Below, piece by piece: positions 1-50,768 of a stretch of 50,768 bases of DNA (position 1 is its first letter; each line of letters starts with the position of its first letter). Location of the stretch: contig JBDRWI010000008.1 in the NCBI GenBank assembly GCA_039802265.1, positions 1 to 50,768 on the forward strand, read 5' to 3'. Source of the DNA: a candidate division WOR-3 bacterium. GTDB lineage: Bacteria; Hydrothermota; Tepidihabitantia; SM23-42; JAOAFX01. Under the pieces are notes generated by a model. That model searched no databases. It was given only the letters and a program-made list of their open reading frames with translations, and was not told the DNA's origin. The position numbers and the translations under genes were made by a program.

Positions 1-320
1 CTTAACTTTGTATGTTCAAAGTCCCCCTTCAATACACCATCCAGACCTTCAACAGGTCTTCCTAATTTGCCACTTTTAATCAATTTAGATGGATAAACAC
101 TCAATTTTTTCCAATCTTTACCAGTAACATCTTTATATGCCAGAAATATCAATCCCATACAATCCAACTTCTCCTTAGACCTTCCTTCCCAGACAAATGG
201 CACACCAAGATATTTCTTCGCCGCCTCAAAAAACTTATCGCCAATTGTTTTATTGAGTGAATCAACATCCACTTGAGCAATGAGCAAGGTGCAGATGCCA
301 ATTACCAACACTAAAAGCAT
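1..320 (-). CDS. NlpC/P60 (C40) family peptidase, runs off the window start (3' end truncated)
   Basis: Not in the ORF track. Manual translation from ATG at 320: MLLVLVIGICTLLIAQVDVDSLNKTIGDKFFEAAKKYLGVPFVWEGRSKEKLDCMGLIFLAY. Signal-like N-terminus plus the NlpC/P60 YLGxPxxWxG...LDCxGL motif containing the catalytic Cys. Confidence 0.85.
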   Translation of the reverse strand, partial: MLLVLVIGICTLLIAQVDVDSLNKTIGDKFFEAAKKYLGVPFVWEGRSKEKLDCMGLIFLAYKDVTGKDWKKLSVYPSKLIKSGKLGRPVEGLDGVLKGDFEHTKL

Positions 321-325
321 CTGTG

Positions 326-343
326 CATAAATGCGAATTTGTG
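326..343. promoter_or_regulatory. Palindromic operator copy 1 (CATAAAT-GCGA-ATTTGTG)
   Basis: Near-identical to the copies at 670-689 and 762-780; lies just upstream of the NlpC/P60 start codon. Confidence 0.6.
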
Positions 344-358
344 AAGTAGTAAAAATAA

Positions 359-643
359 TTAACCCCCGGCTTTCTTTTTCTTAATCAATGCAATCAGTGC
401 AGCATTATACGGTCTATTTTTATCTCTGTTTAATGAATAGTAAACCTGGACATTTATCCGTTCACCTTTAATCAAATCTTCTCGTTCAAGAATTTTCAAG
501 TTTCTACACGCCGTTGCCCGAGGAATATTTAATATCTCAGAAAAATCATCCGCAGTCAATGCCTTCTTATCTAATAAGATTTCAATCATCCTAAGCCTGG
601 TCTTATTGGCCAATGCCTTAAATAATTTTAGTAAAAGATTCAT
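359..643 (-). CDS. ArsR/SmtB family transcriptional regulator
   Basis: 94 aa; FKALANKTRLRMIEIL...TACRNLKILE...VYYSLN matches the ArsR winged-HTH pattern. Confidence 0.9.
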   Translation of the reverse strand: MNLLLKLFKALANKTRLRMIEILLDKKALTADDFSEILNIPRATACRNLKILEREDLIKGERINVQVYYSLNRDKNRPYNAALIALIKKKKAGG

Positions 644-669
644 TTCTCACCTAACCTTTCAATACCTGT

Positions 670-689
670 CCACAAATGCGAATTTGTGG
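670..689. promoter_or_regulatory. Palindromic operator copy 2 (CCACAAAT-GCGA-ATTTGTGG)
   Basis: Perfect 8-4-8 inverted repeat between the predicted arsR promoter and its start codon. Confidence 0.7.
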
Positions 690-721
690 TTTGTCAATCT
701 TCAGTTTGAAAGCTATTATGA

Positions 722-749
722 ATTATATTTAAAACCATAGAAAAATCAA
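722..749 (-). promoter_or_regulatory. Sigma70-type promoter for arsR-nlpC
   Basis: TTGATT-16 nt-TATAAT on the minus strand. Confidence 0.65.
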
Positions 750-761
750 GGAGTAATTGTG

Positions 762-780
762 CAAAAATGCGAATTTGTGG
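762..780. promoter_or_regulatory. Palindromic operator copy 3 (CAAAAAT-GCGA-ATTTGTGG)
   Basis: Third copy of the AAATGCGAATTTGTG core, just upstream of the -35 box. Confidence 0.6.
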
Positions 781-784
781 AATA

Positions 785-975
785 GTCATTCGTTACCGCT
801 CAATATTACGGAATTCTTCGTCCAATAAAAATCTGCTACTCTGCTTGGGAGATGGCGAACTCAGAATGACACAATTGAATACAAAACATCCAATGTAATA
901 GTTTATCGGCTGTGTCTTAATCATATTATGTTATGTCAATCCCGAAATAAATTCAAACCGGGGTTCAGCATGACA
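785..975. repeat. Degenerate REP-like elements (GTCATTC...GAATGAC; TGTCA...TTCAGCATGACA)
   Basis: Short terminal inverted repeats at 785-791/864-870 and 934-938/971-975 in an intergenic region. Confidence 0.35.
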
Positions 976-1052
976 GGAACTACGGCTTTTGGAATTTGAA
1001 GAGTTTAATTCTAATCGAAGATTAAAAAGGAAATTGGTCAGAAACCCGATAG

Positions 1053-1080
1053 TTGATTTCAACCTAAATATTAATATAAT
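1053..1080 (+). promoter_or_regulatory. Sigma70-type promoter upstream of the LVIVD protein gene
   Basis: TTGATT-16 nt-TATAAT. Confidence 0.6.
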
Positions 1081-1200
1081 TATTATGCTTGGTTTGAAAC
1101 ACGGAATAAGTTACAAACAAGTGAGATGTCTGGTCTTAGTCTGCTTATGAGTAGAAAGATAATAAGAACCAAAAGAAGTCTATTAACAAGGGGGTCGAAA

Positions 1201-3387
1201 ATGAATTCTACTTTTTTTAATTCATCAAAGTTGTTATTATTGATACTATTCATTCTCTGCGTTCCACTTATGCGTTACGCCCGACCGGAGAATTATGTTT
1301 TTAAGGGAATAAGTGATACAAAAGGAAGGGCTGGCTTTGATTCGCTCAATACCCGATTTGTAGGCAATTGGCCTTTTGGAGTTACATATTCAGTAGTCCA
1401 TGATAGCACGAGGTCTCTTGTTTTTGTTGGTTCGGGTGGTGGTGTTTATATCCTGAATGTCTCAGACCCCACAAATCCGATTAAAGTTTCTGAATTCCGC
1501 ACCAGGGGAATTGTCTACGGTCTGTTTTATGTTTCTTCAGAATATAAACTCTATGTTGCCGATGGCCAAGGTGGACTTGAGATATGGAATATTAATGATG
1601 CATCAAATCCTGTTAAGTTAGGTTATTACTTCACTTCAGATGAAGCTAATGATGTTTGTGTTGTGGGTAGTTACGCCTATGTCGCAGATTACAATGGTGG
1701 ATTGCGGATAATTAATGTCTCAAACCCTAATGCTCCTTTTGAAGTCGGCTATTATGACACTCCAGGACAGGCTCTGGGGTTATCCATTGCGGGTAATTAT
1801 GCCTATGTTGCCGATGGGACTTTTGGTTTGTGTATAATAAATATCTCAGATCCTGCCAATCCTTATTTTGTAAGTAATTGTTTCACAGGTCAGAATCGTA
1901 ATGTCTATGTTTCAGGTAATTATGCCTATGTAGCAGCAACAATGATCGGCTTGCGTATTGTTGATATTTCAGACCCTTCAAATCCTTATATTGCGGGAAC
2001 CTACGACACTCCATATTATGTTTTTGACGTCTATGTCAAGGATAATTATGCATATATTGCAGACTACTCGTGGTATTTCCGCATCATAGATGTTTCTGAC
2101 CCAACCAATCCATATCAGGTGGGTGCCATACTTTCTTATTCTGCATATGGTGTTGATATCTGCGGCTCATATGCCTATGTTGCTGCAAATCGTCGCGGAC
2201 TATATATCATAAATATCTCAAATCCTTCATCACCTTCTCAACTGGGCAGTTACAAAAATGTAGGTGAGACTTATAATGTCTTTGTTGCCGGTTCGTATTG
2301 TTATATGGCAAGTTATTACAGTGGATTGCATATTATTAATATCTCAGACCCCTCTGCCTCTTTTGAAGTGGCAAACTTTGCTACTGGTCCTTGGCCTAAC
2401 CTCGTGGATGTCTACGTTTCTGGGGATTATGCATATCTTGGAGGTGATGATTTCTGGATACTCAATATCTCAGACCCTTCAAACCCCTATCAACAGGGAT
2501 TTTGTTCCGTTCCTTTCGGCGTCATAAGCCTCTATGTTTATGGCAACTATGCGTATGCCGGGGATGAAGGATATTTTTGCATCATCAATATCTCCAATCC
2601 ATCAAATCCTTATCTATTGAGTAGTTATCCTATCTCCGGCATTTACCCTTGGGGAATCTGGGTTTCTGGTGATTATGCCTATGTTCCTGATAATGATACC
2701 ATTTTGTATGTTATAAATGTTTCAAACCCAGCAAATCCATATATCGTCACCCAATATATTACCAATCCATTTAATCGCACGGTTTTTGTTCAGGGTAATT
2801 ATCTCTATCTTGCTAATTATTTTGATGGTTTGCGGATACTTGATATCTCAGACCCTGTAAATCCTGTGGAAGTTGGTTATTGTGATACACCAGGGTATGC
2901 CAATGATGTTTTTGTTTTAGACACACTTGCCTTTGTTGCAGATGGTTACTCAGGTCTAAGAATAATCAATGTCTCAAATCCATATCTTCCTTATGAAGTT
3001 GGGTATTATGATACCCCCGGCTGGGCAAATAGTGTCTGTGTTTCCGATGATTATATTTATGTATCAGATAACACCAACGGCTTGCAAATTTATCAATACT
3101 TTACCGAGCAGCCTGTTAGCGAAAATCGCGTTAGAAGCAATTTCACTTTAAATCTATTGCAGAATCCAGTAAAGGATAATATCATTTTATCGTTCGGTTC
3201 TCCACTCCCGAAGCCGATTTCTTTATCCCTCTACAATGTTCTCGGACAGAAAATGAAAATTTACAAGATAGAAAAGAATGTGACCGTGAAAAGCCTGCCA
3301 ATAAATGGACTCCCTGATGGAATTTATTTTCTGCAGACCGATGATGATTTATTCAAAAGACCGATAAAGATTGTAGTTATAAAATAG
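1201..3387 (+). CDS. Secreted LVIVD-repeat beta-propeller protein with T9SS type A-like C-terminal sorting domain
   Basis: Many ~42-aa repeats of the form VxVxGNYAYVAD...GLRIINISDPxNP. Signal peptide follows M at 1201, which has AAGGGGG upstream. C-terminus NP...LYNVLGQ...LPDGIYFL...KIVVIK. The ORF track starts at 1126. Confidence 0.85.
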   Translation: MNSTFFNSSKLLLLILFILCVPLMRYARPENYVFKGISDTKGRAGFDSLNTRFVGNWPFGVTYSVVHDSTRSLVFVGSGGGVYILNVSDPTNPIKVSEFRTRGIVYGLFYVSSEYKLYVADGQGGLEIWNINDASNPVKLGYYFTSDEANDVCVVGSYAYVADYNGGLRIINVSNPNAPFEVGYYDTPGQALGLSIAGNYAYVADGTFGLCIINISDPANPYFVSNCFTGQNRNVYVSGNYAYVAATMIGLRIVDISDPSNPYIAGTYDTPYYVFDVYVKDNYAYIADYSWYFRIIDVSDPTNPYQVGAILSYSAYGVDICGSYAYVAANRRGLYIINISNPSSPSQLGSYKNVGETYNVFVAGSYCYMASYYSGLHIINISDPSASFEVANFATGPWPNLVDVYVSGDYAYLGGDDFWILNISDPSNPYQQGFCSVPFGVISLYVYGNYAYAGDEGYFCIINISNPSNPYLLSSYPISGIYPWGIWVSGDYAYVPDNDTILYVINVSNPANPYIVTQYITNPFNRTVFVQGNYLYLANYFDGLRILDISDPVNPVEVGYCDTPGYANDVFVLDTLAFVADGYSGLRIINVSNPYLPYEVGYYDTPGWANSVCVSDDYIYVSDNTNGLQIYQYFTEQPVSENRVRSNFTLNLLQNPVKDNIILSFGSPLPKPISLSLYNVLGQKMKIYKIEKNVTVKSLPINGLPDGIYFLQTDDDLFKRPIKIVVIK

Positions 3388-3410
3388 TAGTTTCTTTTGT
3401 CGTAGTACTG

Positions 3411-4145
3411 CTATTTTAAAAATTTCAAAGAATTCAGTGTCACACCCGATAGATGATAAGAAATGTAATCTACAATAAATTTCTCGAGTTCATTTAAAAT
3501 ATTGGAATTTATCTCCGGTTTTCTTTCTTTGTAAACTTGATCTGCCACCTTTAACACTGCGCGTGAAAGAAACACTACTGTATCATCAAAGTCCTTTTCA
3601 CATATAATACCACCAGCCCCAAAACTGAATCCAATCCTATCACCCATATAAACTTCTTTATGACATCTAACACAATCCTTCAGGTGTGGTGCCACACCGA
3701 TTAATTTGAGCGCCTTCAACAAGTATTGAAGAGTCAAAGACCTGATGTGTGACTCGCTATCTTTTTGGACTTCTCTGACAAATGATAGAAGTAAATTATA
3801 GACATTTCTATCGCTTTCTTCCGGTGACATACTCTTTTCAAAGAACTCACACAATACCTCACAGGCATTAAACTTTAATATCTCCGACCGAATAGAAGCA
3901 AAATTTTCTATTACCACTGCATCAGCAAGGGTATATAGTTCTTTAAATTCCTTTTTATAAAAGACAATTTCATTATGTGAAAAGGGCTCAAGGGTCCCAC
4001 AGAATTTACTCTTTGGTCGCCTGGCACCCTTTGCCAGAAGTTTTATCTTACCGAACTTTTCAGTAAAGAAAGAACAGATCAGACTTGATTCCTTAAAGGG
4101 GAATGTCCTTAACACGATTCCCCTGGTTTTCTGAATATCAGCCAT
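3411..4145 (-). CDS. recO: DNA repair protein RecO
   Basis: TRGIVLR...ESSLI...FTEKFGKI..LAKGARRPKSK...LEPF N-terminal OB fold; CVRC zinc-finger half. Confidence 0.95.
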   Translation of the reverse strand: MADIQKTRGIVLRTFPFKESSLICSFFTEKFGKIKLLAKGARRPKSKFCGTLEPFSHNEIVFYKKEFKELYTLADAVVIENFASIRSEILKFNACEVLCEFFEKSMSPEESDRNVYNLLLSFVREVQKDSESHIRSLTLQYLLKALKLIGVAPHLKDCVRCHKEVYMGDRIGFSFGAGGIICEKDFDDTVVFLSRAVLKVADQVYKERKPEINSNILNELEKFIVDYISYHLSGVTLNSLKFLK

Positions 4146-4150
4146 AATTT

Positions 4151-4178
4151 ATTATAATTCACAATCTTTCCGAGTCAA
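4151..4178 (-). promoter_or_regulatory. Leaderless-type promoter of recO
   Basis: TTGACT-16 nt-TATAAT-5 nt-ATG, no SD. Confidence 0.8.
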
Positions 4179-4226
4179 GTTGTATCTAAAGATTTACCTT
4201 GTGAATGATTGAATGAGTAAATCTGA

Positions 4227-4336
4227 ACCTCTACCTCTTCATCCTCGATGAGATTTTCAATTCCCTCGGGTTAAGGTGAGGTAAAAAAACGAAATAAATA
4301 CTCTCCCTATTATCCCTTCCCCTCAAGGGAGGGATA
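4227..4336. repeat. Pair of REP-like palindromes (ACCTCTACC...GGTGAGGT; TATCCCTTCCC-CTCAA-GGGAGGGATA)
   Basis: Similar to elements at 6460-6505, 13675-13697, 13916-13952 and 32354-32408. Confidence 0.55.
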
Positions 4337-4436
4337 TATTCATTACACCGTTTATCTTTAAGAACCAGCATTTGAGATTATGATAAAAGTGGGCTGACTC
4401 ACCTGCAAACGGTTTAAATCCAATAAAACCGAGGCA

Positions 4437-4464
4437 TTGACTCGGCAAGAAAATCGGGTATAAT
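4437..4464 (+). promoter_or_regulatory. Leaderless-type promoter of lepB
   Basis: TTGACT-16 nt-TATAAT-5 nt-ATG(4470). Confidence 0.8.
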
Positions 4465-4469
4465 CTCTT

Positions 4470-5174
4470 ATGATTGAAAAGATTAAAAGAGAGATATATT
4501 CCTGGACGATTGTAATTATAGTGGTCTTGATATTAAGGGCAATCTTTGTTGAGGCATATGTTATACCCACTGGCTCAATGGAAAAGACCCTGCTCATTGG
4601 TGATGCCCTTTTAGTCAATCGCTTTATTTACGGAGTTAAATTTCCCTACACCCAGATTCCAATAATACCCGGAAGGATGCCCCAGAGGGGAGAGATCATT
4701 GTCTTCAAATATCCCTTTGAGAATCGCGATTTTGTAAAGAGGTGTGTAGCACTGGAAGGGGACACCGTTCAGATAATTGACAAGGTCCTTTATGTAAATG
4801 GGAAGAAAGTTGACGAACCGTACAAGATTCATCGGGACCCAAGAATTATCCCCGGATTTACCGGCGAGAATAACCCCAATTATCAAGCAAACTGGGAGAA
4901 GGCAAAATTCGCTGATATTTATGGAATCTATGTCCGGGATAATTTTGGTCCGGTTGTTGTACCCCGAGACTGTGTCTTTGCAATGGGAGACAATCGGGAT
5001 AATTCTATGGATTCAAGATTCTGGGGGCCACTCCATAAGAGATTCTTAAAGGGTAAACCCTTATTCATATACTTCTCTTTTGACCCTGGTGGCGAGGCGT
5101 CAAGCCTCTTTGATATATTAAAATTCTGGCGTTGGAAGGCAATTAGATTGGGAAGGATTGGAAAGATAATTTAG
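4470..5174 (+). CDS. lepB: Signal peptidase I
   Basis: IPTGSMEKTLLIGD (catalytic Ser), DFVKRC (catalytic Lys) and GDNRDNSMDSRFWG boxes. Confidence 0.97.
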   Translation: MIEKIKREIYSWTIVIIVVLILRAIFVEAYVIPTGSMEKTLLIGDALLVNRFIYGVKFPYTQIPIIPGRMPQRGEIIVFKYPFENRDFVKRCVALEGDTVQIIDKVLYVNGKKVDEPYKIHRDPRIIPGFTGENNPNYQANWEKAKFADIYGIYVRDNFGPVVVPRDCVFAMGDNRDNSMDSRFWGPLHKRFLKGKPLFIYFSFDPGGEASSLFDILKFWRWKAIRLGRIGKII

Positions 5175-5242
5175 AGTATCAGGGTATCAGATTATTAGGA
5201 TATCTGTGAACAATTAAGGAAGTATGGGCAAGGGAAACCATT

Positions 5243-5953
5243 ATGCTAATCATTATTGAACCCGACTTAAAGATAAGAAAAAAGCTTTGTGATTTACTAA
5301 CCAAGGAGCGGATAATTGGTGTTGATACAATACCCGACGCAATAGAAAAAATCTGTTATTTTCGTAGGGAAATTGACCTTGTAATTGCCCATATTAACTT
5401 CTTCGTTGAGATTGTAAATAAGAAAATTATTGACAAAATCTGCGCTAAATTGTATATAAAAAATATTCCTCTTGCGGGCTACTTTCTAAAAGGCGAAGGA
5501 GATATCCTTGGTAAGCTACCCGGCGACATAAGCAAACTGCCAATAATTGAATATGACGAGACCGATGAAAATTTTCCATTTAGATTTATTCGTCTGCTCA
5601 AAGATCTATATCCCCGGTTAAATTACGAAATAGAAAAGGTAAAAGAGAATTGGCTAAAGAAGAAGATTGAAAAACAGGAATCATTGGTTGACATCAGAAA
5701 ATGGCTTTTAGAAGAGGGATTTATTGGGGGCATTGAGAAAAAAGAAGAGAAGAAAGAAATTACATTGGAACAGGCGCTTACTGAACTTAATGTGCTACTT
5801 AAGGAACTTGAAGTAAAGCCAAAATCAACAGAAGAAATTGACTACAAAAAGCTATACTTTGAAATGAAAGAGAAGTATGAACAACTTTTAAAATATGTGG
5901 AGGAGCTCAGAAAATTGGTAGGAGACTCAGCGGCGGAGAAGCAGATTAAGTAA
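5243..5953 (+). CDS. Hypothetical protein: degenerate receiver-like N-terminal domain plus C-terminal coiled coil
   Basis: MLIIIEPD..IRKKLCDLL...IDLVIAH resembles REC beta1/alpha1/beta3; Glu/Lys-rich helical C-terminus. Confidence 0.6.
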   Translation: MLIIIEPDLKIRKKLCDLLTKERIIGVDTIPDAIEKICYFRREIDLVIAHINFFVEIVNKKIIDKICAKLYIKNIPLAGYFLKGEGDILGKLPGDISKLPIIEYDETDENFPFRFIRLLKDLYPRLNYEIEKVKENWLKKKIEKQESLVDIRKWLLEEGFIGGIEKKEEKKEITLEQALTELNVLLKELEVKPKSTEEIDYKKLYFEMKEKYEQLLKYVEELRKLVGDSAAEKQIK

Positions 5954-6139
5954 AAGGGTTAAAAAAAGCGAAATGATAATACTTGTTGCCACCGGGAAAT
6001 AAAAGGTAAAAGAATCCTTTTTTATCAGAATATCACCGGGCAGTTTAAAAATTGAAATCCTGGGGAAAATTAAAAATAAGATTCCAAAAAGGATAAATAT
6101 TAGGCCAACTACTATAAAAAATTTAGCCAAACTCTGCAT
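5927..6139 (-). CDS. DUF2905 family small membrane protein
   Basis: FKLPGDILIKKDSFTFYFPVATSIIISL pattern with two TM segments. Confidence 0.85.
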   Translation of the reverse strand: MQSLAKFFIVVGLIFILFGILFLIFPRISIFKLPGDILIKKDSFTFYFPVATSIIISLFLTLLLNLLLRR

Positions 6140-6166
6140 AATTATACCGGATAATGCAAAAATGAG

Positions 6167-6451
6167 TTATGATTTATCAGAGTTAGAACCGCCTTTTCTA
6201 TTTTGTGCCTTAAGGGCTAATCTTTCTTCTGGTTTCGTTAATTCCTTCTTCTCTTCTTTGGGCAGACTCTGTTTTTTATAATCCGTGATATAAAAACCAC
6301 TACCCTTAAAGATTAAGCCGATACCCCCGGAAATTAAACGTCTTGCCTTACCACCACATTTAGGACATACTGCAACCGGTAGGTCGGTTATTTTCTGAAA
6401 TTCTTCAAAGTGGAACTGACAATTAGAACATTCATATTCGTAGGTAGGCAT
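6167..6451 (-). CDS. FmdB family zinc-ribbon protein
   Basis: MPTYEYECSNC...CPKCGG...FKGSGFYITDY signature. Confidence 0.93.
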   Translation of the reverse strand: MPTYEYECSNCQFHFEEFQKITDLPVAVCPKCGGKARRLISGGIGLIFKGSGFYITDYKKQSLPKEEKKELTKPEERLALKAQNRKGGSNSDKS

Positions 6452-6459
6452 AATTTTAC

Positions 6460-6505
6460 CACCCTCCCTTAATCCCTCCCCCTTGATACAGGGGGAGGGA
6501 AGGGT
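6460..6505. repeat. REP-like hairpin TCCCTCCCCCT-TGATAC-AGGGGGAGGGA downstream of groEL
   Basis: Perfect 11-bp stem at 6473-6500; same family as 13916-13952. Confidence 0.7.
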
Positions 6506-6514
6506 TTGGGTTAA

Positions 6515-8143
<1,629 letters not shown>

Positions 8144-8154
8144 TCACTCCTTTT

Positions 8155-8448
8155 TTACTTCTCCTTCTGAACAATTCCCAAGACATCATCTTCGCGGATA
8201 ATCAGATATTCCTTATCTTCTATCTTTACCTCAGTTCCGGCATACTTCCCGAAGAGAATAATATCCCCCTTCTTGACATCCAGCGGAATCCGATTACCTT
8301 TTTCATCCTTCTTTCCATCCCCGACCTCTATTACCTTACCCTGTTGAGGTTTTTCCTTTGCCGTGTCAGGGATGATTATACCGCCTTTCTTTACCTCTTC
8401 TTCAATTCTTTCCACAAGAATATGATCATGAAGCGGTTTTATTTTCAT
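8155..8448 (-). CDS. groS: Co-chaperonin GroES
   Basis: KIKPLHD...[24 protein letters not shown] upstream. Confidence 0.99.
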
Positions 8449-8515
8449 ATAACCTCCTTTTTGCTATCCAAAGCCACAGAAAAGACGGTTAATAACGCGT
8501 GTAAATGTATTTAGA

Positions 8516-8589
8516 TGGGCGAAACCCGACTTGAACGGGTGACCTTCTGCTTGTAAGGCAGACGCTCTCGCCATCTGAGCTATTCGCCC
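8516..8589 (-). tRNA. tRNA-Val(TAC), CCA not encoded
   Basis: Reverse complement GGGCGAATAGCTCAGATGGCGAGAGCGTCTGCCTTACAAGCAGAAGGTCACCCGTTCAAGTCGGGTTTCGCCCA folds as a cloverleaf with anticodon TAC. Confidence 0.96.
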
Positions 8590-8601
8590 TTTAGACAAAA
8601 G

Positions 8602-8660
8602 ATTATATCCAAAAGTTTAGCAAAGTCAATATTTGACTTTTTTAAAAAATCGAGTATAAT
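8602..8660. promoter_or_regulatory. Back-to-back sigma70-type promoters (tRNA-Val/groESL leftward; ncRNA rightward)
   Basis: Minus strand: TTGACT(8624-8629)-16-TATAAT(8602-8607). Plus strand: TTGACT(8633-8638)-16-TATAAT(8655-8660). Confidence 0.8.
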
Positions 8661-8665
8661 TAGAT

Positions 8666-8753
8666 GGCTCTGTTAGAACCTCTGTATCCGTAGTTAAATA
8701 CCCGTACTCCCTCCTACGGGTTTAAAGATACAGATGAGTAATCTAACAGGGCC
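8666..8753 (+). ncRNA. Putative structured small RNA, family unassigned
   Basis: Nested stems GGCTCTGTTAGA/TCTAACAGGGCC (12 bp, one G-U), TCTGTATC/GATACAGA (8 bp) and ACCCGTA/TACGGGT (7 bp), apical loop CTCCCTCC. Starts 5 nt after a consensus -10 box; no ORF follows on this strand. Confidence 0.7.
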
Positions 8754-8866
8754 CCATAATTTTATTGAGTCAGAGTGATTAAATCATGGATTAAACGGAT
8801 AAAAAGCACAAACCTCAAGGCACGCCCTCAAAAACGACTATTTAACTTCAAAAATTTCTAAACGAA

Positions 8867-9487
8867 TTATTTGAGTCCTTGAATTGTTATGTATAGATTT
8901 ACGACACTGACACTAAGGGTAACAAACTGGAGGACCGCCCCCCAGTTTATTGAAAATTTTCTGCCGATATATATCCAATCCCCGGCCTTTAATTCAAAAT
9001 TTTCTTCGTCTCTCCCCTTTTTCAGAATCTCACCCAGATTCACAACAAAGACCTTAACACCCTCACTTGTATTACGCACAACCTTTACATTTTTTAAATT
9101 AGCCCTCTCATTCGGACCACCGGCAAGCGCCACATAATCACTGATACGGAGCCCGCGTTGATATTCAACAGTTCCCGGACGAACCACCTCACCATAAACT
9201 GCCACCGTGGAAACCGTGGGCCCCTTGAGGATTACCGAGACCAGAGGGCGAACAAAATATTTCCTCAAACGGTCAGCAATTGTATCGGCAACCTGGGCAG
9301 TGGTTAGACCGGCAACATTAATATCGCCAATCAGGGGAAATGTGATATTTCCGTTATGCATAACAAGTAAGTCGCGGGAGAGTTCCTCTTCGCCCAGTAT
9401 TACTATCTCCAGAACATCACCGGGTTCAATGTGATAGTCTGTGGAATCTGTGCAAATAAGTAAAAAGATAATAGCCAGGGAAATCAT
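8867..9487 (-). CDS. Polysaccharide export (Poly_export + SLBB) Wza-like protein
   Basis: DYHIEPGDVLEI...GNITFPLIGDINVAGLT; VYGEVVRPG...ALAGG; C-terminal hydrophobic helix. Confidence 0.88.
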   Translation of the reverse strand: MISLAIIFLLICTDSTDYHIEPGDVLEIVILGEEELSRDLLVMHNGNITFPLIGDINVAGLTTAQVADTIADRLRKYFVRPLVSVILKGPTVSTVAVYGEVVRPGTVEYQRGLRISDYVALAGGPNERANLKNVKVVRNTSEGVKVFVVNLGEILKKGRDEENFELKAGDWIYIGRKFSINWGAVLQFVTLSVSVVNLYITIQGLK

Positions 9488-9492
9488 AGTAG

Positions 9493-9520
9493 ATTATACA
9501 CATAATCAATGGTTTGTCAA
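9493..9520 (-). promoter_or_regulatory. Leaderless-type promoter of the Wza-like gene
   Basis: TTGACA-16 nt-TATAAT-5 nt-ATG(9487). Confidence 0.8.
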
Positions 9521-9838
9521 GACCACGATTTAAATGTAGTCTATGTACCAGTACGATGCAAAAAATTTATGTGGAATCAAAGACAATCGGTGCTTGGCGG
9601 CGAGATAATCTTTTGCCGAATCGGACTGTTAAAGTACCAGCGGATGCATCAAAATCCCTTTATGCAACCTAAAAATTAAGAATCATCCCAGGACTCCAAT
9701 TTCCTAATGGAGGCTACTCTAAAGTTACTTCACTCAGAATATCGCACAATGCCAAAAAGAAGAACCAGCCTGTTCGATTTTTCATTTCTAAGAAATGGCT
9801 TTGAGCGAAGTTTAGCAAAATATGGCACCCGGGGAGTT

Positions 9839-9883
9839 AAAAAAAACGGGGATAGCCACCGATTTCTTTATGGACTATCCCCG
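9839..9883 (-). terminator. Rho-independent terminator of the S8 protease gene
   Basis: Minus strand CGGGGATAG...CTATCCCCG followed by a T run, about 25 nt after the stop codon. Confidence 0.75.
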
Positions 9884-9906
9884 AACCACTCCGCCTCAAT
9901 AAATGG

Positions 9907-12900
9907 TTAGCGCAGCAATATTAACTTACCTGCACGGGATGAACCATTAACCTTTAATGTATAGAAGTAAATCCCGCTGGGCAATATGTCACCTTTTTCG
10001 TCAGTTCCGTCCCAGTAGACATTGTGGTATCCATCCCTGAATTCTCCATCAGTGATTTTCTTGACCAGTGCACCGGTAATGTCGTATACCCTTATTATCA
10101 CCCGGGAGGATTCTTTGAGATTAAATTGAAAACAGGTCTTGCTGGTAAATGGATTCGGATAAGGCGCTTTAAAAATATCAGAACCAATAGAAGATACCGA
10201 GCCTTCCTCTTCAATACCGAACCAGATCTGATCAAAGATACTCTGGGCGGAATCGGCATTCTCATTTATGCTTGAAAGAGATGTTCCACCGACAAAGGCA
10301 AAGGCAACTATCTTTGTCTCCTGCGGATTTAGACTGTAAGGACCGGTTGAGACAACAACCGAGTAGTCGGTGTCAATTGCAACGGAATAGAAATGGAGTG
10401 TTCCGTTCAGAAACTTATAGAAGGTGGTGTCATGCCAGATGTTTGTTGAACCCTGATAGCAATAATTCGTATTGTCCAGGGCACTGACATTTGCCCAGGT
10501 ATAAGGATAGAGCAATTTCACCCCGACATAGAGATTTGGTGTAGAGGGAATCCACATATACGCAAGGCGTCTGATTGTATCACCTGCGGCGCGATTGTTA
10601 TACACCGCACCCATATCAAAGTCCGCAATAATTCCAGTATAGAGATTTGAAACCGTGTTTGTGCCCGCATTTTTAATGTCAAATAGCATTATCACAAAAT
10701 CATCATAACCAGGGGCACTCCAGGCATAACCATGCTGGGTCACGATAATTCCCTTTGGTGCGCTGTGTCCGGAATCGGCATACATTGCCCAGGATTCCTG
10801 GTCTGAAATTGAAGGAGTTAATGTATCAATCCAGCAGCGACCATCAGGAACAGTGGTGCAGCGCCAATCGGTATTATTGGGGCTTGAGCCGGCATTGGGG
10901 AAGTGACGGTCAACAACATAATTGGGTGCATTGGCAAGTCCCAATGAGGAATGGAAGAGTTGATTGGAGCCGGTCTTGGGATAGATAAATCCACTACCAG
11001 CGCCATTTACCTCAAGAAAACCAATCGCACCCTGCTTCGTCACCGTAAGGACACAATTACCCTTATTGTGATTAACATAGTCATACCGTGGCAAGCCAAC
11101 TACAATCTGGAAATTGCAGTTTGTAGTATAACTGCCGCCATTTGAAACAAAATAAACAGTCATCGGAATCACTGTTCCGGCGGGTGTTGATGCTGAGGCG
11201 CTGAATTGGAATAAACCGGATGCAGTCCCACCATTGGCGGTAATTGTACCATAGTCAGCTACCGAATCTAACAAGGTAATATAAGGAGATGTTGTCCTTA
11301 ATGTTCCCTGACCATTTGTGGCGTTGACTGTTCCATCATTTCTTAAGACGACAATTATATTAACCGTCTCACCAGGGTCAACCCGACCGTTGTTGTTGCC
11401 AGTTGCATCATCAATTGTATTTGATTGGTAGACCACATTCGGTTGGTTGATTGTTCCCAGATCCCCGGTCACCACTACTGCATAAGGCTGCGGACCATAT
11501 GGGCAGTTAAATCCGCTCACCCGGACTGTCCAGTTTCCGGTTGGTGGAGAATTCCGTCGCACACACTCTTCAACATTGAGCGTATCATAAGAACCACCAG
11601 TCGTTGATTGACCACCGGAATAGACATTCCCTTTATACTGATTGCCATTGGGGTCGGTTACCAAGAGGTGCAGGTCATTGATGAGCTTTTTACCCGCACC
11701 CGCAGTTGCTGGATAGTCGGTCCAGACAAGGACAACCCGGAAAGGAACAGTGCCTGATACTACATTATAAACATATTCAACATACTGCCCGGTAGAGAGT
11801 CCAACCTGGTCATCAACAATAGCGAGTTTTTTTGTATCACCGGAAAAGTATAGGACACTATCAAGGTCAATCCGGCCCCAGCCAATATTGTTATCCGGAA
11901 CCGTATAACCACTCATTGATGGGTCGGCACTGCAGATAAGCATTGCCTTAACCAGTGCTGCAGAAGGATTGATTGAATCCGCAGGATTTGGACTTCCAGT
12001 AGGATACCAACCTTCTTTAAAGTATTGCCTTACAAGTACACCGGCACCCGCCGCACCGGGAGATGCCATACTTGTGCCTTCATAACCAACATACTGGTTA
12101 TCACCCGCCCCGTAGGCGGAATATACGGTCTGTGCCGGGGCAAGAATTGTCGGTTTCAGCCTCCCATCATCTGTTGGTCCCCGGCTTGAGTAGGTATATA
12201 TGTATTGATAATTTGCCCCATTCTGGCAACCACCAACCGAAACCACATTCTTGGCTGCAGCAGGTGAACCAACTGTATTTGCACCGGGGCCATCATTCCC
12301 GTTTGAGAAGAAGAGAAGAAAATCCTTATGGTCCCACATAAATTGGTCAGACTGGGCACAGGATGCATCATACGCCCCACCGGTTGATGAACCCCAGGAA
12401 TTGGACATTATCTTTACACTACCTGCTGCATTGCCATTATAGGGTAGGATATAGAGGTCATTGAGATTGGGATAGAGATAGACAGCTCCCTGTGAACCGC
12501 CCCCATCAAGGAAATAGATTCTACCCTTTATTGCCATACCATCCCTTGTGGATGTGCCATTGAGTGTATCGTCACCGGTTATTGTGCCCGCGGTGTGGGT
12601 GCCATGATAATAGTTAATTGATTCATCACCAAAGTCGGCATAACCGGCACCGTAATTATTCGCTGGTTTGTAGGCAATTATCTTTCGGTCATTAGGGTAA
12701 TCGCCCCAGGTAGTTATCCAGCTTGATGCAGTACTGCGAAAGGCATAGTGCGATGTCCTAATGCCGGTATCACAGGTACTCAGTAACTGTCCATTTCCCC
12801 GGATGCCCATATTCCAGACCCGACGGTTACCGCTCGTTGCGGTCTGCAAGATCCATTGGACATTGTCATTATAAGTCTGCATTTTGTGCCAGGGTTCAAT

Positions 12901-13518
12901 CCAGTTTACTTCTTCAATCCGGGCAATTTCCGGAATTAAAGAAAGGTCTATTTCTACATTTATTAACTTATCCCATTTTGTCTCGGCGATATCTGTTATC
13001 TTGCCGCCGTTTTCGCTGAGAAATTCTAAGATCGGTTCAAGCGCGGCATCCGGATAGAGCAAAACCCTAATCTTTCCATGGCCGGTTAGATTTTTAAACT
13101 CCTTCTGTCCAGAAATCTTATATGCCGGTTGATATATTCCAATCCAGTCTACAAAATCAAGACGGGAAACCCCATCTCTTGTTGCCTCATCCATTTTAAC
13201 AATAAATGCGTAATTGGGCAGATAGGAGTAAACCTGTGCCCCAATTTCTTTTAGGAGCTGGACATAATCCGGATATACCGGTCCACGACAGTGGAGAATG
13301 TAGTAGTCAGATTCTGATAATCTCAATGACTGCGGTAGTGATGGCTCTCCTTCTTTTATATTGAACCTTATTCCGTTGGAGAAGTAGAGCCAGTCCTTAT
13401 CACCATAAGGTGCAGGGCTGAATTGATGGATTGTTCCACCATCAATCACATAATAAAGCCCTTCCGCGCCCCACACTATAGCTGCAAACAAGGCTAAAAA
13501 CAGAAGGCTTCTCTTCAT
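9907..13518 (-). CDS. Secreted S8 (subtilisin-like) serine protease with accessory domains and FlgD-Ig/T9SS-like C-terminal domain
   Basis: Catalytic motifs DTG, HGTHTAG and GTSMASP; signal peptide; prodomain; C-terminus PNPF...YDITGALVK...WDGTDEKG..LPSGIYF. Confidence 0.93.
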   Translation of the reverse strand: MKRSLLFLALFAAIVWGAEGLYYVIDGGTIHQFSPAPYGDKDWLYFSNGIRFNIKEGEPSLPQSLRLSESDYYILHCRGPVYPDYVQLLKEIGAQVYSYLPNYAFIVKMDEATRDGVSRLDFVDWIGIYQPAYKISGQKEFKNLTGHGKIRVLLYPDAALEPILEFLSENGGKITDIAETKWDKLINVEIDLSLIPEIARIEEVNWIEPWHKMQTYNDNVQWILQTATSGNRRVWNMGIRGNGQLLSTCDTGIRTSHYAFRSTASSWITTWGDYPNDRKIIAYKPANNYGAGYADFGDESINYYHGTHTAGTITGDDTLNGTSTRDGMAIKGRIYFLDGGGSQGAVYLYPNLNDLYILPYNGNAAGSVKIMSNSWGSSTGGAYDASCAQSDQFMWDHKDFLLFFSNGNDGPGANTVGSPAAAKNVVSVGGCQNGANYQYIYTYSSRGPTDDGRLKPTILAPAQTVYSAYGAGDNQYVGYEGTSMASPGAAGAGVLVRQYFKEGWYPTGSPNPADSINPSAALVKAMLICSADPSMSGYTVPDNNIGWGRIDLDSVLYFSGDTKKLAIVDDQVGLSTGQYVEYVYNVVSGTVPFRVVLVWTDYPATAGAGKKLINDLHLLVTDPNGNQYKGNVYSGGQSTTGGSYDTLNVEECVRRNSPPTGNWTVRVSGFNCPYGPQPYAVVVTGDLGTINQPNVVYQSNTIDDATGNNNGRVDPGETVNIIVVLRNDGTVNATNGQGTLRTTSPYITLLDSVADYGTITANGGTASGLFQFSASASTPAGTVIPMTVYFVSNGGSYTTNCNFQIVVGLPRYDYVNHNKGNCVLTVTKQGAIGFLEVNGAGSGFIYPKTGSNQLFHSSLGLANAPNYVVDRHFPNAGSSPNNTDWRCTTVPDGRCWIDTLTPSISDQESWAMYADSGHSAPKGIIVTQHGYAWSAPGYDDFVIMLFDIKNAGTNTVSNLYTGIIADFDMGAVYNNRAAGDTIRRLAYMWIPSTPNLYVGVKLLYPYTWANVSALDNTNYCYQGSTNIWHDTTFYKFLNGTLHFYSVAIDTDYSVVVSTGPYSLNPQETKIVAFAFVGGTSLSSINENADSAQSIFDQIWFGIEEEGSVSSIGSDIFKAPYPNPFTSKTCFQFNLKESSRVIIRVYDITGALVKKITDGEFRDGYHNVYWDGTDEKGDILPSGIYFYTLKVNGSSRAGKLILLR

Positions 13519-13704
13519 TTTACCCCCTTTTTTATCTTTAATTTAAATAAATCTCATTGCTTTTTCCTTGGCTCTCACCTCCTTGTTTAGAGAAGTGGGT
13601 GTTCGGAAATTCCGAAACACCGCATTTTCCGTCATTTGCGAAGCGCTCATTCTTTTAATTACCTCCATCGTTTTATCCCCCACCCTTGAGGGGAAGGTGA
13701 TGAT

Positions 13705-13890
13705 TCAAAATGTTCGCCTCCCATCAATCTCAATAACTAATTTCTTTTCAAAACCGACAGAATCAACCACCTAATCTCCTATCGGCTGCTGTCTCCCAGA
13801 TTCTATTCCTAATTGTTTATCTCGCACCCTATCCCAGATCTTTTTCTCAGCCTCAGTCATCTTCCTTCTTAATCGCTTTATTATTATTTT
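13705..13890 (-). pseudogene. DUF559 (Vsr-like endonuclease domain) pseudogene
   Basis: Translation RLRRKMTEAEKKIWDRVRDKQLGIESGRQQPIGD*VVDSVGFEKKLVIEIDGRRTF* follows the DUF559 pattern; in-frame TAG at 13771-13773; C-terminus lost. Confidence 0.85.
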
Positions 13891-13915
13891 ATCCTTGGAC
13901 GCCAGCCTTATTTTT

Positions 13916-13952
13916 CACCCCACCTTTATCCTCCCCCATCAAAGGGGGAGGA
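13916..13952. repeat. REP-like hairpin TCCTCCCCC-ATCAAA-GGGGGAGGA flanking the DUF559 remnant
   Basis: 9-bp stem; a degenerate partner lies at 13675-13697 on the other side. Confidence 0.65.
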
Positions 13953-14094
13953 AGATTAAAATAAACCTCTTTTTGTTATCGTTGTCTCAATTGTAGCACG
14001 CCAATCCATAAGAAATTCATCACAAAAGATTACCATTAAAATCACATATTTCTGAACACCCACTAGAGGATTTATGGATATTTTCCATATATTG

Positions 14095-14122
14095 ATTATA
14101 GTTCATAATAACTGAAAGTCAA
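14095..14122 (-). promoter_or_regulatory. Sigma70-type promoter directed toward the S8 protease gene
   Basis: TTGACT-16 nt-TATAAT. Confidence 0.7.
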
Positions 14123-14125
14123 GGC

Positions 14126-15241
14126 TCAAAATCTAAACATCAACTGGACATAGGTGTGGTTGTGCATATATTTTTCAGTGGGAAAGTCTCCTTCCATTGC
14201 CTCAACAAGGTAAAACCAGATATTCCGGTAGCGATATTCCAGTCCGATATTTATCCTGCGGTGTCTGATATCTTCATTCCGGCTATTGTATACAAACTCG
14301 CGCTGGGTTCCAAGATGCCACACAAAATTGCCACCGGGGTGAAATTCTAAATCAACGAGATAGGCAAAGCCCCGGCGCCAGTAAGGGATTGTATCATCAA
14401 AATCTTTATAATTGTAAGTAAGATATAATAGTGGGAATAATTTTTCATTCAAATGGTAGCCAACCATTGGCTCGGTAACTATTTCAATCCCCCTCTCCTT
14501 AAAAAGTGCATCACCGGTAATTGTAGATCTGTTCTGATATTTAAGGTCGCATATCCAACCGATGCGCAGTCTACCCATATCCTGCCAGACCCTCGTATAA
14601 AATTTTCTCTTTATACCCTCTTCAGCATAGGAAAAGGGAATGTCGGTAGATTCAAGGCGATACCTTGTTCCCAATTTAGCCATAATAGTAAGTCTGCCTC
14701 CCTGCCAGTTTTTGACGAATTTACCCTGGAATTTAACGGGATATTTTAAATCCTTATAGATTATCTTATCGGGGCCATCCGGGGTATTTTGTAAGGAAAA
14801 ATTACGGTCAAAATCTTCAACCAAAAGAAAACATTCAATATAATTTATATAATCTCTCCCTAAAAAATAGCCAATGCCAATTTCATCATTACCTTTGTAG
14901 TAATGGGTGGTGATAGATAATAAGAGGCGCTGTGATTCCTTTATTTGAAAGAATGGCTGAAAATAATGGTTTGAAATGTGTTCACCATAATCGCCAAGAT
15001 AATGATTCTCATAACGGACTCCCAAGATCTTTGAGAGATACGCCTCATAGCGAAGTTCAAGGTCAATATACCAGTTCAATAAATCAAGGCAGCCCTGACT
15101 GGTGCGAAATCCATTTTTTGATGAATCAAATGCAACCTCCCAAGATGGAAAATAGTGGGCAATTTGCTTATCAAGGAGATACTGACAGTTAGAGTCTTCA
15201 GGTACCGAAGCAAATAGGCAATGACAAAGCCCTAACATCAT
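14126..15241 (-). CDS. Hypothetical protein, probable outer-membrane beta-barrel
   Basis: Aromatic-rich alternating strands, C-terminal YVQLMFRF (BAM-like signal), signal-like segment at MMLGLCHCLFA. The ORF-track start at 15511 overlaps scpA and is unlikely. Confidence 0.6.
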   Translation of the reverse strand: MMLGLCHCLFASVPEDSNCQYLLDKQIAHYFPSWEVAFDSSKNGFRTSQGCLDLLNWYIDLELRYEAYLSKILGVRYENHYLGDYGEHISNHYFQPFFQIKESQRLLLSITTHYYKGNDEIGIGYFLGRDYINYIECFLLVEDFDRNFSLQNTPDGPDKIIYKDLKYPVKFQGKFVKNWQGGRLTIMAKLGTRYRLESTDIPFSYAEEGIKRKFYTRVWQDMGRLRIGWICDLKYQNRSTITGDALFKERGIEIVTEPMVGYHLNEKLFPLLYLTYNYKDFDDTIPYWRRGFAYLVDLEFHPGGNFVWHLGTQREFVYNSRNEDIRHRRINIGLEYRYRNIWFYLVEAMEGDFPTEKYMHNHTYVQLMFRF

Positions 15242-15359
15242 AGCCGCTATTCGAATAAATTTGAGACGCGAATTAAACTCCGTTCTGGTGCCCTGTATCT
15301 TCAACGGAGCAAATTCCACGGGATAATTATTATTAGGCTGGGCAAATCTTAAATGATGA

Positions 15360-16070
15360 TTAATTCTGGCCCCCTCCAACCCCTTCTTCAGCCGTTTTGT
15401 CGCCCTTGTAAAGATATATTTCGCCAAATGTCTCATTCTGCTCAACCTTTGCAAATCCTTCTTTAACCAGTTCCAGCATCCCGAAGAAGTAACCCACGGC
15501 CAAGGAGACATTGTTCTTCTCCTTTAAAAATTGTAAAAAATCTATACGTTGATTTTCCTTTAGGAGATTTTTTATATCCTCAATAATCATTCCAATTGGA
15601 ACCTCCTGCCTCTTTACCAGAAGTTTTGTCTCCTCGGTTGGCTTAAGACTGCGAAAGGCCAGGATTAAATTTGACAACTGTTCTTCCTCAAGCACCACTG
15701 TTGGTTCAACCCGAGCAAATCTCGGAAACTGCCGGTGCGACTCTTCTTCCATAATACCGAACACCCGGGCAATCTCTTTGTATTTTTTAAATTCCTCAAT
15801 TATTTGCATCAGGGTGATTGACTTAACCTCCTCCTCATCGGCCGGGGTTCGGGGTAAAAGTGAACGGACCTTCAGGCGAACAAGGATTGCTGCCATTAAG
15901 AGAAAGTCAGCAGCATCCTCAAGATCTTCTCTCTCAATCTTTTTAATGTAGTCAAGATACTCTTCGGCAACCTGGGCAATAGGAATATCAAATATGTCAA
16001 CCTCTTTTTTTCGGACAAGATAGACAAGCAAATCAATCGGACCGTAATATATCCCGATATCAATCTTCAT
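15360..16070 (-). CDS. scpA: Segregation and condensation protein A
   Basis: YGPIDLLVYLVRKKEVDIFDIPIA...FLLMAAIL..LK.RSLLP...FFGMLELVK...QNETFGEI. Preceded by TTGATT-16-TAAAAT-6-ATG. Confidence 0.93.
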   Translation of the reverse strand: MKIDIGIYYGPIDLLVYLVRKKEVDIFDIPIAQVAEEYLDYIKKIEREDLEDAADFLLMAAILVRLKVRSLLPRTPADEEEVKSITLMQIIEEFKKYKEIARVFGIMEEESHRQFPRFARVEPTVVLEEEQLSNLILAFRSLKPTEETKLLVKRQEVPIGMIIEDIKNLLKENQRIDFLQFLKEKNNVSLAVGYFFGMLELVKEGFAKVEQNETFGEIYLYKGDKTAEEGVGGGQN

Positions 16071-16182
16071 GATTGAATTTTACCCATACAATTGTGAAAA
16101 TCAATACTCACAAATTTAGCGATAAATTCTATTTTTGACATTTCCAAATTTTTCCTTTAATATTTTTAAAATTCACCTCGGC

Positions 16183-17061
16183 TTAAAACATCAATTTTTT
16201 AAATCTAAACCAGAAAGAGCAGTGGCGTTTTAATTCCTTTAGAGTATCTAATGCCGCAATGCGTCCCCTTGCCACCAGTTCATCAAGTGCCTGAAAATCA
16301 GCCCAGTGAAACTCGGAAACATCCGGTTTGATCACGATTTCCGCACGATCAATAATCCGCTGGTCCAGATAGTACCTCATAAATGCTAAAGCCCGCTGGG
16401 TTATCCGGAAACCGGTATCCGGCTCATTCTCAAACCTCGGCTGCCCACCAAGGTAGACCGCAACGACTGTCTTTGGTCTATAGTCTTTCAATATCTCCAC
16501 CGGAATATTGTTTATTACACCCCCATCGATAAGAACATGGTTATCCTTAATCAGGGGTGGAAATATTCCGGGTATAGCACAGGTCGCCCAGACCGCTTCG
16601 GCAAGCAACCCCTTTTTAAAAACAACCTCGGCACCCGAATTGATATCCAGGGCATTACAGGCAAAGGGAATCTTTAGGTCGTCAAATGTAGCATTTCCAA
16701 AGAGTTCAAAAAATAACTTCCGCGTTGACTCAATCCTTGAATGCGACAGCTTGAAAAGGAGTGAACCAAAATAGTATTTTTCAAAAATCTTTTTCTTAAA
16801 CCGCCTCAAAGGGACAGTGTCTTCGGTATAGAATTTATCAAGACCCAAAGCCTTGAAGGAATCGGATTGAATAAAATCGCGGGCAATAAGATGCAAATCT
16901 TTTGCCGAACCTTTGAGACAATATAATGCACCAATTACTGCCCCAATTGATACCCCACATACCGACTTCGGTTTTATGCCATTTTCTTCTAAGACCTCAA
17001 GGACTCCAATATGGGCAAACCCTTTTGCTCCACCGCCACCGAGGGTCAGTCCAAGATTCAT
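16183..17061 (-). CDS. Patatin-like phospholipase
   Basis: GGGGAKGFAHIG oxyanion loop, GVSIG nucleophile elbow, DGG motif. Confidence 0.93.
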   Translation of the reverse strand: MNLGLTLGGGGAKGFAHIGVLEVLEENGIKPKSVCGVSIGAVIGALYCLKGSAKDLHLIARDFIQSDSFKALGLDKFYTEDTVPLRRFKKKIFEKYYFGSLLFKLSHSRIESTRKLFFELFGNATFDDLKIPFACNALDINSGAEVVFKKGLLAEAVWATCAIPGIFPPLIKDNHVLIDGGVINNIPVEILKDYRPKTVVAVYLGGQPRFENEPDTGFRITQRALAFMRYYLDQRIIDRAEIVIKPDVSEFHWADFQALDELVARGRIAALDTLKELKRHCSFWFRFKKLMF

Positions 17062-17087
17062 AAATTATTTTAAGTAAATCTTGTACT

Positions 17088-18185
17088 TCACAAGGTTGGG
17101 ACTATCCCCAAGTTTTTTGTTATACCTTCAATTCTATCAAGGGTATAATCAAGGTCAGCCTTTGTATGCTCTAAGGAGATTATGAACCTAACCCGCTCCT
17201 TCTGAACCTGGGCTATTATTCCTTCATTAAAGAGTTGCTTTGAAAATTCACGCGCCTCTTCATTGTTATTAAATAGAATCACAATAATTGGAGTCTCGCT
17301 CTTGGTTCTTAGACCAATCTGCTTAAGACGGTTTATAAAATAGCGGCTATGACTCCATAACTTCTGAAATGCATTCTTATTGCCCTTCTCATCCTTCAAG
17401 AAGCTCATTCCGGCGAGATTAACCTCAATCATAAATTTGGGAAGAGTTTTATATACACCATTAGTATTCTCAATGATTTTATTAATGAGGTAGCGCTTGG
17501 CGCCAATATAGGCACCAAAACCACCCAGAAACCGGTCGAAACTGCCAATTTCTAAGGTTACATCATCATATAGATAAAAGAGGTCAACAAATCCCCGGCC
17601 ATCCCTGCCCAATAGCCCAAAGGAATTTATCTCATTGGCAACTATAACCGCCTGCGATTCCTTCGCGAGTTTAATAATCTCGGCTACCGGACCGGTATAA
17701 CCGAGCCATTCATAAAGGCCATCAATGATAATCACCTTTTCATTATGAATCGTTAATAGTTTTGCCAGTTGTTCAAGATTTTCGTGGTGATAAAATTCAA
17801 TGTTATTATATAGCCTTAAGACGGTATAGAAACTGGGTGATGTCTCATAATCAATCAGAAAAAATGTCTTTGGTTCAAATAAGGACACAAGGGCAAAACT
17901 CGCTGTGATTTCGTCAGGGAATAATATCACCGATTCCACTTTTTTCAACTCCGACATCGCCACGCGCAGATTTTCCATTGACGCAGAATCTCTATCAGTA
18001 GAGCCCAGTCCATCCGCAAAGAGATTCAGCCGGGCCGTCTCCTTGAGATATTCGTTATTCTTTAAATTTCTAAAGTCAAGCAAGGAAAAATTTAAATATC
18101 GTTTGTTATTATGGATAAAGACCGGTTCGGATGGTAAGTATAGCGGCGACTCCTCTTTAAAGAGACTAACCTGATACGGCCTCAT
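17088..18185 (-). CDS. AONS/serine-palmitoyltransferase-fold (class II PLP) protein with degenerate active site
   Basis: SFGLLGRDGRG, LGGFGAY and SETPIIV match the BioF/Kbl fold, but DEAH reads NEIN and GT(L/F)SK reads GSFDR. ATG at 18185 overlaps the secA stop (ATGA). Confidence 0.8.
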   Translation of the reverse strand: MRPYQVSLFKEESPLYLPSEPVFIHNNKRYLNFSLLDFRNLKNNEYLKETARLNLFADGLGSTDRDSASMENLRVAMSELKKVESVILFPDEITASFALVSLFEPKTFFLIDYETSPSFYTVLRLYNNIEFYHHENLEQLAKLLTIHNEKVIIIDGLYEWLGYTGPVAEIIKLAKESQAVIVANEINSFGLLGRDGRGFVDLFYLYDDVTLEIGSFDRFLGGFGAYIGAKRYLINKIIENTNGVYKTLPKFMIEVNLAGMSFLKDEKGNKNAFQKLWSHSRYFINRLKQIGLRTKSETPIIVILFNNNEEAREFSKQLFNEGIIAQVQKERVRFIISLEHTKADLDYTLDRIEGITKNLGIVPTL

Positions 18186-21142
18186 GCGACATTCCGTCCG
18201 CAACATTTTTTATATTTCTTTCCACTGCCACAGGGACAAGGGTCATTTCTTCCAACCTTTTTGCCCACCGTGACTGGCTGTCTTATTGCACCTTTCTGTG
18301 CCGGCTGAGATTTCTCATCGGCGGCAGGTTTGTATTCCTGAGTCCGTAAGGGCTTACGCTCAACCGGCCTCGGTGCTGCCCGGAATACCAAACCCGAGAC
18401 ATCCCTCGCCATATCCCTCAATAACTCATCAAACATTCTAAACGACTCCTGTTTATATTCAACCAGTGGGTCTTTCTGGGCATAGGCCCTCAGGTTTATT
18501 CCCTCTCTCAAGGCATCCAGGGCATAAAGGTGGTCACGCCAGCGTGAATCAAGGGTTCCCAAAAGAATAAATTTTAACATTTCATTAAATACATCCGCAC
18601 CAAATTCCTGTTTGCGGAAATTCAAACGCTCCTTTGCCCTCTCCAGTAGCAAATCCAGCAGTTCCTCCTGTTTTATCTTTTCCATTTTTTCTTTTGTGAT
18701 ATAGAAATCTGCAAGGAAGAGTCCACTAAATTCGCCTTTAATCCCATCCCAGTCCCATTCTTCTGAAGGAGCCTTGGGGTCAGTATACTTCAGAATAATA
18801 TCCTCTATTGCGGTTTCAAAATTCTTTAAAAGCATCTCCTCTAAGTTTTCTGACTTCAGAATGTTATCCCGCATCTTATAGATTACTTCGCGCTGTTTAT
18901 TCATCACATCGTCATATTCAAGTAGATGCTTTCGGATTTCAAAATGATTCTCCTCCACCCGCTTCTGGGCATTGGCAATTGCCCGGGTTACAAGGGGATG
19001 GGTAAGGGGTTTCTGGTCACCACCCCCGAATCGGTCCATAATATCCGCCACCCGGTCTGAACCGAAGATTCGCATCAGATCATCTTCCAGGGACAAAAAG
19101 AATCTTGATGAACCAGGGTCTCCCTGGCGTCCGCTCCTGCCCCGCAATTGATTGTCAATCCGGCGTGCCTCATGGCGCTCGGTGCCGATGATATAAAGAC
19201 CACAGGGAACATCGGCAAAACATTCTTTTTTATATTCATGAACGCAATTACTACAATCTTCATCAATACATTTTATACAACATTTACTACACTTAACAAC
19301 ACCGTCTCCCAATTTAATATCGGTTCCACGACCCGCCATGTTTGTAGCAATGGTAACTGCGCCTAACTGACCGGCACGGGCAACGATTACTGCCTCGCGC
19401 TGGTGGTGCTTGGCATTTAAAACTTCATGTGGTATACCCTTCATCTGCAATAGTCGGGATAAAACCTCCGAGACTTCCACTGAAGTTGTACCCACAAGAA
19501 TTGGCCTCTTTAGTTTATGCCATTTAATTATCTCATCAATTATGGCATTATATTTTTCACGCTTTGAACGATAGACAATATCTTCATAATCAATCCTGCG
19601 CACCGGCTCCTTGGTTGGAATTTCCACAACATCAAGTTTATAGATCTCCCAGAATTCATTTGCCTCGGTGGCTGCGGTACCGGTCATCCCGGCGAGTTTC
19701 TCATACATGCGGAAATAGTTTTGAATCGTTATTGTTGCAAAGGTCTGGGTCTCTTCCTGAACCCGCACCCCCTCCTTTGCCTCAAGTGCCTGGTGTAAAC
19801 CATCAGAAAATCTGCGACCGGGCATTAACCTTCCAGTGAATTCATCAACAATTACTACCTTCCCATCCTGAACAACATATTCAACATCCCTTTCAAATAG
19901 TGAATATGCCTTTAATAAGGCACGGAGATTAGCCAAAATCTCACTCTTCTTCGCATACTCCTCGTATGCCTTTTCCTTGGCAAAAAGCTTCTCTTTGGGT
20001 GTGAGCGTCTCATCTTTATCTATCTTACCTATCTTTTCACTCAAGTCGGGCAGAACAAACATCTGGGGATTATTGGGTGCAATAAGCTGCCTGCCCTTTT
20101 CCGTTAAATCAACGATGTGTGACTTTTCATCAATCACAAAATACAACTCCTCATCTATCTTATGGAAACTCTTTTCCCTTAAGAAATTTAACTCGGTCTC
20201 TTCAATCAACCTTTTTATCCCTGGCTCCTGTTCCAGTTTCAATAACTGCTTATTCTTTGGAGCACCGCGCCTTGCCTGGAGGAGCTTTATACCCGCCTCC
20301 TTCTCTTTACCTTCCTCAAGAAGTTTTCTCGCCGCCTCAACGATGCGATTGACCAATATACTCTGGTGCTCATTCAACTTACGGACAATTGGATTCAACT
20401 CATCAAACCCCTTTGTCTCGCGCTCAACCGGGCCAGAGATTATTAGGGGTGTCCTCGCCTCATCAATCAATATGCTATCCACCTCATCAACAATTGCATA
20501 ATAATGCCCGCGCTGAACCTTATCCTCAAATCGCCATACCATGTTATCCCTTAAATAGTCAAATCCAAATTCGTTGTTTGTTCCATAGGTAATATCACAA
20601 TTGTATGCCTGTTTCCGCGCCTCATTATCCATTCCCTGTTGTAAGACACCCACTGTCAGACCCAATGATTCATAGACCGGACCCATCCATTCGCGATCCC
20701 TTCGTGCCAGATAGTCATTTACCGTAACAAGATGGACCCCCCGACCGGTGAGTGCATTGAGATATAACGGCATAGTAGCAACCAGAGTTTTACCTTCCCC
20801 GGTCTTCATCTCCGCAATCTTACCTTCGTGGAGGACAATCCCGCCGATTAACTGGACATCAAAGGGAATCATATTCCATTCCGTCTCTATATCCACGACC
20901 GACCACTTCTTACCCATAAGCTGCCGGCAGGCCTCCTTGACCAGGGCAAATGCCTCCGGCAGGATTTCATCAAGTGGTTCACCCTCCCTCACTCTCTTTT
21001 TTAAATCTTCAGATTGCTTACCAAGGTCAACACCTTTGATCTTTTCGTATATTTCGTTTATTCTATCAACAATCGGCCAGAGCCGCTTCAACTCCCTTTC
21101 GGTCTTTGTGCCGAAGACCTTGCTTAAGATTTTCTGGAACAT
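18182..21142 (-). CDS. secA: Preprotein translocase ATPase SecA
   Basis: EMKTGEGKT, DEVDSILIDEARTPLIISG, QLRGRSGRQGDPG and C-terminal GRNDPCPCGSGKKYKKCC. Promoter TTGACA-16-TATAAT-8-ATG. Confidence 0.99.
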   Translation of the reverse strand: MFQKILSKVFGTKTERELKRLWPIVDRINEIYEKIKGVDLGKQSEDLKKRVREGEPLDEILPEAFALVKEACRQLMGKKWSVVDIETEWNMIPFDVQLIGGIVLHEGKIAEMKTGEGKTLVATMPLYLNALTGRGVHLVTVNDYLARRDREWMGPVYESLGLTVGVLQQGMDNEARKQAYNCDITYGTNNEFGFDYLRDNMVWRFEDKVQRGHYYAIVDEVDSILIDEARTPLIISGPVERETKGFDELNPIVRKLNEHQSILVNRIVEAARKLLEEGKEKEAGIKLLQARRGAPKNKQLLKLEQEPGIKRLIEETELNFLREKSFHKIDEELYFVIDEKSHIVDLTEKGRQLIAPNNPQMFVLPDLSEKIGKIDKDETLTPKEKLFAKEKAYEEYAKKSEILANLRALLKAYSLFERDVEYVVQDGKVVIVDEFTGRLMPGRRFSDGLHQALEAKEGVRVQEETQTFATITIQNYFRMYEKLAGMTGTAATEANEFWEIYKLDVVEIPTKEPVRRIDYEDIVYRSKREKYNAIIDEIIKWHKLKRPILVGTTSVEVSEVLSRLLQMKGIPHEVLNAKHHQREAVIVARAGQLGAVTIATNMAGRGTDIKLGDGVVKCSKCCIKCIDEDCSNCVHEYKKECFADVPCGLYIIGTERHEARRIDNQLRGRSGRQGDPGSSRFFLSLEDDLMRIFGSDRVADIMDRFGGGDQKPLTHPLVTRAIANAQKRVEENHFEIRKHLLEYDDVMNKQREVIYKMRDNILKSENLEEMLLKNFETAIEDIILKYTDPKAPSEEWDWDGIKGEFSGLFLADFYITKEKMEKIKQEELLDLLLERAKERLNFRKQEFGADVFNEMLKFILLGTLDSRWRDHLYALDALREGINLRAYAQKDPLVEYKQESFRMFDELLRDMARDVSGLVFRAAPRPVERKPLRTQEYKPAADEKSQPAQKGAIRQPVTVGKKVGRNDPCPCGSGKKYKKCCGRNVA

Positions 21143-21239
21143 ACCTTTCTATTATAACAAATAAAAAAGAAATGTCAACATTACAACGCTTTGCCGAATT
21201 TGAAAGTTGACATGAAATAGGTTTTGATTAATATTGGAG

Positions 21240-21929
21240 ATGTTTCTATTGTTATTGCTCATCGCCCTTGCGCCCGGGCTTTTTCTACTCTGGTATTTTA
21301 GCCATCGCGATAAGTATGAACCCGAGCCCAGAAGATATTTGATAAAAATATATCTACTCGGTGCGGTAATGGTTGTACCAGCATTAATAATTGAAGTGCT
21401 TTTAGACCCCATCTTCACTACCCATAATGTGATTTTATCCGCCTTACTCGTTTCTTTTCTCTTAGTTGCACCGGTTGAAGAGATATTGAAATTCTTTGTG
21501 GTAAAAATGTGGATTTATAATGATATTGAATTTGATGAGGTTATGGATGGTATAGTATATGGTGTGTCCGCATCATTAGGTTTTGCGACAGTTGAAAATA
21601 TCGGCTATGTCTTTAAATATGGCATAGGGTCCGGCATCTTCCGGGCTTTTCTTTCAGTTCCTGGACACGCCTTTTTTGGTGCCCTTATGGGATATTATCT
21701 GGGCAGGGCAAAATTTGAAAAAAAATCAGAGATAAGATTGATATCTACCGGGATACTATTAGCCATTCTTGCCCATGGATTTTATGATTTTTTTCTTTTA
21801 ACCAAAACCGTTTTAGCATTCCTTGTCATTGTCATAATAATAACGCTCGGATTCATAACCAGAAATAATCTCAAAAAGGCAGAATTACAAAGCAAAGAAA
21901 GAAAGGATAAGAATTCCCTTATCAGTTGA
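21240..21929 (+). CDS. PrsW family intramembrane metalloprotease
   Basis: PVEEILK, GFATVEN, PGHAFF and HGFYD motifs; multi-TM. ATG 21240 follows TTGACA-16-TAATAT-5. Confidence 0.92.
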   Translation: MFLLLLLIALAPGLFLLWYFSHRDKYEPEPRRYLIKIYLLGAVMVVPALIIEVLLDPIFTTHNVILSALLVSFLLVAPVEEILKFFVVKMWIYNDIEFDEVMDGIVYGVSASLGFATVENIGYVFKYGIGSGIFRAFLSVPGHAFFGALMGYYLGRAKFEKKSEIRLISTGILLAILAHGFYDFFLLTKTVLAFLVIVIIITLGFITRNNLKKAELQSKERKDKNSLIS

Positions 21930-22129
21930 TCTAACCCAGATTATTCCATAACTAATTTTGACAAATTTCGCAAAAATACAGTCCTTAAAGTGAACTTGCC
22001 CTATAAATAAAAAAGGGAAAAAGAAGATTAAGATTAACTCAGCCTTGCCAAATTCTCTTAACCCGCAATGCCTTTCTCAGGATATTTAATGAAATTCGCT
22101 ATTATGCGGATGCTTGCTATAGAACAGGG

Positions 22130-22612
22130 TTATGATACCGTTTTTTGGATAAATTCTTTAAGAATCTCCAAACTTGCCCGGCAGGCCCTTTTTCTTATTA
22201 ACTCTCTTGTGCCTTTAAAGATATATCGTTTAATAACTCTGTGCAACTTGCTACAAACGGAAATATAGACCAGACCAACTGGTTTTTCCTTGGTACCCCC
22301 GGTTGGTCCGGCAATTCCAGTAATGCCAATACCGATATCCGTCCCCAGTTTTCTCCTGACACCGCACGCCATCTCCCCGGCCGTTTCTTCACTCACTGCA
22401 CCGAATTTTTTCAGCGTGTATTTCTTTACACCCACAACCTTCCCTTTTACCTCATTGGAATAGGCAATAATACCACCCTTAAAATATTTTGAACTCCCTG
22501 ATTGGCTTGTAATAATTGAACCCAACATCCCACCGGTGCAGGATTCACAAACGCCAAGGGTGAGCCTTTTCTTTATCAACCGCCGGGCAATTTCGCTTAA
22601 AAGTCTTTTCAT
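22130..22612 (-). CDS. CinA C-terminal domain protein (PncC-type NMN deamidase)
   Basis: ESCTGG, GSSKYF.GG..AYSN..K, GAVS and GITGIAGPTGGT..KPVGLV motifs. Confidence 0.93.
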   Translation of the reverse strand: MKRLLSEIARRLIKKRLTLGVCESCTGGMLGSIITSQSGSSKYFKGGIIAYSNEVKGKVVGVKKYTLKKFGAVSEETAGEMACGVRRKLGTDIGIGITGIAGPTGGTKEKPVGLVYISVCSKLHRVIKRYIFKGTRELIRKRACRASLEILKEFIQKTVS

Positions 22613-22619
22613 TAAACTT

Positions 22620-23081
22620 TTAGAAATTCAGCAGAAATTTGAGAATCAGCACGATTATAAGCGTATATAACCCGGCACCAATATCATCAGACATCACACC
22701 CCAGCCTCCGGGTAGTTTCTCTAATCTCCGCAAGGGGAATGGTTTTAGTATATCAAAGAATCGGAATGAAAAAAATGCCACAGACAGAGGTATAATTTTC
22801 TTGGTAGTAAAAAAAAGAGGCAAGAGAAAACTGGCATACTCATCAATCACTATCCTTTTCGGGTCTTTACCCCATCTTGGTGTTAAATCGTCGGAAATTA
22901 TCAAACCCCAGAGAAGGAGGGCAATCATAAGCAAAAAATAAAGCAATCTATAGGCGGGTAACAAAGTATACCACAATATTATACTTATTACACAGGAAAA
23001 TGACGCCGGGGCAAGCGGGAGATAACCCAGACCAAAGCCGGTTGCCAGAAGAACATATAATATATTTCTTATCTTTTCTAT
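22620..23081 (-). CDS. pgpA: Phosphatidylglycerophosphatase A (start codon non-canonical or uncertain)
   Basis: KDPKRIVIDE, FRFFDILKPFP and GGWGVMSDD motifs. The frame stays open upstream of the ORF-track start and encodes the conserved LATGFGLGYLPLAPA. Confidence 0.9.
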   Translation of the reverse strand: MEKIRNILYVLLATGFGLGYLPLAPASFSCVISIILWYTLLPAYRLLYFLLMIALLLWGLIISDDLTPRWGKDPKRIVIDEYASFLLPLFFTTKKIIPLSVAFFSFRFFDILKPFPLRRLEKLPGGWGVMSDDIGAGLYTLIIVLILKFLLNF

Positions 23082-23974
23082 TTTTTTCTCTTCGGAAATT
23101 TTATTTCCCAGTCAACAACCAGGGCACAGACAACAAAGGTGGTCGCGTAGGTTCCAAAGATAAAGCCTACAATAAGGGTGAATGCAAAATCGGCAATGAC
23201 CGGACCGCCGAGGAAGAAAAAACAGAAGAGGGTGAAGATTACCGCGGAACCGGTAAGGATTGTCCGGGAAAAACACTCATTGATGCTTGTATTCACCAAA
23301 TCAATAAAGGAAACCCCTTTTAATTTTTTTCTATTTTCGCGCACCCGGTCCGAGATAACTATCGTATCATTTATTGAATATCCAATTATGGTCAAAAGGG
23401 CACCAACAATAGGAATCGTAAATTCCCGATTGGTAAGAATCAAAGCGCCAATGGCAATCAAGACGGTGTGCAGAAGCGAAAATGCTGAACAGATTCCAAA
23501 CCGGTAGTCAAACCGGAACCAGATATATATTCCCATCAGTATGAGGGCTATAATCACGGCAATAATCGTATTGCGGGTAAGTTCTTTACTTATCTTAGGT
23601 TCAACGGTCTCCTTTGCCCTTATATCTATTGGATTTTGAGGAAAACTCTTGTTTAGCTGACCTATAACCTCATTGGCAAATTTCTCAGGGTCTTTCTTCT
23701 CCACCGAGCGAATCACAAACTCATTGGTCCCGGACAATTTCTGGATAGATGCCTGTGCCTGTCCAATTGCGGCAAGGGCACTCCGTATCTCGCTGATTTC
23801 AATATCATTTTCAAATTTTACCCAGACCAGTGCACCACCGGAGAAGTCAACCCCTAATTTGGGACCCTTGAAAAGGAGAAGTATTAGCGATATGATAATA
23901 AGAATACCCGAGAAGATATAGCCATATCTTCTTGCGCCCATAAAATTGAGATGCGGATTCTTAATGAGCTCCAT
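23078..23974 (-). CDS. secF: Protein translocase subunit SecF
   Basis: LGVDFSGG, LLTIIGYSINDTIVISDRVREN. Confidence 0.97.
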   Translation of the reverse strand: MELIKNPHLNFMGARRYGYIFSGILIIISLILLLFKGPKLGVDFSGGALVWVKFENDIEISEIRSALAAIGQAQASIQKLSGTNEFVIRSVEKKDPEKFANEVIGQLNKSFPQNPIDIRAKETVEPKISKELTRNTIIAVIIALILMGIYIWFRFDYRFGICSAFSLLHTVLIAIGALILTNREFTIPIVGALLTIIGYSINDTIVISDRVRENRKKLKGVSFIDLVNTSINECFSRTILTGSAVIFTLFCFFFLGGPVIADFAFTLIVGFIFGTYATTFVVCALVVDWEIKFPKRKK

Positions 23975-23976
23975 AG

Positions 23977-25491
23977 TTATATCCTCAACTTTGTTACCTC
24001 AAACTTCAAAGTGAAGTAATCCAGAATCGCCTTGGTGACAAATACCGCACAGACGAGGTTTGCCACCAGCCCTATAATCAGGGTTAGGGCAAAGCCGCGA
24101 ATCGGACCGGTACCGAAGATATAAAGAACAACACCGGTTATTATGGTTGTCACATTGGAATCAAATATCGCAAGCCAGGCCCGATTAAATCCCTGGTCAA
24201 TTGCGGTGCGCACGGTCTTACCCAGATGCAATTCTTCCCTTATCCGTTCAAAGATCAAAATATTTGCATCAACGGACATTGCAACCGTCAGTGCAATACC
24301 GGCAATACCGGGAACGGTAAGAGTCCCACCAAATGCCGAAATGACTCCAATAAGCAGAAGCACATTCAGTAAAAGGGCGAAGTTGGCAACCAGTCCGGTC
24401 AGGGAGTAATAGATGAGCATAAAAAGAATAACAAATGCTGCACCAATGAGGGAGGCCCTTATTCCCATAGTAATAGAATCCTTCCCAAGTGAGGGTCCAA
24501 CCGACCTTTCTTCAATTACCCTTAGCGGTGCCGGCAGGGCACCTGCCCTTAAGACAATTGCCAAATCCCTCGCCTCTTCAGCCCTGAAATTGCCACTTAT
24601 CATCGCCCTACCCTGCGGGATGCGTTCCCGGATATATGGCGCCGACTGGACAATATTGTCAAGGACAATCGCCAGCCTCTTTCCGATATTCTTACCGGTA
24701 ATTGTCGCAAATCTCCTTGCCGCCTCCCTTTTAAATTCCAGTTCCACAATCCAGCTACCTGTATACTGCAATTCCGTTCCCTGATATGGGGTATGCGTTG
24801 CATCCTTTATTGTCTCGCCGGTCATCTCCGGGTCTTTCTTCAAAAGGTAAATCCTTTTTACCTCTTTACCCTGATAGGTCTCTTTCGGACCAAAGAGGAA
24901 CTCAAGGTCATCGGGAATCATCTCTTCTGCCTCTTTTAAGTATGCAACAACTGAATCCTCATCGCGCACATCTATTCCCATATCATTCTCAACTGCCAGA
25001 ATATAAGAAGAGAATGGTTCACTTAAGGCAAGTGTATCACCCTTCTGTAAAAACTTATCTATTGCCTTTATAACATCCTGAGCCCGGTCATCGGCAACGA
25101 GTTTGAATTCAAGATGGGCAATTCGCTGGATTAAACTCAATGCCCGCTCCCGGTCAACCCCGGGTAACTGAACTAAAATCCTTGCTCCTGATTGCCTCTC
25201 AATCGTTGGTTCATAGACTCCAAATTCATCAATTCTATTTTTGATTATCTCCAGTGCCTGATCGCGCAACTTCTCTGGATTCTCTTTAATTCCAGTAGTA
25301 TCAACCTCCAGAACCAGATGCATACCACCCTTGAGGTCAAGTCCGAGATGGATTGCACGACGCAAGAGGCTATTTTCCTCTTCCTTTGATAACTCCTTTG
25401 CCGTATAGAGTTTTAGACTCGGATAAACTGTGTAAATGGCAATGAAGAGAAGAACAATGACAATACCAATTCTGATACCAATATTTCTCAT
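23977..25491 (-). CDS. secD: Protein translocase subunit SecD
   Basis: LGLDLKGG, LRAGALPAP, VGPSLG, VDANILIFERIREE. Confidence 0.97.
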   Translation of the reverse strand: MRNIGIRIGIVIVLLFIAIYTVYPSLKLYTAKELSKEEENSLLRRAIHLGLDLKGGMHLVLEVDTTGIKENPEKLRDQALEIIKNRIDEFGVYEPTIERQSGARILVQLPGVDRERALSLIQRIAHLEFKLVADDRAQDVIKAIDKFLQKGDTLALSEPFSSYILAVENDMGIDVRDEDSVVAYLKEAEEMIPDDLEFLFGPKETYQGKEVKRIYLLKKDPEMTGETIKDATHTPYQGTELQYTGSWIVELEFKREAARRFATITGKNIGKRLAIVLDNIVQSAPYIRERIPQGRAMISGNFRAEEARDLAIVLRAGALPAPLRVIEERSVGPSLGKDSITMGIRASLIGAAFVILFMLIYYSLTGLVANFALLLNVLLLIGVISAFGGTLTVPGIAGIALTVAMSVDANILIFERIREELHLGKTVRTAIDQGFNRAWLAIFDSNVTTIITGVVLYIFGTGPIRGFALTLIIGLVANLVCAVFVTKAILDYFTLKFEVTKLRI

Positions 25492-26201
25492 CCTGCTCCT
25501 TTTATTAGCCTTACCATTTCCTGAACTGCCTGATGCAGTCCCACAAATACTGCCCTGGCAATAATCGCAAATCCGATTGAATATCCGGTTATCTCCTTTA
25601 TTTCTAATAATGGATGAATATTTCGGTAGTCCAGGGCGTGTCCAGCGTGAACTGATAGCCCTTCATTCCTTGCCGCCTTTACCGCCCGGCTGATTTTATT
25701 CAGTTCTCTTTTACGATTATCCCCGGCCCTTGCATATTCATTGGTATTTATCTCAACATACTGGACACCGACCTTCACCGCCTCCTTAATTTGAGCGATA
25801 TCCGGGTCAATAAATATCCCGACCCTTATGCCACTCTTTTGTATCTTTTTGATATAATCAGCGATATCAAACTTTATATTCAAAAGATTTAATCCCCCCT
25901 GGGTTGTAACCTCACCCGGTGATTCGGGGACCAGGGTAACCCGGTGGGGCCTTATCTTTGTGGCAATAGTTAACATCTCTTCGGTTGGTGCCATCTCAAG
26001 ATTCAATTCGGTCTTTATAACTTCCTTCAATAGACCTAAATCCCGCTCTTTAATATGTCTCCGGTCCCCCCTGAGATGGATGGTAATCCCATCGGCACCC
26101 GCAAGTTCAACCTCAACTGCAGCAAAGACTGGGTCAGGAAAATTTTCTTTCCTTGCCTCACGGAGCGTTGCGATATGGTCAATATTAACTGAAAGTTCCA
26201 T
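25488..26201 (-). CDS. pdxJ: Pyridoxine 5'-phosphate synthase
   Basis: LSVNIDHIATLREAR, GADGITIHLR.DRRHI, HAGHAL. ATG 26201 follows TTGACA-16-TATAAT-5. Confidence 0.97.
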   Translation of the reverse strand: MELSVNIDHIATLREARKENFPDPVFAAVEVELAGADGITIHLRGDRRHIKERDLGLLKEVIKTELNLEMAPTEEMLTIATKIRPHRVTLVPESPGEVTTQGGLNLLNIKFDIADYIKKIQKSGIRVGIFIDPDIAQIKEAVKVGVQYVEINTNEYARAGDNRKRELNKISRAVKAARNEGLSVHAGHALDYRNIHPLLEIKEITGYSIGFAIIARAVFVGLHQAVQEMVRLIKGAG

Positions 26202-26262
26202 TGGCAATTATATTCAAAATTTGTCCAATGTCAATCATTAACTGCCCGCGATACTTCGTATT

Positions 26263-28182
26263 TTATAAGTTTATCCTCAAATTCGGTGGCCGGGTAAAGA
26301 CCAACAAAAGGCAAAATCCCTGAAAAATCCGTTCAAAACCAGATTCCGAAGATGAAATTGTCTCAATGGGATATGATAAAAGATTAAATGGAATATCGGC
26401 GATAAACTTTATAGGCAAGTAACTCTCCCCGGTGATAGAAAATTCCCTTATTCCGCTTAAAGTTTGTAGATTATAAAGACTATGTAATCCATCAATTGTT
26501 AAATTTGGTGGAAAGATACCAAAAGAGAATTCAATCCCCAAGAGGTCCGTGAATCCCTTATAAGCAAATTCAATTATCCGTTGCCCGGGTGTGAACCTTG
26601 CTACCTTCTCTTTATCCCCTTTCTGCCATCTTATTATAAAATTCTCTCTATCAATCTCATATCCTTCATACCGAATTATTGTGCCGATATTCTCCTGATG
26701 GTAGAATTCCTCTTGAGATGGCTCCTGGGTGAGATGGTGGTCTATTCCAAATTCCCTCTCATACCTATCATAGATTAAATATTGGTGCAGATTCTTCTCC
26801 TTGCTGCGGAGAATTTCATGGATTGACTTTATCCCTTCTTCTGATTCCGAAGCAGCAATTATTTTATTATGATATTTTTCCCTTCTCCGAGCAAGATAGT
26901 TCAATAAATTTGCCTTCCTCATCCGGTCGTCAATTTCTATAAATGAAGCAGTTTGGGGTTTGATAACTGAGAAAATCTCACTGGTTGATACAATTATCTC
27001 CTGGGTTCCATCAATATCAAAGTCCCTTACTTCAATACCGGTTTTGATATATGGTAATTCAGCCTCAATGAGATTTTTATATATTGCCTCTCGTAAATGG
27101 GGCAGGTATAAGCCACCAAATATCCCATGCCAGTAGGCACAGGAACACTGACCACGCCAGAGGTAGATTCTTGCCTGGAGGTCGTCCCGGGGTAGATTCC
27201 TTGAGACATATATCATCCTTTTATGCATGAGATTTGCCTCCGGATAGAATCTCAGAAAATTCTTGAAATAACCACCATGGATCAGTCGGTAGTATCGGTG
27301 GTCAATTGTGCTTTTAAGTTCATTGTAATCCTTTGAGGCGTTCAGGGGCAATGCCCATTCACCCATCTCCTCATAGGAGGCAGTCGGCAGATAGACCCTG
27401 CCGGCCGGTGGCTCTTTTGTAATGTCCTTAAGGTGAACGGTCTCTATCCAGTCTAATTCCTCGATTCTACTCAAAAAATCCTCAAGCCAGTGTTCTTTAT
27501 AAACCCAATCATAAGTCCCGGGCCAGACGCCAAACTTCTCACCATCATCACCCAGGGTCTTTAAGGCATTATCCCTTTTTACCTCCTCCTCCTTCAGATA
27601 TTCAATCGTCTCATCAATCTTATGGAAGGGAATTAAATAACGCAACTTCATCGATATGGGGAAAACCTTCAAAATTTTTCCACAATCTTCTGTAATATAA
27701 TATGAAAAGAGTTCTTCATCATCGAGCCCCGCATACTTGAAGTGTGTATCATCAACAAGGGTATATTCAATTCCGGAGTCACTCAATATGGAAATTAAAT
27801 TGGGCTCCCATACCCGCTCGGTCAACCATAATCCCTTTGCCTCGTAACCTAAAAGTTTGTAAATATAGTCCTTAAAGTATTTTATCTGGTCAATGACATC
27901 TTCAGGCGGAAGCAAGGAGAGAATTGGCTCACTGTATGCGGAGATTAATAGCTCAACCTGATTCTGATTTATTGCCTCCTTCAACAGGTCAAAATATTCC
28001 GGGTGTCTATTTAATAACCAATCGCAGAGCGGACCCGAATTGTGCAGTCCAAATTTCAATTTTTTGTGTTTCACAAGGGTCTTCAGCAAAGGGAGATATG
28101 CATGGGTGTAGGCAAACTCATAAACCTCTTCAAAATTTCCCACGGGCTGGTGGTTATGAAGGTATAGCGCCAATCTAATCAA
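26263..28182 (-). CDS. GH57 alpha-amylase / 4-alpha-glucanotransferase
   Basis: HNHQPVGNF, GLWLTERVWEP, GDDGEKFGVWP and YWHGIFGGLYLPHLR. Likely TTG start at 28182, 5 nt after AGGAGG. Confidence 0.92.
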   Translation of the reverse strand: MIRLALYLHNHQPVGNFEEVYEFAYTHAYLPLLKTLVKHKKLKFGLHNSGPLCDWLLNRHPEYFDLLKEAINQNQVELLISAYSEPILSLLPPEDVIDQIKYFKDYIYKLLGYEAKGLWLTERVWEPNLISILSDSGIEYTLVDDTHFKYAGLDDEELFSYYITEDCGKILKVFPISMKLRYLIPFHKIDETIEYLKEEEVKRDNALKTLGDDGEKFGVWPGTYDWVYKEHWLEDFLSRIEELDWIETVHLKDITKEPPAGRVYLPTASYEEMGEWALPLNASKDYNELKSTIDHRYYRLIHGGYFKNFLRFYPEANLMHKRMIYVSRNLPRDDLQARIYLWRGQCSCAYWHGIFGGLYLPHLREAIYKNLIEAELPYIKTGIEVRDFDIDGTQEIIVSTSEIFSVIKPQTASFIEIDDRMRKANLLNYLARRREKYHNKIIAASESEEGIKSIHEILRSKEKNLHQYLIYDRYEREFGIDHHLTQEPSQEEFYHQENIGTIIRYEGYEIDRENFIIRWQKGDKEKVARFTPGQRIIEFAYKGFTDLLGIEFSFGIFPPNLTIDGLHSLYNLQTLSGIREFSITGESYLPIKFIADIPFNLLSYPIETISSSESGFERIFQGFCLLLVFTRPPNLRINL

Positions 28183-28187
28183 AATAA

Positions 28188-28280
28188 CCTCCTCTGATAT
28201 ATCAAATAAAAGGATAATATGGCTCAAAAAGGCTTAGGAAGTGAACGATGGCATAAATGGCAAGTAAGGGCGATAAAAGG
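28188..28280 (+). repeat. ~90-bp dispersed repeat, copy A
   Basis: Aligns by eye with the reverse complement of 37461-37550 (CCTCCT...TATATCA.ATAA.AGG.TAATATGGCTCAAAAAGGCT...GAAGTGAA.GATGGCATAAA.GGCAAG). Confidence 0.85.
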
Positions 28281-28299
28281 CGAATTAAAGGATAGAATG

Positions 28300-28423
28300 A
28301 GACTTCGTTTTTCGATTGCAAAAAGCGTTCCGTATCTCGAAATTCGTCCGTGGTCAAACGAAACCGATATACCAAATCGTTTCGCTTTTCTAAACCGTCA
28401 GACGGAATCCAATTGTTAATCAT
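28300..28423 (-). pseudogene. Four-helix-bundle protein (23S rRNA IVP-like) N-terminal remnant
   Basis: Across frameshifts reads GFRLTV*K / KRNDLVYRFRLTTDEFRDTERFLQS, resembling the family pattern GFR.L.VW.KA..L...Y..T..FP..E.(F/Y)GL.SQ. Confidence 0.5.
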
Positions 28424-28502
28424 ATCCGGTTTTTTTAGTCCTCTTGCCATCTTGAGCCCTGTTCAGCCCTTTATCCCTTTTTGCTTTACCATAAGTCTTT
28501 CA

Positions 28503-28982
28503 TCAAGTCTTTACGCCGGTCAATTTCTTTATGACATCAACCGGGGGTGAATTAGGCAATTGCCTGCCTATCAACTTTATTCCCATCTGGTAGATTTTGA
28601 CTGCTGCCTCAATATCTTCGGGAGTGAGATAGATATATGGTGCAATCGTCCTTGACCCTTCGGTAAAACCCAATCCACCAATATTCACCTCTTTTATCTT
28701 CAGACCATTCAAGAGCAGGGAATGGGCATCTTTAATACTTTCAACAATCGTCATTATTCTCTTCTCATCCGATTGTTTTAAAAGAAACCGGGCACTGGAT
28801 TGAATGTCAAAACAGTAAAATTGAATACCCTCGGGAATTGCCAAACGATAGACATTGCAAGACCATTCATCCTTACTTATCTTATCTGAGGCAAGGATCA
28901 AGACCTCAATACCCAGGGGCCTTGCCCATCCCGCTATTACCTGACCATGGATCAACCGGTCATCAACCCTCAGAATAAGCAT
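28503..28982 (-). CDS. PTS mannose/sorbose-family IIB component
   Basis: LRVDDRLIHGQV with the phosphorylatable His; EVNIGG; QLP motif. Confidence 0.92.
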   Translation of the reverse strand: MLILRVDDRLIHGQVIAGWARPLGIEVLILASDKISKDEWSCNVYRLAIPEGIQFYCFDIQSSARFLLKQSDEKRIMTIVESIKDAHSLLLNGLKIKEVNIGGLGFTEGSRTIAPYIYLTPEDIEAAVKIYQMGIKLIGRQLPNSPPVDVIKKLTGVKT

Positions 28983-28984
28983 CT

Positions 28985-30670
28985 TTAGTCCCAGAAATCC
29001 CATTTTATAATTATATTAAATTCTGTCCCTTTAAGGTTCTGATTAGGGATGGATTGGTTTAAAGAATTATTCAGATTTGCAGAAAGAGACAGGGTGATAA
29101 ATCTAATGGATATAAATGGGGAGATAATATAAAACGGTTCATAACGGTCGCCGAAGGGACCCGTCAGCTCTCCGGCGTATTTAAATCGCACACCAAGTCC
29201 GATAACCGAACGGGATTTCTTCCTCTGCCAGAGATATGTCAGACTTGCATAGCTTTGGGGAAGACAAAGAAGGGGGCTGTATTGAAAAAAATAATTGCCG
29301 GTAAATTCTACCAAAGAATTAAAGAAAACCGGAGACTGAAAATATCCGGACAGACCTTCTGTTGGAAGAAAATCAAGATTTCGGGGTGTGTAGTAATCTA
29401 TACTATCATATTGATAATATATGTAATTGGTAATATCGGCCTTATAAAAATTCAAAAGAAAATGCCTGCTTTTTAATTGCACCTCCCGGACCAGAAATTT
29501 TTCTGACTTCAGCAACGGAGCGGGATTTAAGAAATAATTACTATAAAAAGAAGCAGGCATACCTAATCGCTGGCTGATTAATGGCTTGTAATGGCTCAAA
29601 CCTACACTCATGATAATGAAAGTTGAATCATAAATTCTACTGCCCGCAAACCCGCGCGGCGAGAAGTTGAGTTGCTTATCTTTATCAACCTCCCATTGTC
29701 CGGAGATGCCAAATAAAAAACGGGAGAAAGATTTCATTAAATCCTGCCACAGAGATAGATAACGGCAATCTTGACTATTGTAGAAATCGCTGTTCAAAAA
29801 CTCCTCCGTGCCATTGATACCCCAGTTTAGCTCGAAATCACCCTGCTTCATATACGACTCCTCACACAGTGAAATCTTTCTTACCGTATTCTTAATAACT
29901 GTATCATAATTATCTGTAGCAAAGTCATCGGTATACAATGTATAAAGAAGAGCCATTTTATTTTTGTGGTTTCCTAAAGTTAAACTTCCATCAAAAAAAG
30001 TAGACTTTAAAAATCCATCATAGTTCGCTGTGGTATAGAAGAAATCAAATCTTGCCGGAATAAATTGATTGTAGTAGAAGTTGGTATAAAGAGAATTGGA
30101 CTTCAAAAAGAGCGCATCAAAACGATTTAAAAAATTGGAATAGACACCACTGAGATAAATGAAGGAATTTCTGCTGAGTGCCCGACTAAAGTCAATATTA
30201 TACATTTTATCTTCACCCAGCAAAGTAAAAAAGATGGAAGAAAATGGCCTTTCGTATTCATATACCTTGGAAGTCAATTCCACCGAGTATTCACCCTTGC
30301 CATCATTTCTGGTCTTGATATTGACCGTCTTTAAAAATTGAATGGGCAAAAGAACCGGATTGACCCCGCCGAAGAAGCAATTCCCTAAACTGTGGCCATT
30401 CAACCTTAAATCCGTATGAAAAGGAGCAAAAATTAACAGCCGATGGACGTTATTTAAGGTAAATAGGGGCAGACAAAACAAGGCGTCACTTAAAGACAGG
30501 TCATAATTTTCCGGGTGGTTAGATTTAAGGATATAAAAAAAAGAGTCACTGGGAGAAGATTCACCAAAGCTAACCAAATCAGATAATCGGTATACTTCTA
30601 TTGAATCTGATTTCAGTGAATCACCGGTTAGAGAATCGCTGTTTAAAATAAACAATAGTGCGATAAACAC
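28985..30670 (-). CDS. Putative outer-membrane beta-barrel (porin/TonB-receptor-like) protein
   Basis: Signal-like N-terminus, plug-like segment LRLNGHSL...GGVNPVLLPIQFLKTVNI, aromatic-rich strands, C-terminus KWDFWD. GTG start follows TTGACA-16-TATAAT-5. Confidence 0.6.
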   Translation of the reverse strand: MFIALLFILNSDSLTGDSLKSDSIEVYRLSDLVSFGESSPSDSFFYILKSNHPENYDLSLSDALFCLPLFTLNNVHRLLIFAPFHTDLRLNGHSLGNCFFGGVNPVLLPIQFLKTVNIKTRNDGKGEYSVELTSKVYEYERPFSSIFFTLLGEDKMYNIDFSRALSRNSFIYLSGVYSNFLNRFDALFLKSNSLYTNFYYNQFIPARFDFFYTTANYDGFLKSTFFDGSLTLGNHKNKMALLYTLYTDDFATDNYDTVIKNTVRKISLCEESYMKQGDFELNWGINGTEEFLNSDFYNSQDCRYLSLWQDLMKSFSRFLFGISGQWEVDKDKQLNFSPRGFAGSRIYDSTFIIMSVGLSHYKPLISQRLGMPASFYSNYFLNPAPLLKSEKFLVREVQLKSRHFLLNFYKADITNYIYYQYDSIDYYTPRNLDFLPTEGLSGYFQSPVFFNSLVEFTGNYFFQYSPLLCLPQSYASLTYLWQRKKSRSVIGLGVRFKYAGELTGPFGDRYEPFYIISPFISIRFITLSLSANLNNSLNQSIPNQNLKGTEFNIIIKWDFWD

Positions 30671-30815
30671 ATTTGATTATAATGCAAAACCAGATTTTGT
30701 CAAGGCATCCCACTGAATCCTCCTCAAATTTTTGAAACTTAAATTGGCGGTATTTAAAAGAATCACCAGCCGCCCTTTGGAAGGAAAAAGCAAGGATGCC
30801 AGGGGCATCCCAGAA

Positions 30816-30843
30816 TTGACAAAGGAATTTTTTAGTATATAAT
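30816..30843 (+). promoter_or_regulatory. Sigma70-type promoter of the GYD-thiC unit
   Basis: TTGACA-16 nt-TATAAT, short leader with GGGAGG SD. Confidence 0.75.
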
Positions 30844-30863
30844 AACGATATGCGGGAGGCAAA

Positions 30864-31106
30864 ATGATCTTCGTGACAACCCTTGATGTAATTCCGGGAA
30901 GGGCAGAAAAGATGCTAAAGGAAATAAAGGAAATTGAAATCCCAAAAGGGATAAAAATAAGGGAATTCTTGTCCCTCTTTGGCAAACCAGATTTTACCCT
31001 GATTTTTGAGGCACCGAATGAAGAAGAAGCTATGAATTTCATTGTCAAGTTTGTTGCCTATGCTGTGCCCAAGACATCCCTGGCAGTTCCGGTGGAGTAT
31101 TCGTAA
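30864..31106 (+). CDS. GYD-like small alpha/beta protein
   Basis: 80 aa, LFGKPDFTLIFEAPNEEEA pattern; SD present; TAATG overlap with thiC. Confidence 0.7.
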   Translation: MIFVTTLDVIPGRAEKMLKEIKEIEIPKGIKIREFLSLFGKPDFTLIFEAPNEEEAMNFIVKFVAYAVPKTSLAVPVEYS

Positions 31107-32350
31107 TGGATTTAGCAGAAATTGCAAAAAAAGAAGGAATTACTACCAAGCAACTAAAGGATGGACTCCAGACCGGGCAGGTGGTATTTGTAAAAAATCG
31201 CCTCCGGAGGATAAGTCCCCTGGCACTGGGAAAAGGCTTGAAGACCAAAGTAAATGCCAATATCGGCACCTCGCCCGACCTGGTGAATATAAAACTTGAA
31301 CTGGCAAAATTACGCGCGGCAATTGAGGCCGGTGCTGACAGCATAATGGACCTTTCTACCGGTGGCGATATTGACAAAATAAGAAGGGAAATCCTCAATG
31401 CCTCCCCGGTTGTCGTGGGAACCGTTCCGATCTATCAAGTGGCAATCGAGATGCGTAAGAAAAAGAAACCATTTACCCGGGCGACTGTTGATGAAATATT
31501 TGAATTGATTGAAAGACATCTTGCCGATGGTGTTGACTTTATTACTGTCCATTGTGGAGTAACTCAGGAAAGTATCAAAGGAATTGAGAGGAGGAAGCGG
31601 GTTTGTGGCGTGGTAAGCCGCGGTGGTTCAATGATGATTGAGTGGATGAAATTCAATAATAGAGAAAACCCATTATATGAATACTATGACCGTCTTTTGA
31701 AACTCGCCCGAAAATATTCTGCCACCTTGAGTTTAGGTGATGGCTTGCGACCCGGTTCAATTGCCGATGCAACGGATGAATACCAGATAAAAGAATTATT
31801 GGTAATTGGAGAACTGGTTAAATGGGCGAGAAAAGAAAATGTTTCAGTGATAGTAGAAGGTCCCGGTCACATTCCTATAAACGAAATTGAGGCAAATATA
31901 AAACTCCAAAAAACAATCTGTGATGGCGCGCCATTTTATGTTCTTGGACCTTTGGTCACCGACCGGGGTGCCGGCTACGACCATATTGTGGCGGCAATTG
32001 GTGGGGCATTGGCTGGATACTACGGGGCTGACTTTTTATGCTATGTGACACCTTCTGAGCACCTCGGACTGCCCAATGTTCAGGAAGTGCGGGAAGGAGT
32101 AATTGCCTTAAAGATTGCGGCTCATGCGGCAGACATTGCCCGTGGCAATAAAGATGCCCTGAAACAAGACCTGGAAATATCCCGTGCCCGGTACAGTTTA
32201 GACTGGCGAAGGATGTTAGACCTTTTGATTGATCCCAAAAAGGCGAAGGAGATTTTCAATCGCCGGAAGTCAAGGTCATCCCTTACCTGCACAATGTGTG
32301 GCGAATTCTGCGCAATGAAGAAGACAAGAGAAATTCTAAAAAGGCAATAA
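31106..32350 (+). CDS. thiC: Phosphomethylpyrimidine synthase ThiC (short form)
   Basis: KVNANIGTS, MDLSTGGD, VSRGGS, SLGDGLRPG, EGPGH, LCYVTPSEHL and C-terminal CTMCGEFC. Confidence 0.93.
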   Translation: MDLAEIAKKEGITTKQLKDGLQTGQVVFVKNRLRRISPLALGKGLKTKVNANIGTSPDLVNIKLELAKLRAAIEAGADSIMDLSTGGDIDKIRREILNASPVVVGTVPIYQVAIEMRKKKKPFTRATVDEIFELIERHLADGVDFITVHCGVTQESIKGIERRKRVCGVVSRGGSMMIEWMKFNNRENPLYEYYDRLLKLARKYSATLSLGDGLRPGSIADATDEYQIKELLVIGELVKWARKENVSVIVEGPGHIPINEIEANIKLQKTICDGAPFYVLGPLVTDRGAGYDHIVAAIGGALAGYYGADFLCYVTPSEHLGLPNVQEVREGVIALKIAAHAADIARGNKDALKQDLEISRARYSLDWRRMLDLLIDPKKAKEIFNRRKSRSSLTCTMCGEFCAMKKTREILKRQ

Positions 32351-32353
32351 TGA

Positions 32354-32408
32354 AACCTCTCACCCTTTCCTTTCACTGGTTGAGAAGGATCAGGGTAGAG
32401 GTGGGGAG
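32354..32408. repeat. REP-like palindrome (ACCTCTCACCCT...AGGGTAGAGGT)
   Basis: Imperfect inverted repeat between thiC and the MCP gene; arms resemble 4227-4283. Confidence 0.5.
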
Positions 32409-32415
32409 GTTATAA

Positions 32416-34002
32416 ATGGAAAAACAGGAAATTAGAGAAAAAGAACTGTATTACACCAAGCAGGGTGGAAAGGCAACGATGGTATTCTGCCTTGTTATTG
32501 GAATTATCTTTTTCTTTGGCTGGCTCTTTAAATTTATGACTGTGCCCGCATTACTTCCGATCCTGACTGTTGTGACTTTTTTCTTCGGACTATTTATCTA
32601 CTATCTTTGTAAAAGAAACATCTATTCACCGTTATTACCTTATCTCGTTACTACTTTCACTGCACTCATCCTTAGTTACTGTCTGGGATTTGTGAATCCT
32701 CAAATTAGAAACCTATTTTTTATTATCTATTTTTACATCGTCCTTCATCCTGCCTATTATTTAGGAATAAAAAATGGATTATATGCGGTTGCGCTGATTG
32801 ATATTGCCTATGCAATTATGACCCTGACTACCACCCAAACTTATCCAACCCTCAACATTGGATTGGAATTCAGCAAACTTATCCTATTCACAGTCATTAC
32901 ATTTATCATAATGATTGATTTTGAAAAGAATTTGTTAAGATTGAGGGCTTTAAGAGGTCTATTAACTAAAGCCGAAAAAGGAGACCTCACCGTCCGATAT
33001 ACCCCCAAGGATGAACACGACGAGATACATTTTTTAGGTGTAAGCATCAATAATTTATTTGAGACCGAATTGAAGATAGTAAGTGTCATTCAGGCACTCG
33101 CCCAAAATCTCTCCCGTATCAGCACCCAGATCGCAACAACCGCCCGAGAGATATCTACTGGAATATCGGATATCGTTGCTACAACCCAGAAGATGACCGA
33201 TGGTGTTGATCAGCAATACCGGGAACTCGAACAGTCAATAAATGCGGGTAAGATGCTGAGCGAAATCAACTTTGAAGTGGTTAATAACATCAAAAAAATA
33301 GAAAACAACTCCGTGGAGTTTTCAACCAATCTTACCACCGCCTTGAATAAAAGCGATTTGATAATCAAGAATATTGAAATTATCAGTAACCGTTATGAAA
33401 ACCTCATCAGTCTGATGGCAAAGTTGAACGATATCTCAAACGCAATCAGCACAATAATCGCAACGATAAACAGCATCTCGGAGAAAATTAACATCCTGGC
33501 ACTAAATGCATCAATTGAGGCGGCCAGGGCTGGAGAGTATGGCAGGGGATTCTCTATCGTTGCCGATGAGGTGAAAAAACTTGCCGACAGCACTCAGAAT
33601 TCTGCCACTGAAATTGATAAAATTATTAAAGAAATGACTGAATCAGTCAAGACCGTCGCCCAGAGTTCGGAGGAGGTAATGAAGGCAATTAAAGAAGGGA
33701 ATCAGGTGGTCAAATCAACCACCGAATCCTTAAAGTCAATCTCCGGCGGAATTATTGAACTGAGTAATGCAATAAAGGAAATCAAGAATATAATCGCCCG
33801 TGAGGAGGCAGAGATAGGGGGTATAATAAGGCAGATTGAATCGTCCTACAACATATCAAAAGAAAATTCCATTGCTGCTGAGCAGATCCTTTCCTCAATG
33901 GAAGAGCAATCCGCAGCCACTGAAGAGTTTTCAAACACCAGTCAAGAACTCGTCTCAATTATTAATAAATTAAATGAAATTACAAAAAACTTCAAAACCT
34001 GA
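32416..34002 (+). CDS. Methyl-accepting chemotaxis-like protein with multi-TM sensor and HAMP domain
   Basis: [33 protein letters not shown] hairpin tip; about 6 TM segments; GDLTVR...DEI HAMP. Confidence 0.93.
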
Positions 34003-35354
34003 TGGCTGATGTCTTAATCGTTGAGGACAAAACAAGTTTCGGTGAGGTGTTGAAGACAACCCTGGAGGAAGCAGGCATTAGCAGTCTAATCAGCACCTCT
34101 GGCCGGGAGGCATTGAATATATTTAAAAAAGAAAAATTTGAAATTTGTCTTTTAGATTTAAGGCTCCCGGATATTGATGGCCTTGACCTTTTGAAGGAGT
34201 TAAAGAATATTGACGCCGAGACAAGATTTGTAATTATGACTGCATTCGGGACGATTGAACGGGCAGTAGAGGCAATGAAACTCGGGGCTTGTGATTTTCT
34301 GACCAAACCCTTTGATATGGAACAACTCACTCTATTACTCAGGAGAATCCTTGAGGAGAAGAAAAGATACTACGAGAACATTCTTTTAAAGGAAGAGGTG
34401 AAAAGAAAAGCAGGTTTTCCTGAAATTGTCGGTATTAGTGCGGCAATAAAGAAGGCTATTGAATTACTGCAGAAAGTTGCACCCACCGATACTACAGTAT
34501 TGCTGCTGGGTGAATCGGGCACCGGGAAAGAACTCTTTGCCCGTGCCTGCCACTGGCTTTCACCCAGGAAAGAAAATGCCTTCGTTGCCATTAACTGCGC
34601 CGCAATACCGTCAGAACTCCTTGAGAATGAGCTCTTCGGCTCAGAAAAGGGTGCCTTCACCGGCGCCCTAACCAAAAAAATGGGCAAATTTGAACTTGCT
34701 GACAAGGGAACTGTGTTTCTTGATGAGGTAGGAGACCTCGATTTGAATCTGCAGGCAAAGCTTTTAAGGGTCCTTCAGGAAAGGTCATTTGAGAGACTCG
34801 GTGGAACATCAACCATCAGAATTGATGTCAGGATAATTGCCGCCAGCAATAAAGACCTGACAAGTTTGGTTCAGCAAAAGAGATTTCGGGAAGACTTGTT
34901 TTACCGATTGAGTGTCTTTCCGATAACAATTCCCCCTTTGCGGGAGAGAAAAGAAGACATCCCGATGCTCGTTGAATTTTTTTTAAAAAAACTGAAATCA
35001 ACAAAAAAGATTACCGAGTCCGCAGTAGAGAAATTAATGGACTATGACTGGCCCGGTAATATCCGGGAACTTGAGAATACAATTGAGCGGGCAAATATCC
35101 TTGCCTCGGATATAATCAAGCCGGAACACATTCTATTGCCGCTAAAAGAGAAGAAATTTGTGGCACCACCTTTGAAAATGATGGATTTAAAATCTGCCGG
35201 AAGCCTGGGCCGGGAAATGGCTGAGGCAGAACTCATCAGAGAAACACTAAAGAAGACCGATTATAATAAATCAGCAGCTGCCCGAATTCTTAAGGTCTCC
35301 TACAAGACCCTGCTCAATCGAATTGCCCGATTAAAACAGAAAGGACTTTTATAA
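34002..35354 (+). CDS. Sigma-54-dependent NtrC-family response regulator
   Basis: REC (LLDLRLPDIDG), GESGTGKE, GAFTGA, WPGNIREL and Fis-type HTH. Confidence 0.96.
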   Translation: MADVLIVEDKTSFGEVLKTTLEEAGISSLISTSGREALNIFKKEKFEICLLDLRLPDIDGLDLLKELKNIDAETRFVIMTAFGTIERAVEAMKLGACDFLTKPFDMEQLTLLLRRILEEKKRYYENILLKEEVKRKAGFPEIVGISAAIKKAIELLQKVAPTDTTVLLLGESGTGKELFARACHWLSPRKENAFVAINCAAIPSELLENELFGSEKGAFTGALTKKMGKFELADKGTVFLDEVGDLDLNLQAKLLRVLQERSFERLGGTSTIRIDVRIIAASNKDLTSLVQQKRFREDLFYRLSVFPITIPPLRERKEDIPMLVEFFLKKLKSTKKITESAVEKLMDYDWPGNIRELENTIERANILASDIIKPEHILLPLKEKKFVAPPLKMMDLKSAGSLGREMAEAELIRETLKKTDYNKSAAARILKVSYKTLLNRIARLKQKGLL

Positions 35355-35359
35355 ATTCA

Positions 35360-36430
35360 GTGTCAATGGATATTTCTGTGAAAAATTTCGATGAAAGGAT
35401 TATGCAGGAGGCATTGACCCTGGCAACAAAAGGCTGGGGTAAGACCGGGATTAACCCTTTGGTTGGAGCAGTTGTAGTAAAAAAAGGCCGGATTGTTGGA
35501 CGGGGTTTTCACCGCAAACTTGGTGAAGCACACGCTGAAGTCTGTGCTCTGATTGAATCAGGGAAGAATGCCCAGGGGGCGACCATCTATGTAAACCTTG
35601 AACCCTGCTGTTTTTCCGGACGAACCCCACCCTGTGTTGAGGCAATAATAAAGGCAGGGATAAAAAGGGTGGTTATTGGTATGACCGACCCCAATCCGAT
35701 GGTCAATGGAAATGGTATAAAAATTTTGCAAGAGAAAAATATCGAAGTCATAGGAGGAATATTAGAAAAACAGGCAAGAGATTTAAACCGCTGGTACCAA
35801 AAATATATTACAACAAAAAAACCGTATATAATATTAAAGATCGCCGCTTCTAAGGATGGCAGGATTACTAATTTCAAAGACAAATACATTACCTCGCTAA
35901 AGTCACGAAGATATGTCCATTCACTCCGTAGCCAGGTTGGCGCAATACTGGTCGGCATAAATACAATATTAAAGGACAACCCCTATCTTACCGACCGATT
36001 GATCGGAAGGAATAATCCCGCAAGGATTGTCCTTGACCCCCATTTAAAAATTCCACTTGAGGCAAATTTTTTAATACCCGATGCAAGAAGGATAATCATT
36101 ACGAGCGAAGATAATGACCGAAACAAAATCCAGCAACTTAAAGAGAAAGGGGCTGAAATTCTCTCGTTCAAAGGGGATTATTATCCACTGGAGTTGGTCT
36201 TTGAGGAACTGGGAAAACGAGAAATCGGTTCAATCCTTATAGAAGGTGGTGGAATAGTCTTCTCCCAAATTTTAACAAAAAGTTTGTATGATGAACTATC
36301 CATCTTTGTTGCACCGGAAATTATTGGCACAGGATTAGATTTCCTCAAAGAAAACTCAATAGAACTCCAGAAGATGAATTCAATGGATTTAAATGGAGAC
36401 AAACTTTATTATGTTCACCGGTATAATTGA
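35360..36430 (+). CDS. ribD: Bifunctional riboflavin deaminase/reductase RibD
   Basis: NPLVGAV, HAE, LEPC...TPPC, IEGG. Exact start uncertain (35360 or 35366). Confidence 0.96.
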   Translation: MSMDISVKNFDERIMQEALTLATKGWGKTGINPLVGAVVVKKGRIVGRGFHRKLGEAHAEVCALIESGKNAQGATIYVNLEPCCFSGRTPPCVEAIIKAGIKRVVIGMTDPNPMVNGNGIKILQEKNIEVIGGILEKQARDLNRWYQKYITTKKPYIILKIAASKDGRITNFKDKYITSLKSRRYVHSLRSQVGAILVGINTILKDNPYLTDRLIGRNNPARIVLDPHLKIPLEANFLIPDARRIIITSEDNDRNKIQQLKEKGAEILSFKGDYYPLELVFEELGKREIGSILIEGGGIVFSQILTKSLYDELSIFVAPEIIGTGLDFLKENSIELQKMNSMDLNGDKLYYVHRYN

Positions 36431-36965
36431 ACAGAAGGGAAGAATCTCAAGGATTGTCAAAGGAAGGATAAGAAAAGTTTATATTCAATCAAACTTATCC
36501 ATAAAAAGTGGCGATAGTATAGCCGTGCAGGGCATATGCCTGACGGTAATTGATACCTTCAAGGATGGCTTTTTGGTTGAGGCAATGGAACAGACTGGCA
36601 AAAGAACAACCCTTTCCCAATGGAGTGTTGGTGACTATGTAAACCTTGAGCGGGCGATGGAAATAGGAGGTAGAATCGGTGGGCATATTATCTTAGGACA
36701 TATTGACGAAGTCGGTAAGTTGATAAGGACAAAAGGGAATGAATACTACTTCCAGATTCAGTCTCAAAACAGGAAATATTTAATACCCAGGGGTTCAATT
36801 GCGATTGATGGTGTAAGCCTCACGATTGGCAACTCTTCGGGGAATATCTTCTCAGTCTTTTTAATTCCCTATACCCTAAATAATACCACCCTCGGTGGGC
36901 TCAGGGTTGGCTCCTTTGTCAATATTGAATATGACTATCTGGTAAAGGCTATAAAATCAAGGTGA
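36411..36965 (+). CDS. ribE: Riboflavin synthase (alpha chain)
   Basis: MFTGII N-terminus, GICLTV, VNLERA, GGHII.GHID, DGVSLT. Confidence 0.96.
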   Translation: MFTGIIEQKGRISRIVKGRIRKVYIQSNLSIKSGDSIAVQGICLTVIDTFKDGFLVEAMEQTGKRTTLSQWSVGDYVNLERAMEIGGRIGGHIILGHIDEVGKLIRTKGNEYYFQIQSQNRKYLIPRGSIAIDGVSLTIGNSSGNIFSVFLIPYTLNNTTLGGLRVGSFVNIEYDYLVKAIKSR

Positions 36966-37125
36966 TAGTTTAGTTCCTTTCAAAGCCATCTTTTGTTTAT
37001 TTAGCCATTTCTAAGTTATAGTTTTGCGGAAAAAAATTGGTCTAATACATAATCCTCCTGAATTTTTCAAATGAGTGAGTGAGCCCATTGACATTTCTCA
37101 AAATTTTTATATAATATAGAATATC

Positions 37126-37198
37126 GCCAGGGTAGCTCAGTTGGTAGAGCACCGGACTGAAAATCCGGGTGTCCGCAGTTCGATTCTGCGCCCTGGCA
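37126..37198 (+). tRNA. tRNA-Phe(GAA), CCA not encoded
   Basis: GCCAGGGTAGCTCAGTTGGTAGAGCACCGGACTGAAAATCCGGGTGTCCGCAGTTCGATTCTGCGCCCTGGCA cloverleaf; promoter TTGACA(37088)-16-TATAAT(37110). Confidence 0.97.
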
Positions 37199-37460
37199 TT
37201 TTGTAAATTGTAAGAGATTTTTTACAACCCATATTTTCTCACCTTTGTCGTCCTGACCCTGGGCACACCTAAAACTAAAAATCTTGATGTTTGATACTTT
37301 TATTGAGATGCTTCGTCAGGGCAGGATATGATAAAAGATTTAGGTCTTGGTTTGGAAACGAGATTAGTCTATTGGCTGTCGTTTGCTGGTTACTATAAAC
37401 CCTGTCATTTATAAACCGAAACCGATGGCAAATTTCTTTACTTACTGATATTAGTGATTT

Positions 37461-37550
37461 CCATTTTTGCCCTCTTGCCGTTTATGCCATCTTTCACTTC
37501 TTGAGCCTTTTTGAGCCATATTACCCTCTTATCTGATATACCCAAGGAGG
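37461..37550 (-). repeat. ~90-bp dispersed repeat, copy B (inverted relative to 28188-28280)
   Basis: Direct alignment with copy A. Confidence 0.85.
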
Positions 37551-37681
37551 AGCATCCCTTTTTAAATGCAAGATACATCAGGGGAGAACCCCTGAACCCC
37601 CCAGAGACGCTCCATCTTAAAGTTGTGCACTTTCCAGCGACTATCAGAAACCCCAGATGTATCTTGTCCATATTCTTTTCT

Positions 37682-37735
37682 ATAATGAAAATTTTCATTA
37701 TTCTTGTATTGGAATTTTTTCAAATTCCAATACAA
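37682..37735. other. Two adjacent perfect palindromes
   Basis: ATAATGAAAATTTTCATTAT (37682-37701) and TTGTATTGGAATTT-TTTC-AAATTCCAATACAA (37704-37735). Confidence 0.8.
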
Positions 37736-37918
37736 TAAATATCAAAAGAGCTTTTGCAGAATGGATATAATATGAGCTTTGCTAATTTGGATATAGTTAG
37801 ACAAAATTTAGTATCTTTCACCTTCTTAAATAGAGTTTGCAAAAACGGCACACTGAAGCAGATGTTATCTTGACAAACCCTCTGATTCATATTATAATAC
37901 CGCGGTTGGGAGGTTCAG

Positions 37919-39373
37919 ATGCCCTGGCATGGTGAGCTCATTAAGATTGATGATTACCGTTACAAAATTCCGAGGTCATATAAATCCGGTATGAAAACCG
38001 ATGGTATCATCTATGCCTCAGAAAGGATGCTTGAAAAGATTAAAGAGGATGAGGCACCTGAGCAGGTCGCCAATGTCGCAACCCTGCCGGGGATTGTCGG
38101 TTACTCTTTGGCAATGCCCGATATCCACTGGGGATACGGCTTTGCCATTGGGGGAGTTGCCGCATTTGACATAAAGACCGGCATCATCTCACCAGGTGGT
38201 GTCGGCTATGATATTAACTGTGGAGTCAGGATTTTAAGAACCAATTTAAAATATGATGATATTAAAGATAAAATAAAAGAACTCATCCGTGCCCTTTTTG
38301 AAAATGTCCCATCCGGCGTCGGGTCTACCGGAAAAATAAGGATTGACGATAGTGAAGTGAAGGAAGTTTTGCTCTATGGTGCCCAATGGGCATTGAAGAA
38401 GGGATTTGGCTGGAATCAGGATATTGAAAGGATAGAAGAAAAGGGGATGCTCAAGGGTGCAAATCCGGATAAGGTATCAAGGAGGGCAATTGAAAGGGGC
38501 AGACCGCAACTCGGCACCCTCGGCGCCGGAAATCACTTCTTAGAAATCCAGGTTGTTCAGAATATATTTGATAAAGAGGCGGCAAAGGTGATGGGGATAT
38601 ATGAAACCGGGCAGGTCACGGTAATGATTCATACGGGTTCAAGGGGACTTGGTTATCAAATCTGTGATGATAATGTAAAGACCCTGGGCAATGCAGTGCG
38701 GAAGTATGGAATTGAGATTCCGGACCGACAGCTCGCCTGTGCACCTATTGAATCACCCGAGGGTAAATCATACTTTGAACAGATGGCCTGTGCTGCAAAC
38801 TATGCCTGGGCAAATCGCCAGTGTATTATGCACTGGGTAAGGGAGGCATTTGAAAAGGTTTTGAAGAAAAAGGCAGAAGACCTGGGTATGGAATTAATCT
38901 ATGATGTTGCCCATAATATTGCCAAGTTTGAAGAACATAAGATAGATGGCGAAATAAAGAAGGTATGTGTCCACAGAAAAGGGGCAACCAGGGCGTTTGT
39001 TGCCGGACACAAGGATGTACCTGAGATATATAAAAAGGTCGGCCAACCAGTATTGATTCCGGGCGATATGGGAACCCATTCTTATCTATTATTGGGAACG
39101 GAAAGGGCAATGCAGGAGACATTTGGCTCAACCTGCCATGGTGCAGGCAGGCTCCTTTCCCGGACAAAGGCACTGGAGGTAACAAAGGGAAGGAAGATTG
39201 ACCGGGAACTTGCCGAAAAGGGAATCTATGTCCTCTGTGCCTCAAGTGAGGTATTGAGAGAAGAGGTTCCTGAGGCATATAAAGATATTGACATGGTAGT
39301 TGAGGCAGTGGACGGTGCCGGTATTTCCAAAAAGGTGGCAAGGATGAGACCCCTGGGTGTGGTGAAGGGATAA
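37919..39373 (+). CDS. rtcB: RNA ligase RtcB (archaeal-like long form)
   Basis: MPDIHWGYGF, GYDINCG, GNHFLE, IHTGSRG, HNIAK, HRKGATR and HGAGR. Promoter TTGACA-17-TATAAT and GGGAGG SD. Confidence 0.97.
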   Translation: MPWHGELIKIDDYRYKIPRSYKSGMKTDGIIYASERMLEKIKEDEAPEQVANVATLPGIVGYSLAMPDIHWGYGFAIGGVAAFDIKTGIISPGGVGYDINCGVRILRTNLKYDDIKDKIKELIRALFENVPSGVGSTGKIRIDDSEVKEVLLYGAQWALKKGFGWNQDIERIEEKGMLKGANPDKVSRRAIERGRPQLGTLGAGNHFLEIQVVQNIFDKEAAKVMGIYETGQVTVMIHTGSRGLGYQICDDNVKTLGNAVRKYGIEIPDRQLACAPIESPEGKSYFEQMACAANYAWANRQCIMHWVREAFEKVLKKKAEDLGMELIYDVAHNIAKFEEHKIDGEIKKVCVHRKGATRAFVAGHKDVPEIYKKVGQPVLIPGDMGTHSYLLLGTERAMQETFGSTCHGAGRLLSRTKALEVTKGRKIDRELAEKGIYVLCASSEVLREEVPEAYKDIDMVVEAVDGAGISKKVARMRPLGVVKG

Positions 39374-39404
39374 TATTGGTTAAATGGTTATAGATGAATA
39401 AAAA

Positions 39405-40769
39405 ATGATAAATAGATTAAAAAAAATGCTATCAAAATGTACCGGAGGTTATGCTGACCTTCGCTATGAGCTTAAAACCGAGACAAAAATCGTCATCTCC
39501 GGTAAAGAAATCATCGAGGTGAGTTCCTGTCCAACCGACGGATTTGTCTTAAGATTGTTAAAGAATCGTGCCCTTGCCTGTGTTACATTCACCAAAGAGA
39601 AGGAATTTGCCCGGGCATTAAGAATTGCCCTGAGTAATGTCCGGGTTCTTGCTAAAAATCAGAATATTCCCGTTGAATTTGCCAGGGTCCCGATAGTCAA
39701 AGACCGATTTATTCCGGAATTGAATGAGGACCCTACGCGAATAGACATAGAAGCAAAGATTGCCCTCCTAAGGCACTATAACGAAATTCCCTACCAGAAT
39801 AAAAATATAATCCACACTGATCTGGTTTATAATGAAGTAGTAAGAGAAAAATTCTATGCTAATACCGAGGGAAGTGAAGTTTTTGAGAAACTCGTAACCA
39901 CCCGTATTGCCGGAACAATTATGGCTGGCGATGGCAGTCTCATTCAATCAATCCGAGTGGGAATCGGCGGCAGTAATGGCTTTGCAATTTTACAGAATCG
40001 TGAAGATGAATTCATAAATAAGACAAAACTTGTGGGTGATTTATTAACCGCAGAGCCCGTATCGGGTGGAGTGTATAATGTCATCCTCAACCAGAATCTT
40101 GCCGGTGTATTCACGCACGAGGCATTTGGACACTTCTCTGAGGCAGATTTGATTGAAAATAATCCAACAATGAGAAAAAAAATGGCGCTCGGCGCCCGAC
40201 TCGGGACCGAGATACTGAATATAATTGATGACCCTACAATTCCAGGACAGCTCGGTTTTTATAAATATGATGACGAGGGTGTTATGACCCAGCCTGTCCA
40301 ATTATTAAAAAACGGTATTCTGGTAGGAAGGCTCCATTCCCGGCAGACTGCCGCGGCTTTCAACGAACCACCAAATGGCCACTGTGTTGCTGAAGATTAT
40401 CGCTTCCCACCGATAATCCGGATGGGTACAATATTCATTCAGCCCGCGGATAATTCCCTTGAAGAATTGCTCTCAATGCTCGGAAGCGGCTTATATCTCT
40501 GCGATGCAATGGGTGGACAGACAAGTGGAGAAAATTTTACCTTTGCTGCACAATATGGCTATATTGTGGAAAATGGCAGGATTACAAAGATGGTCCGTGA
40601 TATAAATATTTCCGGGAATCTCTACCAGACCCTCAATAACATCCAGGCCGTTGGCAGTGACCTTAAACTGGGAGAAGTTGGTGGCTGTGGAAAGGGTCAG
40701 TTGAACATTCGCTCCTGTTATGGTGCCCCCCATATTCTTCTCAAGGACGCAGTTATCGGAGGCAGATGA
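39405..40769 (+). CDS. tldD: TldD family metalloprotease
   Basis: HEAFGHFSEAD zinc motif, YDDEGV, C-terminal GCGK. Confidence 0.92.
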   Translation: MINRLKKMLSKCTGGYADLRYELKTETKIVISGKEIIEVSSCPTDGFVLRLLKNRALACVTFTKEKEFARALRIALSNVRVLAKNQNIPVEFARVPIVKDRFIPELNEDPTRIDIEAKIALLRHYNEIPYQNKNIIHTDLVYNEVVREKFYANTEGSEVFEKLVTTRIAGTIMAGDGSLIQSIRVGIGGSNGFAILQNREDEFINKTKLVGDLLTAEPVSGGVYNVILNQNLAGVFTHEAFGHFSEADLIENNPTMRKKMALGARLGTEILNIIDDPTIPGQLGFYKYDDEGVMTQPVQLLKNGILVGRLHSRQTAAAFNEPPNGHCVAEDYRFPPIIRMGTIFIQPADNSLEELLSMLGSGLYLCDAMGGQTSGENFTFAAQYGYIVENGRITKMVRDINISGNLYQTLNNIQAVGSDLKLGEVGGCGKGQLNIRSCYGAPHILLKDAVIGGR

Positions 40770-42082
40770 AAGAAAAATTAATAAAGGCAGTAAAAAGAAA
40801 GGTTGATAAGGCAGAAGTTTACTATTACCGTGCAAATATAAATTCTGTCCAGTATGAAAATGGTAAATTGAGTCAATTAGAAGGTTCCATCCAGTCTGGT
40901 TATTCGCTGAGGATTATAAAAAATAGAAGATTGGGGTTTGCCTATACCAAAAATCTCATCAGTCCCCAAGCGCTTATTAACAGTGCCCTCGAATCATTAA
41001 AGGCGAATAATTTAACAGACCTTGATTTTCCTGCCACTAAAAAGGTCCGGAGGATAGATACCTATAATTCTGCCATTGAAAAGGTAGATTGTGAAAAGGT
41101 TGTGCGAGAATGTAAAAGAATTACAAGCCTCATTCAGGAAGAGGTCAAGGCAAAGATTGATGTATCTGCCGTCTTCGGAGTAGTTGAGATAAATATTTTC
41201 AATACAAATGGCGCCAATTTACGTAGCAGGTCTTCATTCTATCGTTTGTTATGTAACATTATTCTTCCCGATACTGCTGCCGGTTTCTATCATAGCCACT
41301 TTGACAAAACCTTTTCCAAAGTTCCCCAAAAGGAAATCCAAAAATTGATCTCCATCTATAAGAAGGCATTACCCGAAAGGAAACTTGAAAGTGGGCGTAT
41401 GAAGGTTCTATTCCTGCCCGAGACCCTCTATACCTTCCTCTGGCGACTGGCAAGTGGAACCAATGGTGCAAATATTTATTATAAAAAATCACCGCTTGTA
41501 AATAAAATCGGGGAGAAAATTTTCAGTGAAAAATTAACAATCTATGACGACCCCCTGAATGACCGATACCCCCTTGCCCGTGCCTTTGATGACGAAGGGA
41601 CTCCAACAAGAAGATTGGTAATCGTTGAAAAAGGAATATTAAAAAACCATTATTATGACCTCTATTTTGCCGACAAGATGAAAAATAATTCAACCGGCAA
41701 TGGCTATAAGGGCACAATGTGGGGTGGAGAGTTTGCCTCGTTAAAACCAAACCCCCAATTGGAACACATCATTATAGAACCGGGGACAAAGAGCCTTGAA
41801 GAATTGATTGGTCTGATGGACAAGGGTTTGATTGTTGCTGGTGTCTTGGGTGCCCACAGCGGGAATATACCCAATGGAGACTTTTCTGTAGGAATTGCCC
41901 CGGGTCTTTATGTTGAAAAAGGCAATATTTTGGGTCGGGTTAAGAATACAATGATTGCTGGAAATATCTATGAGATAATGAAAAATGTCGTGGAGGTTGA
42001 AAATAGACTTCATCCGGTATTTATGTTTGGGAAGGCTCTGCCAGCAATCCTGTTTGATGACTTGATGGTCGTGAGTTCATAA
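40766..42082 (+). CDS. pmbA: PmbA/TldE family protein
   Basis: FDDEG, STGNG, GDFS; no HExxxH motif; ATGA overlap with tldD. Confidence 0.88.
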   Translation: MKEKLIKAVKRKVDKAEVYYYRANINSVQYENGKLSQLEGSIQSGYSLRIIKNRRLGFAYTKNLISPQALINSALESLKANNLTDLDFPATKKVRRIDTYNSAIEKVDCEKVVRECKRITSLIQEEVKAKIDVSAVFGVVEINIFNTNGANLRSRSSFYRLLCNIILPDTAAGFYHSHFDKTFSKVPQKEIQKLISIYKKALPERKLESGRMKVLFLPETLYTFLWRLASGTNGANIYYKKSPLVNKIGEKIFSEKLTIYDDPLNDRYPLARAFDDEGTPTRRLVIVEKGILKNHYYDLYFADKMKNNSTGNGYKGTMWGGEFASLKPNPQLEHIIIEPGTKSLEELIGLMDKGLIVAGVLGAHSGNIPNGDFSVGIAPGLYVEKGNILGRVKNTMIAGNIYEIMKNVVEVENRLHPVFMFGKALPAILFDDLMVVSS

Positions 42083-42130
42083 TAAAATAAATTTTTTATC
42101 ACACCGTTGAATCAGAATAATTGCAATTTT

Positions 42131-43900
42131 ATGGCTGGTTTATCGGAAAAGATACTCCAGGCGCCAAACTTACCTGGTGTATATATCTACAAAAATTCAA
42201 AAAATAAACCTTTATACATCGGCAAGGCAAAAGACTTAAAGAATCGCCTGACTTCTTATCTCAATAATCCTGAACCCCGTATCCGCTCAATCATTGCCAA
42301 TGCCGTTGATATTGATATCATCCTAACGAACTCTGATACTGAAGCATTGACCCTTGAAGAATCTTTGATAAAACTCCACAAGCCAAAATACAATATAAGA
42401 CTGAAGGATGATAAAAAATTCCCTTATCTGAAGATTACCATAAACGAAGAATATCCCAGGGTCCTCTTCACCAGAAATTTAAAACCGGATGGTTCGCTTA
42501 TCTTCGGACCCTATACCAGTGCCCGGGCATTACGCCAGACAAGGGATGCCCTGTGTAAGATTTTCAAACTTGCCTCCTGTAATAAAGACTTCTCTAAACC
42601 CCTTCCCCGGCCGTGCCTTGAATATTCACTGGGTAGATGTAGTGCGCCCTGCACCAGACAGATAACCAAAGAGGAATACCGGAACTTTGTTCAAAAGGCA
42701 ATAAAGTTTCTTAAAGGTGAATCCGATGAACTGACCCGGGCGATTGAAAAACGGATGTGGGAGTGTGCAGAAAAAGAAAATTTTGAAGCGGCAGGAATTC
42801 TGCGCGATGAACTCTTTGCAATTAGAAGGATTACCCAGCGTCAGCAGATAGTCACCAGTGATGGAATAAATCGTGACATAATTGGAATTGCCCGAAGCGG
42901 AATCCATTGTACCTGTTGTCTCTTCAGAATCAGAGAAAATCGCCTTATATCAAAGGAGGTCTATCATCTAAGGATACCACCGGTTGAAACCGAAGCCTAC
43001 ATCATCTCGGCATTCATTCGTTTGATCTATACCCATATATCCTTTTTACCGGAGGAGATAGTTGTTGCAACCGAACCGATAGACTGGGAGATTCAGCAGA
43101 GGTGGTTTCAGGAAAAGGGAATTAATATGAAACTCAATTTCGGTGCAAAATCTGAGATAAAGAACCTCCTTGACTGGGCAACCAGAAATGCCGAGACCGA
43201 ACTCGCGGGTGTGGTAATAAAGAAAAAGACGCCATCGGCAATCCTTGAACTCCAGAATATCCTCCAACTGGAAAAACCACCAAGGTTGATTGAGGCATTT
43301 GACATCTCAAACCTGAAAGAGAAGTTTGCGGTCGGTGCATCAGTGGCATTTCGTGACGGCAAACCTTTCAAACAGCGCTATCGCCGTTACAAAATAAAAA
43401 GAGTTTCCGGCCAGAATGACTTTGCAATGATTCAGGAGATTGTTCAGCGCCGGATTACTGATATAAAAGAGTCAAAGGAACTGCCCGACATACTGCTCAT
43501 TGATGGTGGAAAGTCACAGCAAAATGCAGCAATTATGGCAATAAAAGAAGTCAACCTACCCTTACCGGTCTTTGCCATTGCCAAAAGGAGTGACCAGTTA
43601 TATTATCCTGATGGTCGGATTATATCCATCCCCACCCTGTCACGGAGCATTGTATTATTAAAGAGAATTCGCGATGAGGCACATCGCTTCGCCATTGGAT
43701 ACCACAGAAAATTACGCGCTAAGGTTATTACACAGTCAGTCCTTGATACAATCCCAGGTATCGGCAAAAAGCGCAAGATAATCCTCTTAAATCACTTCGG
43801 GAGTATTGAGGCAATAAAAAAAGCCAGTGAAGACGATATTGCCAGGATTCCGAAAATAGGCAAAAGGATTGCCCGGATAATATACGAATCCCTCCATTGA
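42131..43900 (+). CDS. uvrC: Excinuclease ABC subunit C
   Basis: PGVY...YIGKAKDLKNRL GIY-YIG domain, IEAFDIS, LLIDGGK, IRDEAHRFA and HhH motifs. Confidence 0.97.
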   Translation: MAGLSEKILQAPNLPGVYIYKNSKNKPLYIGKAKDLKNRLTSYLNNPEPRIRSIIANAVDIDIILTNSDTEALTLEESLIKLHKPKYNIRLKDDKKFPYLKITINEEYPRVLFTRNLKPDGSLIFGPYTSARALRQTRDALCKIFKLASCNKDFSKPLPRPCLEYSLGRCSAPCTRQITKEEYRNFVQKAIKFLKGESDELTRAIEKRMWECAEKENFEAAGILRDELFAIRRITQRQQIVTSDGINRDIIGIARSGIHCTCCLFRIRENRLISKEVYHLRIPPVETEAYIISAFIRLIYTHISFLPEEIVVATEPIDWEIQQRWFQEKGINMKLNFGAKSEIKNLLDWATRNAETELAGVVIKKKTPSAILELQNILQLEKPPRLIEAFDISNLKEKFAVGASVAFRDGKPFKQRYRRYKIKRVSGQNDFAMIQEIVQRRITDIKESKELPDILLIDGGKSQQNAAIMAIKEVNLPLPVFAIAKRSDQLYYPDGRIISIPTLSRSIVLLKRIRDEAHRFAIGYHRKLRAKVITQSVLDTIPGIGKKRKIILLNHFGSIEAIKKASEDDIARIPKIGKRIARIIYESLH

Positions 43901-43967
43901 ACAATAATCCAATGCGGTTAGCCATTTTGGGACTTTGGCGCATAACTCTTTCTTCATTGCGCGCCGG

Positions 43968-44239
43968 CTATTTCAGATATATTACTTCCTTTGTCATTGT
44001 GTTGATTCCGTCTTTGACTGAAACAAAATAGACGCCGGCGGGAAGTTTGTGGCCAGTATTATCGTCAACAAACCATATAATCTGATTAAAAAGTTAAATG
44101 GTTAAATTCTCTGTCTTGCAGTCTCTCTCTCGGTCTCAGTTTTCTCTATCGGTGTATATCAATAGACTATTGTATCATTATTGCCAGAAATTACAATTTC
44201 ATCTGGGTCATTGCCATCAATATCATCTCTGATGATACG
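43968..44239 (-). pseudogene. C-terminal remnant of an FG-GAP-like, CTD-bearing secreted protein
   Basis: Fragments DDIDGNDPDEIVISGNNDTIVY*YTPIEK and NQIIWFVDDNTGHKLPAGVYFVSVKDGINTMTKEVIYLK*; no start codon, internal stop. Confidence 0.65.
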
Positions 44240-45436
44240 CTACTTTACGATTATTACCTTCTTATAACAAAGTCCATTATTGTTATAGAGGATAAAATAG
44301 ACACCGCTGTTTAATAAGCATACATTATTGACCGCTCTGCCGTTTATATCATATAATCTACCATTGATTCTTTTCAAAAACTGACCAATATCTTTTAGGT
44401 GGCTTGGAATTTTATTTGAAAAGAACTTTTTTTCACCTTCCTCAACTGATGGTCCGGGAATCGTAACCATCATACTATCCTTGGCCTCATTTCCCGCAGC
44501 ATCCCATGCCTTCACAATAATCCAGTAATTGCCCGGTGTAAGGCCATTTGTATTCCAGGAATATGCGGCGTCTGTAGCTTCAATCAGGCTATCACCATCG
44601 GTATTGGTAACGATGAAGTAGTAGTCACGATACTCGTAATCTCCCCTTGAATCACAAATTGCATCGTCTTTATATACTACACCTATATTGTTTGTATAAT
44701 AGAGATAACCTTTAAAGAGAAATGAAAGTTTTTCCGGAAAATTCACCGGACCGTGAATTTCATAGGATATACCAAGGGGAATCATCCGTTCCCAGACCGG
44801 ATATTGCGGCAATGGAATACCGGTCTTGTCGTATATCTTGGCGATAATATCAACCGCTCCGGTTACATTATCAGGATTCAAGTAGGTGTTTGTATTGTTC
44901 TGGCAGAGGGCAAATTTGTAACTACCATAGGCATTCTCAAAGACCGGTTTTGCAGTATCATCATAGGGGGTAATTATTACAAGGGGATTCTGGACAAATG
45001 CCCAGTCTGCATACTGCCAGACTGCCCCGATGTCCTTAATCCGGGCAAAGTGGCAGTGGTCAAAACCACTAACCGGCCAGGGTACAAGGTAGCCTATTAA
45101 ATCTCCCGCATTTACCGTATCACCGATATCCTTGTGGTATTGATTGGGGTCAATGTGGGCATAGAGCCAGGCTTCAACCGAGTCATTGGCGATATTGGTA
45201 TCAGCAATTGCCAGCCGCCAGTGGTATTCACCACTGGTTGTTAACCATGCCTTAACAAAACCCCGTTGAACCGCATAGACAGGTTTACCAATATCCATAC
45301 CCATCACATCAATTCCCGGATGCATGTAAGGCCAGCCACCATAATCCTGAAATTCACCCCAATTATTTCCTAATGGATGGGTGGAATTCTGCGGGGCAAG
45401 CGGCCAGCCGATTTCAAAAAGAAAAAGGATAATCAT
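44240..45436 (-). CDS. M23-like metallopeptidase domain protein with C-terminal sorting-like domain
   Basis: HPGID (HxxxD), YAHID and DHCHF (HxH); KAWDAAGN Ig-like segment; LYDINGR...SGVYFI...KKVIIVK tail. Confidence 0.75.
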   Translation of the reverse strand: MIILFLFEIGWPLAPQNSTHPLGNNWGEFQDYGGWPYMHPGIDVMGMDIGKPVYAVQRGFVKAWLTTSGEYHWRLAIADTNIANDSVEAWLYAHIDPNQYHKDIGDTVNAGDLIGYLVPWPVSGFDHCHFARIKDIGAVWQYADWAFVQNPLVIITPYDDTAKPVFENAYGSYKFALCQNNTNTYLNPDNVTGAVDIIAKIYDKTGIPLPQYPVWERMIPLGISYEIHGPVNFPEKLSFLFKGYLYYTNNIGVVYKDDAICDSRGDYEYRDYYFIVTNTDGDSLIEATDAAYSWNTNGLTPGNYWIIVKAWDAAGNEAKDSMMVTIPGPSVEEGEKKFFSNKIPSHLKDIGQFLKRINGRLYDINGRAVNNVCLLNSGVYFILYNNNGLCYKKVIIVK

Positions 45437-46044
45437 CTCTCTTCTATCACTTCACCGGTTTCAAAATCATAAAAAAGACTGTCCCCTGCCATCTTTACCT
45501 GCACAAGATTACCATCCGACGAGAAGTTGATAGCCCGGATATAGGGTGATTCAACTAACCGGATAAATTTTAGCCTCCCCTCTTCGTAAAAGGAGAGTGT
45601 ATCATTTGATACGACGCAAACCCGCTTACCCATTTCAGTGCTGGCAAATAATCTACCGGGGGTAAATTGGTAGCGCAACTTGCCGGAGATTGTAAATCCA
45701 TAAATACCATTACGGTCCGAGACAAAAAACAGTGTATTATCGGGCGAAAAGCCAAAACCATTGGGATAATCAAGTGGCAATATTTCTTCAATATTGCCAT
45801 CAAGTCCATAAAGAAAGAGCTTTGTTTCATTTGTTGCAAATACCACACCCGAATCACTAACATAGAATGCTGTTGCTGCGGGATTTAAGATTGAATATAA
45901 CTTATGACCTTCTTTATTATAAAGGGTGAAAGAAGAGCAATGGAGTTCTGTTCCACCAGTATAAATGACCTCGCCAATAAATTCTTTATTAATGGATTCA
46001 ATAGTGAGCGTAAAGATTAAAAAACTCATTAACCCGGGCATCAT
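45433..46044 (-). CDS. Hypothetical secreted beta-propeller-like protein
   Basis: Signal-like N-terminus, VSDSG/FSPDN/FSSDG blade motifs; ATG 46044 follows TTGACT-16-TATATT-4; ATGA overlap with the M23-like gene. Confidence 0.65.
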   Translation of the reverse strand: MMPGLMSFLIFTLTIESINKEFIGEVIYTGGTELHCSSFTLYNKEGHKLYSILNPAATAFYVSDSGVVFATNETKLFLYGLDGNIEEILPLDYPNGFGFSPDNTLFFVSDRNGIYGFTISGKLRYQFTPGRLFASTEMGKRVCVVSNDTLSFYEEGRLKFIRLVESPYIRAINFSSDGNLVQVKMAGDSLFYDFETGEVIEER

Positions 46045-46141
46045 TTTTAATATAATAAAAAAAGAGAAAAAGTCAACAGAAAAGTTACACGGCAAAATTT
46101 TTATATTGACTATCTACCTTTTTTAGGTATTATTTATCATT

Positions 46142-47143
46142 ATGAAAAAGGGGAACGTCTTCAGTGGTATTCAACCTTCGGGAAGATTACATATTGCTAA
46201 TTACGCCAGTGCCATGCGCAATATGATCTCCCTTCAGGATGAATACCTTTGCATCTACGGAATTGTTGATTACCATGCAATGACCGTTCCATTTGAACCC
46301 GAAGAGATGGAACAGAGGATATTCAATTGTGCAGTTGACTATATTGCTGCCGGGATTGATCCACAAAAGAGTATCCTGATGCTCCAGTCTACAGTCTCAG
46401 AGCACACTGAACTTGCCTGGATATTAAATACAATAACGCCCATATCCTGGCTCACCCGGGTTCCCACATTTAAAGAAAAGAGGATGCAGAATCCCGACTA
46501 TGTAAATATGGGGCTCCTTGATTATCCGGTATTGATGGCCGCCGACATCATCCTCTATAAGGCAGTTGTTGTGCCGGTCGGAGATGACCAGTTGCCCCAT
46601 CTTGAATTGACAAGGGAGATTGTGCGGAGATTCAATTCATATTTTGGTGAAACCTTCCCGGAACCAAAGGAAAAACTGGCACCAGTCTCAAGGATATTAG
46701 GGCTTGATGGAGAGAAGAAGATGAGCAAATCGCTGGATAACTGTATCTATCTTGATGAGGAAAAAGAGGAAATCTGGAAGAAACTTTCAACTGCCGTGAC
46801 CGATACAAATCGTAAACGGAGACAGGACCCCGGCAATCCGGAAGTTTGTAATATCTTTACAATGCATAAGGCATTTTCACCCCAGAAGGATATTGATTAT
46901 TGTGCAACTGAATGTCGGCGGGCCGGCATTGGCTGCCTTGATTGTAAGAAAATTCTCTCCGAGAATATTTATAAGGAACTCGAACCCATTCAAATAAAAC
47001 AGAAAGAATTACGCAACCGGCGAGAATATATCTATGAGATTTTAGCTGATGGTAGGACAAGGGCAAAGGCAATCGCCCAAAAAACGATGGATGAAGTCTA
47101 CGAAAGACTCGGGATAAAAAGATTTCATGTCAGACCCAAATAA
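46142..47143 (+). CDS. trpS: Tryptophanyl-tRNA synthetase
   Basis: SGIQPSGRLHIANY, YPVLMAADI, VPVGDDQLPH, KMSKS. Confidence 0.98.
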   Translation: MKKGNVFSGIQPSGRLHIANYASAMRNMISLQDEYLCIYGIVDYHAMTVPFEPEEMEQRIFNCAVDYIAAGIDPQKSILMLQSTVSEHTELAWILNTITPISWLTRVPTFKEKRMQNPDYVNMGLLDYPVLMAADIILYKAVVVPVGDDQLPHLELTREIVRRFNSYFGETFPEPKEKLAPVSRILGLDGEKKMSKSLDNCIYLDEEKEEIWKKLSTAVTDTNRKRRQDPGNPEVCNIFTMHKAFSPQKDIDYCATECRRAGIGCLDCKKILSENIYKELEPIQIKQKELRNRREYIYEILADGRTRAKAIAQKTMDEVYERLGIKRFHVRPK

Positions 47144-47194
47144 GATTATTCACCGACGCGGGGGGAATGAGAGTGTCCACTATTTTTTGAGATA

Positions 47195-48421
47195 TTATCT
47201 GCCTGGAATTCGTTTTTCAATGAGACCCACAAGTTGTTCGGTTAAGTTTTTTCTTGTGTATTTTAAAAATGGATTTTCTGCCCTTTTGATTGTGCCACTT
47301 TTGTATCTGGCATATATTTCTGAAATTCGTTCTTTTATACCTTTTAAATCTCCATAGTTATAAACCCAGCCCGGATATCCCTTCTGGAAAGCCTCTTTTA
47401 AAATCCCTATCCCCGCTGAACTGCCACAGCAGATGATGGGCAGACCACTGGCAAGATACTCAATCTGCCTGGAAGGGAAGAAGAAGTCATCACCGGTGGT
47501 AATGAGAACCGCCAGATGAGCGGAGCAAAATTCTCTAATTGCCCGAGAATAAGAAAGGTAACCCAGGATGCGGACAAATGAATAACTCTTCATCAAGTCT
47601 AAAAATTCCCTATCAACATAGCCAATAAACTTCATCTCAATTGTCTCTTCAGGAATCTTCCTTTCTTTAATAAAATTATCCAATGCCCTCAGGATCACCT
47701 CTGGATTCCTCTCCCGGCGAATTGTCCCTAAATAGACGAGCGTAAATTTTTCAGGAGATGGCACCGATGGAAAGTCGTCAGGGTCATAGCCATTGGGAAT
47801 GACAAAAATTTTTTCTTCCAGTTGGGGAAAGCGGTTAACCAGCGCCTTTCTGATATTTTCGTTTACTACAATTATCAAATCGGCAATTTGGGTAACCTTA
47901 CCCTCCCAGTAAGAGACGAATCTTTTTTGAAGATAAATTTTATAGGGCATAAAGGGAAATTCAAGCCAGGCATCACGAAAGTCTAAAATCAAAGGTCTTT
48001 TGGTTTTCTTCTTTATAAGATAACCGGTGATGAAGGCACTGAAGGGCGGGGCAGTTACAAAGATAAAATCAAAGGAAATCTTCAAACCCGCATTATATGC
48101 GAATGGAATCCAGCCAATTTTGTTATCTGGGAAGTTTAGGATACTCTTTATTGGCCTTTCCCATTTATGCGGCTTGTATTGATGTTTACCAATAAGATAA
48201 AGAATCCTTGCTGGATCAAACGATTCAGTCCGGTAAATCCTTAATCCCTTGAGGTCTTTACCCAGTTCCTGATCCGGAGAGTGGTAGGCGATATCCTTGC
48301 GGGTAAGGATTATTGGCTCAAACCCATAATCGGGAAGATACTTTGCAAATTTTACCGGTCTCAAAGAGCCCGGACCACCACACGGCGGCCAGTAATAAGT
48401 GAGGAGAAGAATTTTTCTCAT
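47195..48421 (-). CDS. Glycosyltransferase family 4-like protein
   Basis: LLTYYWPP.GG.G..R, LDFRDAW, IPNGYD, EYLASGLPI. Confidence 0.88.
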   Translation of the reverse strand: MRKILLLTYYWPPCGGPGSLRPVKFAKYLPDYGFEPIILTRKDIAYHSPDQELGKDLKGLRIYRTESFDPARILYLIGKHQYKPHKWERPIKSILNFPDNKIGWIPFAYNAGLKISFDFIFVTAPPFSAFITGYLIKKKTKRPLILDFRDAWLEFPFMPYKIYLQKRFVSYWEGKVTQIADLIIVVNENIRKALVNRFPQLEEKIFVIPNGYDPDDFPSVPSPEKFTLVYLGTIRRERNPEVILRALDNFIKERKIPEETIEMKFIGYVDREFLDLMKSYSFVRILGYLSYSRAIREFCSAHLAVLITTGDDFFFPSRQIEYLASGLPIICCGSSAGIGILKEAFQKGYPGWVYNYGDLKGIKERISEIYARYKSGTIKRAENPFLKYTRKNLTEQLVGLIEKRIPGR

Positions 48422-49407
48422 TAAAGAAGTTTACTCAATAATAGATAAGCCTCACGAGCATAATCTTTTATCTTTGGATATTTGTTCTCATATTTCTTAT
48501 AACCTATGACCTCCTTAAGCGCCTCCCTTGCCTTATCTTTTTCTTTCAATCGGTAGTGACATTTTCCAATATATAGTTTACACTGAGCAAGGTTTGAAAA
48601 ATTCTTTTCATTATGTTCTTCATATCTTCGGTAAAGCTCACTGTATAATTCAATTGCCCGAGAAAAATTTTCCTTCTTAAATTCCAGTTCTGCCTTATTC
48701 CATAAGAAGGTCTTTGATAATGGATATTCTTTGAGTAGACTATCAATGATAAGTGTAGCAATATCATATCTCTTTTCTTCCCCATAAATGAAAACCAGCG
48801 AATTCCTGGCGGTGGGACCGGTATAAATACCCTTTTCCGCCGCAACATGCAATTTCCTGATTGCCTCAGCTACATCGCCGTCAGTCAATTTTAGTATGGG
48901 TAGATAACGACTTGCCCTTGCCCAGAAGTATTCAAATGAACCGGCCCCGAGGTAGGCATCATAAAATTCAGGTTCTTTTTTAATTAAATTCTGTAGCATC
49001 CTTCCACCCTTCACTCCGTAATTGAAGACCTCAAGATAATCTCCCTTAAAACCCTCATAAACCGCCTGATAGGCATAAGACGAACCCAAATAATATTCTG
49101 CCCATAGATTTTCTTCTTTACTTAATATCTCAGCACAACTTTTCCTGACCGTCTCCATTAAAGAAAGATATTCCTTTTCATAATTGAAATGACTTTCGTC
49201 CATCATCCTCAATTGTAATAATGCTGCCTTGAAAAAATGACCGGCCGGGTTTGCCGGGAATATTGCTATCACCTGTTCAAAGTATACCTCAGCACTATCA
49301 AATTCTTCAATATAGGCAAAATCCAACCCCTTTTTTATTAAATCACAAACCTCGGGGGGATTCAGTTCGGTTGTGGAAAATATTATAAAAAGAGTAAAGA
49401 ATATCAT
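48421..49407 (-). CDS. Tetratricopeptide-repeat protein, probably exported
   Basis: Hydrophobic N-terminus; helical TPR-like repeats (PEFYDAYLGAG, A..LY..L, YIGKCHY). Confidence 0.75.
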   Translation of the reverse strand: MIFFTLFIIFSTTELNPPEVCDLIKKGLDFAYIEEFDSAEVYFEQVIAIFPANPAGHFFKAALLQLRMMDESHFNYEKEYLSLMETVRKSCAEILSKEENLWAEYYLGSSYAYQAVYEGFKGDYLEVFNYGVKGGRMLQNLIKKEPEFYDAYLGAGSFEYFWARASRYLPILKLTDGDVAEAIRKLHVAAEKGIYTGPTARNSLVFIYGEEKRYDIATLIIDSLLKEYPLSKTFLWNKAELEFKKENFSRAIELYSELYRRYEEHNEKNFSNLAQCKLYIGKCHYRLKEKDKAREALKEVIGYKKYENKYPKIKDYAREAYLLLSKLL

Positions 49408-50372
49408 GGAAGTTCAATCACCGAAAAATCACCGACATTCAATTTCTTGAAATTTCCACGCACCATCGCATTCTGACCGATGATTGAATTGGTGAGCATT
49501 GTATTTTCAATCATAGAATCATTATTGATAATGGAGTTTTGAATTATTGAGTTTTTTATCTTAACTCCATCGCCGATTGATACAAATGGACCAATTACTG
49601 AATCATTTATTTCAACTGAGTCGGGTATATAAACCGGCTTTATTATTACACAGCCACGGCGCGTGCGGCAGTAATGACTCTTTTTTAAAAGATGCTGATT
49701 GGTCTTGATTAAGGCTTCGGGCGTGCCGCAATCAAACCAATTCTTCACCCGTATCGCGAGGAATTTTTCACCGCGCCTTAATAAAAAAGACAATCCATCG
49801 GTCAACTGATATTCATTCTTGGTCATAATTTTCTTTTTTATAATATTGGACATTGCCCAAAAGACCTTCTTGCTGTCAGCAAAGTAATATAGTCCAACAA
49901 TTGCCAGGTTTGATTTTGGTTCTTCGGGTTTCTCAGCAACCGATTTGACATAACCTCCATCAATTTCTACAACCCCGAATCTCTTAGGCTCATCTACTTC
50001 CTTGACTGCCAGTTTACTAATCGATCCACAGGCAAATTTTTTTAGGTCGTAATCAACGATTGTATCACCGAGCAAAACCAGTGTCGGACCGGATACATCC
50101 CGTGCACCTAAATAAATGGCATGGCCAAGTCCCAGGCGTTCTTTTTGAACGACGAATTTAAAATCGAATTGATAATTTTTGCAGAACTGGACAATAGAAT
50201 CCGACTTTTTTCCTAAGACAATAATAACCTTTGATACATTTAAAGATTTCAGTCCCTCAAGGATATGCCCTAATATTGGTTTACCCGCAACATATAATAG
50301 ACATTTTGGTAGAAAATGGGTGTGGGGTTTTAAACGAACTCCCTCACCGGCAACCGGAATAATAACATTCAC
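49404..50372 (-). CDS. Sugar-phosphate nucleotidyltransferase (long glucose-1-phosphate thymidylyltransferase-like)
   Basis: IPVAGEGVRLKPHT...PKCLL, EKP, YQLTD, WFDCG and a C-terminal hexapeptide LbH domain. Confidence 0.9.
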   Translation of the reverse strand: MNVIIPVAGEGVRLKPHTHFLPKCLLYVAGKPILGHILEGLKSLNVSKVIIVLGKKSDSIVQFCKNYQFDFKFVVQKERLGLGHAIYLGARDVSGPTLVLLGDTIVDYDLKKFACGSISKLAVKEVDEPKRFGVVEIDGGYVKSVAEKPEEPKSNLAIVGLYYFADSKKVFWAMSNIIKKKIMTKNEYQLTDGLSFLLRRGEKFLAIRVKNWFDCGTPEALIKTNQHLLKKSHYCRTRRGCVIIKPVYIPDSVEINDSVIGPFVSIGDGVKIKNSIIQNSIINNDSMIENTMLTNSIIGQNAMVRGNFKKLNVGDFSVIELP

Positions 50373-50731
50373 TATAAACCTTTGAGTTTCTCTTTGAGTT
50401 CTTGCAACAATGCAATCGCCTCGTCGATTTTATCTTCATCAATCAATGCGGCAATCCTTGCTTTATATTCAATCTTTAAACCGGCACTCGTCGAGGCACC
50501 GAGACTTTCGATATCAAATTCATGCATTCCTTCGGTTCTAAATTCACGCTTCGGGGTCGGTTCGGGTTTTTCCTGAATTACCGGTGGGGGTGCCTTTTCC
50601 GGACTGATTTCGGTGACCTCCATATCTGGTGGTCTTTCCCCAATTTCTTCTTTTTTCTGCTTCTTTTCAATCAACAGATCAAATACCGATTCAGCCTTTT
50701 TATCCTTTTTCAATTTTTTGAGAAATTCCAT
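50372..50731 (-). CDS. Hypothetical protein
   Basis: 119-aa ORF with a purine-rich SD-like sequence upstream and its stop abutting the next start; Pro/Glu linker and C-terminal helical hairpin. Confidence 0.7.
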   Translation of the reverse strand: MEFLKKLKKDKKAESVFDLLIEKKQKKEEIGERPPDMEVTEISPEKAPPPVIQEKPEPTPKREFRTEGMHEFDIESLGASTSAGLKIEYKARIAALIDEDKIDEAIALLQELKEKLKGL

Positions 50732-50768
50732 AGGCCCCCTTTAACCAAGTTTTCCTTCTTTGTACAAG

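Follow-up and report, generated by a model that had tools for sequence, protein, structure and literature searches.

The locus and its promoter

What is transcribed from a strong promoter that faces DNA without a protein-coding gene? The question is raised by an intergenic region of G000, the genome of a candidate division WOR-3 bacterium that holds the window (the whole stretch of 50,768 nt analyzed here); other G and L numbers denote genomes and loci of relatives. The preliminary description had noted a consensus promoter pointing into an ORF-free region and an RNA that would begin at the same offset as the leaderless start codons, and both observations held. The sigma-70-type promoter TTGACT-16-TATAAT (-35 box at 8633..8638 and -10 box at 8655..8660, + strand) follows the consensus at 11 of 12 positions, and the ORF list of the window contains no frame of 50 aa or more overlapping the small RNA. 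About one third of the strong sigma-70 promoters of G000 have an ATG 5-7 nt after the -10 box (48 at offset 5, 31 at 6 and 26 at 7 among 332 sites), and 162 of the 332 have none within 14 nt. Since offset 5 is the commonest ATG position, G8666, which is 5 nt past the -10 box, is the likely transcript start (predicted at or beside this base). Among 21 members of the RNA family, 18 carry TTGAC[AT]-16/17-TATAAT, all with an offset of 5-7 nt, and the absences correspond to a contig end (one member) and a divergent type (two members).

The structured core is 88 nt long (8666..8753, + strand; 83-88 nt in homologues) and is followed by (A/C)CA and a U-rich tail (8754..8766, +). The CCA described after the stem is present in this genome but is not conserved: seven of the 21 members have CCA and 14 have ACA. 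In 20/21 members the tail holds 6-8 T per 10 nt; in the exception (L059), a separate hairpin with a T run comes after the RNA. Rod and U-rich tail probably act as the RNA's own terminator. A leader peptide was considered and rejected, as the possible 9-codon frame is not conserved (ATG in 7/21 members, stops variable). Judged by sequence only, the RNA shares with C-rich-loop trans-acting sRNAs an own promoter and end and the absence of coding capacity.

On the minus strand the small RNA has two conserved neighbours, tRNA-Val(UAC) (8516..8589) and a gene that we take to be groES (8155..8448), with groEL (6515-8140) next. Their divergent promoter (8602..8629, -), which serves tRNA-Val and probably groES-groEL too, is as good as the small-RNA promoter and stands back to back with it. 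As had been anticipated, homologues were found beside tRNA-Val/groES in related genomes, namely in genera g1 and g4, where the order is groEL-groES-tRNA-Val, the RNA, and then either a gene in convergent orientation or another tRNA gene, which has a promoter to itself. No same-strand protein gene lies under the small-RNA promoter: the next gene runs convergently in G000 and G001, and in genus g4 it is that separately transcribed tRNA; thus, with no mRNA following in cis in g1 and g4, the RNA should act in trans.

Several further features of the region were recorded. The spacer of the tRNA-Val/groES promoter contains a word, AAAGTTTAG (+ strand, with variants), that is conserved across the order (window 8602-8629 (-) and 12 other loci) and is kept also in genomes without the small RNA. 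A search of the window for CIRCE-like sites had no result, so the word could be a conserved part of the promoter or else serve as an operator. In genus g4 a tRNA(CAU)-hypothetical-DHH-small GTPase block directly follows the RNA, and in several g4 genomes the variable spacer just 3' of it is filled with short heptamer-like units in tandem (AAATTCC / AATCCGC type; L003, L004 and L006). Public contigs depart from the window sequence right after the RNA tail (8765-8767); as read from these alignments, the downstream spacer varies between close strains and the small RNA does not. One raw RNA run, of which ~12% was read, gave 0 reads anywhere in the window, tRNA and groES included. Two "metatranscriptomic" contig sets are probably DNA; one carries the locus, with another sequence directly beyond 8767, and the other is gapped across the small RNA.

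A covarying rod with a fixed open loop

Folding bore out the three-helix rod with an exposed loop that had been proposed for this RNA. Region 8666-8756 reaches -38.5 kcal/mol (z -6.16), with 0/200 shuffles as stable, and forms a 12-bp terminal helix (5' arm 8666..8677, pairing with 8742-8753), an 8-bp middle helix (5' arm 8681..8688, pairing with 8727-8734) and a 6-7-bp apical hairpin (8700..8721), all given on the + strand. The hairpin displays the loop CUCCCUCC (8707..8714, +), the proposed seed, which is fully open in the prediction. RNAalifold recovered the same fold from the alignment.

Over 20 distinct sequences, 98.1% of cells were paired and 9/27 pairs changed on both sides; this alignment was fitted to the model, and its shuffles, none of which (0/500) reached such covariation, ignore kinship. 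Slid controls were 32-41% paired. The two-sided changes, which include 4/8 pairs of the middle helix and, in the divergent subgroup, two pairs of the apical hairpin, fall in about five separate lineages (alignment read by eye); the first 13 sequences alone gave a weak signal of one pair. The loop itself is fixed, being CUCCCUCC in 19/20 distinct sequences and CCCCCUCC in the remaining one. A covarying apical stem with only the loop fixed is typical of pairing seeds, and the RNA has in common with C-rich-loop sRNAs a conserved single-stranded C-rich seed on a covarying stem. Identity of ten relatives to G000 is 76-94% within the RNA versus 38-50% over the next 90 nt.

The alternative pairing CCGUAG/CUACGG is possible in this genome, as had been pointed out; as a conserved element it was rejected, with the CCGUAG arm present in 1/21 members and the switch costing 7 kcal/mol. 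Folding energy alone makes no choice between strands. G-U pairs are frequent, and every one of them fits the plus strand; this orientation, the promoter direction and the absence of a CsrA find contradict a minus-strand RNA with a GGA loop (CsrA-type).

Distribution

A DNA search of 40 relatives found the small RNA in 13 genomes, and a covariance model added G002, which brings the count to 14 of the 15 genomes of the family; the 15th is 67% complete and has no RNA beside its tRNA-Val. Every carrier has one locus per genome, which answers the earlier concern that the sequence might be a multi-copy mobile repeat, and a MITE/REP-type repeat was rejected on the same ground, there being no dispersed copies. 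Pattern scans yielded 9 members among 17 metagenome stretches and 2 members among the at least 114 stretches listed GTDB-wide, and no member among the viral matches listed (at least 120 stretches). No plasmid or phage match to the small RNA was found.

Outside the family, model R2 with strict filters matched 0/83 other genomes of the class, and 0/80 of the remaining 140 phylum genomes in a search that had no positive control. A core pattern run over 271 genomes of the phylum matched 12 times outside the family, in 9 genomes; this equals the level of the reversed control, and ten of these loci, scored with the model, showed no match at the motif. Among 33 other genomes of the order, two weak hits appeared in the sister family (G034, 33.8 bits; G038, 25.5 bits). 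GC-rich DNA that had been chosen for containing the loop produced a chance match of 29 bits, in the range of these two hits, and the G034 spacer aligns by eye with a G230 spacer that has no repeat arms; because of both observations G034 and G038 were not counted as members. At G038 (L352:1501-1583), a hairpin with an 8-bp stem and a UUCCCUCC loop stands upstream of a degraded DUF302/SHOCT-like gene pair with a strong SD; the hairpin, at its non-significant 25.5 bits, is a possible distant relative or cis anti-SD element.

Relation to known RNA classes

Rfam 15 contains no match to the small RNA at gathering level (best over the RNA 15.7 bits, E 6.9), as the preliminary description had asked to be checked, and none for three homologues and the two weak hits. 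Its statement that SRP domain IV and tRNA arms are lacking also held. A tRNA or tRNA-like identity was rejected (no ARAGORN call; CCA in a minority of members, no discriminator base), and so was bacterial SRP RNA (no RF00169/RF01854 match at the small RNA, the true, large SRP RNA being on another contig, C45:12968-13252). For a bacterial Y RNA, the partner Ro60/TROVE (PF05731) was not found in G000, which is 89% complete, and none was seen beside the RNA; Hfq and CsrA were likewise not found in that assembly. Cuckoo RNA was rejected as an identity, this being one rod rather than 2-4 adjacent hairpins and its loop CUCCCUCC rather than CCUCCUCCC. We found no paper on this RNA and no sRNA described for this uncultured lineage. 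Conservation, covariation, a conserved promoter, single copy and the lack of an Rfam match together support the original claim of a new conserved ncRNA: the small RNA is a real, uncatalogued structured RNA gene, restricted to one family of uncultured bacteria.

That the RNA is a minimal 6S-like decoy of RNA polymerase, one of the two functions first suggested for it, is not supported when it is set against the genome's own 6S RNA, and we consider this extremely unlikely. Like 6S RNA (RF00013), the small RNA is an unbranched rod with an asymmetric internal loop and a free-standing gene, and some bacteria carry two 6S RNAs. But a canonical 6S RNA of 154 nt (76 bits) is encoded elsewhere in G000 (C38:14679-14832), the small RNA has about half the usual length (88 nt vs about 150-190 nt), the 6S model gave no match at E up to 10, and the helix from internal loop to tip spans only 6-7 bp, where a 6S RNA requires a long one that imitates the -35 region.

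Closer parallels are offered by sRNAs with C-rich loops. RepG of Helicobacter pylori and CJnc190 of Campylobacter jejuni are described as carrying one C/U-rich loop, for which pairing with G-rich ribosome-binding regions has been proposed, and as repressing by covering such sites; RepG is also a separately standing gene transcribed at mature size (PMC8687705). The cuckoo family (RSs0680/CcsR and NfeR1; Alphaproteobacteria) is reported to have a fixed C-rich anti-SD-like loop on covarying stems (PMC4615179; bioRxiv 2025.11.14.688489), the stems varying around the fixed loop (PMC4615179), and NfeR1 is described as repressing translation via G-rich ribosome-binding sites (bioRxiv 2025.11.14.688489). 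For RoxS/RsaE and FsrA (Bacillota), C-rich regions are said to pair with SD regions of central-metabolism mRNAs, with translation repression by RoxS and FsrA via G-rich ribosome-binding sites (PMC8216469), and the weak pgk lead given below would be of this kind. The differences are equally clear: to RepG and CJnc190 no Rfam or sequence relationship was found, and the small RNA is an unbranched three-helix rod; cuckoo RNAs are given as 2-4 adjacent hairpins each with CCUCCUCCC (PMC4615179), whereas here a single CUCCCUCC sits at the rod tip in another phylum; and RoxS/RsaE and FsrA are given several C-rich regions and another fold (PMC8216469), the small RNA having no Rfam match. By analogy, the small RNA probably works like RepG/CJnc190, RoxS/FsrA, NfeR1 and the cuckoo RNAs but belongs to none of them.

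Loop pairing with ribosome-binding sites

The loop CUCCCUCC contains CCUCC, the complement of an SD word that is common in the genome (469 GGAGG-ATG sites); the 3' end of the organism's 16S rRNA is not in the assembly. That the genome mixes leaderless and SD-led mRNAs, as had been stated, agrees with a count of about 260 leaderless-like and 888 SD-led starts among 1751 genes from a crude gene caller. The loop takes part in 479 of the 484 pairings predicted below -8 kcal/mol, and mean pairing energies fall in the order SD6 (-8.8), SD5 (-8.0), SD4 (-6.7), no SD (-4.7) and leaderless (-4.0), although such a preference for SD-led over leaderless starts is expected of any CCUCC loop. With accessibility, a typical pairing is 5-6 bp with a median of -4.1 kcal/mol.

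On the other hand, no G000 start stands out as a target. The full 8-nt loop complement at the SD position occurs at no G000 start (0 observed, 0.7 expected), GGAGGGRG before ATG is no commoner in RNA-bearing genomes than in reversed controls or the sister family, and loop-complementary starts show neither enrichment nor avoidance. The best G000 "target", a cysteine desulfurase, was discarded as a miscalled start within a coding motif, and a strict RNase III motif, written from recall, found nothing in G000. The suggested pairing with GGAGG sites therefore stands in part: the loop is the principal open and conserved segment and prefers SD-led starts in silico, but no enrichment of loop-complementary starts accompanies it.

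The lack of a standout target would fit diffuse action, in which an abundant RNA weakly covers many SD sites and shifts translation to leaderless mRNAs. The near-consensus promoter, the coexistence of both start classes and the general preference of the loop for SD-led starts speak for such a titrator; a typical pairing of 5-6 bp is probably too weak to compete with the 30S subunit, and sister families do without the RNA, so that we consider it unlikely.

A second possibility is that a protein (e.g., a ribosomal or cold-shock protein, or an anti-SD-recognising nuclease) reads the rod and its pyrimidine loop, with the RNA serving as decoy or scaffold and any mRNA pairing being incidental. Invariant letters outside the loop, located in helix 1 (UU-G/CUAA), helix 2 and the A-rich internal loop, favour this, and loop pairing gives no account of these invariant bases in stems and internal loops; neither is there a clear conserved mRNA target. 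Yet no protein gene is a conserved neighbour, what lies downstream changing from genus to genus; searches for Ro60, CsrA and Hfq had no result; and the apical stem covaries around its fixed loop in the manner of a pairing seed. We regard the protein-binding role as rather unlikely.

A candidate target: pgk

Among five genomes whose starts were compared (with a crude ORF filter, and with three G010 pattern matches left out), pgk was the only gene with a 7-nt loop complement at its start in more than one. The match lies at the gap-pgk junction and hinges on a synonymous Arg codon, which is AGG in 10/11 genomes of g1/g4 and in 0/15 other genomes with Arg at that position; elsewhere in the gap and pgk genes AGG and AGA are near even, and such a codon split occurs at 2/486 variable synonymous sites, the pgk site included. 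The choice of pgk was post hoc, the AGG change amounts to one event on the tree, and AGG at this position also strengthens the SD, which is an alternative cause. Moreover, G002 and G005 have the RNA but an AGA codon, and the loop variant of G014 makes a mismatch with the pgk start without compensation. Pairing energies with accessibility were -4.5 to -11.6 with the RNA versus 0 to -9.9 without it, the two ranges overlapping, and gap-pgk is missing from the G000 assembly. With evidence both ways, pgk, the only recurring candidate, is a weak lead.

A divergent subgroup at heavy-metal efflux genes

In G002 and the metagenome locus L099, which form the divergent subgroup, the RNA has no sigma-70 promoter and stands directly upstream of tolC-cusB-cusA-like genes (G002) or of a tolC-like gene (L099). 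One tree places G002, with weak support, as sister to g1+g4; a second leaves its position unresolved. A motif, GTAAC[CT]-15/16-[CT]GTC, which we take to be an ECF-type promoter, stands ahead of the RNA at both loci and again ~10 nt 5' of the start codon of the efflux gene; at L099 the copies were identified by eye. At least four further genomes have the motif in front of the efflux gene, and the 4.6 Mb of G000 contain it 4 times. Loci with the motif ~10 nt before a tolC-like start are L387, L395, L398, L399, L401 and L099; the spacing suggests leaderless ECF-driven transcription of the efflux cassettes. Upstream at L099 lies a gene for a DUF5667 protein with a cysteine-rich tail (8 cysteines within the last 45 residues), possibly a metal-sensing anti-sigma factor. 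G002 has the tRNA(CAU)-hypothetical-DHH-small GTPase block in inverted orientation at a distance of about 12 kb, beyond the efflux genes (L350:3136-8908).

Could the RNA be a cis-acting leader of such an operon, i.e., a metal-sensing switch or attenuator left elsewhere as an orphan? Its position in G002 and L099 would allow this, and the two weak sister-family hits are also at cassette-type genes. However, those hits score in the range of the GC-rich chance match, a separate terminator and a second ECF-like promoter part the RNA from the leaderless tolC in G002, the RNA is absent at 53 other cassette loci and 9 P-II-like loci, and G000 keeps it without a detectable efflux cassette. A cis leader is very unlikely, and the same absences led us to reject a link between RNA and efflux cassette as a general rule.

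A palindromic repeat and the possible origin of the RNA

At its core, GUUAG/CUAAY, the terminal helix is similar to a palindromic repeat of wide occurrence, CCCGTTAG...CTAACGGG, and in the divergent members the terminal arms, (G)CCCCGTTAG/CTAACGGGG, are the repeat core itself. The repeat has 6, 5 and 1 copies in three of five relatives tested and occurs in 23 viral stretches, versus 1 and 5 for two rearranged control arms; G000 holds one degenerate copy (C6:48151-48208). Copies with CCCCGTTAGA/TCTAACGGGG arms were seen at L068-L072, at L588-L610 and on C6 of G000. We found no description of the repeat in the literature, and the main text of PMC11893778 contains no GTTAG/CTAAC. At the cusA/P-II spacer of G034 (L060:1501-1577), repeat arms surround a sequence that is armless in G230 (L369), a pattern that, judged by eye, would fit arms gained by a pre-existing spacer.

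This REP-like repeat and the RNA share the terminal-helix core, exactly so in divergent members; they differ in that the repeat is multi-copy with interiors unrelated to each other, while the RNA occurs once per genome, is preceded by a promoter and shows covariation in its interior. Derivation of the small RNA from the palindromic repeat is possible on this likeness. A stronger version, in which the locus is a fixed relic of the repeat, retained for its action as DNA hairpin, terminator or insulator and without function as free RNA, would explain the shared arms; its single copy, the plus-strand sense of its G-U pairs, a dedicated promoter held at a fixed distance, the covarying inner helices and the target-site duplication not seen by eye all argue against it, and make it quite improbable.

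Proposed mode of action and its meaning

The evidence above makes it very probable that the small RNA is transcribed and functional as RNA. The best explanation, to which we give a probability of roughly 0.55, is by analogy with RepG, CJnc190, cuckoo and RoxS a probably Hfq-independent sRNA whose C-rich loop blocks G-rich ribosome-binding sites. The RNA would be a free-standing, trans-acting sRNA of about 90-100 nt made from its own housekeeping promoter, whose stable rod would protect it and display the C-rich loop without Hfq. On some mRNAs the loop would form 6-8 bp with the G-rich ribosome-binding site (as many as about 11 should the closing pairs melt) and thereby block binding of the 30S subunit; leaderless mRNAs, having no such site, would be spared. 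Members of the divergent subgroup would share an ECF-like promoter with the heavy-metal efflux operon, and their RNA would be induced by stress.

A broader account would join these elements: an RNA born from the repeat as a mobile element, driven in one branch by a housekeeping promoter and in another by an ECF promoter that responds to metal stress, would act as a free anti-Shine-Dalgarno decoy that broadly damps SD-led mRNAs (that of the glycolytic gene pgk among them) while leaderless ones, including the ECF-driven efflux genes, escape. We hold this to be improbable; if true, it would amount to an RNA switch between two modes of translation initiation. Broad discrimination between SD-led and leaderless mRNAs, the least supported part, would likewise make the RNA a selector of initiation mode.

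With its clean covariation and mappable promoter, the RNA family is ready for curation. If silencing by the C-rich loop is true, this mode of control would extend to a lineage in which no Hfq was found, and the promoter switch together with the repeat-like terminal stem may offer a traceable case of the rise of a new sRNA.
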